Shown here one piece after another: positions 1-64,000 of a stretch of DNA of 64,000 nucleotides. The stretch comes from Octopus bimaculoides. Lineage: Eukaryota. The notes beneath the pieces were generated by a model. It searched no databases. It was given only the letters and a program-made list of their open reading frames with translations, and was not told the origin of the DNA. The stretch's first letter is position 1, and each line of letters begins with the position of its first letter. The stretch lies in the NCBI RefSeq assembly GCF_001194135.2, contig NC_068999.1, forward strand, positions 51,981,315 to 52,045,314, in the 5' to 3' direction. The position numbers were made by a program, and so were the translations under genes.

Positions 1-724
1 AGTTATGGGGACATAAACACACCAGCAGCGGTAGCTGCCAGGCATTGGTGGAGTAAAGACACACAGATACAGATATATACACACGATGGGCTTCTTTTAG
101 TTTCCATCTATCAAATTCACTCCTAAGGCTCTGTTGGTCCAAGGCTATAGTAGAAGTCACTTGCCTAAGATGCTACACAGTGGGACTGAACACAAAACCA
201 TGTGGTTGGGAAGCAAGCTTCTTACCACACAGCCACACCTGTATCTATCCACAGTCATAGATATATCCATAGAATGTTTTTCCAAAAGTATTTTAGGAAT
301 TACAGCTACATTGTTTGGTCTTAATGCTGTTCTATTATGATTATATATTACAGCTAAAAGTCTCATTTCTCAGTGAAACTGCTGGCCTTGTGTCAAAATT
401 TGCAACCAATATTAAATTTCAAGTAAACAAAGAGAAAATATTAAAAAGTTTTCAAGATATTTCTTTTTCCTTTTCTGTCTTTTTTTTTTTTAAACATATA
501 TATTTCTACTCCATGGTAAACAAAGTGGACAATCAAATGTTCTGGAGTCCATTGTTAATAAAAGAAGAATAAACTTCCTTTCTATCAAATTTTATAGAGT
601 TGTATTAGACATGTCTGCACACCACAAAATAATAATTGTTTCTAGCATTGACACAAGGCTTGACATTGTGTGTGGTAGGCAAGTGGGGAGGGGAGAGTCA
701 AATTAATCTCAGAATAATAACAAC

Positions 725-1075
725 AACAATACCAACAGATGACTATGTTTCTCTAAAAGAAACAGAGAAACTTTCAAAATACAAAGATCTGGAAATAGAG
801 GTAACTCGAATGTGGAGTCTAAAAACAGAAACAGCTCCCATCATAATAGGCGCATTAGGTATGATAAAAAAATATTCAGACAAATACATAACAAAAACAC
901 CAGGACTTAATAATATATATAACATACAGAGAATAGCACTACTAGGCACCACACACATCCTACATAAAACACTTATATACAATAGAAATAAGAGCAGCAC
1001 AACAAACCACAGCACACAGAGTTGCACTCGATGGTGCAGTGAAAGCTCATGATAAAATAAGACTACTGAATATTA
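725..1075 (+). mobile_element. 5'-truncated non-LTR retrotransposon, C-terminal restriction-like endonuclease region (R4/Dong/NeSL-type)
   Basis: The translation IPTDDYVSLKETEKLSKYKDLEIEVTRMW...PIIIGALG...IQRIALLGTTHILHKTL fits the KE.EK..KY.DL and GALG / ALLGT motifs of RLE LINE ends. The element ends at (AAT)n. Confidence 0.75.
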
Positions 1076-3959
1076 GTAATAATAATAATCCTTTCTACTA
1101 AAGGAACAAGGCCTGAAATTTGGGGGAGGAAGTAAGTTGATTGCATCAACCCCTGTACTCAACTGGTCCTTATTTCATTGACCCTGAAAGGATGAAAGGC
1201 AAAGTCAACCTCAGCGGAATTTGAACTCAGAATATAAAGATAGACAAAATGTCACTAAGCATTTTGCCTGGCATGCTCATGATTCTGCCAGCTTACTGCC
1301 TTAATAATAATAATAATAATTCTCAGTAATAATGAGTTCTAACGTGTATCTATGAAAAAATTATTCATAGCTTAATTTTACCAAATATGGCATCAATATA
1401 CTGAGATTGGAGGAGAGGGGGAATCAGTTTAAATACCTTTTTAAAATTAAATTTTTTATATTTTATGAAAGTTATTAAAGCAATGTTATTATTATGTGCA
1501 ATTAGCTCATTATAGTAAACAATCTTATTTATAGATAGATCATTTAATGTAATTTATCTGTGTGTAAACAAAACAAATTTATCCTCCCAAAAAATGTGAT
1601 ATATACACATACAGAATTCAGTTTTTGAAAGTATAAAGTTTTGTTTTTTCTTTGTCCGTTAGTAATATGGAAGTATCAACTCCTTTAGACTATCAATTTC
1701 ACATTGTGTAACATACATCTAAATATTATAGAATGATTTTTCTTAGCTTTCTTAGAAATTCCCTTAAAGAATCTTTAAGTACCTTACCTTGTCAGTGCTT
1801 GTGTGTGTGTGTGTGTGTGTTTATGAGAGAGATGAGAAAGAGAAAGTGTATGCAATAAAAATAGGAGGGTGATTTCTCATTAAGAAGTAGCATGCTAATT
1901 TGATGTGATCAAAGAAATCTACCTGTCTACAAACTGTCTATAATCTTGTTTAGTACTAAATGAAGAGAGTTGGGGGTAGGAGAGATAACATGTTGGTCAT
2001 TGAAGAAATGTAATGTTTATCTGAGTAATGAGTTTGACTTTTTTGTGATTTTTGTTATCTGATAGTAAGTTTGTCACTGTTTACAAAAAAAAAAATTTTT
2101 AAAGCATACATTTGTATTGTTATAAATCAATTGGATGTTGTATTTCAGTTAACACAGATTGTTTTACATTGTAATTGTTTCCTTTCAAAATAATAATAAT
2201 AAAAGAGCAATTAAAATACTGATTTCTTTTGATCAGGCACAAGTGAAATTTTGTACAAGTAGAATATAGAGGATTGAATGTGACACAAATATATATATAT
2301 ATATANNNNNNNNNNNNNNNNNNNNNNNNNNNNNNNNNNNNNNNNNNNNNNNNNNNNNNNNNNNNNNNNNNNNNNNNNNNNNNNNNNNNNNNNNNNNNNN
2401 NNNNNNNNNNNNNNNNNNNNNNNNNNNNNNNNNNATATATAGTTGGTGCTTAATTTTTTGGACTTCAGAGAGGTAGAAGACAAAGTTGATTCATGCATAA
2501 TTTGAACTTGGAACAGTCATATTTTAAAATAGTTACATTCAATGTCCAATTTTCTTTTTCTTTTTAATATCTTCCTGACCAACAGCAGCTGAAATATTAT
2601 TACTATTATCAAGGATACTTGGCAAGATGTTACTACATAAATAAAAAGCATTAGATTTGCGAGCTTGATCAGATGTTTATAGTTTCAAGTCCAAATTTCA
2701 CCATGTTCAGCTTTGTTTTTTACTTCTTGTTTTGGTTAAAAATCATTGAGAGCAATTGTCTTTAAGTGTTAAGTTTGATATAATAGTAAAACTCCATTTT
2801 TCTCTTCAGCTAGCTGTTAGTAATATGGGAGTCTTGTGTTGCTTCAAACCTTGTATAATCAAAGCATACCTTCCCTTATAATCAATCAGCACAGTTAAAT
2901 TATGCGTTTGTCTGACAATGTTTAATCTCTTTTAGATGCAATTTATTTTATGCCATATTAGCAGCATGTGCATGTAATTGCTTCTTTCTGCAATAATTTA
3001 GTGATATATATTAGACATGTTGTTTGGACTGTGTCTACTGTAGGGGTGAACAGCTTGTAGATACTGGCAACAGAGCTGTTACTGTCTCTTGTTCATCAAT
3101 TCATTTGGTTTGATATTGTCACCATGGAATCCACATTTAAACTAAGACAAGTGAAACCCTGTCACCACTATCCAGCAAATGTAGATACAGTCCAAAGAGC
3201 ACCTTTAGCTTTTGTTGTGTTTCACTTTTGCAATAGCTTCTATGATCTGCAATTCATTAAATACATCTTCACTAATTCTGAGCTTTTTCAACTTTGTAAA
3301 CTTGTGTGTTTGTGTTAATAGATGAAAGCAGCTTAATTAATAATGTAGTCAGGAGATTACTGAGTTGAACCAACACATACACTATTTTATTATCTTGGAT
3401 CAGTGTAGTTTACTCAACATACCACGTTGTAATTTTAACTTAAGTATAACTACAAATCTCTGTAATGACTCATTCACAGTCCACTTCTTGTGCATATTTT
3501 ATATACTGTTCGTGCACATTTGTCTACTTTTCCTGATGAATTGTAGTGCACCGGAGCACTGTACACAATAAGTTCATTATATATGACTATGTGGTTAAGA
3601 AGTTTGCTTCATAACAACATGGTTTGGGATTTTGTTCCATGTTGCACCTCAGGTGTCATCTACTATTGCATCAGATTGACTAATTCCATGAGGAGGAATA
3701 TTGTAGATGAAAGGTGCAAGGTGCCTATTATATATGTATGCATATACACAAATGTGCATCACATATATTCCGTGTTCATCACTGCTGGGGCAAAGCATTG
3801 CTAATGTTGACATTATTGTTAGTTGCTATGTTGTTCAAACATCTGTGAAATAAAAATATCTCTCACTAGAAAAACAAGTAAGAATTGGCAACAAGAACAG
3901 CATCTAGCCATAAAATGCTACCTCAAATAAATCACCATGCTAGCATGGAAAAGTATAAG

Positions 3960-4172
3960 TACAAGGGAGTGCTGAAAAGTTGCTGGCTTTTAGGGTATTG
4001 CAAAAGGCCTAGTCGGATGCCCAACCTTCCGAGTTCTTTAACAAGGCCTAGAAAAACTGAAGGACCAAATGTGTGATTATCAGAGGGGAATATGTTAAAT
4101 AAAATCATAATTAACTGATTCTCCTATATTTTCGTTTACCCAAAGCCAGGAACTTTTCAACACCCCCTTGTA
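3960..4172. mobile_element. Mariner-type MITE
   Basis: The ~28-bp TIRs are TAcaagggagtgctgaaaagttgctggctt and aagccaggaacttttcaacacccccttgTA, with TA ends. An internal remnant (GLEKLK...C...GEY) resembles the mariner C-terminus. Confidence 0.8.
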
Positions 4173-4321
4173 AAACACTGATGAACAAAATAGATACATT
4201 TCCCTCTTGTTGATTAGGAATGATTGATATTAAGAAAACTGTCCATCTGTAATGATATTTGTATTGAGAACACCTCAAACTGGTGTTTATCTATCTACCT
4301 ATCTAAATAAATATATATAAT

Positions 4322-4423
4322 TATAAATAAGGGCAAAAAGAAAATATTTTCTTTGCCAATATGCTGAAAAATATTTTCCAGCATATTGACAAAGACATTA
4401 TTTCCTTTTTGCCCTTATTTATA
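4322..4423. repeat. 102-nt near-perfect palindrome
   Basis: The 45-nt arms have 4 mismatches and surround a self-complementary centre (aaaatatttt). Confidence 0.9.
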
Positions 4424-4822
4424 GTTGTATTCATAATTTTCACCTTAAAAGGTGTTTTTCATATGCTGGCGGCCACTGATGAAATTTTTTAATAAAATTT
4501 TATCCTTATATTAGAAGTATATTTATATACACACACACACATAAATACATACACATACATCTTAACGAACTATTGTTAAGTTTGCATTATCTAGTGAGGA
4601 ATTTACATATAAATGCTAGGTTTTTTATGAGACCCTTTCCATCGGAATGTCTTAGTCGTGTAGGTTTCAAGTACTACATCACCACAGTTTCTATGTGATC
4701 AAGTTTACAGTTTGAAAATATTTTTTTAATTTTTTTCCAAAGTGGAATATTTCAAGCAATATTTTATAAAATGAAATACATGTATTCCTTTTGGATGCCA
4801 TAGTAAGTCTGTTTGTTCTAAA

Positions 4823-4854
<32 letters not shown>

Positions 4855-5180
4855 TGATGATGTTGAACTCTTTCTACTTAGTCTACAACTACTACAATAG
4901 CCTTTGCCTCTCTGAACTAGTTAGCTTTGTGCCCACCTCCATCTGACACACTCATCTCTTTTCTTCTCATTATGCCCATTGTCACACTCTAACCAGAGGT
5001 CACATAGTTAATAACTTTCACAATCCTTTCTTCTCCAAAGCATCAAGTTGAACATCAACCATATCAGTCTTACTAGTTTTAGAGGCTCTGCAAAAGTCAC
5101 AGTCACTGACGCTACCTTTTAATTAAACCATGATTTTATGTCTGTGTATAACATATGAAAGAAATTTAAAACTATTATTT

Positions 5181-5236
<56 letters not shown>

Positions 5237-5244
5237 ATAATGTT

Positions 5245-5748
5245 CACAGGCATGGCTATGTAGTTTAGCAGTTTGCTTTGCAACCAAGTAGTTTGGGGTT
5301 CAGTCGCATAGTGCAGCACCTTGGGTGTATATATATATATATATATATTGATTACCAACATCGCCTTCCTGGCACTTGGACACGTAAAAAGACATTCAAG
5401 CGAGTTCGTTGCCAGTGCCCCTGGACTGGCTCCTGTGCAAGTGGCATGTAAAATACACCAGTTTGAGCTTGGCCGTTGCCAGTACCTCCTGACTGGCCTT
5501 CGTGCCGGTGGCACGTAAAAGCACCCACTACACTCTGAGTGGTTGGCATTAGGAAGGGCATCCAGCTGTAGAAACTCTGCCAAATCAGATTGGAGCCTGG
5601 NNNNNNNNNNAGGGCATCCAGCTGTAGAAACTCTGCCAAATCAGATTGGAGCCTGGTGTAGCCATCTGGTTCACCAGTCCTCAGTCAAATCGTCCAATCC
5701 ATGCTCGCATGGAAAGCGGACATTAAACGATGATGATGATGATGATGA
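5245..5748 (+). mobile_element. SINE with an RTE-like tail ending in (GAT)n (family B here)
   Basis: The tail is ...ttaggaagggcatccagctgtagaaactctgcc...catggaaagcggacattaaac(gat)n. Other copies are at about 22231-22480(-), 26365-26528, 45640-45790(-), 51087-51235(-), 54225-54545(-) and 63636-63896(-). Confidence 0.8.
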
Positions 5749-7473
5749 TCAACCAGATTATTTAATGTTATAAATTGCTGGTCACAATGCACTTTGCATC
5801 ATGTAGCTTTCAAATGATTCTACTCCACTGGCTGGGAGTGCAAGCCATATTTATACACACACAGACAGTGAGAGAGAGAGATGTGGGTCTGCATCAGTAT
5901 TTATATATTCCACCTGTAAATTATTTGGCCTTGTGCCAATGTTAGAAAAAATTACTATTATCATTATTATGATTATTAAGGTAGTGAATTGGTAAGATAA
6001 AAGTTGTCAGAAAAATTATGTTCTGAGTTCAAATCCCGTTAAGGTTATCTTTGTCTTTCATCCTTTCAGGGCTGATAAAAGAAATTACCAGCTCATGTAC
6101 TGGGGTCAATATATTAACTAACCCCTCTCCCTAACATTTCAGACTGTGTGCCTATTTTGGAAACTATTATTAAATAGAGCATTAGAAACAAAAATCTCTT
6201 GCATTACATAGTTACTTCCCTTGATGTTCTGATTTCAAATTCCACTGAGATCAACTTTGTCTTTCCTCCTTCCAGGGACTCATAAAATGAGTAGCAGTCG
6301 AGTATTGGGGATGATACTGTCAACTATGTTCTCCCTCCCCCATGAATGTTTTCCCCTTATGCCTATATGTGAAATAAATCATACACAAGCATGGCTGTAT
6401 GGTTGAGAAGGTTGATTCCCAGTCTTGTGGTCTTTGGTTCAGTACCATTGCTAGACATTTTAGGCCAGTGTCTTCTACTATAGCCTCATGCTGACCAAAG
6501 CCTTGGAAGTGGATTTGGTAGACGGAAACTGAAAGATACTCATCATATATGCATGTATGTATGTGTGTACCTTTATCAAGACATTGTGTTGGTTTAAATG
6601 AGCATCGCCATCATACGAGCAAGAGTGTTCATTTTCAGTCTTCCACATAATGTGTCTGGCCATGGGGAAATATCACCTGGCTTGTAAGCAGGTGAGGGTT
6701 GGCAATAGGAAGGGCATCCAACTGTAGAAAATTTCCTCTTGATAAATTCCATTTCACCCATGCAAGCATGGAAAACTGGATGTTAAAACAACGATGGTGA
6801 TGACACCTTCCATATCCTCATTGTTACTATCATGCCTTCCACTTCTTATCGATCACCACCACCACCACTCTCCTTTCCGTCGCCTTCTCAGCATGCTGTA
6901 ATTATATATTTCCATGTAATTGTAGCAAAATAAAATAATGCTGTTTTCAGAGTTTGCAGAATCTGTGTTAAGTGTGGAATCTAAATTTAATTGAATGAGC
7001 TTCAATAAAATTTGTTTATTCAGACTTACCAAAATAGGAAATGCTGTTCAATATTTTGTTAGGTGGTCTAGCTAGAATTTGATCTCTCTCTCATTATATA
7101 CATATATATCATTTTCACATCTGCTTTCCATGCTCACTGCTCACACACACACACATACATATATATATATAATATGTATATATAGGAAAATGAAAAATAA
7201 TAATAAGGTAGAATGCTAAACTGGAAGCATATTTTAATAAAGATATCTAACCGGCTTTCATTGTGAAGCAAATTTTCAAGAGGAAGATGAATGAAAATGT
7301 TTTTTACAAAGAAGTACAAAATGAAGAAAATAATATATAAAAAAGATTTATATAAAAAAATAAATATACCAATACATTATATTGTCTTTGAGCTTTTGAA
7401 GTTCAATGGTAATTCATGTATATAATGGATGGAAAAATAAGGATGCATGAGAATTGAGATTTGTGTTAGGTTT

Positions 7474-7662
7474 AAAAAAAGTGCTAAAAGTTTGTTAAGC
7501 AGGAAGTGTGGTGTCAAAACAGGAAGTGTGTGTAAGAGGAGACAAATGTTTTTAGTTGGAGTTATGAACTCTTTTTCAACAGGAAGTTTTGTCTCCCCTT
7601 ACACACACTTCCTGTTTTGACACCACACTTCCTGCTTAACACAAACTTTTAGTACTTTTTTT
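7474..7662. mobile_element. MITE-like element with ~72-bp TIRs
   Basis: Arm 7474-7546 is the reverse complement of 7588-7662 apart from 2 substitutions and a 2-nt indel. The element contains five CAGGAAGT motifs. Its right end abuts a gap. Confidence 0.8.
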
Positions 7663-7996
7663 ANNNNNNNNNNNNNNNNNNNNNNNNNNNNNNNNNNNNN
7701 NNNNNNNNNNNNNNNNNNNNNNNNNNNNNNNNNNNNNNNNNNNNNNNNNNNNNNNNNNNNNNNNNNNNNNNNNNNNNNNNNNNNNNNNNNNNNNNNNNNN
7801 NNNNNNNNNNNNNNNNNNNNNNNNNNNNNNNNNNNNNNNNNNNNNNNNNNNNNNNNNNNNNNNNNNNNNNNNNNNNNNNNNNNNNNNNNNNNNNNNNNNN
7901 NNNNNNNNNNNNNNNNNNNNNNNNNNNNNNNNNNNNNNNNNNNNNNNNNNNNNNNNNNNNNNNNNNNNNNNNNNNNNNNNNNNNNNNNNNNNNNNN

Positions 7997-8033
<37 letters not shown>

Positions 8034-10724
8034 CACAGTGCCACAAAATTGATTTATTTGTCCCCAACACAGATAAACTTCAGTCTAAAGAGGTGGAGCC
8101 ATAGAAATTGCCTGTGACTTACATATTGACTTTTTTCATTTGGCCTTCCAGCCAAATTAGCATATTGACATTGTGATTTTCTCATATATCATGGTTTTGT
8201 TGTGTTGTTTGAAATGAAATAGAAAAAGTTTCTCTCTCAAACTATCCATATTGGTAATTCCTTGCAACTACTGAAAATCTGGCTTGTGAATGAGGAAGTA
8301 CGTTTTTTTTTTTTGTTTGTTTGTTTTTTGTTTTTTTTTTGTAATGCTGGTCAGGTAGCAAGAGAATGGTTTGTCAGTGTTAACTTATTTTGCAGTATCT
8401 GATATGGACATGATTCATTACAATATCTACACATCTGTCCACTTGTTCTTAACTCCTTTTCATTCCTCTTATATCATGTCACCCCCTCCCCCATTTCTTT
8501 GAATCGTTGGTGGAACCATGATGTTCTGATAATCTGATGAACTAGCTTTCTTTATTTGCATTGGTTTGTGAATATACAATTGTATAATGCATAACATGCA
8601 TATTAATGCAAAACATCTAAACATCATTTCTTTTACACTGAAATTATTACTACATGAAGAGGGTTGTGAAACAGCTGTAATCATAAGGATGTCAAATGGT
8701 TAAATATATTCATCTCTCATACCACTATATATATATAGTGGTACATAAAAGCAACAACACTGTCCCAGTTGCAGGAGCATTACTGCATTCTATAATTTTG
8801 TTTTTTTAATTTTCTCATGGCCTACACATATCTTACATATAAAACAATATCTTTGAGTATTCCTCCAACCACATTTCCATCATTGGCAATGCTGATATAA
8901 ACAAAAACTACAGATATCTTGGCACAAGTTATTATCTAATATTTAGAAAATATCCAAAGCACTATTTTTAGTGCCAGGATTAGCAAATTTCTAGAAAACA
9001 AAATAAAAAACTTTTCTAAAATCTTTGAACTTCTACAAAACTAACATTTATGTTTTTATTTCCTTTTTTTTTTTTTTTTTTTTGTAAATATTAGTCATAC
9101 TATATATTGAAATGTTTTATGTGGTGACAATTATTGAAATACCCATAAGGAAAGTATATTTCATTAATAAGTGTGTTAATATTTGAATTTATTGACATTA
9201 ATTAGTATCTGAGTTTGAACTAACTGAATTTATTTCATTCCATTTCATTGTTGAGTTAATGTAGTCAAAATCATTACTTGGTTGAATCTCATCGAGATGT
9301 TTCATGCTTTTATGGCAATACATAAAAAACGCATTGCACTTCTAAGAATCGATCAATCGGTTTGTGTCAAGATAGAATAGTCAACTTGTCTGTTGCATTT
9401 AATATAAAGGTTAAAATATAATTTTCCAATTGACAAACTGTTACTACCTTTTCAAAATATCAAATGCACCTCTAAAACTCTGTATGTTTTCCCATAAATG
9501 TTACTCACCTGTCCCTTTTATCTTTGCCTTTGCTGAATTACCAATATTATTCTCATTATTTTGTGAAAATTGACAATATATTTTTATGGGTGGTAAAATG
9601 GGCAGAGTCAGTGGAGCATTAGATGAAATACCTTATGGCATTTATTCCAGCATTCAGAGTTCAAATCCTGCCTATGTCAATTTGCCTTTCATCCTTTCAG
9701 GGTTGAAAAAATTAACAGTTTAGGGCAGGCAGATTCATTACAGTGTCTGACTGAATCACTTGTGCTTTCAGCTCCAACTTTTTACATTCTGAGTTCAAAT
9801 CCCACCAAGGTCGATTTTACTTTCCATCCTGGAAGAATGGGAAAAATAAGTACCACTCTAGGACTAATAGACTGGTAGAATTGATAGAGCATCAGACAGT
9901 AAGGCTTGCAGTATTTATTCTGATTCATTGCATTTTAAGTTCGAAACCTGCCATGGGTTGGTCCTTGGATACCTTTAGCAGAGTCTACTGTTGTAAACAT
10001 TTGGGCCAGTTCTCTAGTTTGAGGATACCTTCCTCTTCCTCTCTCTTTTCCTAGTCTGAGAGGTTCTAAAAAGAGTCATGGGCACTGCCTTTCCTCCCTA
10101 TCTAAATGATAAAAAATAAAATCTTGTTCACAAAATTCTGGGTATATATCGAATTATCTTAATCAACCATGAATTTAATATTTGCTTGATCAAATTATAA
10201 ATTCCTCTCTGTCTCTCATATGTATATAGTATACACACATTTCCTGGATTACACTACTTTCTGTCTGTCATCCATCCCTCTATCCTCTTTTCTTGTTGTC
10301 CTAAATATACAGATAAACCTCAGAATACTGATCCCCCCCATCACTATTACTCACCACCACCACCCACTCCTATCGTACAATCTTCTTCTCACTATCATTC
10401 ATTCTTGCCTCACACCTTGTAAAAGAAACTAGTAACAAGGTCATGAGATCTGTTTAGTCTTGTCAAGGACCATAGCACCTCTCTGGTGCCTGTGCTACAA
10501 AAAAAAAATGCATCCAGTACACTCTATAAAGTGATTAGTGTTAAGGGCATTGAGCCCTGGAAACCAAGCTAAAAATGAAATGTGAGCAATATGCAATCCT
10601 TCGCACTTGTCTAGATGTGCGCAGGGCCCCTGAATAAGTGCTGACCCTGAATGTGGTTGACACTTTCCATGTTTGGAAAGCAAATATAAAATGATGCTGG
10701 TGTGTGTGTGTGTGTGTGTGTATT

Positions 10725-10913
10725 CTATTTGTTTCAGTCAGCCATGCTGGAGCACCACCTTAAAGGGTTTTAGTCAAGGAAATCAACTCCAAGACTTATT
10801 CTTTGTAAGTCGAGTACTTATTCTATTGGACTGTTTTGCTGAACTGCTAAGTTACAGGGACATAAACACACCAGCATCGGTTTTCAAGTGATGGTAGGGG
10901 GCAAACACACGCG

Positions 10914-10946
<33 letters not shown>

Positions 10947-11147
10947 ACACACACACACACACATGTATGTATAATGTGTGTGTGTGTGTGTGATGGGCTC
11001 CTTCCAGTTTCCATCCACTAGATTCACTCACATGGCTTTGGTCAACCCAAGGCTATAGTAGAAGACACTTGCCCAAGGTGTCACACAGTGGGACTGAACC
11101 CAGAACCATGTGGTTGAAAAGCAAGCTTCTTATCACACAGCCACATT
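10725..11147 (-). mobile_element. tRNA-headed SINE (family C here), near full length
   Basis: It has the head ...ggttcagtcccactgtgtgacaccttgggcaagtgtcttctactatagcc... and the tail ...gtgctccagcatggctgactgaaac. Other copies are at about 1-240(-), 6385-6540, 16061-16412, 18370-18535(-), 27790-28060, 31300-31465(-), 49237-49760 and 53870-54047(-). Confidence 0.8.
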
Positions 11148-13151
11148 TGCACCTATATTTATATAGATGTGTGTGTGTGTGTGTACTTATGTATATCTTT
11201 TCTATCTCTTCTCCCCTCTCTCTCTCTCTCTCTCTCTCCTCTTTCTCTCATTAAAACTTTTACTGCATTTCATATTTAATCATTGAAACCTCTTAGTATA
11301 GTCTAAATCCTTTCCTTATTGTCATCGTTCCTTCCATACGTTCTCTAAGCTATACAGATATTAAAATCATCTCATCTCATCTACACATATGCAAACCATT
11401 CCTTTGAAGGATTATTGATTTATAATTAACTTATTATTACTGAAAATTATTTTGATTTATCTTTTTTTTTTATTTGATTATTCATTTATCTTTTTTTTAA
11501 TCTATCTTGATGTATAGAATTATTTTGCGTATTCAAAGAGTGTGTCAGTAATTTTACGAGACCAGTCTGAACTAAACCATCCACTTCTCACTCAGTGAAA
11601 ACTCTTTGATCATGATCGTTAATAAGTTATGTCTGCCCTCAGCCTCTTCTGCCATTTCTATAATTTTGTAACTGCTACCCTTATCCAAATTCTCACTCAG
11701 AAACTATCTGTAATGCATGCTTTTTTTTTTTTTTTTCTTCAACCACGCTGACTCTTTTTTTCTTGTTGTGTCTGTCTTGAGATCACTTGCTCCCTCCCTT
11801 CTTCCCTCCCCTGCTTGTGTTATCCTTCCAGTTTGTCATCTTTAACAGCTCAAATGCAACACTAACTGCACTGACTTCTTATGCCAAAATTCTTACATTA
11901 GCTTTCTATGGATTAGCAAATATAAAAGAAAAAAATAGTGNNNNNNNNNNNNNNNNNNNNNNNNNNNNNNNNNNNNNNNNNNNNNNNNNNNNNNNNNNNN
12001 NNNNNNNNNNNNNNNNNNNNNNNNNNNNNNNNNNNNNNNNNNNNNNNNNNNNNNNNNNNNNNNNNNNNNNNNNNNNNNNNNNNNNNNNNNNNNNNNNNNN
12101 NNNNNNNNNNNNNNNNNNNNNNNNNNNNNNNNNNNNNNNNNNNNNNNNNNNNNNNNNNNNNNNNNNNNNNNNNNNNNNNNNNNNNNNNNNNNNNNNNNNN
12201 NNNNNNNNNNNNNNNNNNNNNNNNNNNNNNNNNNNNNNNNNNNNNNNNNNNNNNNNNNNNNNNNNNNNNNNNNNNNNNNNNNNNNNNNNNNNNNNNNNNN
12301 NNNNNNNNNNNNNNNNNNNNNNNNNNNNNNNNNNNNNNNNNNNNNNNNNNNNNNNNNNNNNNNNNNNNNNNNNNNNNNNNNNNNNNNNNNNNNNNNNNNN
12401 NNNNNNNNNNNNNNNNNNNNNNNNNNNNNNNNNNNNNNNNNNNNNNNNNNNNNNNNNNNNNNNNNNNNNNNNNNNNNNNNNNNNNNNNNNNNNNNNNNNN
12501 NNNNNNNNNNNNNNNNNNNNNNNNNNNNNNNNNNNNNNNNNNNNNNNNNNNNNNNNNNNNNNNNNNNNNNNNNNNNNNNNNNNNNNNNNNNNNNNNNNNN
12601 NNNNNNNNNNNNNNNNNNNNNNNNTGTGTTTTTTTTTTGTTTATCATTTTGGATGCTTTGTTGTTTTTGCTTTTGTGAGGCACAGTGCTTTCTTTTAATT
12701 TTTTTTTTTTTTTCTCTTCTTAGAAAATCTGGTAATTGTATAAAAATCCTATATAACTTAAGATGCCTGTTGTTGTTATTGTTGTTGTTGATGATGATGT
12801 CAAATAAAACATCAACTTTCTTTTCTTTTAGAACTATATATATTTTTCTTTTTGTCTGTGTGTCCGGAATGTCACCAGTCTTGAACTCAAACAGGTTTGG
12901 ACCAGAAATTATCTTGTTTAGTTTTTTTTTTTAAACTTCTTGCATAATTATGTTTAATTGATCTATTTTCTCATTTATGTTAATTGGTCTATTTCTCTTG
13001 GGAATGTTTTGTTTTTGGCTTTCAGTGATCCTAATTAAAGACAAAAGAAAAAAGAAAAATCTTAGCCTTGAGCCATTCTTTTGTCTTAAACTTTATTTCA
13101 GTAAAATTAGTGCATCTTGTATGATCTAATTCACTAAGAAATTTCTTTTAG

Positions 13152-13185
<34 letters not shown>

Positions 13186-14884
13186 TATAAGCACAAGGCT
13201 AGAAATTTGGAGTGTGATAGGGCTGATTGGTTGGTTGGTTAAATCCATCTCTGTATTGGAATGGCATGTTATCGCACCCAAAAGGACTAAAAGCAAAGGT
13301 GAATCTGGTGGGATTTCAATTCAGAATGTAAAGAGCTGGAACAAATACTGCAAGGCATTTTGTCTGATGCTCTAACAATTCTGGCAATCCACTGCTAATG
13401 ATAATAATAATAATAATAATAATAACAATGATTATTATTATTATGATTAAGATAGTGTAAGTTTAACCTATTTGGGGGACAATTCCACTTGGAGTTGCTT
13501 CTATTCACTCATAAGTATACTCCTATGGAAGACAACCATTTACAGCTTCTCATATCCTCTCTGGTAAGAAATTTCAATCTTTATTCTGCACAAGAAACAC
13601 TGTTAACAGCAAATGTACTGTTCATAGTTGTAGCAGTAGTAATGTCCTCCAGGATCTGCCCATCCATACATATATCATTGGACAATCTGCAGAGAAATAC
13701 TACCAGTAACATTACTTTTGATATGGAATTATTTCATTGTTAAAAGTAATGGGAAATATAAATATGAACTTTCACAGTTTAAAATTTTTATTGAGTCATT
13801 TTTAGATGCGCCACTGAAAAATTCAGTGTCTAAATATTTTCAGCCAATAGATTATTTAGACAAATCTTTATAAACAAGGTATCTCAAAGCAAATTCAGCT
13901 ACAAATAATAGTTTATAATACATTGAGTTACAGAAGGTGCATAGTTTGAGTCCTACAAATAAACTTTCTGCTTTTTTTTTTTATATCTGTTTAAGGATTT
14001 TTTAACACAAATGTATTATAAGCTATTAATTATAATTGAATTTGCTTTGAGATGCCTCTTTAAGAAAGACTTACTTATATATTTCTTGCTGTTTCTACAT
14101 CTGTGCTAAATGGCCATTTCGATTTATATCTAAGGTAAACTTAGGCTTCTGTGTATATGTATGTGTGTATCTCAGGTAATGTGAATATCATGCTTGTTTT
14201 TTTTTGGAGGTGGGGTTGTTTAATGTAAAAAAATGAATTGTCCTCTATAGAAGCATAAGTGTTTTCAGAAATTTTATAATAAATTCTTATTTTTGGACAG
14301 TTGGTTATTTATTTTTATTTTTAAATGCTTTTTTTTTAAATCATCTTTTTTATATATTCAAAAAAAAAAAACATTTCTGGCATTTTTAGCATTTTGTTTT
14401 TATTTTTTACTTTGGTACTTTGGGTAAATGTAGAATTCACATTTTAGTTTTATTTAATTGTTCATATTATTTTATTTCTCAAAACAAAATAACTTGGTTG
14501 GGAGTTAAGTGGGGTTTTTGACAAAACTTTATTTATCTAGAACGGTTCTCCTTCCCCTCTATTATTTTTGTACATTACTTTGAACTATTACCACCGAGGC
14601 ATTGAAATTATAATTGCATTGTCAATTTTTTTAATTTATTTCAAAGTAAAAAAAATGTTATTCTGTTGAACATTATTATAATTTACCAATATTTTGGTCT
14701 TAACTGTAATAAAGTTTGTTGTAGAAAACAAATTCTAATCTGTTAAACCTTACTAATTTCATTAAAATTTTGCTTTGCTTTATATTTATTTATTTATTTA
14801 TTTTATTTTACCCCAACCACTTCAGTAGACAATCATCATTAAAGTTGTATTTTATATATAGGCATAATCAAATAGATCAGAGCA

Positions 14885-15330
14885 GCTTCACTAGAAGGTA
14901 TTGATGAATTGTTGTTAGCCATCATAAATAAAGATATTAATGTTGTAGCCTCTATAATTGATAGATTTTTGGTCCCTTTAAGTGATGATATCTTGATGCA
15001 GCTTTTAATCATTCTGTCATAATGTCACAGCAAATTTACATACTATGGAGTGCTTTCTCTGCACTTTTTCCAAATAGTTATTAAGACTGATTTTTAGGGA
15101 GGCCATTTGGTTTTCCAAAAGCATTAGCAATAAATTCTAAGTTAAATGATCATTTTTGATATTGAAACCAGGAGGCAGATAAGGCTTGTTGAGGGCTTAG
15201 CTTCCATTTTTTTGCTGTGTTCAATATGTACAGGCAAGACTTCCAAGAGAAATTTTGCAAGAAAGGGAAACTGCACTTTTGCTCTAACTTCTAATCCCAG
15301 AGTGAACGTCTTCTCGAAATTCAAGGTGGC
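14885..15330 (-). mobile_element. Heavily degraded RTE-like LINE reverse transcriptase relic
   Basis: Broken frames give IWKK... and (KG)DQKSINYRG, which resembles the KGD....NYRGI RT motif. There are many stops. Confidence 0.4.
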
Positions 15331-16735
15331 CAGGAGAGTTTTTTTTTTTAATTCAGAGAAGGGCTTCCCTGTCAGATATTTATGGGCTCTGAACTGATGT
15401 ACTAGCTTACCCCTTTCCCTAATAGCCTTTGCATATAAGTTATCTTTGTAAAGAGAATGTGGCTAAAACAAACCATTGATATATAGAGACAGCTTTATGC
15501 AGTAAATGCTGCTATTTACCACATACAGTTTATGTGGAAATATTGTGAAAAACTAAGATAATATTGATTTCATTTCACTAGACACAGGGCCAACATTTAT
15601 AAAAGATGGTTATTGTTGAATAAATTGATTCCACTTTGTTGCTGATACTTATTACGTCTAAAAGAATGAATGAACTTGTCAGTTCCATAACAATCTGAAC
15701 TTACAACAGTGAACTATTGAACTAGCTACAGTAAAACAGATTTAACCATGCACTCTATTGTTTTGGCCACCTCTACTGCCCTACTTTCATATACAATATT
15801 GATCTCTAACTTTAGCAGAAAGCCACAACTTTTGTTAGCAAAGGTATGCTAAATTATTTGACCTCTGATGCTTATTTAATTGGCTGCAGAAGGAAAAAAA
15901 GATTAAACAGACTTCATCAGGATTTGAACTCTAATATAAAGGTACAACATTAAATATCTGGTGATCTCTTGATTCTGCCATCCCCACTCCTTTCTCTCTG
16001 ACACATAAGGAGATATTGCTTATAATCAACATTTTTAATTACTATAGGTACAACCGTGACTGTGTGGTAAGTTTGCTTCCCACCCACATGGTTCCAAGTT
16101 TAGTCCCATTGCATGGCACCTTAGGCAAGTATCTTCTACTATAACCTCAGGCCAACCAAAGCCTTGTGAGTGGATTTGGTAGATGGAAATTGAAATAAGT
16201 CCATCATGTGTGTTAGTCCCCCAACTGCCACTTGTCAACTGGTGTTGGTGTGTTTGAATCCCCATAACTTAGCAGTTCAGCAAAAGAGACCAATAGAATA
16301 AGTTCCAGGCTTGAAAAAAAACAATTAAGTACTGAGGTTGATTCATTTGATTAAAAATTCTCCAAGGCGGTGCTCCAGCTTGGCTGCAGTCTAATGACTG
16401 AAACAAGTAAAAGAAAGAAAAGAATACCAGTCCTAATTAGTGAATTAAAACTACTGTGTATTTGTAAGATAATTAGTAATCAAATGCTATGTCTCATTTC
16501 AGTAGAGTATTTTTAATACTCGTCTTATGTTAGTTTCTCATATTACTGAAAAATACTTTAAGATGTGTTTGAGATTAAAGTTAAGACATTCTATATCTAC
16601 TTTCAAAACCCAGTTACGAGGGACAAGAGGTCTTTTCCCTTGAGAATCTCGCAAGAACTTCCAGTTTAAGTGTCAATTTATATAGATTTTAACTTTTACA
16701 TGAGAAATGTAGAAAGGTTACACCCTCACATACAG

Positions 16736-16784
<49 letters not shown>

Positions 16785-16894
16785 NNNNNNNNNNATGGTT
16801 TCATGCTAAAACGCTTTCAGAAATGTAGAGGTAAAAATAGTAATCATCAGGCATAGCTGCCATGAGATTATATTATGTAAATAATAATGATATT

Positions 16895-16934
<40 letters not shown>

Positions 16935-17038
16935 TACTCACACACAAATGAGTATGGACAAATGAAAGAATGTAGCACTCAACACATTTGGTAGGATTTA
17001 TATATATATTTTATATTTTAATAAGTTTGACTCGGCTC

Positions 17039-17090
17039 CATACAACTTAGTTTCATGGGTCTGTAGGATTAAACGATATCATCAGATATA
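17039..17090 (-). ncRNA. Minimal type-I hammerhead motif with intact catalytic core
   Basis: The layout is TATAT-CTGATGA-T-ATcGTTT(aatcctac)AGACccAT-GAAAC-TAA-GT-T-GTATG. Stem I is TATAT/GTATG (5 bp, two G-U pairs) and stem II is imperfect. Confidence 0.6.
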
Positions 17091-18959
17091 TGTCTGTATG
17101 AAGCTAAAGGATAACCTCTACATTGCTGCTTGGCCTGACAGAAAACTCAAACTCACATTAGTCTTAAAATAGAAGAAAATATATAAAGGAATGATGCATT
17201 GTGCCTGAAAGGAAGAGCTTGTTAAGGCTAAAATCCTCTGATCATAGCTCTTTCAGTTAGGGCTGCTGAGAAACAAAACAATATAGGTCATATATACAAG
17301 ATATATGCTATATAAATAGATATAGATACACACACACACACACACATACATACACGATATGTAATATATACGTGTGTGTGATCTTACATTGATTTTATTT
17401 GCAAACACATACACGCACATATTTGCAGTGTATTTAAACAAAATGGGAGTTGCTTGATATAAAGACTAAACATGTATAAAAAGATAAAACTTAGAATTTA
17501 GTCCTCACATTTTATCATTTTTCATATATGGTCTCTTTTTATGAGCACATTTCATATTGTTTAAAAAAATGTAGAGGTGTATGTAATATATATTTACAAT
17601 ACACACCCACATACAGAGTATATGTAGCATGTGTGTGTGTGTGTATGTATTTGGGATAGAATGATAAAGCTAAAATGCTGTTTGTTTCCTCTGGCAACTG
17701 GCTGTCAGTTTTATAGATTTTAAATTACAAATTTTTAAAATGCAGTTCAGCATGTAAAGATTGTTTTATAGAAGGATAAAGCATTGAAAATATTTATTTT
17801 CATAACTTCATGCATTCTAACTAGGTAACATGAAAGCTGGTCATAGCAGAGCCATTTTAACTACAATTCTTCTCCTGTTGGTGACTTGAATTAGAAGTAT
17901 TTGGTTTTTGTATAAGTAAACTAATGCTATTATTAGTAGTAAGTCAGTTAAAATACTGGCCTTTTATCTTCTTTTTCTTTTCTTTTTTTTTTTTTAATCA
18001 TATTAATATTCATATTCTGTTTTGAAATTTTTCTAGATTCAAAACCTGATATTTCTATACCATTCTAGAATTTTAGGAGATGAAAACTTGCTCATGCATA
18101 ATTCTATACAACTGAGGAGAAACATCATCATTGTTTAATGTCCACTTTTCCAGGCTTGCATGGGTCAGATGGAACTTGTTGAGGCAGGTTTTTCAACAAC
18201 CAGATACCCTTCTTGGTATCAGCCTGTTTCCAAGCAAGGTAATATTTCCCCATAGCTAGACATGTTTTTTTTTTTCTGTAAGACAGGAAGCAAACAGCAT
18301 CACTTGTATCACAGTGATGCTCATTTACAGTTATCACATGATGTCAAACAATGGTATGAATAAATGTACACACCCAAATATACTACAGGTTTCTTTCAGT
18401 TTCCATCTACCAAATCCACTAACAAAGGCTTTGATCAACCTGATGCTATAGTTGCTCAAGGTGCTGCATAGTGGAACTGAATCAAAAACCTCTTGGTTGG
18501 GAAGCTTCTCGACCACACAGCCATGCTTGCACCTATAGAATATAAGCACTTAGATTTTTAGATAGACTCTGTTGTATTATTCTTAGCACAATCATTACAT
18601 GAAATTTCAGAATCTCATTACCTTTATGTGTTGTTAATTAATCCCTCACTGGTTAAGATAACAAAATTGATTGTATTTATTTAGACTTAAGAAGCATTCT
18701 TAATGTTCAGTTGCCTTTTATCTGCTATTTCTAACGCTGCAAAAGCCATCTTATTATTATAGAAGATAGCTTAGATTTACTCTGGACAATAATGGAATGT
18801 AGCTTCTCATTAGAATCGAAAGTAAAATATCAACAGAACTATTATTGCAACTTGTATATCTATTGATGTTTAATTAACATGTCCATCTGTAACCAAATTG
18901 ACCATTTTAATGAAGGGGAAGAAAAAATTACATATAGCAGTAAAATAATAATAATAGTA

Positions 18960-18995
<36 letters not shown>

Positions 18996-19596
18996 ATTAT
19001 TATTATTATTAAGGCAGCAAGCTGGCAGAATCATTCCCACAGAATGTTTAATGGTATTTCATCCATCTTTACATTCTGAGATCAAATGCTGCCAGGATTA
19101 ACTTTACCTTTCATTCTTTTGGGGTTGATGAAATAAGTACCTGTTGCACACTGGGGTTGATGTAATCAACTTATCCCTCTCCCTCTAAAACTTTGGCTAC
19201 TATGACTAGACCTGAAATGAATTCTGAAGTGGTTTGGTTTTCTGTTGCCTTCTCCAGACAGGTGGGATTTGAACTCAAAATGTAGAGAGCCAAAAGATAT
19301 ACCAAAAAGCATCTTTGCCAATGCACCAATGATTCTACCATACTCCCTCCCACAGAGGGACATGAAATGAAGTGTTTTGCTCAAGAACATGACACACTGC
19401 ATGACCTGGAAATCAAGTTCATGATCACTGGATCATGAGTGCAACACCCTAACCACTAGGCCATGTGCTTAGTGATGACTTTAGAGTAAGGTAAACAAAA
19501 ATGTAATTTATGCTAATTGAAAATAACATTAACATGTTCATAAACAAATCAAAACAGTTAAATCCATAGAAATATTGGGTTGTATTAGTGATGCAA

Positions 19597-19863
19597 ACTG
19601 AGTATTGGTATACTCCTTATGACATTTCTGCTGTCCACTCTGAGTTTTCTCACCAGGACATGTCAGTTGTACAAAGTGAGTATGTCAACTGAGTATAAAT
19701 AGTATACTCACTAGGATATTTCAGCTATCTGCTCTGAATTTTCTCATTTGGACATGTCAGTTGTACAAAGTGAGTATAGTCTCTGTAACAATGTCCTTTG
19801 TACAAACAATATACTCAGTAGGACATTAGTTGTACATTCTGAGTATTCTCATTAGGGTATACC
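19597..19863. repeat. Degenerate tandem repeat, period about 91 bp
   Basis: actgagtat starts at both 19597 and 19688, ggacatgtcagttgtacaaagtgagtat occurs twice, and a decayed third unit follows. Confidence 0.7.
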
Positions 19864-21051
19864 AGTGAACCATTTTTTTAGAATTATTGTTCTTTCACAT
19901 ATGGCTTTATTTTCTTATTTATTTCTTGTGCTTTACTGGTATCCAAAGTTTTGGGTTTTTTTAATTGATCATATTAATTTCTTATTACATGAATTGGAGA
20001 AAAAAAATAGCGATATATCAGTGGTATGTTTCCATTTCTGTAGCTTTCTCAATCATTTGTAGAATGGAATTAAGCCTATATCTAATTCTACCTTCCTATC
20101 TCTATTCTTATTTGTTCTTTTTGTTTCCTTTTCCTTTTGCCTTCCTTCACCATCCACCTCAGCAAGGCCTGGATCTGTCTGTCCTACAGTCTATACTTTA
20201 TAGTCTAATCAGTCACTTAAAACCTCTATATATATCTAGTTATATTGTTTTTATTATAGTTAACATTGTAAGATGGCGAACTGGCTGAATCATTAGTACA
20301 CCAGGCGAATTGGCTAATGGTATTTCGTCTGCCTTTATGTTCTGAGTTCAAATTCCACCAAAGTCGACTTTGTCTTTCATCCTTTCAAGGTTGATAAATT
20401 AAGTACCAGTCGCATACTGAGGTCGATCTAATCAATTGGCCCCTTCCCCAAAAATGTTGGGCCTTGTGCCTAGAGTAGAAAAGATTATAGTTAACGCAAT
20501 AATTAGTGTAATAATTAGTTAAGCTTTGTAAATTTCTTCAGTTGGTCTTATCATTTTGATATTTCTTGTTCATATTTACAGATTAAATATAGATTTGGTA
20601 GAACAAGATAAACAAAACTCAGTACATGAGTAAATATATATTATTTTACCCAGCAGAAGGCAGTGAAATGGTAGAGCCATTACTATACCAGACAAAATGC
20701 TTAGCATTTCCTTCAGTTTTACATTCTGAGTTCAAACACCATTGAGGTCAACTTTGCCTTTCATCCCTTCGGGGTTGATAAAATAAGTACCAATTGTGCA
20801 CTGGAGTTGATGTAGTCAACTTACTCCACCCCGCAAAATCACTGGCCCTTTACCAGAATCTGAAAATGTTATTTTAATTAGCAAAACTTATGAATTGACC
20901 CAAAATTTGATAAGTGCCATCCACGATATTCTCAGCCCTTGAGTCACTTCATCACTTCTGCTGATTAAAAATAATAAAATTAATTAAATATAAGACTTTT
21001 CTTACAGATTCTAAGATTTATATTTGTAGTTTTGGAGCCAATGTTTTAGTT

Positions 21052-21271
21052 CAGTGTTTCTCAACCATTATTTTACCTATGGCCCTCTTTGATTCCTATT
21101 TTACATGAATGGACCCTCATAGCTATTCAAGGCTTAAGAAATCCTTTATATCAATTATCAGGAATTGTATAAAAAAATTGCTAAAATATCTAGTGTCTTG
21201 TAAAAGTTTAACCAATTTATTGCTTATAAATTTTAACAAAATCTTACATGGAACCCATTTGAGAACTACTG
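21052..21271. mobile_element. hAT (Charlie-like) MITE
   Basis: The termini are CAGTGTTTCTCAA and TTGAGAACTACTG. The 8-bp flanks ttttagtt and ttctagat match at 6/8. Confidence 0.55.
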
Positions 21272-21859
21272 TTCTAGATTGTCTATCATTTTGCTTCATT
21301 TTGTTCAGCATTTGTAACAGTTGATATTTATATATTGGAAACGAGCAAAAGAAGAAAAATTGTCTTCTATGTTTGTTAGTAATTTCTTTGGTAATATTTT
21401 CTTCTGAAATTGTTTTTGCACTCATGCATACTGTGACATCAGATAGCTTTCCAAAGATTCTCATGACATACTACATTGCTTATCAGCAAGTTACCGATTA
21501 TTTTATGGCATCAATACCTGGGCTGTCCTTTATTTATTACTTTTTTATTGTTGTTGTCTATTTTTTTCATACATGTGCTCAACATTTTCTTTTTTACTTT
21601 CATTTCTTTCATTCATTGGTTTGTTTGTCTTTTTTTTAATAATTTTTTTCATTGTTTCCTTATTAATAATTTCTGCATGACTCTTATATAAAGGCAACAT
21701 AGCATCTGAGGTGGAAAAAAGCTTCATTTATTCCCTCCTTAATCAATATATGTAAATGTATGTTGGAATGGGCAAATAAAAATACCTTTATTGCATTATG
21801 ATCTTTCATATTTGTTTCTTTCTTTACCTATTGTTTTCTAATTAATATTACATACATAT

Positions 21860-21902
<43 letters not shown>

Positions 21903-24345
21903 NNNNNNNNNNNNNNNNNNNNNNNNNNNNNNNNNNNNNNNNNNNNNNNNNNNNNNNNNNNNNNNNNNNNNNNNNNNNNNNNNNNNNNNNNNNNNNNNNN
22001 NNNNNNNNNNNNNNNNNNNNNNNNNNNNNNNNNNNNNNNNNNNNNNNNNNNNNNNNNNNNNNNNNNNNNNNNNNNNNNNNNNNNNNNNNNNNNNNNNNNN
22101 NNNNNNNNNNNNNNNNNNNNNNNNNNNNNNNNNNNNNNNNNNNNNNNNNNNNNNNNNNNNNNNNNNNNNNNNNNNNNNNNNNNNNNNNNNNNNNNNNNNN
22201 NNNNNNNNNNNNNNNNNNNNNNNNNNNNNNGTGTATTTTACGTGCCACCTGCACAGGATCCAGTCCATCGGCACTGGCAACGATCTCGCTTGAATGTCTT
22301 TTCATGTGCCACTGGCACAAGTGCCAGGGAGGTGACGTTGGTAACGATCAACGGCCACGCTCGAAATGGTGTATTTTACATGTCACCTGCATAGGGGCCA
22401 GTCCATCGGCACTGGCAACGATCTCGCTCAAATGTCTTTACACGTGCCAGGAAGGTGACATTGGTAACGATCACGCTGATGCTATTTACTACATTAAGGG
22501 GACACATGTCTGTGGAGTGCTCAGCCACTTGCATGTTAATTTCAAGAGCAGGTTGTTCCATCGATCAGATCAACTGGAACCCTCATTATCATAACCAACA
22601 GAGTGCCAGTTATATTTGACAGAGGAATCTGAATGCTAAAGGGTTAATTAATCTTGCTGTACTTGGCTCAGAGTTCTCCCATGAGTTTTATGTAAGGCAA
22701 CAGACAAGTAACCATTCCAATATGTCATTGTCTTGAACTACTCACTGCACAAAGACTAAACCTTCAGTTGTTATCCAGCAACTTATAATGACTTATAAGA
22801 CTATTACTTTGTCTCTTCACCTCAATGTTTCACAGGTTGCAGGTAGGTCACTGAACTTTGAAATTATTTTTATTACACTGCTAGACAGATGTTTAACTTA
22901 ATCCTATTCATGTAAAAATATCTTTTGCCAAACATTGTGTGATCTTTAGGTTTTTGTGATGTTTTTCTGACCAATATTTCATTTAACCTTTTCCAGATTA
23001 ATGTCAGAAATTCTAAGCACAGAAGTCAATATTCTTTTGTTGTACAGTTAAATGTAAAATATTTGTTAATTTTAATAACATTGTTTGATTTCTCTTAAAT
23101 TCAAACTAAACATTTTATTTCTGTTTCAGATGATGTCTTTGAAAAAATGTATTAATAATTTATCTACTAAATATGTAATCTTTTTCTCTTCCATATACCA
23201 AATTTTCTTTGAAAAACTTGTTGCTTATGTGATTATTATACTCTTTGGATCAAGATTTTACTATTACTGGTCATTTGTGCTTTACATGAGGTAAAGCTGA
23301 TATTTAAATGTTATTTATACCTTTGTTTAAACTCTAATTCAAGTTGTATAAATAATAAGTTCACTTCACAGCCGTGTGGTTTTGGGTTCAGTCCTTCTGT
23401 GTGACACCTTACACAAATGTCTTTCATTATAGTCCAAAGCTTTGTGGTAGAGGAATTTAGTAGATGGAAACATTCAGAAGCCTCTGTGTGTGTCTGTGTG
23501 TGTGTGTGTGTGTATCTATCTGTTTATCTATGTATCTATCTATATGTGTATTTATCTGTCTATTTATCTATCTATCTATCTACCTATCTACATACATACA
23601 TACACACACGTCTTTATGTTTATCCGTTATCTCTTGACAACTGGTGTGTCCCAAAGAGGCAGAGATAATTTTGATAAATCAAGAATTTGTGTTGTATGGT
23701 GTTTGACATGTCTGTATTTGTCTATGTTCATATACATACCACTCGGTTACTCTAAGTTATTTCTCTTAGCTCATTTTTGTTTAATCTATGCACACTACCC
23801 AGGCCACAAATGTGTTCTACTCTTTTTGAATATGTTTGTGTCCCTTGGCCCCTAGAGTGAGGACAGATGCCATGCAGATGGTGCATATTGAGGTAGAAAC
23901 ATATGCCCACAACTATCTTCTTATCTCCAGACAATAAGTCTATTTGTTTCCTTAATGATATGCCAAACTTGGAGAAGTCTTAACTCATGATGTTATTTCC
24001 CTTCCTCATTTGGAGCTGCTCTCAGTTGCCATTCAGTAATTATGACACATCCTCTCCAGATAGAGATAATTTGAAATGTTAAGGAAGTCGATTTCTATGG
24101 AAATGAAAAGTTAATACAAAAAATCAACTTTGAGATGATTCGCAAACACAACACCTAATAACCTAACGGTATATTGTTGCTGCCCCTCTGATGAGATTTT
24201 GCCTAATATAATGATTTAATTATTGTAATTATATATCTCACTGAAGCAGACATGATCAAGTTAATACAGTTCTATATTTGAGAGATGAGGAATTATGTAC
24301 GTTATTTACATTTGATGGATATTTGTCCTCATCTTGTTTGTTGTT

Positions 24346-24389
24346 AACACGTTTCAGCTGATGTACTCTCCAGCCTTCATCAGGTGTCC
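24346..24389 (-). ncRNA. Minimal type-I hammerhead motif (3-nt deletion at the cleavage site)
   Basis: The layout is GGACAC-CTGATGA-A-GGCTG(gagagtacat)CAGCT-GAAAC-GTGTT. Both core boxes are intact. Confidence 0.7.
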
Positions 24390-24567
24390 TGGGGGAATTT
24401 TGAACCTGGGTTCCCATTCCTAAGGTATTTTTCCGATGTTATTATCATTATTATTATTGTTATTATTATTATTATTATTTTTATTATTATTCAGGTCACT
24501 ACCTGGAATCAAACTCAGAATCTTGGGGTTAGTAGCCCGCGCTCTTAACCACTACGCCATATGCCCA

Positions 24568-24609
<42 letters not shown>

Positions 24610-24656
24610 TTGGAAAAATACCTTAGGAACAAGAACCCAGGTTCGAAATTCCCCCA

Positions 24657-24703
24657 GGACACCTGATGAAGGCTGGATAGTACATCAGCCAAAACGTTGT
24701 GTT
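24657..24703 (+). ncRNA. Minimal type-I hammerhead ribozyme motif (G12>A, probably inactive)
   Basis: The layout is GACAC-CTGATGA-A-GGCTG(gatagtacat)CAGCC-AAAAC-GT-T-GTGTT. Stem I is GACAC/GTGTT, stem II is 5 bp, stem III is the palindromic AACGTT, and the triplet is GUU. Confidence 0.75.
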
Positions 24704-26266
24704 AACAACAAACAAGATAAGGACAAATATCCGTCAAATGTAAATAATGATCAAGCTAAACCCTTCAAGATAGTGCCACGTTATGGTCACTGTCTAGGTG
24801 TCCAGGAACTGGGACAAGTATAAGTGGAAATAGCATTTAGATCTAATGGAAGAAAATGAAGAAAAAAATAAGGATAAAAAGGAAACAGACAGTGATATTC
24901 ATGACTTCCATTTACCAATCTAAATAAGAAAATTTCAACTGGTTCAGCCCACAGAATTGTCTTCCTGACAGTTTATCTCAGTTCCACAGCACTCACCACT
25001 ATAATCATATTTTCATGTATTTTAATTTATTGATAGTTTATGTTTAATATATATTCTCTCCTTTCTCTGACCTGTTTACATACATTAGTCTTTTCACTTA
25101 GACTTAAGATGACTCAAGGTGTTAAAATAACAGCAAAATAATTCTCTCCAGGATTATTGATTTTGTAAATGAAGGAAGTTATGGGTTCTCTTGAGATTTT
25201 CTTTGATAATAGAAAGCCATATCTTATATATATATATATGAAAATTATAATGACTACATACTTTCTTTTTTTGTTATTTCCTCTTAAAGAAAATCGGTTT
25301 CAGAGAATAGGCATGGTTTATTAGGTAATTTAGCAATAAAAGGACGGATTCCCATAAATATCAGTAAATGATAAAACATGTTGTTGAATAACTAAGTCAT
25401 TGGAGAACTCTGAAAGAAATGGCAGATTTCGTATGATTTTTTTTTTTGTTTTTGTATTTTTTTATGTTTCTTTTTGTTTTAGAATGGTTCATTTTAATAT
25501 AATGGGATTTTTTTAATTGTCCATACAAGAACCTGCTCTGTTGAGTTTGTTCCAGTTGAAGAAACTCAAGCCAAGAAAATAGAGATTTATATTGTGTGTG
25601 TGTGTGTGTGTGGTTGTGTGAAGGTGGTGTATAGTTAGGGAAAGGAATATCTATCTATCTGTGAATATTTTCTGATTTAAGTAACCTACATTACAGTGAG
25701 AGATTAGTAGTAAAGTGTTCCTGACTGTATCGAAATACTATAAATATTGTTTAGTTGCAGGTCAGCCTTGATCAAACAAGCTATTAATCAAAGATATTGC
25801 AGTGATGACCATTAATTTTTTTTTTGGGGGGGGGGGGTATACAGAGGTAAATAATTTTTTCTTTAAACAATAGAGTATGATTTAAAGATCTGGCTACTGT
25901 CTTTTGCAGGTTGAGTAAAACTTTTTAAACTTTTTAGTTTTGCTTGAATGTTTTAGTGTTACCTTAGCCATTCAGATCACTTCCGCTCCCAAGGAATCTT
26001 CTTCTTCTTCTTCTTCTATCATCTCCTCCTCACCATAGCCACCATCATCATCATTGTTAAGGCAGTAGCTTGGTGCAGCCTTCCAGCTTACCAGCTCCTG
26101 TCAAAGTGTCCAACGATTGCCAGCATGGGAAATGGACGTTAAATGATGATGATGATGATGATGATGATGAGCATACTGGGCAAAAACTACTTAGCAGCTT
26201 TTCATTCAACTTTACGCACTGGTTTCAAATAGTACCTAGGTTTCCAAAGCACTCAGCCACAAAGAT

Positions 26267-26326
<60 letters not shown>

Positions 26327-28211
26327 CACTAATTCATTGTAACCATCAAAAGAAACTCTACTGGCTCTGAGTGGTTGGCGTTAGGAAGGGCATCCAGCTG
26401 TAGAAACTCTGCCAAATCAGACTGGAGCCTGGTGTTGCCATCCGGTTTCACCAGTCCTCAGTCAAATCGTCCAACCCATGCTAGCATGGAAAGCGGACGT
26501 TAAACGATGATGATGATGATGATGATGATTTATGTGGTCCACATGCCATATTTTAATGGAGGTGATAATAGAATTTCTTTTCTTTCCCTTTTTTTGTTTT
26601 TGTTTTCCTTTTATTCTTAACCATATTTTATTTTGCATGCTACATTTATTTTGTTCACAAATATAACCAATATTTCAAAGACAGAGATTGATTACAAAAT
26701 TAAAATTTTCTAGAATTTTTTTTTTTTTCCCCATTAAGATATTTCCAAACTTTAGTCATATGAATATGTTTTTGTTTTTTTTCCCTTTTTGACATTATCA
26801 CTAAAACACACACATGCATGCATGCACACGCACACACACACACACACGCACGCACACACACACACACACACACACATCATACTATGAATCATTCATCAAT
26901 ATTCAATGTATGTATGCAAATATTACACTTCGCAATTTTTCTACCTTTCAGGTTTTCCAAAATATGGTTTTCATAATCTATTGGTTTTCTTTCAATCCAT
27001 TCAAGCATGCGCCTAAACATTTGATGTGTTGCTATTACAAATTTGCTAACTACTATTTGAGATCTGTTAACATGAAACACTTTTTATTTCTATGTATACA
27101 TTAAATACATTAAATGAGCTATTTCTCTCTCTCTCACTCTCTCTAATAATNNNNNNNNNNNNNNNNNNNNNNNNNNNNNNNNNNNNNNNNNNNNNNNNNN
27201 NNNNNNNNNNNNNNNNNNNNNNNNNNNNNNNNNNNNNNNNNNNNNNNNNNNNNNNNNNNNNNNNNNNNNNNNNNNNNNNNNNNNNNNNNNNNNNNNNNNN
27301 NNNNNNNNNNNNNNNNNNNNNNNNNNNNNNNNNNNNNNNNNNNNNNNNNNNNNNNNNNNNNNNNNNNNNNNNNNNNNNNNNNNNNNNNNNNNNNNNNNNN
27401 NNNNNNNNNNNNNNNNNNNNNNNNNNNNNNNNNNNNNNNNNNNNNNNNNNNNNNNNNNNNNNNNNNNNNNNNNNNNNNNNNNNNNNNNNNNNNNNNNNNN
27501 NNNNNNNNNNNNNNNNNNNNNNNNNNNNNNNNNNNNNNNNNNNNNNNNNNNNNNNNNNNNNNNNNNNNNNNNNNNNNNNNNNTATATATATATATACACA
27601 TGCACACATACACAATACACACACACACATTTATATATATATATATATATATATGCTTAAAAGTTCAGTATTAAACAAAATATCTGGTAGTATTTTAATT
27701 CTTCTCTATTACAATCTTTTGTTCCCAGTCAACTTTTTCTCTCATCCTATTCTGAGATCAACAAACTGACTTCAACTTTTCAAAGTCTCATGAGTGGATT
27801 TGGTAGATGGGAAGTGCAAGAAGCCAGTCATGCGTGTGTGTGTGTGTGTGTGTTTGTCCTTCACCACCGCTAGACAAATAGCGTTGGTGTGTTTACATAC
27901 CCATAACTTAGCAGTTCAGCAAAGGAAATCAAAAGAATAAATACCAAGCTTTAAAATAAAAAAGTGTTCGGGGTTGATCCATTTGACTAAAAGTTCTTCA
28001 AGGCAGTACCCCAGCATGACCGCAGTCTAATGACTGAAACAAGTAAAAGATAAAAGATGTGTTTCATTAATGGAAGTGTTTGATTTGCAATGTATTACTT
28101 TTCATCATCAAACCATCAACTACTTTATAGCAGATTAATAGAGGTATGGAATCTATGGACACCTAATTCTGTAGTAAAACCAATGTATCTATCACTCTGT
28201 TATAAAGTGGC

Positions 28212-28440
28212 TTAACTCTTTAGCATTTAAACTGGCCATATTCAGCCAAAATTTTCTACCTGTTCTATGTACAAACAGGTTAGATACAGACTCTCACACC
28301 TACCCTACAATGTCATTCTAATAATAAACAATCACATCATTGAAATCTCAAAGTTGTGAGATAATGCTTAATTAATTTTTTTTAATTGTGAATAAATGAG
28401 CATTACATTTGACAGAACAATCTAAATGCTAAAGGATTAA
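28212..28440. mobile_element. piggyBac-type MITE
   Basis: The ends are TTAA-ctctttagcattta and taaatgctaaagga-TTAA. The same right end recurs near 22630-22652. Confidence 0.7.
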
Positions 28441-29314
28441 GGTAATTTTATAAATTATACAATTTCTGATGATCTGAAGATATATTCTAATTATGAAGTA
28501 ATAATCCATATAACATATTTTCATAAATGAAACACATGAAAGAATGCATTAAATAAATGTAAAATCTCCATTCTTGTTTCATGTTCAGAACAAGATCTCA
28601 GATCGCCAAACTAGTACTACACCAAAATATGAATTATATAACTTGAGGAAAAAAAATTTCCCAAAATCTCTTAACACTGAAATTTGCCTAGTTTTTGTGG
28701 TGGATGAAATTTGTCATGCTGCCTCTCATCACACATATTGTGTCTAAACCAACCTAGGATCCCACATTAATTACTGTACTCAGTCTTTTCTACTCAGAAC
28801 ATCGACCCACTGGAATTCCCTTCTCCCTGTTCATATCTTTCCCACAGATGTTGACTCACAAAGATTCAGGTGAAACACTAATAGCAACAATCTCACCAGT
28901 CGAGGGACACCTCGTCAAGGCCCAGGAATTAAAAACAAATATTCATGTAAGAGTACAAAGGAATGAAAATAGAACTTAACACATTTTATGGGAGCTAAAA
29001 GTGTTTAAGTTGACTCTATCCTGCTTTACTCAGAATTTTGTTTAGTTCATCAGATGTCCAGCGACTAACGGAGAAGAGATTAAAATAACTTCTAAGTGAG
29101 AATATTTGGGGCTCTCCTATTGGTTAGTTCATGTCACATGGCTGAAAGAACAACACCATATATTGTTTATACATGTATGTATATTTTGATTTACTAACGT
29201 TGTTGTATTTATGTATGCAATTTAAATGAAAATTGATGAATTCCTAATAAGTTTACATGTGATATTAAACAATTTCCTGGACTTGGTATTTTCCTTGACC
29301 TAGCTTTTTTCCAG

Positions 29315-29382
29315 ATATTGAACTCAAGCCTCCAGAACCAAGTGTTGATCCATCAGACCCAGATGCAGGATGTTCGTGCTAA
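29315..29382 (+). CDS. Isolated candidate terminal exon encoding (D)IELKPPEPSVDPSDPDAGCSC-stop
   Basis: A strong acceptor (ccttgacctagcttttttccAG) precedes a GC-balanced 68-nt phase-1 frame ending in CXC-stop. No upstream exons were identified. Confidence 0.35.
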
Positions 29383-29412
29383 TATATACATATATATATA
29401 TATGTGTGTGTG

Positions 29413-29462
<50 letters not shown>

Positions 29463-31016
29463 NNNNNNNNNNNNNNNNNNNNNNNNNNNNNNNNNNNNNN
29501 NNNNNNNNNNNNNNNNNNNNNNNNNNNNNNNNNNNNNNNNNNNNNNNNNNNNNNNNNNNNNNNNNNNNNNNNNNNNNNNNNNNNNNNNNNNNNNNNNNNN
29601 NNNNNNNNNNNNNNNNNNNNNNNNNNNNNNNNNNNNNNNNNNNNNNNNNNNNNNNNNNNNNNNNNNNNNNNNNNNNNNNNNNNNNNNNNNNNNNNNNNNN
29701 NNNNNNNNNNNNNNNNNNNNNNNNNNNNNNNNNNNNNNNNNNNNNNNNNNNNNNNNNNNNNNNNNNNNNNNNNNNNNNNNNNNNNNNNNNNNNNNNNNNN
29801 NNNNNNNNNNNNNNNNNNNNNNNNNNNNNNNNNNNNNNNNNNNNNNNNNNNNNNNNNNNNNNNNNNNNNNNNNNNNNNNNNNNNNNNNNNNNNNNNNNNN
29901 NNNNNNNNNNNNNNNNNNNNNNNNNNNNNNNNNNNNNNNNNNNNNNNNNNNNNNNNNNNNNNNNNNNNNNNNNNNNNNNNNNNNNNNNNNNNNNNNNNNN
30001 NNNNNNNNNNNNNNNNNNNNNNNNNNNNNNNNNNNNNNNNNNNNNNNNNNNNNNNNNNNNNNNNNNNNNNNNNNNNNNATATATATATATATATATATAT
30101 ACATACATGTATGTATGTGTATGTATTTATATATATTTTTCCAATCACATACGAAAAGCAAACATGTACATGGGCACAATATTGGTGGTTGTGGTTGATG
30201 TGGCTGGTGAGATATTTACAGTGGAATGCTGATAACGTTTATTGCTGCTTTTTACCTCCTGCTAATAGATGCAGCTACACTAATTCCTTGATAATATTCT
30301 CCACTCTGCCTGAACACCAAGCTCTCTTCCAAATTCTCTTGCTAATATTTTTTTCTCTCTCACTCCTTCACTCTTTCTCTTTCTCTTTTTCTATGCACAC
30401 ACATATATACATATATATACATGCATATATATACATGCATATATATACACACATATATACATGCATAGTACATAGAGAGTATGGTTGAATCAGAAGACAC
30501 TATATTGTAAGGTTTGTATTTCTTAAGGAAAGGCCCGCCTTTCTGTTGTTGTCTACCCAAGAGTAAAACCTAGAACAGAGGCATCAGAACGTCAGTTCTA
30601 AATCATCATTTCACCCACAAACATACACACACACATGCACACACATACACACATACATGCACCCACACAATGCACAAATGCTTTATACAATGGGATTGAA
30701 CGTCCCATATTTCCCTGACATTTTCCATGTGTCCATAATCATCACCACCATTGCTGTCATTGTCACTGCCACAACCAACACCACCAGCACCAACAGCATT
30801 ACTTCATTATAGGTACCATTTCCACTATATCTGCTTGATGTTAATGATGTTAGTACTGAATACAGGGGCGGGGGAGGCCTTGCATTGTGGTTGTCTGTAT
30901 TTTTGCTTTGGGTTTGTTAACAGTATACCCATAATGGTAGCTGTATGTGCATATCTATATGAATGTATTTGTATTATATATATATATATATATTAATGTT
31001 TGTTTTTAATGCTAAT

Positions 31017-31272
31017 TTATAATAAAAACAATTTTACACTAATTTGATGGGTTACTCCATACTTTTGTAGAGTACAAATTTATTAGTCTTATACAAAAAT
31101 CTTGTTGATAGTGACTTCGAAATTTTGGCCAGCTAAGTCATCCGGTAATGGCTTAGCTGGCTGAAACTTCGAAGTCACTGTCAACAACATTCTTGTTTAA
31201 GAATAACAAATTTCTACTCTACAGACATATAGAATAATCCATCAGGTTAATGTAAAATTGCTTTTATTATAA
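31017..31272. repeat. Fold-back element (~125-bp arms, 6-nt spacer) centred on a hammerhead remnant
   Basis: Arms 31017-31141 and 31148-31272 are roughly 85% complementary by eye. The right arm reads GGCT(tagct)GGCT-GAAAC-TTCGAA-GTC (31150-31176). Confidence 0.85.
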
Positions 31273-33616
31273 CTGAACATAAAAATAAGCACACACACAC
31301 AGAACAGGCTTCTTCCAGTTTCCATCTATCATATCCACTCACATGGATGTGGTCAGCCCAAAGCTATAGCAGAAGACACTTGATCCATGTTCTGCACAGT
31401 AGAATTGAACCCGAAACCACATTGTTAGGAAGCAAGCTTCTTAACCACACAGCCATGCCTGTGCCAACCACATATAATATNNNNNNNNNNATATATATGT
31501 ATGTATCTGTTTATAATATGCTCTTGATGCAACTTCTCAACCCACACCCCACCCCATCCTGTCCCATCCTTCAGATAATAAGATAATAATTTATAATCAT
31601 TAATTTATCATAATTTCTAATGTATTGTGTATATGTGTGTGCCTTTATATATAAAATAGAAAAGATAACCATTTTATAAAGACACTAGCATTACAACAGT
31701 ATTCTTTAAATTTGTAATAGTTCAAAACAGTCTTTTATTTCAATGTCTTTTAATGTATATTTTGTTTCTGTTGTTGTTGTCATTGTTGTTGTTATTATTA
31801 TTATTATTATCATTATTAAAGCAGCAAGCTGGCGGAATCCTCAGCATTTCTTCCAGTTTTATGTTATGAGCTCAAATTCCGCCAATTTGGGAGTCAATAA
31901 AATAAGTACCAGTTGAGCACTGAGGTCAATGTAATCGACTATCCCCCTCCCCCAAAATTGCTGGCCTTGTGCCAAAATTTGAAAGCAATATTATTATTAT
32001 TGTTGTTATGGGTTTGGTAAAGCATTGGAAAAATACCTTGCAGTATGTCTTCTGGCTCTTACATATGTCCCTGAGATCAATTTTGCTTTTGCTTTTCGTC
32101 CCTCAATAGTTGATAATAAAATAAAGTACCAGTCAAGTACCGCAATTGGTATATCAACTAACCCTCCCTCCNNNNNNNNNNNNNNNNNNNNNNNNNNNNN
32201 NNNNNNNNNNNNNNNNNNNNNNNNNNNNNNNNNNNNNNNNNNNNNNNNNNNNNNNNNNNNNNNNNNNNNNNNNNNNNNNNNNNNNNNNNNNNNNNNNNNN
32301 NNNNNNNNNNNNNNNNNNNNATGTTAGAAACAATTATTATTTTTGCTGTTATTTGTTCCTTTCTTGTTGCCCTTTTCTTTTGTGATATACTGTCTCGATG
32401 ATATTTGGGAATTGTGTCAAATGGGTCCTTTAGGGTGGGCATGTAAGGAATTAGATTAGCCAGAAACTGGCTAGTGTTGTTTCCATAGATTTGGCTCTTT
32501 GCTTTGTTTTTGTTCTGTTTTTTTGTTGTTGTTGTTTTGGTGGGGTGGTGTTTTGTTTGTTTTTTGTTGTTTTTTTAAATTATTCTACTTATTACTTTGT
32601 TTCAAATAGTTCCTCCTTCACCTGCATACATCAAGCATGAATACCCTTTAGATTTGCTGCAGATTCTTATATAAATTTCTATATTTTTTCTTTTTTTTCT
32701 TTATTTAGCTGTCTCCTTATATTTTAAAACTAGGTATATAATAAAAAATTTACCTGTATCATTTTCTTTTCTTTTCTTTTTTTTTTCCAAAGTATATTCT
32801 TGCTTAGATTTTTGTCTCTGCTGTCAGGAAAATATAAATCTGTTTCTGTAACTTCTGTAACACTTTCATGTATCTTAATTAACCAGTTCCTATTGTTTTA
32901 TGTCATTCAATACATATAACAAACCTGACCAAATAGCAACATATTTTAGATTCTTATACAATATTTTAAAAAGAAACTCAACTTTTTGTCAACTTTATTT
33001 GATTGATTGAGAAGTTACCGGTTGAAAGTATGGTAGTTTTAGATATTTTTCATTTATTTATTTATTTTTTTTTTCAACAAACATAAGAGTTGGTCAAATT
33101 GAATTCAAATTTCATATTTGTGTGTGTTATCTGCATACACAAACGTTTGCCTACCGACTAATCCAAGACAATCAGAAACATTTTGGCATAAGAATATGAA
33201 AGTTTCTTATGTTCTGGGAATTATTATCTACTTATTTAAAGCATATAGACAGCTAATGTAAATTATGCCAAAGGAAAGCATTTTGAAATTAAAAAAAAAT
33301 AAAACTGAGTGATCATAACTTTAATACAAGGGGAATCTTTAAGGCCTGTAGAATACAAACCTGCCTATCTACTTACACACACACACATGCACACACACAC
33401 ACACACGCACACACGCACATTCACATGCATATACATATGACGTTGAGCGGTATAGTACTGCTTATAGCATAAAACTGGTCAGAATGTTACCAGTGGTTTC
33501 ATGTTGACTATTGCACTTGGCAATATTGATAACTTGTCAGCCATGTGTGTAACTGACAGTAACTTTGTAATAAGGTATATACTATAACAGAGTACTTATA
33601 CTGCTCGACTAATATA

Positions 33617-33724
33617 TGTGTGTGTGTGTGTGTGTGTGTANNNNNNNNNNNNNNNNTGTATACATATATATATGTATGTGTGTGTGTATATGTATATATG
33701 TACATGTATATATGTATATATACA

Positions 33725-33768
<44 letters not shown>

Positions 33769-33824
33769 CACACACACGCACATATATATACACATATATA
33801 TGTATATATATACATATATATATA

Positions 33825-33870
<46 letters not shown>
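33617..33870. repeat. Compound (TG)n/(TA)n/(CA)n microsatellite, representative of dozens in the window
   Basis: Directly visible. Similar fields lie at 35.0-35.8 kb, 43.4-45.3 kb and at the edges of most N gaps. Confidence 0.95.
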
Positions 33871-33871
<1 letters not shown>

Positions 33872-34952
33872 TCTAGTTTTTCATTACAATATCTTTTTCC
33901 CTTCTTTAATATTCCTACTTTCTCTGCCCAGAATTTGCCTTTATTTAAATACAGTGATGATACATGCTTCTCTCTTAATTGCCATTGTATTTCCAATGGA
34001 ACGAGGTTTCTTCAGAAGCAGATTTATTGAAATTACAATTGTGCAATTTCTAATTCGTTATGAATAATAAATATTGGTTCTGATATGTTTTGCTTTTTAT
34101 TCAAAGCATAACCAAAATTATTTTTTCAATGATGCTATTTTTTTTTTCCTTCTCTATAAGCATTGATTTTATTTAGTCTTGCAATTGTTTTATTTCATTT
34201 TTTTTTCTCATATCATATCTATATTATTTTGAAAAGACTATCAATATTTATTTTACATTTCTGAAAATGTGGTTAACTGTGTTGGCCTGAAAAGTTAACA
34301 CTTTAAACCTGATACAACACTTGTTACTTACAGTTTTACTTAGAAAACAAGTAATAAATCATTATGAAAAAAAATGAACTAACCTTGAAAATAATGTTTG
34401 CATGTATTTCAAAATAAATAATCATAAACCGTTGTTATTATGTCCTATAATATCTCTTGGATGTTCAGTTTTGACTTTTGTACAGAGCTGTTTGAATTTA
34501 GTTTCATGTGTTCTTTTTTGTTTTGTTTTGTTTCTCTTTTTGTTTTTTTTTGTTTTTTTGGAAACTATGTGAAAATCATTTATGAAATAAAAGAGGCTTA
34601 CTTAAATTTTGCATGGAAAAAAAATGGGATACAAACTGTTTATAACATCTCTTGTCTTGTTGCTTGAAAGAATATTTTTATGGCTCTTTCTCTCCAATAG
34701 AAACATAATTTTTGCTTCAAACCAGGTTACATTGTTTTATACTTTTTGAGTTTTTTTTTGTTATTTATTTTTATAAATATCTCTACTGTGTTTTTGTTTT
34801 TCTCTGAGTCTTGACTCTAACTCTATCTAACATTTAAGCTGACAACCAAGTACAATGTCACAAAATAAAAGATTCTATGGAGAGTGATTCCATTGCTGAT
34901 CAAAGATGACCTGATGAATAAGTTTATAAATAAAAACTGAAAATTACATACA

Positions 34953-34986
<34 letters not shown>

Positions 34987-35455
34987 TGAACACACACATA
35001 CACACACATATATACACACAAAATTAAGTATAGTATATATATTTATATATACATGTGTGTGTGTTATACATGTATATATGTATATATGCATACACATGTA
35101 TGTTTGTGTGTGTATTATATATTATGTATATATGTATGACTCATGCAAGAGATGATAAAGTGCATGTTAAATGATGATGAAGAGGATGATGATGTACATG
35201 TGTATACATACATATATACGTGTGCATGTATGTATATATACATATATGCATTATATATAATATATATATATACACATGTATGTATATATACTCACACACA
35301 TTACATATATATATATTTATTTATATCATATACATTATACATGTATGTCGATTTGTTCGACTAAAGGCAGTGCTCCAGCATGGCTGCAGTCAAATGACTG
35401 AAACAAGTACAAGAGTATATATATATAAATGCATGTATGCAGGTATATACACACA

Positions 35456-35502
<47 letters not shown>

Positions 35503-36137
35503 CAGTAATTTTATTGTTAAGCAATGGAATCACAGAATTTCTTACCCTATTTCTCAACTTTCTTCCCACCCATTTATCTTAAACAGCACATGCTTTTCAA
35601 TTCTACAGTTAACCTGGCTGCTTCTCTATGTATATTCTGGCAAATACAGGTATATACCTTATATATGTATATATATGTATGTATGTATATATATATCGAT
35701 ATCTAAATGTTGTGTATATAATATATATCAACACATATGTACACATATATATATATATATATATCTGTGAGTGTATGTCTGTGTGTGCATGTGTGTGTAT
35801 ATACGTACATATATGAGTATATGTGCATGTATGTAAGCAAACAATTTCTGAATAGATATATTTATTCAAAGTTTTTCATGAAATCTTTCTCTTGTAAAAT
35901 TCTTTATTTAGAAATAAATTACAGAAAAGACACTAAAATAAAGAAAAGTTTCTTTTAGTTATTTTTTTTAAAAATGATTTATCTATCATTCATTTATAAT
36001 CAAAGCATAAACGAAAACATACATATGTATATATAAATATATATTGTATGTATGTATTCTTCCTACTTTTTCTAGTTTTCAGTCTGGGACTTCAACATAC
36101 ATATACCTTTGTATGTGTGTTATCAAATATCTATATG

Positions 36138-36171
<34 letters not shown>

Positions 36172-37002
36172 TCTTTATCATAATACAACAGTCCATTAAA
36201 AGTTATAAATACTGCTAATTTATTTCAAGGTATGTATTTCTTGATATAATCAGTAATGTATTTCAACTTTTTTGCATACAATGGCTGAGATTCCTTATAA
36301 AAATTACCAAAGAGTTAGTTGAATTATCAGCCTCGTTTTATTTTTTTATCACTTTTAGTGCAATTACAGTGTAGTTACTTGGACAGTGGGGCCAATCAGT
36401 TGCGTATATATGTATGTGTTGACACACACATGCACATGCACACACACACACACACACATAAATGGCTTAGTGAGATGAGGCAGTTGTATGGATGTGATTT
36501 TACTCAGAGTAACTAAGGCTGATTAGAGGAAATGAAGCTGTCTTCATACTTGAGACTCAGTTCAAGTGCTTGCAACAGAGTAGACTCCATTATGAGCATC
36601 CATGTGATGGTATTGAACTAGACAATAAATTATATTTACTGTTTAAAAAGAAAAAAGAACAGTTCCTCTAGCCAGCTTGCACACTGTTTCTATTATGCAA
36701 ATATCATTCGCAAGGCTTTTGTTGACCAAAATCTTTGGTTGAAGAAAGTTGCTCAAAATGCCATGGATTTACAAGGAGAACTTCTTACTCATGTAGCTAT
36801 GACTTACACTATTGAGTGTACATATAAAGATAAGACATTTGTAGGCAGTGAAATGTTATCCTAATACAGTCATTGGCAAGGTAGCATGCTACAAGCATAA
36901 GGAGATATCCCAATAAAGGAAATTGCATGGTATTCTACTACGAACAATGGATGATATTTTGATAAAGACAGTGATGAGACAGGGTCAGTAAAATGATGTC
37001 AT

Positions 37003-37290
37003 TAGAAGTAGTGAAAAGATATCTTGACAGAGGCAGAAGAGAAATACCTTGCTAGAGGAGAGTGGAAAAATATGCCACTAGAGGCAGTGAAAAGATATCC
37101 TGACAGAAGCAGTGAAGTGATATCCAGATAGATTCAATGAATATGTGTCACTAGAGGCAGTGAGGTAATATCCAAATAGAAGTAGTGAAATGATATCCTA
37201 ATAGAGGAAGTAAAAATGTCTTACTAGAAAAGATACACCACTGGAAGTGGTGAAAATATATCCCAAGAGAGGCAGTGAACAGATATTCTG
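37003..37290. repeat. Degenerate minisatellite, unit about 25 bp (tagaggcagtgaaaagatatcc)
   Basis: About ten divergent units are visible by eye. Confidence 0.7.
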
Positions 37291-37622
37291 TTTGTAATGT
37301 AATATAGATTATGACAAACATACACAGCTCATAGACCAATTACTCTTTATCATTGCATTTTGAAATATTCATGGCATAATGATTTGTATCATTGTTTATA
37401 GTCTAGAAAAGATGATTGGATTGGTAGAACTAGTAGAACGTTGAAATAAATGCATTGTGATATTTAGTTACATCTCTTGTGTGTTCTGAGTTCAAATCCT
37501 GCCAGGGTTGATTTTCTATTTCATCCTTCCAAGATTGACTGATAAAATATGCACCAGTCAATTACTGGAGTAAATTAGATCAACTTACCTCTTCCCTATA
37601 AATGTATAGCCTTGTGTCTGTT

Positions 37623-37663
<41 letters not shown>

Positions 37664-37776
37664 NNNNNNNNNNNNNNNNNNNNNNNNNNNNNNNNNNNNN
37701 NNNNNNNNNNNNNNNNNATATATATCCAGAAGAATCCCAAAGGAATCAAATGTAAGTTGCATAATTGTACATACGT

Positions 37777-37815
<39 letters not shown>

Positions 37816-37878
37816 CATTTCACTCCTCACAACAAATCAGCTCACTGTCATTTATTTTTATTTACTACAGACATTTCC

Positions 37879-37918
<40 letters not shown>

Positions 37919-40900
37919 AAAACTAAGCCTTTATTGAGCTCTTTCATTCTGTTAATGGTTATTTCATGAAGCGTGGGGGAGAAAAAATAATTATCATTAA
38001 ATGTAAGAAAAAGAGTCAAACCAAATATTTCGGAGGGATGCAGAAAGTTACATTATGCAATTATATTTGGGAAGCAGGTGTAGGGAATTTTTTTTAGTAC
38101 CAGAGCCAAATTGTGAAGAACTTTAAGTTTTACATATCCATAGGTAAGCAACTTACATTAAATCATTGTTTTAGTCTTAATGTTTAAACTGTTTATTTCT
38201 TTTCAGTTTTTTTACAAGTGTTTGGAGCACTTGTACTCTCAATGCTTAAAAGCTCAGTGTCTACTTTCACTAAATAGCATTTTTAAATGCTATGTTTTAC
38301 CAAAACAAAAAAGAAAATGGAAAGAGAATTCGCAACAAATTATTTAAACTATACAGAATTATCACCAGTCATGTTTCTGTTTTCTGATAACATCATGTCC
38401 CATTAATGTTCTAATCCCAACAAAGATTTTTTTTTTTTTGAAAATGTTTGAAATATGAGTATTGTTACTCAATTTAAAAATTCTATTTCTGAGGGGAAAA
38501 AATCACGGTCCCTTTAAATAACCAGTGCCCTCAGGTTGCCCCCGTCCCCACCCCCTTCTAAGTTCTCAATGCTCCTAAGGGATATTACTACTGCCTAGGT
38601 TAAGAACCATCGGTTTAAAGACTACATCAGGAGCAGTTTCAAATTGATTGTGGGTGAAATTATGCCTTTGGGCAATGAAAGTTTCCCAACACTTGTAAAG
38701 TGAAACCATGGCTCAATGAAGAACGTTTAATACTTAAATTATTGTTTTACTTATCAAATGACTTTATGGGTTTTTTTGTTTTTGTCTTTTTTTCTTCCTC
38801 CTTTTAGTTTTGTTGTTTATTTTTCCTTATAAATTAAAAAGTATATATTTGAAGTTTAACATTTTATTCTTAACAATGTAGTGAACTACATTAACCTTGA
38901 AGAAATAATATTCAGCAAGGTGAAAGAAAAGTTTCTTTTGCTGTGTTAGTCATAATTAGTCAGTCATATTTTACTCTGTGTAGTCAATCATAGCTTACTG
39001 TAATGTTAATGTCATATCATTCTCATACGTAAGTCATATGTAATGTTTTATGTTAGTATATGTTATTGTTATGTACAGTCAGTTATATATAACCTGTCAT
39101 AGTTAGTCAATCATATGTGGTTAGTCAAACAATTAGTCATATGTTACTGTCATACATAGTTATATGTTGCTGCCATATGTAGTCAATTATATTATCGCGT
39201 GTATTTGGTCATATATGTGCATGTATGTCTGCACTGTGTTTTGGCAGTATTTTGTAAGTGTATTTGTAAATTTGTGAATGATTTTACTGCATATTTTCCC
39301 GAAACAAAGCATTCTTTGACATTCAGTCTGTATTTGAATCAGTATTTTACTAAAAGAAAGCTTGCTACCTAATGTAAATGTCATTGAGGTGTAGCTAAAA
39401 ATTATAGTGGATCCCTAAAGTGGATAAAATTGATTCAATCTGATCTAGTAACCTAGTCTTAACTGGTTGATTTGCTAAGTAGGAAAGAGCTATAATAATA
39501 ACTTTTAAATAAATGATTTTTAAGAAGTCTTCAAGCGCCATACTTCAAGTAGTATCTTGAAAGTAATCTAAGAACTTTTACATTTTGGAAATAGTTCATT
39601 GTTTTGCTCTAAGCAGACTGACTGTGGTAGTTGGAAGAGCATGTATTCTGGTCTTCATTTAGATTGAAGTTTAGATGATAAATCAAACCATCTGCATTTA
39701 AGATATTGATCTATGTTTCAAAAGAAATAGAATCTTCACAAATTAATGAAAAATATATATTTGTTGCTTTATTAGTTCATATGTTAACTTATGCTTAAAT
39801 TCCCAGAATATTAATGTCATGTTCTATATTTGCCAAGATGTCTAGTGTATCAGTAAATAGATTTGTATTGCAGGACATAAAAAATGTTTCCAATTTTTCA
39901 TAATAAATTTAATATTTAAAAATGAAAGAAATGGAGTTTTTTTTTTTTTTTTTGTAAGTGATATCAGAAAACAATTTATGTTGTACAAAACTACATTTAT
40001 TATGTGATTGTATGAGCATCACTTCAAGATACCAATGCTAAATTTTCAAAGAGGTAACAAAAATGCAGTTTATCAACTTCATTAAATGCAATTTTGAAAC
40101 TTTTACGAGCTTTCTATCTAACAAAAAAAAAAAATTTTTTTAAATACAATTTATTTTTATTTTTCTATAAAATAAAAAAAAATGAGTTGAGTTTTTTCCT
40201 TGTTAATTGAGATATTTATGTTGCAAAATAGAAATATCAAGTTGTGATCTAATATTTAAAAAAAAATATTTTTAAAAATCTTGTTGCTTTATTTTTAATT
40301 CTGTTAATCTTATTATTTTATTATTATTATTTTTTTTTACCGTAAAATATTCTTTATATCTTACTCCGTTCCTCAATAGCTTGTACATGTGATGAATGAT
40401 AAAGTTTAAGTGATAACAACTGTCCCTTCTTACAGTTAATAAATATAAAGATTTAGCTAAATCAGGCCCTTGCCAATAATATATACAAAAAAAAAAACTA
40501 AAAAAAAAAGACAATGATTGTTTTCACCCTCACCTATATGTGTTGATTTTTTATCAATATTGTCTTGAAAGTATCTGGAATATTTCTCTCCATATCTACC
40601 ATTCTGTATTTTCTATGTTGTTTATCTATATGCTAAATTCTCTTTGTTCTATTAACATTCAACACTTACCATTTCAAAATTGGGACCAGTGAAGTAACAG
40701 ACATTTTCTAACATAAAATGATTGAGAAAGAAAAAGAAAAGAGAGAAACTTTTCCACATACATAGAAAAAGAGGTGATGTGTGGGGTGGGGGAGTAAATT
40801 TGTTTCCAAATCAAATACGTCTTTCATTTTTTTCTTTTATGGTGGGTTTGGTTCCTGGGATTTCAGTAGATACATTTCTAAAGACTTTTTTGTTTCTAAA

Positions 40901-41579
40901 TCAAGATCATTTGGTTATAAATAGAATCCTAAATGTTGAAATTCTTCCACACAACTTTCTTGAAAATGTCTTTTCAAAAATAACCATTCCAAAATGCTTC
41001 TCAGATGTCTTCTATCATCGTATTTTACCAATTTTTTTCTCTAAAGTCTTGTATTTCTGTTTCTTTTGTTTTTTTTCTTTCTACGTGAATGGTACTCATC
41101 TTACAATGTAGTTATTATATCAAAAGCATTATGGCTAGCTAATATTCAAAATAAATTTCTTTAATGTAACTAAAAGATGATGTTTCACTGCCTTTTGATA
41201 TGTTTGTTGGTGTATGAATGTAATAATGGATATAATAAGAACATCATGTTAAATCTGTGATGCATTCCGATAAGTCTTACACCCAAAGACAACAGTTCTT
41301 ATATAGAAATCAGTACTTCATTTCCCTGCATATCTTGATATTTTTATAACTGTGAAATTAGCTTTACCAAATTCTTCTCTAGATATTTCATAGACGTTCT
41401 GTTTATCAAAATAAAAGTACATATTTAATCCTTTTCCTTGTTTATTATAATTTTCTCTGGATGGCAATATTCATTAACTAATTAAACTATTTGGCAACTG
41501 AAATAACAACTGAGTAGATATAGCATAGTGGGGGGGCAGTAGGGGAGATCTGGGTCTGCTGTAGGCAATATGTGTCTTT

Positions 41580-41813
41580 TGTGGGGTCTGGGGTGCTGGG
41601 CAAGATGCTTAGCAGTATTTCGTCTGCCGCTACATTCTGAGTTCAGATTCTGCTGAGGTCCACTTTGCCATTCATTCTTCTGGGCTCAATTAAATAAGTA
41701 CCAGTTATGTATTGGGGTCGATGTAATCAACTTAATCCGCTCCCCCAAGCTGCCCTTGTGGCAAAAATTTGAAATCATTATTATTATCATTATTATTATT
41801 ATTATTATTATTA

Positions 41814-41859
<46 letters not shown>

Positions 41860-42352
41860 AGCTTGCAGAATCATTAGCACACTAGACAAAATGCTTAGCA
41901 GTATTTCATCCATCTTTATATTCTGAGTTCAAATTCCATGGAGGTCAGCTTTACCTTTCATCCTTTCACGGTCGATAAATAAGGACCAGTCAAGTACTAT
42001 GGTTGATGTAATCAACTTCCCCCTCCCCTCAAAAACTGCTGACCCAGCACCAAAATCTGAAAGCATTATTATTATTGTTGCTGTTGTTGTTGTTGTTATT
42101 GTGATGGACTGGCAGAATTACTTGAGTGCCAGAAAAAGAATACTTTTCCCTATTTGTTCTGGCTTTTTATGTTCTGAATCCAAATCTTGCCAAGGTCAGC
42201 TTAGCATTTCATTGTATTGTGCGAGTCAATAAAATAATGTAGCAGTGAAGTACTGGGGTTGACGGTATTGCCCAACCCCATTTCCCTCCAAATTTGTGGC
42301 CTTGTGCCTATATCAGAAGTCATTGCCTTTATTGTTGTTGTTGTTGTTGTTG

Positions 42353-42428
<76 letters not shown>

Positions 42429-42545
42429 GGCAGTGAGTTGGAAGAATTGCTAGCATGCCAGGCAAAATGCTTACTGGCTTTTCGTTTGTCCTTACTTTCT
42501 GAGTTCAAATTCTGCCAAGGTCAACTTCGCCTTTCATCTTTCCCT
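41580..42545 (+). mobile_element. Cluster of four same-orientation family-A SINEs separated by (ATT)n/(GTT)n tracts
   Basis: The consensus ...cttagcagtatttc...ttctgagttcaaattc...ggtc.actttgcctttcatc... repeats. Other family-A copies are at about 1091-1301(-), 5975-6165, 9595-9720, 13190-13395(-), 19010-19210, 20270-20486, 20650-20860, 31815-31985, 37420-37625, 43560-43740 and 55015-55200. Confidence 0.8.
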
Positions 42546-43244
42546 CACCCCTGTGGGTTTCTTTTTCTTTTCCTTTGGAATATTATTAAATAATAATAGA
42601 AAAAGCATATAAATTTCAGGATTTCTTCCTTTTTACATAGATTGGGAAAACATTTGTAAGAAAGCCATTTTAGTTTTTCTTTTATTTTAAACTAGCATTC
42701 ACCATGTTTTTTTCTAAGAATGGTAATTATAATTTATGAACCATTGTAGTTTGAAATGGCAATTGTAACATTGTATTTAATGTTGAGATTGTTCTTTTCT
42801 TCTTCCTGCCCCACGAAACACCCTTCACTCGATACTTTTTTTTTTTATCTATATAGATCAATCTACATTTTCTGCTCTACATTTCTCTGTGGTCCGACAT
42901 TATTCTGGAACCAGTAGTATTTATTGTTCTTCTGCTCAGGTTGTCATTATTCCCAGAAAATCACACACATACAAAAAGGTGGCACTCTATCATGATGTTA
43001 GCTGTAATGGTTAAAACAAGCACAAGAACTAAACAATGCACTATTTCTGATGTTATTGTCTCAATGTACTTCCAAGTCTCAGTATTCTCTCTCTCTCTCT
43101 CTCCTAAACACCCACAAATACACATGCATACACATAGAAACATACCCAAACATATACTGGATTATTATTTGAAAGTCCTTAGCAGCAAAAAAAAGTTGTT
43201 TCTCCTTCATTATATTCTTTTCCTGGAGACATAGGTATGCATAT

Positions 43245-43456
43245 CTACACATACATGGTGGTTGTCTACTCCTTAAACAGAGTTTGACCACCTCCTGCAC
43301 CTACACCTTAGCCCTTTCATGGCGTCTGATGTGGCTTTTTAAACCAGACAGTGTTTTGAAAAAACACCCACACAGATTGCACCTCTGATTTGCACTACCA
43401 ATACCTGCAAGTAAGTTCTGCTCATTGTGGATCCTAACATGTCTTTTAAGACCCCC
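43245..43456 (-). mobile_element. 3' end of a LINE (RTE-type) encoding C2H2 zinc fingers
   Basis: The translation is GGLKRHVRIH...CNLCGCFFKTLSGLKSHIRRH-ERAKV-stop (43301-43303), followed by a short 3' tail. It is 5'-truncated at an (ATAC)n tract and has no TGEKP linker. Confidence 0.55.
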
Positions 43457-43761
43457 ATACATACATACATACATACATACATACATACATACATACATAC
43501 ATACATACATACATACATACATACATACACTACATACATGCATACACACACACACACACATTCCTGAAGGCAAATTGGCAGAATCATTAGAACAAAATAC
43601 TAAGCAGTGTTTAATTATGGCTCCTTACATTTTGAGTTCAAATCCTGCCAAGACTAACTTTACATTTTATTCTTCCAGGGTTGATAAGATAAAGTACACA
43701 TCAAGTATTGGGGTCAATTTATATCCCTGTAATGCATCCTAGATGTGAATGGGGATATAAG

Positions 43762-43805
<44 letters not shown>

Positions 43806-43894
43806 AAAATTGTATGTAATATAATTTTAATCCTCGGATTTTTTTAATATGCTAGACCACTGGTTTTAATTGATTAATATCAATTTCTACCCTC

Positions 43895-43951
<57 letters not shown>

Positions 43952-44798
43952 ATGCATGTATATATATGTGTGTGTCTACATATATGTATGTGTATTACTG
44001 TTAGTAAATATATAAAAAACAAACAAATCTGCTGCATGACTAAACTAAAGAACATGCATGTTTTGAATTAGAAAAATATATATATTTAAAGCAAATAGGA
44101 ATGTCACACTTGTAATGTTTATCAGAATTGTGCTGTTGATAATGCTTTAGACTTTGAAGTAAAATATAAGGAGTCTGTGTGTGTGTGTGTGTGTGTGTGT
44201 AGGTTATGTATATACATACATGTGACTGAAAAGTTTGTGTATATATATACATATATGTACATACATGCACACACAAATATATATATGTGTGTGTGTGTGT
44301 GTGTAGACATTGGTGCAATATGCTCTTCAAATACAATTGTTATGAATTAAACAAGCTTACAAGATACAACAAAATTTTAGCATAAATTTGTTTGAATTTA
44401 AAATAAAATAAAATACAATATAATAAAAACGAATAAAGTTAGACAATGCATTTGAGTTTCATAACATTTAGTTAGAGTAGAATATCTGCTCTACTAATGC
44501 ATTTATTTCTGTCATTGGTATGCAAAAACAGTTGGGGAATATTAACTGCTTTTAAATCCACTTTCTCAGCCACCAGTTAATAATACTTCTAAAATATCTG
44601 TTTTACTTCTTCCCTCACCCTCACTTTTCTGAATGCATCAAGTGGTAACTGTTATTTTATGTAGACACTTTCTATCCTCGATGTACACACACACACACAC
44701 ACACACACCAAACACACCCTTTTACAGATATGTATTCCCACAAATTGCAGTTATCTCTCAATGTAAATGCATATGTGTACATATATAATATATATATA

Positions 44799-44857
<59 letters not shown>

Positions 44858-44868
44858 GTACATACATA

Positions 44869-44899
<31 letters not shown>

Positions 44900-45063
44900 A
44901 ACACACACATATACATGTGCGTTATAAGTATGTATAAGTACATAAACATATGTGTACATATATATTTATATAATTTTTGAAAGAAAATTCTCACTATATT
45001 TACCTATATGCACATCAAAATATATATACATATGTGTGTGTATATGTATATGTATAAATACGT

Positions 45064-45099
<36 letters not shown>

Positions 45100-45299
45100 G
45101 TGCATGAGTGTGTATATAAATATGTATAAATGCGTGTGTATATTTATATGTGTGTGGGTATATATATGTAAATGTATATATGCATACACAGAAACATATG
45201 CATGTACATGTATACGCATACAAATACATAAGAAAATACACACATACTTACACATACACACCTAACTTTTTTGTTTATTTTGTTTTTATCTTTCTCCAG

Positions 45300-45395
45300 C
45301 AAGTACTGTCGTTTCAGCCATGGCTGGCTATGTTCGGTCTTTCTTCTTCACTATATCGTTTGTCTTACCTGTCAGCTCACTACCGCCTCTGCCAC
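45300..45395 (+). CDS. Isolated candidate exon (96 nt); possible signal peptide MAGYVRSFFFTISFVLPVSSLP from ATG 45320
   Basis: A CTAAC branch point (45262-45266), ~30-nt pyrimidine tract and AG (45298-45299) precede it. The start context is gccATGg and the donor is CAC|GTTAGT. All three frames are open, so the product is uncertain. Confidence 0.35.
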
Positions 45396-45904
45396 GTTAG
45401 TAAAGTACAGTGTATGCTGGAGACTACAACATTGATCCATATTTGATTTGCTGTTTTTGAATCACAGAAAAAAAAAAAACAAACAAAAAGCAGTGAGATG
45501 ATAACCATTTATCCATAATAGTTGACTCTTGTAAACATTGCCATGAATAAATTCCGCTATCGCATATAACCATATTTCTGTCAGTGTTTATATTTCCTTT
45601 TGAATTTTGTTTTTATTTTCATTTTCTGTGTTTTTTTATTCATCATCATCATCATTTAATGTCTGCTTTCCATGCTGGCATGGGTTGGACAATTTGACAG
45701 GAGCTGGCGAGGCAGAAGACTACACCATGCTTTGCTTTCTGCTTTGGCATGGTTTTTATGGCTGGATGTCCTTCCTAACACCAACCACTCACATTATTTG
45801 TATAATTTCAAGAAAACAAAACACAAGCACATACAAGGTTCATTCTAGAAGACTTCAGACTTCTCCAGGACAGACATTTATTAATTTCAGAGAAGTACAA
45901 AGCT

Positions 45905-46440
45905 CTAATCTCCTTCAATGTAGGATCTTTTGATTTTAAAGCACCTGTTGTAGTACTCCGGTGACTTCATGAAGGCACCATAGAAGTCATCCAAAGTTAA
46001 AATGTCCAGGACCTTTGTCACAGCTTCCCTCATCTTCGAAAAGACTGTCCCAGAAGTTCTTCAGCTTGGAGAACAACCAAAAAGTCACAGAGAGCAAGGT
46101 CTGGAAAGTAGGGAGGATGAGGAATAATTTTGATACTCATCTCTATCAAGCAGCTGGCTACCAGGACACTCATCACTGAGTACTCTAGGAACAAACTTTT
46201 GCACAAATTTTTCACATACTGAAATCTTCATGAATAATTCTGCATGTAGTTGCCACATGCCAACTCCAAACTTTTTGCCTGTTGTCTTTACAGACACATC
46301 ACAGTCTTCATCCGGAAAATTGTGAATTTTCTCAACTAACTCTGATGTTCTGATGTCCTCCCTCATGACCTCTCATTGTTTCTCACATCCTCTCTACCAC
46401 TCTTGAACCTCTCCTGCCAGTGTAAAAATTAATCTATACA
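45905..46440 (-). mobile_element. Internally deleted mariner transposase relic
   Basis: The translation contains IPHPPYFPDLALCDF (YSPDLAPCDF motif) and TSELVEKIH..DEDCDVSV...KFVPRVLSDE (WVP region). Confidence 0.85.
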
Positions 46441-46606
46441 GTCTGAAGTAGTCCAGAAGTTTCTGTAGTGTTTTTTTTTCCTAGTTTAATACAAAACCTT
46501 ATTACATAGCAAACTCCCAAACGCCCTGACTGCATTCCACAAACTAGTCAGCTGTGACAAGCAGTGTTTAGTTGGGTGTGTTCAAAGTGTTATACAGCAG
46601 TTCCCT

Positions 46607-46818
46607 TTAACCCTTTCAATATCAACCCGGCTGAAACCGCCTCTGGCTCTGTAGTATAAATGTCTGGTTTTCATAAGTTTTGAATTAAAATCTTCCACCA
46701 AATCTTAGTCACAATTTAGGTTCCTAACACTAGCTGAATGATAACTAAGTTATTTTACCAAATTCTTTGTTATATTTAAAATTAACTGAAAGAAACACAG
46801 AGCGTCTCAAAATAAATA
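46607..46818. mobile_element. piggyBac-type MITE, one end only
   Basis: It starts TTAA-CCCTTTC. No matching distal end was found. Confidence 0.4.
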
Positions 46819-46999
46819 CATTTCTTTCTTTAACTTCTTCCTAGTTTTTGTTGTCTGCTGAAATAATCGTGTCAACGTACATATAGGAAATTAATTAGTG
46901 GTTTCATTAAGTGAATTCACAGGAGGTGAGGATAGGCAAGTAGGATTAAAACACTCGTGTTCTGTACCCGCAAAAAGCTATACTAGTTACTTCCCTTGA

Positions 47000-47963
47000 N
47001 NNNNNNNNNNNNNNNNNNNNNNNNNNNNNNNNNNNNNNNNNNNNNNNNNNNNNNNNNNNNNNNNNNNNNNNNNNNNNNNNNNNNNNNNNNNNNNNNNNNN
47101 NNNNNNNNNNNNNNNNNNNNNNNNNNNNNNNNNNNNNNNNNNNNNNNNNNNNNNNNNNNNNNNNNNNNNNNNNNNNNNNNNNNNNNNNNNNNNNNNNNNN
47201 NNNNNNNNNNNNNNNNNNNNNNNNNNNNNNNNNNNNNNNNNNNNNNNNNNNNNNNNNNNNNNNNNNNNNNNNNNNNNNNNNNNNNNNNNNNNNNNNNNNN
47301 NNNNNNNNNNNNNNNNNNNNNNNNNNNNNNNNNNNNNNNNNNNNNNNNNNNNNNNNNNNNNNNNNNNNNNNNNNNNNNNNNNNNNNNNNNNNNNNNNNNN
47401 NNNNNNNNNNNNNNNNNNNNNNNNNNNNNNNNNNNNNNNNNNNNNNNNNNNNNNNNNNNNNNNNNNNNNNNNNNNNNNNNNNNNNNNNNNNNNNNNNNNN
47501 NNNNNNNNNNNNNNNNNNNNNNNNNNNNNNNNNNNNNNNNNNNNNNNNNNNNNNNNNNNNNNNNNNNNNNNNNNNNNNNNNNNNNNNNNNNNNNNNNNNN
47601 NNNNNNNNNNNNNNNNNNNNNNNNNNNNNNNNNNNNNNNNNNNNNNNNNNNNNNNNNNNNNNNNNNNNNNNNNNNNNNNNNNNNNNNNNNNNNNNNNNNN
47701 NNNNNNNNNNNNNNNNNNNNNNNNNNNNNNNNNNNNNNNNNNNNNNNNNNNNNNNNNNNNNNNNNNNNNNNNNNNNNNNNNNNNNNNNNNNNNNNNNNNN
47801 NNNNNNNNNNNNNNNNNNNNNNNNNNNNNNNNNNNNNNNNNNNNNNNNNNNNNNNNNNNNNNNNNNNNNNNNNNNNNNNNNNNNNNNNNNNNNNNNNNNN
47901 NNNNNNNNNNNNNNNNNNNNNNNNNNNNNNNNNNNNNNNNNNNNNNNNNNNNNNNNNNNNNNN
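47000..47963. other. Largest assembly gap; other large gaps at 7664-7995, 11941-12624, 21903-22230, 27151-27582 and 29463-30078
   Basis: Runs of N. Confidence 1.
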
Positions 47964-48248
47964 TCCACAGACACGTGTACCCTTAACGTAGTTCTCTGGG
48001 ATATTCAGCGTGACAGTGTGACAAGGCTGACCCTTTGAATTACAGGTACAACAGAAACAGGAAGTAAGAGTGAGAGAAAGTTGTGGTGGAAGAGTACAGC
48101 AGGGTTCGCCACCATCTCCTGCCGGAGCCTCGTGGAGCTTTAGGTGTTTTCGCTGAATAAACACTCACAACGCCCGGTCTGGGAATCGAAACCGCGATCC
48201 TATGACCGCGAGTCCGCTGCCCTAACCACTGAGCCATTGCGCCTCCAC
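47964..48248 (-). mobile_element. Young tRNA-derived SINE (family D here)
   Basis: The A box TGGCTCAGTGG is at 48236-48226 and the B box GGTTTCGATTCCC at 48193-48181. Many CpGs are intact. The body continues into the gap, and related 3' parts occur at 22490-22610 (+) and 57470-57590 (-). Confidence 0.8.
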
Positions 48249-49025
48249 AACATGCAGGAACAGCCTGGAGATTAGCACGAAGAGTTATGTTGTTCATAAT
48301 CCAAACCGTTTAATGTTTCATAAACTGATTCTGTACAGATGAGTTTAATTTAAAGAAAGAATTTCTACATAGTCACTTTCCCTGAACAATGTATCGATCA
48401 AATTGCTCCACCAACAGAAACTAGATAATCAACCGTAACTCCAACACTTCCAAACGCGAAAGGTAATTTCAAATGAATATATAAGACACTGCATTCATTC
48501 TGAAAGCTATCGAACATTCTAAAATATCATCTTGCTTAATCGAGTGTTATCTCATTTCTGAGGCTTAGTATCCTGATATCAAATCTAAACATTTTTCCCG
48601 TGTCTTCAATTTTCTTTTACTGGGAGAATCTTAAGATTCTGTGCAAGAAATAGCTTTTCTCCAAATTACCTATCACAGTTATCTCCCCTGCACTGCACAG
48701 TCATTCTCTCAGCTTGTTCCATTGTTATCCTTGTAGTTTTTGGTTTCACATCCACTAAATCATATTTGACTCATTTCTCTTCAGATTTCTTCCCTCAATA
48801 TTCACGTATGACTGTCGTATGAGATCGCATAACTTTGTTGAAAAGTCTCTTCTGCTGCATGGTCCACCCTATTTTGTTTATGTCTTCTTCAGAAGCTTCC
48901 CCACCTTTATCTGGGTAAGCAAGGTCTTTCACATTCATTCATCAATTCTTTAATTTCTGATATATATATTACAACTCATCACGTGGGGATAATCGAAATT
49001 CCTCCCTTTCTGTTACTATATATAT

Positions 49026-49210
49026 ATTGCTTCTCGGCCTTTTGGCTGAGATCAAAGTGAAGTATCTGTTCTTAGCTTAATAGCTGATACAGTCCCTACT
49101 TGGGACCATCAGTGTTAAACTGGTTTTTAGAACAAGGCAATGATTTGGGGGTTTGCTCTGCCTTTGCTACGGGTTGGCTTAGTATTGCAGTACTTCCAGG
49201 ATTTAGCCCA
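49026..49210 (+). pseudogene. U2: U2 snRNA full-length pseudogene
   Basis: The sequence ATTGCTTCTCGGCCTTTTGGCTGAGATCAAAGTG...GTATTGCAGTACTTCCAGGATTTAGCCCA matches U2 end to end. The branch-point recognition GUAGUA is GAAGTA (49059-49064), stem IIa lacks about 3 nt, and the Sm site reads GTTTTTA. Confidence 0.9.
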
Positions 49211-49510
49211 TCTCCCACCCGGAGACACAAATTAATAGGCACAGGAGTGGCTGGGTGGTAAGAAGCTTGCTTCCCAACCACATGGTTCCCAGTTCAGTCC
49301 CACTGCATGGCACCTTGGGCAAGTGTCTTCTACTATAACCTTGGGCAAACCAAGCCTTGTGAGTGAATTTGGTAGACGGAAACTGAAAGAAGCCCATTGT
49401 ATATATATGTATATATAGTTGGAATTTACAAAAAAAAAAAAAAAAGACGAAGACAGGTGTGTAAACAACAAACAGGTGTATTAGTTTAATGCTCGGGAAG
49501 GTGAGAAAGT

Positions 49511-49542
49511 CTTTTACGTTTCGAGCCTACGATCTTCAACTG
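49511..49542 (-). ncRNA. Degenerate hammerhead motif inside an insertion in a SINE
   Basis: The layout is CAGTTGA-A-GATC(gtag)GCTC-GAAAC-GT-A-AAAG. The 3' half is canonical, and the 5' core has two mismatches. Confidence 0.45.
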
Positions 49543-49794
49543 AAGATGGCCGGACAGAGGTGGTCAGACAGGAGAGCTTGAGAACTGCCATCGCTTGAGA
49601 ACCGACGCTGGTGTGTTCATATCCCCGTAACATTAGCGGTTCGGCAAAATAAATCGATAAAATAAGTACTAGGCTTACAAAGAATAAGTTATGGGGTCGA
49701 TTTTTTCGACTAAAACTCTTCAAGCATAGCTGCAGTCAAATGACTGAAACAAGTAAAAGAATGTATGTGTGCTTAAGGCGTAGGTAATTAATAG

Positions 49795-49852
49795 GCACAC
49801 CACCCGTTTTTGGCGTTTAGGGTTAGGGTTACTCCCAAAACGAGTGGTGTGC
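49795..49852. repeat. 58-bp hairpin enclosing telomeric TTAGGG units
   Basis: The arms GCACACCACCCGTTTTTGG and CCAAAACGAGTGGTGTGC surround TTAGGGTTAGGGTTA (49817-49831). Confidence 0.8.
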
Positions 49853-50109
49853 GTATTCTTTACCTCCGCTCGTACTTAGTTGCTTGACATGACGGGATAA
49901 CAGGTGATGGAACAGCTTGAAGGGAAACAACCTTTGTTATTCGAATTAATTCCGTATAATAAAATTATTGTTCAACTCCATTTCAATCTTGATCGAACAA
50001 ACCTGTCTATGATCCAGCTGTGACCATCCCAGATTTTATTTATACGTCGTCTGAATAGAAGATGGTCGCAGCTGGACTACAAAAGACAGCAATATATATN
50101 NNNNNNNNN

Positions 50110-50146
<37 letters not shown>

Positions 50147-50312
50147 TTATGAATACCTTGATGCGTGAATAAACTGTCGAATTTTAGCATATTTTAAATA
50201 AATAAATGACGAAATAACAATTTGCTATGTTTATACACAGCGTGTTAGACGTGCATTTTTGATAGATTTCTGAAATACTAGTAAGAATATTATTTTGATA
50301 GTGCCTTCTATA

Positions 50313-50502
50313 TATAAAAGTTAAGCAAACCTTCAGAAAAATTTTGAAAATCTTGTATTTTATTCAGAAACGGTGGTTAATGTTGACCGTATATTAGTGT
50401 GTTTTGGTATCAAATACGGATGCATCCGGTTTAGCTGCCACCCGTTGTTATTGGGTGCTAACCGGATTCAAAAGAACGTGTGGTTGTAACTCTACAAGAA
50501 AA
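50313..50502 (+). promoter_or_regulatory. Candidate distal promoter and non-coding first exon (secreted serpin isoform)
   Basis: TATAAAAG lies at 50313-50320. A locally CpG-rich stretch follows, ending at donor AAAA|GTGAGT (GT 50503-50504). There is no transcript evidence. Confidence 0.4.
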
Positions 50503-51276
50503 GTGAGTTTTGTTTATTTATTTTTTATGTTAGTAAGGAATACTTAAATGCGAGAAAAAAATAATACTTTGGTTACTTTGCTGTTCATTTTATATTTAAA
50601 ACTACTTGTATGACAGGTTTAAGAAATCAACAGGAAGACACCTCCGTTGTGAACCTGTCATTTGAGCAATAAAGACAGGGCGTAGTAACAGGTGAATGAT
50701 TTGCTAAGGTGAAGCACTAGATTTGTATCTATCTGTGGATTATTTATCTCAATTACGAACTCTCAGTACAGTGATCAAATAAAATTTTCCAACTCATCAC
50801 TGGGATTTGGCTTAAACCAGTTTTAGACGCAAAGTTTCAAAATAATTTGTTTTCCATTTCTTTTTACCAAGGATATTATTGTGTGTGTGTGTGGCTGCGT
50901 AGCAACAAGTTCACATCTCAACCACATGGTTCCAGGTTAAGTCCCGCAGTGGCACTTTAGCAAGTTGCTTCTACTATAGCCTTGGGTCAACCAAGGCCTT
51001 GTGAGAAGATTAGGTAGATGGAAACCAAAAGAAGTTGCATTGCGTGTATATATATATAATAAATAATAATATATATATATATATAGCGTCATCATCGTTT
51101 AATGTCCGTTTTCTTTGCTGACATAGGTTGGACAGTTTGATAGGTCTGGAAAGCCAGCGGCTGCACCAGACTCCAATCTAATCTAGCAAAATTTCTACAG
51201 CTGGATGCCCTTCCTAAAGCCAACCACTCCAAGTGCTTGAAATGCAGTGTATATGTATATATATATACATACATAT

Positions 51277-51308
<32 letters not shown>

Positions 51309-53426
51309 TTAAAGGGTAAAGGACAAAGACACCCTTCAGTCACAAATGACCAATGTAACTGCACCTAGAAGTTCCCCTCCAAAGTGCAAGTCTGGCCAAT
51401 GTTGTTTATGGAAGACCAGCAGTTGTTCATGCATACCAGTCTTCAATCTCCATGCCATCAACGTTGTCCAAAGGAAAGGCAAAGGCTGGTATGGCTTGGC
51501 TGCCAGTGACATCACAACTCATTTCTGTAGCTGAGTGAACTGGAGCTATGTGAAATAAAGCATCTTGCTCTCAAGAACACAATACACAGCCTGGTCCAAG
51601 AACTGAACTCACAATTTCATTATGTGTGTATGTGTGTGTGTGCTTGTGTATGTGTGTAAGTGTATGAACAAATATATATCATCATCATCATCATCATATA
51701 TTCTTTATTTCATAATTGTAAGAGTTAGACTGTTGATTCATTGGACCATTTATTCTTTCTACAGCTTGCCATTTAACTGTGACTTAATTTAGGTTATATG
51801 TATGTATGTATGTATGTATGCATGTATGTGTGTGTGTGTGTATGTATACACATATCAAGTTTATTTTCCTTCTGTTCAACAAACTAGTGCAAATAGAGAT
51901 GTGTGTCATATTCAGTGATATATAGCAATGCAGCTATAAAAATGAGTCATTTGATTTCACAGACATCGTACTTCTTTATTTCTAAGAGATATTAATTCAT
52001 GACAAAAGAATCAGTACCATTGACCTACTTTAAATTCTTTTTTGTTTTCTTTTGTTTTTTCTTCACTAACAATGGACCTCTCGGAAATGGCTAACGCTTT
52101 GTCTTGCCCACAGTAAACAATTGATATTTCAAAATATTCTGTATTCACTGTTGTTATAAATAGCTTGATGTCCAAAGATTAATCTTCCTTAATAATGAAC
52201 TTGAAGGTTGTGCATTAGTAAAGTATTAAACTTGAAACTTATCTCTTTGGAGATAGTAAAAAAAAGCTACTTCAGAATGGAACAAATTCAGAAAACATTA
52301 AAGATAGATAAGTTTTTCATTGAAAATAGTTGAAATCTCACTCAAATAACACCAGGTCATCACAAAAAAAGGAAGTATGTATATCAAACAATGTTGTAGA
52401 AATTCCATGTCTGAATAAAAAAATTTTTTTTAAAGGATGGTGTTTACATATGAAATGCCTTTCATTTGTAATTAATTAAGTGAGAAAAAGGCAGTCACAT
52501 GATTTTTGAACCAGCACCATGAATGGTGGTCCTATACATGTAAAAGTTTGTCTTTGAGAAAAATTTTCTGATCGTAACATACTTTCTGATAAACTGATGT
52601 ATTCTTGAGAGCAAGATGCAGTAAATAAAGACTTACAAAATAATTTAATCTCAATGTTTGTCATAGAACAAAACCTGCTAAATGCATCCTAAGGTTCCAC
52701 ATTTTTTTGCTTGTTTGTTTCTTTGGTCCCAATTTTAAGCCAATCGCTGTCTTTGTTACCAATTGACCTATGAATGTTTCCTCTTTACATGGGCTAATAT
52801 ACTGAAATTACTTTCACAAAGTAGCAAGTACCTAAACAGGTGTTGTTATTACAACTATGTAAGCTGGTATTTTGTCACTAATGTTCCTGAAAATGCCAGG
52901 TGTAGTCAATTGAAATAGACAAACAAACAAATAAATAGATGAATAAAAATGCAGACGTATGTTTTCTTCCATTTGAAATACTTTAGATGTTAAGTAGACA
53001 ACTACAAGACTATAAATAATTCTTACAATGGAATTTACCTCACAATGAATTAGTTTTAGTATTTAATTTCTTTGTGTCTTCATCGTCATCATCATCATCA
53101 TCATCACTATTGTCACAACCACAACAAGCAGCAGCAGCATAATCTCCTTTCTTTAAGTTGAAGCAGTTTTTCCATTGGTCATTTTTGTATCTTTCCACAT
53201 TGCTTTTAAAAGTCACTTTTAGTTAAGTCCTAACAGTATTTTCCTAAAACTTGGATATCAGTAACAAACAGCTATTTTGAAACAATCTTACTGTTGTTGG
53301 AGTCATTAATTTAAAAAAAAATAATTCCTTTATTTTCTTTTTTTTTTTTTATAATTAGCAATACCAAGACTAAATTACCATTCCTTTACATGGTGGTCAT
53401 TTTAAAAGTTTAACTGCTACCCAGAC

Positions 53427-53496
53427 ATGGCAAGAATAATCACAGGTTTTCTATTCTTGGCTGTCTTATTTTGCATGTCACAACAAACAGTTTCAG
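53427..53496 (+). CDS. Signal-peptide exon (MARIITGFLFLAVLFCMSQQTVS), probably the first coding exon of the secreted serpin isoform
   Basis: The start context is gacATGg, followed by Arg, a hydrophobic core and a T-V-S c-region. The exon ends at a phase-1 donor TCAG|GTAAAT (GT 53497-53498). Joining G to AC at 58378 gives D-T-I-V-Y-N-M-D, in frame with the serpin. An acceptor-like ttaactgctacccAG precedes position 53425. Confidence 0.75.
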
Positions 53497-55267
53497 GTAA
53501 ATATCTCTTCATTTTTTTTTNNNNNNNNNNNNNNNNNNNNNNNNNNNNNNNNNNNNNNNNNNNNNNNNNNNNNNNNNNNNNNNNNNNNNNNNNNNNNNNN
53601 NNNNNNNNNNNNNNNNNNNNNNNNNNNNNNNNNNNNNNNNNNNNNNNNNNNNNNNNNNNNNNNNNNNNNNNNNNNNNNNNNNCCCCACCTATTTCTCATT
53701 TCAGTGTGTGTCAGCTGGGTCTGCTAGGTTTATCATGACTGCCAGAAACTCCATATCTCTGCAGATGAGTATATTGCCTTTATATTCCTTAATTATTGAG
53801 TATCACTTCATATTAGACGTACATGTAATTGTGTGTCTATGTATGTGTATGTATGTTTTTTTTCTTTTCCTTTTACTTGTTTCAGTCATTTGACTGCGGC
53901 CATGCTGGAGCACCGCCTTTAGTCGAGCAAATTAACCCCAGGACTTATTCTTTGTAAGCCTAGTACTTATTCTATTGGTCTCTTTGGCCAAACTGCTAAG
54001 TTACGGGGACGTAAACACACCAGCATTGGTTGTCAAGCGATGGTGGGGAGACATTAGTGTTTAATCCTGCCTATATTTAGATTGAATGAATCTGATTATT
54101 AAGCTTTCACTTTTATTATACTATGGAAGATTGTAGGGATTAAAATATATGATTTCAAGGTTTGATCGCTGTTTAGTTACATATTTAGGAGTTGGTTATT
54201 GATTTATCTATTGCATTTATTTACATGGGTTGGACGATTTGACTGAGGACTGGTGAAACCAGATGGCTACACCAGGCTCTAATCTGATTTGGCAGAGTTT
54301 CTACAGCTGGATGCCCTTCCTAATGCCAACCACTCCGAGAGTGTAGTGGGTGCTTTTACGTTCCACCAGCACGAAGGCCAGTCAGGCGGTACTGGCAACG
54401 GCCACACTCAAAATGATGTATTTTACGTGCCATCTGCCCAGGAGCCAGTTCGGCGGCACTGGCAACGATCTCGCTCAAACGTCTTTACATGTGCCATCTG
54501 GCACAAGTGCCAGGAAGGCGATGCTGGGCACAGGTGCCATTGACGGTTTCGCTTTCGCTTGCCCCAGCTTGTTGTGTCTAGGGAAGGTAATTATCCCTAT
54601 AAAGATTTGTTTCATCAATTCACATCAAGGATCTTGCAAACCGAATACCAAAAGTAAACAGCTTATGTATGTTATTGATTGGAGAAGGAAGTTCATTACA
54701 TCTCTGAGCAGCACTCAATAAATCATGAAACAGACAAGCAGGAGACTTACCACCTCTTTTTCTTGTGCATCAAAAGTATAGAAAGAATAAGAATGCATTT
54801 ATCTTCTTATTCTTATTTAAAACATAGTGAAGCTTTATAATATTCAAATTTATTTCATTTTTGTTTTACTGTTTTGTTCATAAGTAGATATTGTCTAATT
54901 AATGATAAGCCATCAAAAGTACAAATATGTAAATTAGGTTATTCACCATGATGCTATCCTAATTTATGACTGCTTGGGATGGACTAGGTAAATACCAGTA
55001 ATATATTATTGATTCAAGGCGGCATACTGGCAGAATCATGAGCACACCAGGCAAAATGGTTTGTGGCATTTCATCTGTTTTGGGTTCAAATTCTGCCTTT
55101 CAGGGGTCGATAAATTAAGTACCAGTTGGACAACTAGGGTTGATGTAATTGTCTAGCACCCTCCCCCAAAATTCTTAGCCTTGTGCCAAAATTTGAAACT
55201 AATATATTTTCATTGATTCAATTGGCTATGGCTACATTGAGTTCAACACTCAGCCATGGAAAATATT

Positions 55268-55680
55268 CTTTTCTACTCTTGGCACAAGGCCTGAAATTTT
55301 TAAGGTGCGGGGGCCAGTCAATTAGGTTGATCCAGTATGCAACTGGTACTTAATTTATCAACCTCGAAAGATTGAAAGGCAAAGTTGACCTCAGCGGAAT
55401 TTGAACTCAAAACATAAAGACAGACGAAATACCGCTAAGCATTTCACTTGACGTGCTAACGTTTCTTATTTCTTTATTGCCCACAAGGGGCTAAACATAG
55501 AGGGGACAGCCAAGGACAAAGGGATTAAGTTGATTACATCGACCCCAGTGCGTAACTGGTACTTAATTTATCAACCTCGAAAGGATGAAAGGCAAAGTCG
55601 ACCTCAAGAACGTAACGGCAGATGAAATACCTCTAAGCATTTCACCTGACGTGCTAACGTTTCTGGCAGCTTGCTGCCTT
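55268..55680 (-). mobile_element. SINE (family A here) with internal duplication and a perfect 16-bp TSD
   Basis: AGCCATGGAAAATATT flanks it at 55252-55267 and 55681-55696. The block actggtacttaatttatcaacctcgaaag...aaaggcaaagt occurs twice. Confidence 0.85.
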
Positions 55681-57062
55681 AGCCATGGAAAATATTGATT
55701 AATCACAGGAATCCAATTCTAAACTTATATATTTCTCTTTCACTCTTGTCTCTCTCCTTTTCTTTTTCCTTCTTTCCTCTTTACCTATCCCATACAGACC
55801 ATTCTCACTGAATCCATTTTTCTCTCGTTTTGTCTTCTATCAATTTCTTTCATTTTCATTCTGTCCGAGATGATTTTTTAAAAATCTAATCCTCTCAAAA
55901 TCTCATATTTTCTTACATTTCTCTTACTTCACCCACCATTATTTGCCACATATTTTATTCTACCAAATAATTTCTGCCATTTTCTCCCACTTTTTCTCTT
56001 TTCAACTCTCTCTTCTTGTCTGTATTCTCTATTTCCTTCTCTAACTGTTGCTTCCTCTCTCTCTCTCCTGATCTCCCCTCCTTCTCCCTCTAGCCGTTAC
56101 ATCCGCTTTCCTTTATACAATGAACAAGTTAGCTTTCCTTCTTTCTGCTATACTCTTATCTGCCTATATATCAACTCCTCTTCCATTCCCCACTGTCTGT
56201 CCCTTTTATCTATACATTCACTCTATATTGACCTCATTGATTTCTCTGAATCATAGAATAAATTGTGTCTGAATACAACTGAGTTTTAGAAGAAAATAAT
56301 AAAATGTCATAAAAAAAAAAAACTGAAACTTAAACCAATACACAAAAATAGGTGACTGGTGATTACTAGTTATACTTATATAAACAGAAACTACAACTAG
56401 ATCCACAATAGTACATAGAACGTTGAGCAAATACTAATAGCCCACGCACTGTCAACTAAAAACACGTGAAAAGAATCATTAGAGCGATTTTCTCCTGGAT
56501 TTCAGAACCATAAATCAAGCTCCTGTTACATTATTTAAATATTTACCTGTGGTAAGCAGAACTTTCATAATTATTTCTCCACGCACTATCTTACCACACT
56601 CACACACATTTACTTTTTATAGCAATATAAGTATTACTATAACAACAAAAGGTCAGTTGGGTCATACATGGGGCGTGTCATAGATTCTTGCCAGCGGTGT
56701 ATGCGTATTTTATTTTCCCGTAGCGCGATTTGAACCCAACACTGCAAGTTAGCGAAATTTTCGTTAGTTATAGGTCTTGCTCTACTCAGTGCTTGACTTA
56801 TGGACAGGTCCTGTAAGCAGTGTCTTTACAAGGCTCTGTTACCCATGGAAAAAAGATAGTTCACATTCCTATCCGGAGACCTTTTGATTTGATTTAGTTT
56901 ACATAAATGTTTGTAGCACATTGGAAGCTGTATTGAAATTCCCAGCAAAAGAGGTTTGACGACCTTTTTTTCTTTCAGTATTATGTAGACTTTCAGTTTG
57001 TCCAGAAACTTTAGTTCTGTTCATTAATCGTTTACTCTATTCATTGAGTTATTGTTCCTTAT

Positions 57063-57198
57063 TATAAAAGTGCTTCGGTCGAGTATTAGTTAAACTTTTC
57101 CTTGCTAGTTGAGAAAAATATCTTTATTCATTATTATTATTTCTGGCTTAGCCTTGTGTGTGTGTGAAGATATAAGGGAAGTTAAAGCTCACGAAAAT
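57063..57198 (+). promoter_or_regulatory. Candidate proximal promoter and ATG-free first exon (cytosolic serpin isoform)
   Basis: TATAAAAG lies at 57063-57070 and an Inr-like TTAGTT at 57086-57091. There is no ATG before donor AAAT|GTAAGC (GT 57199-57200). The upstream region (56420-57100) retains CpGs and has a kB-like GGGAATTTCA on the minus strand at 56934-56943. Confidence 0.45.
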
Positions 57199-57437
57199 GT
57201 AAGCTAAGATAAAAAAAAAGTTGGGTAGCCGAAAACGGCACATTATTCGCGGAGATCGCTAATTAGTATACTATACACTTACTAGAGCCAAGTGATGAAT
57301 CTTCTTCGTGGTAGCTAGATTTGCGAGAAATTGCAGCCAAATCTGGCTCAAATCGTACCATATCATCTTAAAATAGACAAGGCCACATGTAGTCATCTGT
57401 GTGTGTGTGTGTGTGCATATATTGTGACACTCTATCG

Positions 57438-57468
<31 letters not shown>

Positions 57469-58377
57469 GTGACACTCCGTCGGTTACGATGACGAGAGTT
57501 CCAGTTGATCCGATCAACGGAACAGCCTGCTTGTGAAATTAACTTGCAAGTGGCTGAGCACTCTACAGACAGTGTACCCTTAACGTAGACCACCTGGGGC
57601 GAAATAGAAAATTCTTTGCTGTGTTTTTCCATGGCAAAATTCCGCCTTTTCTACTTTATGCTGCAGTTAGCTTTTTGTATGCTACCGAAATTTAAGGAAT
57701 GCTTCTGCCATTTTCTTTCTATTAATAAGGGACGTAACTCGCCATACTAATTACTTCACCAGCTTCATTGCGACATCAGTCAAACTTTTCTTCCTAAGTC
57801 TTTCCAAAATAGACGATATTCTGTAGTTTTGTTATGCATTACTTGAAAAACAAATCCCGACAAAAGTTCACCACGAAGGAGATTAGATTTTTTTTTCACT
57901 TCGTCTTTTTAGATAAAATAAGACAAGTTATCCAAAAGAATATTCGGTAATTTTTTATGAAGTAAAATAATGGAAATTATTTATTATTAACGTATTCATT
58001 TTCGAGTTTTCCCATTTGCTAAAAAAAACTTGGCTGGCATCAAAATCCGAATATGAGCCAATGAGAGAAACCCTGTAAAATTTCATTTAATTTGGGGTCC
58101 TTATGTAGCATTGGTATATTTTGGGTGACAATGGTGAAGGCTTCTTTGTTTCTGGGGTAGTATGGAACCCCAATGGAAGAAAGAAATGGTTATATCATTA
58201 AATCTTATAAATTTTTAATTATTTTTAAAACTATTTAAAACACTTAATGTGTTACCTTTCAAAATATGTTCATGTAAAAGTTAAATTGAAAGTTTGAAGA
58301 GATTTCAGATATTGCTTTCATAGATGTTTGCCAGAATTTATTTTGTATGTTTTCTCTTCATATTCTATTTTCTCCAG

Positions 58378-59439
58378 ACACTATCGTATACAATATGGAC
58401 TCAGCAAAGAAACAAGACATCAGTAATCTTGCTGCTTCAATTGATTATTTTACAAACAGTCTTTATCAAGCTGTGGCTACAGGAACCAACGAAAATGTCT
58501 TCATGTCACCATTCAGTGTTGCTACTGTTTTATCGATGGTTTATTTGGGAGCAAGACAAAACTCTGCCAAACAGTTTGAAAATGTTTTGAAGATAACTTC
58601 TAATCCAGATTCTGTAGCTTTGGCTTTTAAAGAATATTTTTCCCTTTTGAAAAACTCAGATAAACTTGTCACATTCAATTCAGTGAATCGTTTGTGTGCC
58701 AATGAAAAATTCCCTATTTCAGAAGACTNNNNNNNNNNNNNNNNNNNNNNNNNNNNNNNGAAGTTTGACACCTCAGTCGGTTCTAGTTCTTATTAATGCT
58801 GTGTACTTTAAAGGAATGTGGGCTGAAAAATTCCCAGAACAAGCAACATCATCTAGAAAGTTTTATTTAAGTTCTGGGAAGACTATATCTCATGATTTTA
58901 TGTATATATCTGAAGATTTTAATACAAAAATAAGTGACAACTATAAAGTTGTTGAGTTACCTTATATAGGAAAAGCTTTTAGTATGTTTGTAATTCTTCC
59001 CAATGAAATCAATGGTCTTGCTGCTTTAGAGAAGGAGATTAATGCTAAATTTCTCAAAGACATTGTAGATAGAAAAGGATTTGAAATGATGTATCTAGAA
59101 TTAAATATGCCAAAATATCGTTTAGAGAGTAGTTTTAAGTTGGGTGATGTTTTGAAAAAGCTTGGACTCCCTGATATTTTTGATCCTCAAAAAGCTGACT
59201 TATCTGGAATGACCGGTGGTGAAAAGAATATTTATGCCAGTGAAATGTTTCATAAAGCATTTGTTGATGTTAATGAAGAAGGAACAGAAGCTGCTGCTGC
59301 TACTGGAATGGTTATGATGGCATTGTCAGCACAAATCGGTATGGAATTTGATGTCAATCACCCATTCACATTTTTAATTGTTGATAACCGAACTAAAATG
59401 ATCCATTTCATTGGTAAAGTAACAATTCCTACAACGTAA
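58378..59439 (+). CDS. Serpin (serine protease inhibitor, leukocyte-elastase-inhibitor/clade-B-like), main coding exon; interrupted by an under-sized assembly gap at 58729-58759
   Basis: Serpin motifs are present: NVFMSPFSV, LVLINAVYFKGMW, VVELPY, MFVILP, LPDIFDPQKADLSGM, HKAFVDVNEEGTEAAAATG (hinge) and FDVNHPFTFLI (signature). The stop TAA is at 59437-59439. The acceptor is ttctattttctccAG (58376-58377). An internal ATG at 58395 has strong context (aatATGg). Confidence 0.95.
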
Positions 59440-59982
59440 GATGATATTGCACTGTCAATGATTTTCCTCTTATGGGATACTACATTGTATTATGTGGAGA
59501 ATGTAACTGAGCAAATTTATTTAGAATCTTTTTCANNNNNNNNNNGATGGCATTGTCAGCACAAATCGGTATGGAATTTGATGTCAATCACCCATTCACA
59601 TTTTTAATTGTTGATAACCGAACTAAAATGATCCATTTCATTGGTAAAGTAACAATTCCTACAACGTAAGATGATATTGCACTGTCAATGATTTTCCTCT
59701 TATGGGATACTACATTGTATTATGTGGAGAATGTAACTGAGCAAATTTATTTAGAATCTTTTTCAGTAAAATTACTTAGGTCATTACAGTTGTAATCGTG
59801 CAGAACCATGGTCATATCTATCCAATGAAATATTATAAGACTACTTTAATCTAAATCAATATTATTAACTTGTATTTGCCATACATTGACAGAAAAATAT
59901 TACACTGCTTAAAGTATCTTTTCTTAGCAAGTTAATGATTTTAACAATATACTTACTGTTGCCTGTAAACATTTACTGGTTA

Positions 59983-60034
59983 AATAAAGTGAAATCAATG
60001 CTTGTATGCTTTTATTTCTGTTTATATTAATAAA
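59983..60034 (+). terminator. Candidate polyadenylation signals of the serpin
   Basis: AATAAA occurs at 59983-59988 and 60029-60034, in AT-rich sequence downstream of the stop. Confidence 0.45.
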
Positions 60035-60536
60035 GTACCTCAGTAAATATTCCATTTTAATGTTTGTGTTAATTGCATCTCGCTTTTATTAGCTTTGTTT
60101 CAAAAATAGACATTTCAACTTCTTCAGCCCTCTTGTTAGCCTCTGGTATTTTAGTCTTAGATCTTCATTAAGAAATTATATTGATTCAATAATTGTGGTG
60201 TTACAAAACTTTTGAAAAGTTACCAACCAATATACCATGCATATGTGTGGTTATTTTACAACCTCTCTAATTAATAATGTAGTAAGGTTGGCATTCTCAA
60301 GGTAGCAAAGACAATGTCTAATATTTTTTCTGAAATGTTATATCTGTAATTAGAACAAGAATCAGTGAAGAAATTCTCATATACCATTTTATTTTTGTTG
60401 GTGTTACTGAAATTCCAATAATGGGGCTTCTTTTAATATCTACAAACCAACATTTCCATATAAAAAATATTTGAAAAAAATTAAGCAAGATACAAACAAA
60501 CATATATACACATCCATTTCTCTGTTATATGTAATG

Positions 60537-60897
60537 TAAATACATTGCAAAAGGGTAATTTACTGCAGTATTCATGCAGAGATAATATCTCACATAGACA
60601 TGCTGTGTTTAAAAATGCAGTTTATATCAGGCATTTGAAGATTGTCCTAGCAGTGGTTGGTTGGTTGGTGAGGATGCTAGATGCATTCAGGTCCTGTTGG
60701 ATGGTGTCAACAGCATATACTCATAGCCAGCCACCTGCTCAGATGAGGCAGAAATGCATCTAGCATACTCACCAGTTGCAGCTAGAACAATCTTCATATG
60801 CCTTCAATATATATTGTATTTTTAAATGCAGCATGTTCCTATAGGATATTATCTGGAGATATATACTGCAGTAAATCAATCTTTTGTGATGTATTTA
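60537..60897. repeat. Fold-back element (~150-bp degenerate arms, 65-nt loop) between the serpin and its pseudogene
   Basis: Arm 60537-60687 pairs with 60753-60897, for example TGGTGAGGATGCTAGATGCATT with AATGCATCTAGCATACTCACCA, and ATTTACTGCAGTA with TACTGCAGTAAAT. Confidence 0.85.
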
Positions 60898-61603
60898 TAC
60901 CATGTATGATATATAATGCTTTCATCAATGGAAACAATGTTGGGTTATTTGTGTGGCTTCAGAATGGGAATACTTCAAAGAGGATTAAATGCTGGATTAA
61001 TATGTGTTGTAGTTTTCTTTTTATAGCACAAGTCCTGATACTGTTTGATATAATATACATCTTAACAACTTAAATAAATTAATAGAAAATATGGTTTGAG
61101 AATATATTTTCAGCACAAAAATACTTTTTTCTGAGAGGAAAATTTAAATGGCACAAATATTGTTGTACAGAACAGAAGAAAGGCTGTTATTTCTACATAA
61201 AGTAATATGGAAATGGATAATGGATGCCACATAAGTTAAAACAATATAAAGCAGACGCAAATCCCTGGTATCAGTCGATCTGATGACAAAAGAATGTATC
61301 ACCCAATATATTCAGTTTAATAACACTTTGACAATGCCACATTACTTTAGAAATTGAGAGCACTTTTACATCATCAGATATTTAAGGAGAGAGTTAAGAG
61401 AATTTAATATAAATCTGAAGTGGCTTGAGGGCTGATGTATTTAAATTCATATAGGAAACAAACGTAATGTTGGTGCCAAGTAAATGACATTCTGCAGTGT
61501 ATGATATTTCAGTAACAATTGCTTCTTATATTATATGCTACATGAGGGATGAGGAGCAAGTTCTGAAGAGGGTGCTAGATTCTGAGGTAATCTAGCTGTC
61601 TTA

Positions 61604-62042
61604 CAACATAGTAATTAATATTAATTCTTCCTTTTTCAACATCTGTCATGAAAGCAACATTTTCAATATCTGAAAAGAAATATTTTGCAGCATTGTTCTT
61701 GTAGTCTTCTAAAATATGAAATTTTTCATTGGCACACAAACAATTAATCGAATTCAATGCAATAAGTTCATCTGAGTTTTTCAAAATGGAAAAATATTGT
61801 TTAAAAGCCAAAGCTATAGGATCTGGATTGAAAGTTATTTTCAAACTGTTTGGCAGAGTTTTGTCTTGCTCCAGAATGAACCATCAATAAAATAGTAGTA
61901 ACACTAAACGGTGACACGAAAACATTTTCAACGGTTCCTGTAGCCACGGCTTGATAAAGACTGTTTGTACAATAATCAACTGAAGCAGCAAGGTTACTGA
62001 TATCTTGAGCCTTTGCAGAGTCCATATTGTATTCGGTGGTGT
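61604..62042 (-). pseudogene. Inverted, truncated serpin pseudogene (N-terminal ~150 codons)
   Basis: It is about 88% identical to 58378 onward over the first ~205 nt (manual count). It keeps the homologous acceptor (ttcttcAG, 62044-62043) and an ATG 17 nt into the exon (62025). An 11-bp deletion at 61837-61845 shifts the frame, and homology stops after EKGRININ. Confidence 0.9.
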
Positions 62043-62669
62043 CTGAAGAATATGCAATATGAAGAGATGAAATGCAGAGGAATTTCCTAAAAAACAGTGT
62101 CTGTTTAATATCTCAAGAGATTGTAAAACACACTAATGTGATCTAAGAAATCTGTATGAAATTGATCTATAATGATTTATGAAAAAACCGAATTTTTATT
62201 GTTTCCTTACTGCATTCTAAATGTAATAAATAATGTTTGAATCTATTTTGAAAATAATCACTGATGGAATATATACCAGTCTTAGAAAATAAGTACTTTG
62301 GTTGCTTATTTCGAGTAAGATATTCAAGGTAGTGCCCTAGCAATTGTCTTCTCATACTACTAGCAAGAGCCTGCGTGTGTTTAGATCTGTTTCAGCGTAT
62401 AGTCATTATTACTCATTATTCTATTCATGTAATATTCCATTGTTCTCATTTCATCTATTATTTGATAATTGTTTGGAGATCTCTACTTTTAACATTCATA
62501 AATCCAACAATACTATGTACTCATCAGATTATTTTATTCTTGTTTTGTGTTTTGTCTAATTTTTTTTGAAGTAGAATTACTCACCATCCTTCATACTAAC
62601 TCAACATTTTGAAATATTTGTACAGAACTCATAATAAAAATATGCATGCATGTGTGTGTGCATGCACAT

Positions 62670-62906
62670 AGGGATAGATGTGTGGTTAGTGAGAGCTGTA
62701 CAAGCCATGTACATGTATGCTGTCAGTAAGGTGAGGGTTGGCAACAAGTAGAGGGAAGAGTTCTGGGTAGGAGTAGGGGTCCACCAAGGATCCAGTCCTG
62801 TCTGACTCATCAGAATCCTCCAGGCAATAACAGAGGAATTCAAGACAGGCTGCCCCTGTGAGCTTCTCTATGCTGATGACCTTGCTCTGATAGCTGAGTC
62901 ACTATC
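62670..62906 (+). mobile_element. RTE-clade LINE reverse transcriptase fragment
   Basis: The single frame WLVRAVQAMY..AVSKVRVGNK*REEFWVGVGVHQGS..*LIRILQAITEEFKTGCPCELLYADDLALIAES has two stops. YADD is at 62869-62880. Confidence 0.9.
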
Positions 62907-63077
62907 CTCTCCAAGTTGAGCAGCTGTACCACAGACTCTAGATCCCTGTTCATTCAGATTTATGATTTTACAGTCAAAGGGGACAATAGAGTTATGTCCC
63001 CTTTGACTGTAAAATCATAAATCTGAATGAACAGGGATCTAGAGTCTGGTACAGCTGCTCAACTTGGAGAGGATAGT
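62901..63077. repeat. Near-perfect palindrome (85/83-bp arms, 9-nt loop); inverted duplication of the PLE 3' end
   Basis: Arm 62901-62985 is the reverse complement of 62995-63077 except for one 2-nt indel. Confidence 0.95.
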
Positions 63078-63570
63078 ATTTTCCAATTCGCCAACAGGAA
63101 CTTATCCCTATGTTTACATCTGCAGATCATTTTGGATCTGGAATTCAGCAGTGTAGTGAAGTTCTTAGATCTGAAACAGGTCTGTGTTCTTTCAATTACA
63201 CATGGCTTACGATTTTTTTCATCCATTGCCATATGCTGTGAACTATCCAACTATTTTCCACTTAACCATATGTGGAGTAGCGTTACACTTAAAACAACGT
63301 AGTGGTTAGTACAGTGATTTTTGGAGTCACTTTCACATAGCCTGGTGTAGCTCTTTTTGGTATTATTATCATCAAGCATTGCTGTGATTTCTGCCTCATA
63401 TATGACAGATTTAATCATGCACCCCTGGTCGAGTAGACAGGTTCTTGCGTCTCCACAGTTACAACTAGGAGCAGGCACTTGGTGGTGTTTGCATCTGATA
63501 ACGCTTTATTGAATATAATATTAATATGATAAGGTGAAACTGAAGATACTATATTGTCAAAACAGAAGAT
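63078..63570 (-). mobile_element. Penelope-like element relic: GIY-YIG endonuclease region and C-terminus
   Basis: Broken frames give CNC...CLLDQGCMIKSVIYEAEIT...KKSYTRLCESDSKNHCTNH...TLLHIW, then WKIV...AYGNG and LLNSRSKMICRCKHRDKFLLAN. These match the PLE CNC/VIY/Y.G..E/LLN.RSE...CRH..K.LL pattern. Confidence 0.8.
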
Positions 63571-63941
63571 TAGTCAACAATTTTGACCTACCTGAGACCA
63601 TCTCTGGGTTTATATAAAAACTCTCATTTTGAAGTCATCATCATCATCGTTTAACGTCCGCCTTCCATGCTAGCATGGGTTGGACGATTTGACTGAGGAC
63701 TGGCGAACCAGAAGGCTGCACCAGGCTCCAATCTGATCTGGCAGAGTTTCTACAGCAGGATGCTCTTCCTAACGCCAACCACTCTGAGAGTGTAGTGGGT
63801 GCTTTTACGTGCCACCGGCACAAGAGCCAGTCAGGCAGTACTGGTAAAGGCCACGCTCAAATGGTGTTTTTTACGTACCACCTGCACAGGAGCCAAATAT
63901 ATATATATATATGTGTGTGTGTGTATATATATATATATGTG

Positions 63942-63978
<37 letters not shown>

Positions 63979-64000
63979 ATGTATATATATATATATATAT

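What the first reader, a model, noticed from the sequence alone, without database searches (positions are those of the whole stretch)
50313..59439. One serpin, two possible promoters: secreted versus cytosolic isoforms
Seen: a signal-peptide exon (53427-53496) joins the serpin acceptor in phase 1 with no frameshift. A separate ATG-free exon (about 57088-57198) lies inside that intron and would make ATG 58395 the start, giving a leaderless protein. Each candidate first exon has TATAAAAG upstream (50313, 57063) and a GTRAG donor. The acceptor and the Met 17 nt into the exon are conserved in the paralogous pseudogene. Established: Drosophila Spn42Da makes isoforms with and without a signal peptide through alternative 5' exons, and clade-B-like serpins are usually intracellular. 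Inference: this locus switches one inhibitor between compartments. The kB-like site at 56934-56943 hints that the cytosolic form is immune-inducible.
Basis: partly seen in the sequence, partly recalled or inferred. Interest (0 to 1): 0.72.

Follow-up and report, generated by a model that had tools for sequence, protein, structure and literature searches.

The report
Octopus serpin array sharing one leader exon

Summary
The window is Octopus bimaculoides chromosome CM046619.1. The leader exon 53427-53496 joins acceptor 58378 in phase 1, and Met 58395 lies 17 nt into the exon.

The interpretation needs revising.
- The leader exon is not private to this serpin. RefSeq and the 2015 annotation join this same exon to two other serpin bodies, 13 and 18.6 kb downstream and outside the window.
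- In O. sinensis one orthologous leader exon precedes seven bodies. RefSeq there joins it to the ortholog of this body (isoform X1) and also models a leaderless isoform (X4). So a secreted/leaderless pair already exists as gene models.
- The promoter claims fail. TATAAAAG occurs at chance frequency. The 50313 copy lies in an 88-nt indel absent from O. sinensis. The 57063 copy is TACAAAAG there, followed by a 435-nt insertion, and donor 57199 is GA.
- The kB-like site is a 9/10 match, one of six in the window.
- The gap at 58729-58759 breaks the frame as written. The ortholog and three paralogs have exactly 141 nt there, which would restore the frame.

No transcript data were reachable, so no splice junction was tested directly.

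The parts
53350..53426 (+). Conserved 77-nt block directly upstream of the leader ATG. It contains TATAATTAGC at 53350, CCATTCC (initiator-like) at 53378-53384, an upstream ATG at 53390 and CAG at 53422-53424. It is either the core promoter plus 5' UTR of the leader exon, or the 3' end of an intron that uses acceptor 53424.
   Evidence: 75/77 identical to O. sinensis against 0.86 in the flanks. 66/77 identical to the paralogous O. vulgaris locus L003 against 0.59-0.71 in the flanks.
53427..53496 (+). Coding part of the leader exon: a 23-residue signal peptide plus one base (phase 1), with donor GTAAAT at 53497.
   Evidence: Translation. The hydrophobic core at residues 4-17 has a Kyte-Doolittle 11-mer mean up to 2.8, and T-V-S occupies -3 to -1. 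It is used verbatim by P0001 and P0002. It is the only such exon in the window and L001.
53497..58377 (+). Intron between the leader exon and body A. It contains the 162-N gap at 53521-53682 and many interspersed repeats.
   Evidence: Colinear with O. sinensis L002 10071-22109. The gap flanks match L002 10093 and 10234.
58324..58377 (+). Conserved 3' splice region: a pyrimidine tract ending in CAG.
   Evidence: Conserved in all 10 bodies and in the pseudogene fragment, including bodies B and sin6 whose sequence further upstream is unrelated. Identity to the ortholog is 0.93.
58378..59439 (+). Serpin body A, a single exon. The phase-1 codons DTIVYN come first, then Met 58395. The 31-N gap at 58729-58759 hides about 47 codons. 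The hinge and reactive-centre loop read EGTEAAAATGMVMMAL|SAQI, with P1 Leu inferred by counting from the hinge. The stop is at 59437-59439.
   Evidence: Pfam Serpin E = 1.2e-86. Both visible parts are open. dN/dS against ortholog sin1 is 0.15, with dS 0.134. The paralogs have 141 nt in place of the gap.
59440..59990 (+). 3' UTR of body A with AATAAA at 59983. It includes the artefactual duplicate at 59546-59765.
   Evidence: With the duplicate removed, the sequence is colinear with the downstream regions of the O. sinensis bodies (88-89%).
57030..57145 (+). Conserved non-coding block around TATAAAAG (57063). The 75 nt after that motif are nearly invariant. Its function is unresolved: a promoter and start of a non-coding exon, an acceptor-flanked exon, or a regulatory element.
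   Evidence: 57071-57145 is 74/75 identical to O. sinensis against 0.77-0.88 in the flanks. Copies lie upstream of body C (L001 25927-26038) and of sin7 (L002 45460-45544). No stable fold and no Rfam match.
57088..57198 (+). It is a doubtful exon.
   Evidence: In the ortholog the TATA reads TACAAAAG and is followed by a 435-nt insertion with inverted ends. About 120 nt are inserted at 57153, and the donor GTAAG reads GAAAG. The donor is also absent from the paralogous copies.
50313..50502 (+). It is unsupported.
   Evidence: 50287-50376, which includes the TATA, is absent from O. sinensis. 50377-50502 is 0.79 identical, against 0.90-0.91 for the following 230 nt. The donor AAAG|GTGAGT is conserved. 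The paralogous locus L003 has no counterpart.
61600..62097 (-). Truncated, frameshifted N-terminal serpin fragment (pseudogene) that keeps the acceptor and the Met. It forms a roughly 395-nt inverted repeat with the N-terminal part of body A.
   Evidence: tblastn hits in two frames, with no C-terminal half. Sequence. Inverted repeat 58334-58728 against 61703-62086, 85-87% complementary.
56934..56943 (-). kB-like decamer GGGAATTTCA. It is a chance-level match.
   Evidence: 9/10 to GGGRNYYYCC, and six such matches lie in the window. It is conserved in O. sinensis no better than its flanks.

Best explanation
The region is the 5' end of a complex serpin locus in Octopus bimaculoides.

Proposed mechanism:
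- One short leader exon (53427-53496) encodes a cleavable signal peptide and ends in phase 1.
- It is spliced to the conserved acceptor of one of several downstream single-exon serpin bodies.
- Body A (58378-59439) is the first body and the only one in the window. Bodies B and C lie 13 and 18.6 kb downstream of the leader.
- Each body has its own stop codon and 3' end, shown for A (AATAAA at 59983) and inferred for the others. The bodies differ mainly in the reactive-centre loop. Inferred P1 residues are Leu in A, Tyr in B and Cys in C.
- One leader would therefore deliver inhibitors of different specificity to the secretory pathway.
- Each body also keeps what looks like the ancestral start codon 17 nt inside the exon, in a strong context (A at -3, G at +4). 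A transcript lacking the leader exon would give the same inhibitor without a signal peptide, presumably cytosolic.

Shown here: the exon anatomy, reading frames, orthology, purifying selection on body A, and the existence of exactly matching gene models.

Inferred: that the leader-to-A junction is used in O. bimaculoides, that several bodies really share the leader, and that leaderless transcripts are made.

Unresolved: where transcription starts for either form. The best-conserved candidate for the secreted form is the 77-nt block abutting the leader ATG, not the TATA at 50313. For the leaderless form, no donor is conserved in the block at 57030-57145.
For: - Identity of the locus: the window equals CM046619.1 at 100%.
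- P0001 is exactly leader + body B. P0002 is exactly leader + body C. P0133 and P0003 are exactly the O. sinensis leader + sin1 and leader + sin6. All use the homologous GTAAAT donor and YAG acceptors.
- Only one leader exon precedes 3 bodies in O. bimaculoides and 7 in O. sinensis.
- The last 55 nt of intron plus AG are conserved upstream of every body, and the 5 pre-Met codons are open in all of them.
- sin1 is the positional and sequence ortholog of A: 97% and 95% amino-acid identity, with the same reactive-centre loop except one residue.
- dN/dS of A against sin1 is 0.15.
- Leaderless models exist with bodies identical to the leader-bearing ones: P0131/P0133 and P0121/P0001.
- The leader exon + 5-7 codons + Met layout recurs in a 56%-identical paralog (L005) and in Argonauta (L004).
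- A polyadenylated leaderless mRNA of a 46%-identical cephalopod homolog carries an in-frame stop 4 codons upstream of its ATG.
- Identity across the reactive-centre loop (P8-P8') is 0.54 against 0.92 elsewhere.
Against: - No RNA reads, ESTs or proteomics for this locus could be reached (literature).
- Gene models are not experiments. RefSeq isoform X2 of O. sinensis (P0122) is a chimera of the first half of sin1 and the second half of sin2, which shows that model building in this near-identical array can go wrong.
- To my knowledge RefSeq also uses cross-species protein alignments as evidence, so the two species may not be independent.
- No RefSeq model joining the leader to A in O. bimaculoides appeared among the search hits. 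The frame-breaking gap could explain that, or it could mean A is not used.
- The gap hides 47 codons of body A.
- Leaderless models may simply be what gene finders emit when the distant leader exon is not linked.
Confidence: 0.6

Rival explanations
1. This is a self-contained two-promoter gene for one serpin. A TATA promoter at 50313 drives a non-coding exon, then the signal-peptide exon, then the body. A second, immune-inducible TATA promoter at 57063 drives non-coding exon 57088-57198, then the body, giving the cytosolic form.
For: All motifs are in place. 57063 is the only TATAAAAG in the window followed by an ATG-free stretch and a GTRAG donor. The 75 nt after it are 99% conserved in O. 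sinensis, and the TATA is intact in two paralogous copies. Donor AAAG|GTGAGT at 50503 is a perfect consensus and is conserved.
Against: The TATA at 50313 lies in an 88-nt indel absent from O. sinensis, and its exon is less conserved than its intron. In the true ortholog the 57063 TATA reads TACAAAAG, is separated from the conserved block by a 435-nt insertion, and the donor reads GAAAG. No copy conserves a donor. The T-to-C change preserves a pyrimidine tract followed by AAAAG|, so the motif could equally be an acceptor. The leader exon is shared with other bodies. The kB site is a chance-level match.
Confidence: 0.12
2. Secreted only. Every functional body is expressed solely through the shared leader exon. 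The Met after the junction is just a conserved residue left from an ancestral start, and the leaderless isoforms are annotation defaults or come from unspliced RNA.
For: Every body keeps a strong conserved acceptor, which a self-standing single-exon gene would not need. B and sin6 have no conserved sequence beyond 55 nt upstream of the acceptor, so they have no obvious promoter of their own. The one Logan contig that encodes a leaderless octopod protein (L006) simply continues into intron sequence, so it is genomic or unspliced. Model building here is error-prone.
Against: The Met and its strong context (ACAATATGG) are invariant in all bodies and in the distant paralogs. RefSeq carries leaderless isoforms alongside leader-bearing ones for three separate genes. 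Most bodies share about 250 nt of conserved upstream sequence with a TTATAAATTTT motif. A homolog in another cephalopod is expressed as a leaderless polyadenylated mRNA.
Confidence: 0.22
3. Body A is a dead or unexpressed copy. In O. bimaculoides the leader exon serves only bodies B and C, and A sits inertly in their first intron.
For: No O. bimaculoides RefSeq protein for A was among the hits. Only the 2015 model P0004 exists, and it splices the gap out. The reading frame is broken as assembled. A degraded paralog lies next to it.
Against: The frame break coincides exactly with an assembly gap whose expected content is 141 nt. The 336 visible codons are open, with dN/dS 0.15 against the ortholog, which is intact and modelled as expressed. 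The acceptor, Met, hinge and stop are all intact.
Confidence: 0.06

Closest known systems
Drosophila melanogaster Spn42Da (Serpin 4)
   Same: One locus yields serpins with and without an N-terminal signal peptide through an alternative 5' exon. It also yields several reactive-centre loops through alternative 3' exons, giving intracellular and secreted inhibitors of different specificity (PMC4006314).
   Different: In Spn42Da two invariant core exons are kept and only a small reactive-centre-loop exon is swapped. Here the only shared coding part is the 23-residue leader. What is swapped is a complete single-exon serpin with its own stop and, for body A at least, its own polyadenylation signal. 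No ER-retention motif is visible at the C-terminus (…GKVTIPTT). The octopus isoforms are gene models, not characterised proteins.
Serpin genes with reactive-centre-loop exon cassettes (Manduca sexta serpin-1, Anopheles SRPN10, nematode and urochordate serpins)
   Same: Inhibitory specificity is diversified from one transcription unit by choosing among alternative exons that carry the reactive-centre loop. The nematode and urochordate cases are mentioned in PMC4006314. The Manduca and Anopheles examples are from my own knowledge.
   Different: Those cassettes encode only the C-terminal 40-60 residues. In the octopus array each unit is a full serpin that could also stand alone, and the units are interspersed with inverted pseudogene fragments.
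Vertebrate clade B (ovalbumin-type) serpins such as SERPINB1, leukocyte elastase inhibitor
   Same: These are the best vertebrate matches, at 32-34% identity, and the source of the RefSeq names. The body has no N- or C-terminal extension, and the leaderless form starts about as far before helix A as clade B proteins do.
   Different: Clade B proteins have no cleavable N-terminal signal peptide and have multi-exon genes (my own knowledge). Here a dedicated signal-peptide exon exists and the body is one exon. Phylogenetic membership in clade B was not tested.
Drosophila lola and mod(mdg4) type loci: common 5' exons joined to an array of alternative 3' terminal exons
   Same: The same overall gene logic: one promoter and 5' exon set, with many alternative terminal exons that each end in their own stop and poly(A) site. 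This comparison is from my own knowledge.
   Different: In those loci the common part encodes a large functional domain. Here it encodes only a targeting signal, and the variable parts are entire proteins.

Membership tests
Serpin superfamily (Pfam PF00079) | A full-length match to the serpin domain profile above the curated cut-off | tested here: met
   E = 1.2e-86, 291.7 bits against a cut-off of 27, in two stretches on either side of the gap.
Inhibitory serpins | Hinge consensus: P17 Glu, P15 Gly, P14 Thr/Ser and small residues at P12-P9, followed by an exposed reactive-centre loop | tested here: met
   E-E-G-T-E-A-A-A-A-T, then GMVMMAL|SAQI. Protease inhibition itself cannot be tested here.
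Inhibitory serpins | An uninterrupted open reading frame through the whole fold | tested here: inconclusive
   111 + 226 open codons, but about 47 codons lie in the gap at 58729-58759. The ortholog and three paralogs have 141 nt there, which would keep the frame.
Secretory protein with a cleavable signal peptide | A positively charged n-region, a hydrophobic h-region of 7-15 residues, and small uncharged residues at -3 and -1 | tested here: met
   MAR / IITGFLFLAVLFCM / SQQTVS, with T at -3 and S at -1. This is by inspection only. No SignalP run and no secretion assay were possible.
Spn42Da-type dual-compartment serpin gene | The same mature serpin produced with and without a signal peptide through alternative 5' exons | tested here: inconclusive
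   Exactly matching gene-model pairs exist for the ortholog (P0133/P0131) and for neighbour B (P0001/P0121). No transcript evidence was reachable, and the 5' exon of the leaderless form is unknown.
Spn42Da-type dual-compartment serpin gene | Invariant core exons combined with small alternative reactive-centre-loop exons | tested here: not met
   Each body is a single exon from acceptor to stop, and whole bodies are the alternatives.
Clade B (ov-)serpins | No cleavable N-terminal signal peptide | tested here: not met
   A dedicated signal-peptide exon joins in frame. Only the leaderless form would resemble clade B.
Clade B (ov-)serpins | Phylogenetic grouping with vertebrate SERPINB genes | not tested
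   Only similarity ranking is available: 32-34% identity to mammalian SERPINB3, B4 and B11.
TATA-box core promoter at 50313 | The motif is retained at the orthologous position, with a transcription start about 30 nt downstream | tested here: not met
   The motif lies in an 88-nt segment absent from O. sinensis. The transcription start cannot be tested here.
TATA-box core promoter at 57063 | The motif and its spacing to the downstream exon are retained in the ortholog | tested here: not met
   It reads TACAAAAG and is followed by a 435-nt insertion in O. sinensis. It is intact in two paralogous copies.
Rel/NF-kB binding site at 56934-56943 | A match to GGGRNYYYCC that is rarer than chance | tested here: not met
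   GGGAATTTCA matches 9/10. Six such matches lie in the window, and the only full match to the consensus lies elsewhere, at 29108.

The most novel reading that the evidence does not exclude
A single signal-peptide exon acts as a common leader for a tandem array of complete single-exon serpin genes: at least 3 in O. bimaculoides and up to 7 in O. sinensis. Each has a different reactive-centre loop, and the choice is made by alternative splicing to alternative terminal exons. Each unit can also be expressed without the leader. The interspersed inverted pseudogene fragments can pair over about 395 nt with the preceding body in the long pre-mRNA, and might influence which acceptor is chosen or attract RNA editing.
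Probability: 0.5. Interest if true: 0.6.

Novelty: new variant of a known kind. Interest (0 to 1): 0.45.

Why it matters
If the shared-leader reading is right, octopods diversify secreted protease inhibitors by a route not described for serpins. Whole inhibitor genes are swapped behind one targeting exon. In insects, nematodes and urochordates, by contrast, a small reactive-centre-loop exon is swapped behind a constant core.

It would also be a clean natural case in which one short exon decides between export and cytosolic retention for a whole family of proteins. That bears on cephalopod immunity, haemolymph and saliva biology.

There is a practical lesson too. Annotation in this array is unreliable: one RefSeq isoform is a chimera, the O. 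vulgaris annotation includes serpin models of 1126 and 1736 residues against about 384-413 for a single serpin, and an assembly gap sits inside body A. Counts of octopus serpin genes and isoforms should be treated with care.

Tried and rejected
- Transcript evidence. A second protein search with the leader plus the N-terminal 117 residues gave only two NCBI fragments and no transcriptome contigs.
- The Logan contig for the nearest leaderless octopod protein (L006) turned out to be colinear with intron sequence, so it says nothing about splicing.
- Four literature searches found no paper on this locus or on octopus serpin isoforms.
- I looked for the proposed upstream exon in the paralogous O. 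vulgaris locus, and for all conserved blocks in the distant paralog and in Argonauta. Nothing was detectable at nucleotide level.
- I tested whether the conserved 57040-57160 block is a structured RNA or microRNA precursor. It folds no better than shuffled sequence (z = +1.5 on both strands) and has no Rfam match.
- I considered it as a coding cassette exon between the leader and the body. It is rejected because a stop appears after 7 codons in phase 1 (read).
- I considered the in-frame upstream ATG at 58347 (MFSLHILFSP...) as an alternative start. It is rejected as a conserved feature because it exists only in A and sin3.
- Paralog conservation of the TATA block, about 87% between A and C, is not exceptional. 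A neighbouring 314-nt segment is 81% and a 55-nt one is 94.5%.

Full report
**What the window is.** The serpin product matches Octopus bimaculoides proteins best. The locus fetched for RefSeq protein P0001 (L001, GCA_001194135.2, chromosome CM046619.1) is 100% identical to window 43427-64000, gaps included, with L001 coordinate = window - 43426. The DNA is about 31% G+C, rich in interspersed repeats, and carries 17 runs of N.

**Gaps, tested first.**
- The run at 58729-58759 (31 N) lies inside the serpin exon.
- Upstream of it the frame set by ATG 58395 is open for 111 codons. Downstream, a different frame is open for 226 codons to the stop at 59437-59439. As written, the two sides are out of frame.
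- The O. sinensis ortholog (sin1) and three paralogs (sin4, B, C) all have exactly 141 nt between the same flanking sequences. That gives 1 + 141 + 2 nt = 48 codons, which would restore one frame of 384 codons from the Met.
- The run at 53521-53682 is intronic and starts 25 nt after the leader exon's donor. Its flanks are colinear with ungapped O. sinensis DNA.
- A third artefact follows the 10-N run at 59536-59545. Positions 59546-59765 repeat 59316-59535 exactly. With the repeat removed, the sequence is colinear with every related locus.

**The observation.**
- The 70-nt exon 53427-53496 encodes MARIITGFLFLAVLFCMSQQTVS plus one base.
- G + AC at 58378 gives Asp. The reading then continues as DTIVYN-M(58395)DSAKK with no stop.
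- The peptide has the n/h/c layout of a signal peptide, with T and S at -3 and -1.
- The minus-strand fragment at 62097-61600 keeps the AG, the 17 nt and the ATG.

The regulatory motifs are not more than chance.
- TATAAAAG occurs four times on the + strand in 60 kb, with about 3.8 expected from composition.
- GTRAG occurs 1.27 times per kb.
- The kB-like decamer is a 9/10 match, one of six such matches in the window.

**What the leader exon is joined to.** This is where the interpretation changes.
- RefSeq isoform X1 of O. bimaculoides (P0001, XP_052830823) is exactly the window's leader exon plus a different serpin body, B, at L001 23137-24308. That is a 13,066-nt intron that skips body A and the pseudogene.
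- The 2015 model P0002 is exactly the same leader plus a third body, C, at L001 28648-29819.
- Protein and nucleotide searches find only one leader exon in the window and L001.
- In O. sinensis (L002, no gaps) one orthologous leader exon at 10001-10070 is followed by seven + strand bodies between 22 and 52 kb. Five are intact or presumed intact and two are broken. Inverted N-terminal fragments lie between them.
- RefSeq there joins the leader exactly to sin1 (X1, P0133) and to sin6 (X3, P0003).
- sin1 is the first body after the leader. It is 97% and 95% identical to the two visible parts of body A and has the same reactive-centre loop but for one residue, so it is A's ortholog. sin6 is B's ortholog.

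**The leaderless form.**
- O. sinensis isoform X4 (P0131) is sin1 from the Met onward. O. bimaculoides isoform X2 (P0121) is body B from the Met. The 2015 models P0004 and P0124 are leaderless A and C.
- The same pairing is annotated for a 56%-identical paralog (P0142 and P0014).
- The layout of leader exon, then 5-7 codons, then Met recurs in that paralog and in Argonauta hians.
- A 46%-identical serpin from another cephalopod is present in many RNA-derived contigs as a polyadenylated mRNA. It has an in-frame stop four codons upstream of its ATG and no leader.
- My inference is that the Met is the ancestral start and that the leader exon was added in the octopod lineage.
- The secreted/cytosolic idea is therefore reasonable and already present in public gene models. 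It has not been demonstrated.

**Cautions on the models.**
- I could reach no RNA evidence for this locus.
- The one Logan contig for a leaderless octopod protein continues into intron sequence.
- RefSeq isoform X2 of O. sinensis (P0122) matches sin1 up to at least residue 194 and sin2 from residue 195 on, so it is a chimera across two near-identical bodies.
- The O. vulgaris annotation includes serpin models of 1126 and 1736 residues, against about 384-413 for a single serpin.
- RefSeq models can also inherit structure from proteins of related species. This is my own knowledge, not tested here.

**The two proposed promoters.** Background non-coding identity between the two species is 0.77-0.91.

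For the 50313 exon:
- Positions 50287-50376, including the TATA, are absent from O. sinensis.
- The rest of the proposed exon is 0.79 identical, while the 230 nt of intron after it is 0.90-0.91.
- The GTGAGT donor is conserved, but so is everything around it.
- The paralogous O. vulgaris locus has no counterpart.

For the 57063 exon in the ortholog:
- The TATA reads TACAAAAG.
- A 435-nt element with inverted ends is inserted directly after it.
- About 120 nt are inserted at 57153.
- The donor GTAAG reads GAAAG.

However, the 75 nt just after the motif (57071-57145) are 74/75 identical. That is well above background and unlikely by chance (my estimate is about 7e-5 per window). The block, with an intact TATTATAAAAG, recurs upstream of body C and of sin7. 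It has no stable fold and no Rfam match, and it is closed in the coding phase. It is a real conserved element of unknown role. The T-to-C change keeps a pyrimidine tract ending in AAAAG, so an acceptor reading is as good as a TATA reading. No donor is conserved in any copy.

**A better candidate control region.** The 77 nt directly upstream of the leader ATG (53350-53426) are 75/77 identical in O. sinensis. They are 66/77 identical in the paralogous locus, whose flanks are only 0.59-0.71. The block holds TATAATTAGC. Thirty nucleotides further on lies CCATTCC, which fits an initiator consensus. The same block also ends in CAG|AC and contains an upstream ATG at 53390, which would argue for its being the 3' end of an intron. 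The data do not decide between the two readings.

**Function of the body.**
- Pfam Serpin matches at E = 1.2e-86.
- The hinge EEGTEAAAAT fits inhibitory serpins. Counting from it, P1 is Leu in A (MMAL|SAQI), Tyr in B, Cys in C and Phe in sin2.
- Among seven bodies, identity is 0.54 across P8-P8' and 0.92 elsewhere. This is the pattern expected if the array exists to vary target specificity.
- Body A is under purifying selection: dN/dS is 0.15 against sin1, with dS of 0.134, close to the non-coding divergence.
- All bodies, including B and sin6 whose further upstream sequence is unrelated, keep the same 55-nt pyrimidine-rich 3' splice region.

**Verdict.**
- The sequence observations are correct.
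- 'Secreted versus cytosolic' is plausible and already modelled.
- 'One serpin' and 'two TATA promoters, one immune-inducible' are not supported.
- The most interesting reading is a shared leader exon feeding an array of complete serpin exons. This is a variant of the Spn42Da and serpin-1 strategy in which whole inhibitors, rather than reactive-centre-loop exons, are exchanged.
- My estimates, given the dependence on gene models: about 0.75 that leader-to-A splicing occurs, 0.65 that several bodies share the leader, 0.5 that leaderless products are real, and 0.2 or less for either proposed promoter exon.

Noticed in passing
window 49026-49216 (+): A full-length U2 spliceosomal snRNA gene or pseudogene (Rfam RF00004, 130 bits against a gathering score of 46, model positions 1-192).
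   Followed up: no
window 58334-58728 and 61703-62086: A roughly 395-nt inverted repeat, 85-87% complementary, between the N-terminal part of body A and the minus-strand pseudogene fragment, with the arms about 3 kb apart. The same body-plus-inverted-fragment unit recurs four or five times in O. sinensis (L002 24135-24663, 28749-30074, 32609-33137, 35622-36150, 38349-38570). In a pre-mRNA running from the leader to body B the arms could pair. Any effect on splice choice or RNA editing is speculation.
   Followed up: partly
window 59536-59765: A 10-N gap followed by an exact 220-nt repeat of 59316-59535, which covers the last 122 nt of coding sequence plus the start of the 3' UTR. It is single-copy in all related loci, so it is an assembly artefact that creates a false extra serpin C-terminus.
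   Followed up: yes
L002 17784-18219 (O. sinensis), equivalent to window 57070/57071: A 435-nt insertion with roughly 50-nt terminal inverted repeats (GGGCGATCTTTCGTCTCTAGTAGACCTTTCCGTCGATTTCCGT...), resembling a miniature inverted-repeat transposable element. It is inserted exactly between the TATA-like motif and the conserved 75-nt block.
   Followed up: partly
L002 10001-26293 (O. sinensis RefSeq isoform X2, P0122): The model matches sin1 up to at least residue 194 and sin2 from residue 195 on. It is a chimera across two near-identical tandem bodies, probably an alignment or model-building artefact.
   Followed up: yes
L001 27893-27983 (O. bimaculoides, outside the window): RefSeq P0123 joins a different, non-hydrophobic 30-codon first exon (MPFERCLYKISLKGKKSNCVNFAEVLSPPL, donor GTTCGT) to the same acceptor of body C. 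The exon lies in a segment that has no counterpart upstream of body A.
   Followed up: partly
window 58172-58323: About 150 nt upstream of the conserved splice region are shared by most bodies but not by B or sin6. They include a TTATAAATTTT motif near 58205 and a tiny conserved upstream reading frame (ATGTTCATGTAA near 58264). This is a possible local promoter for unspliced leaderless transcripts.
   Followed up: partly
window 53856-54053, 49227-49417, 49589-49760, 54224-54500, 55016-55700: Interspersed repeat families with many copies (75-93% identity) in the O. sinensis and O. vulgaris loci. They fill much of the intron between the leader exon and body A.
   Followed up: no
window 43301-43573 (-): An open frame with a weak C2H2 zinc-finger match (E = 1.6e-4, below Pfam's cut-off), running into a microsatellite-derived CMYV repeat. 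It is possibly a gene fragment or transposon remnant.
   Followed up: no
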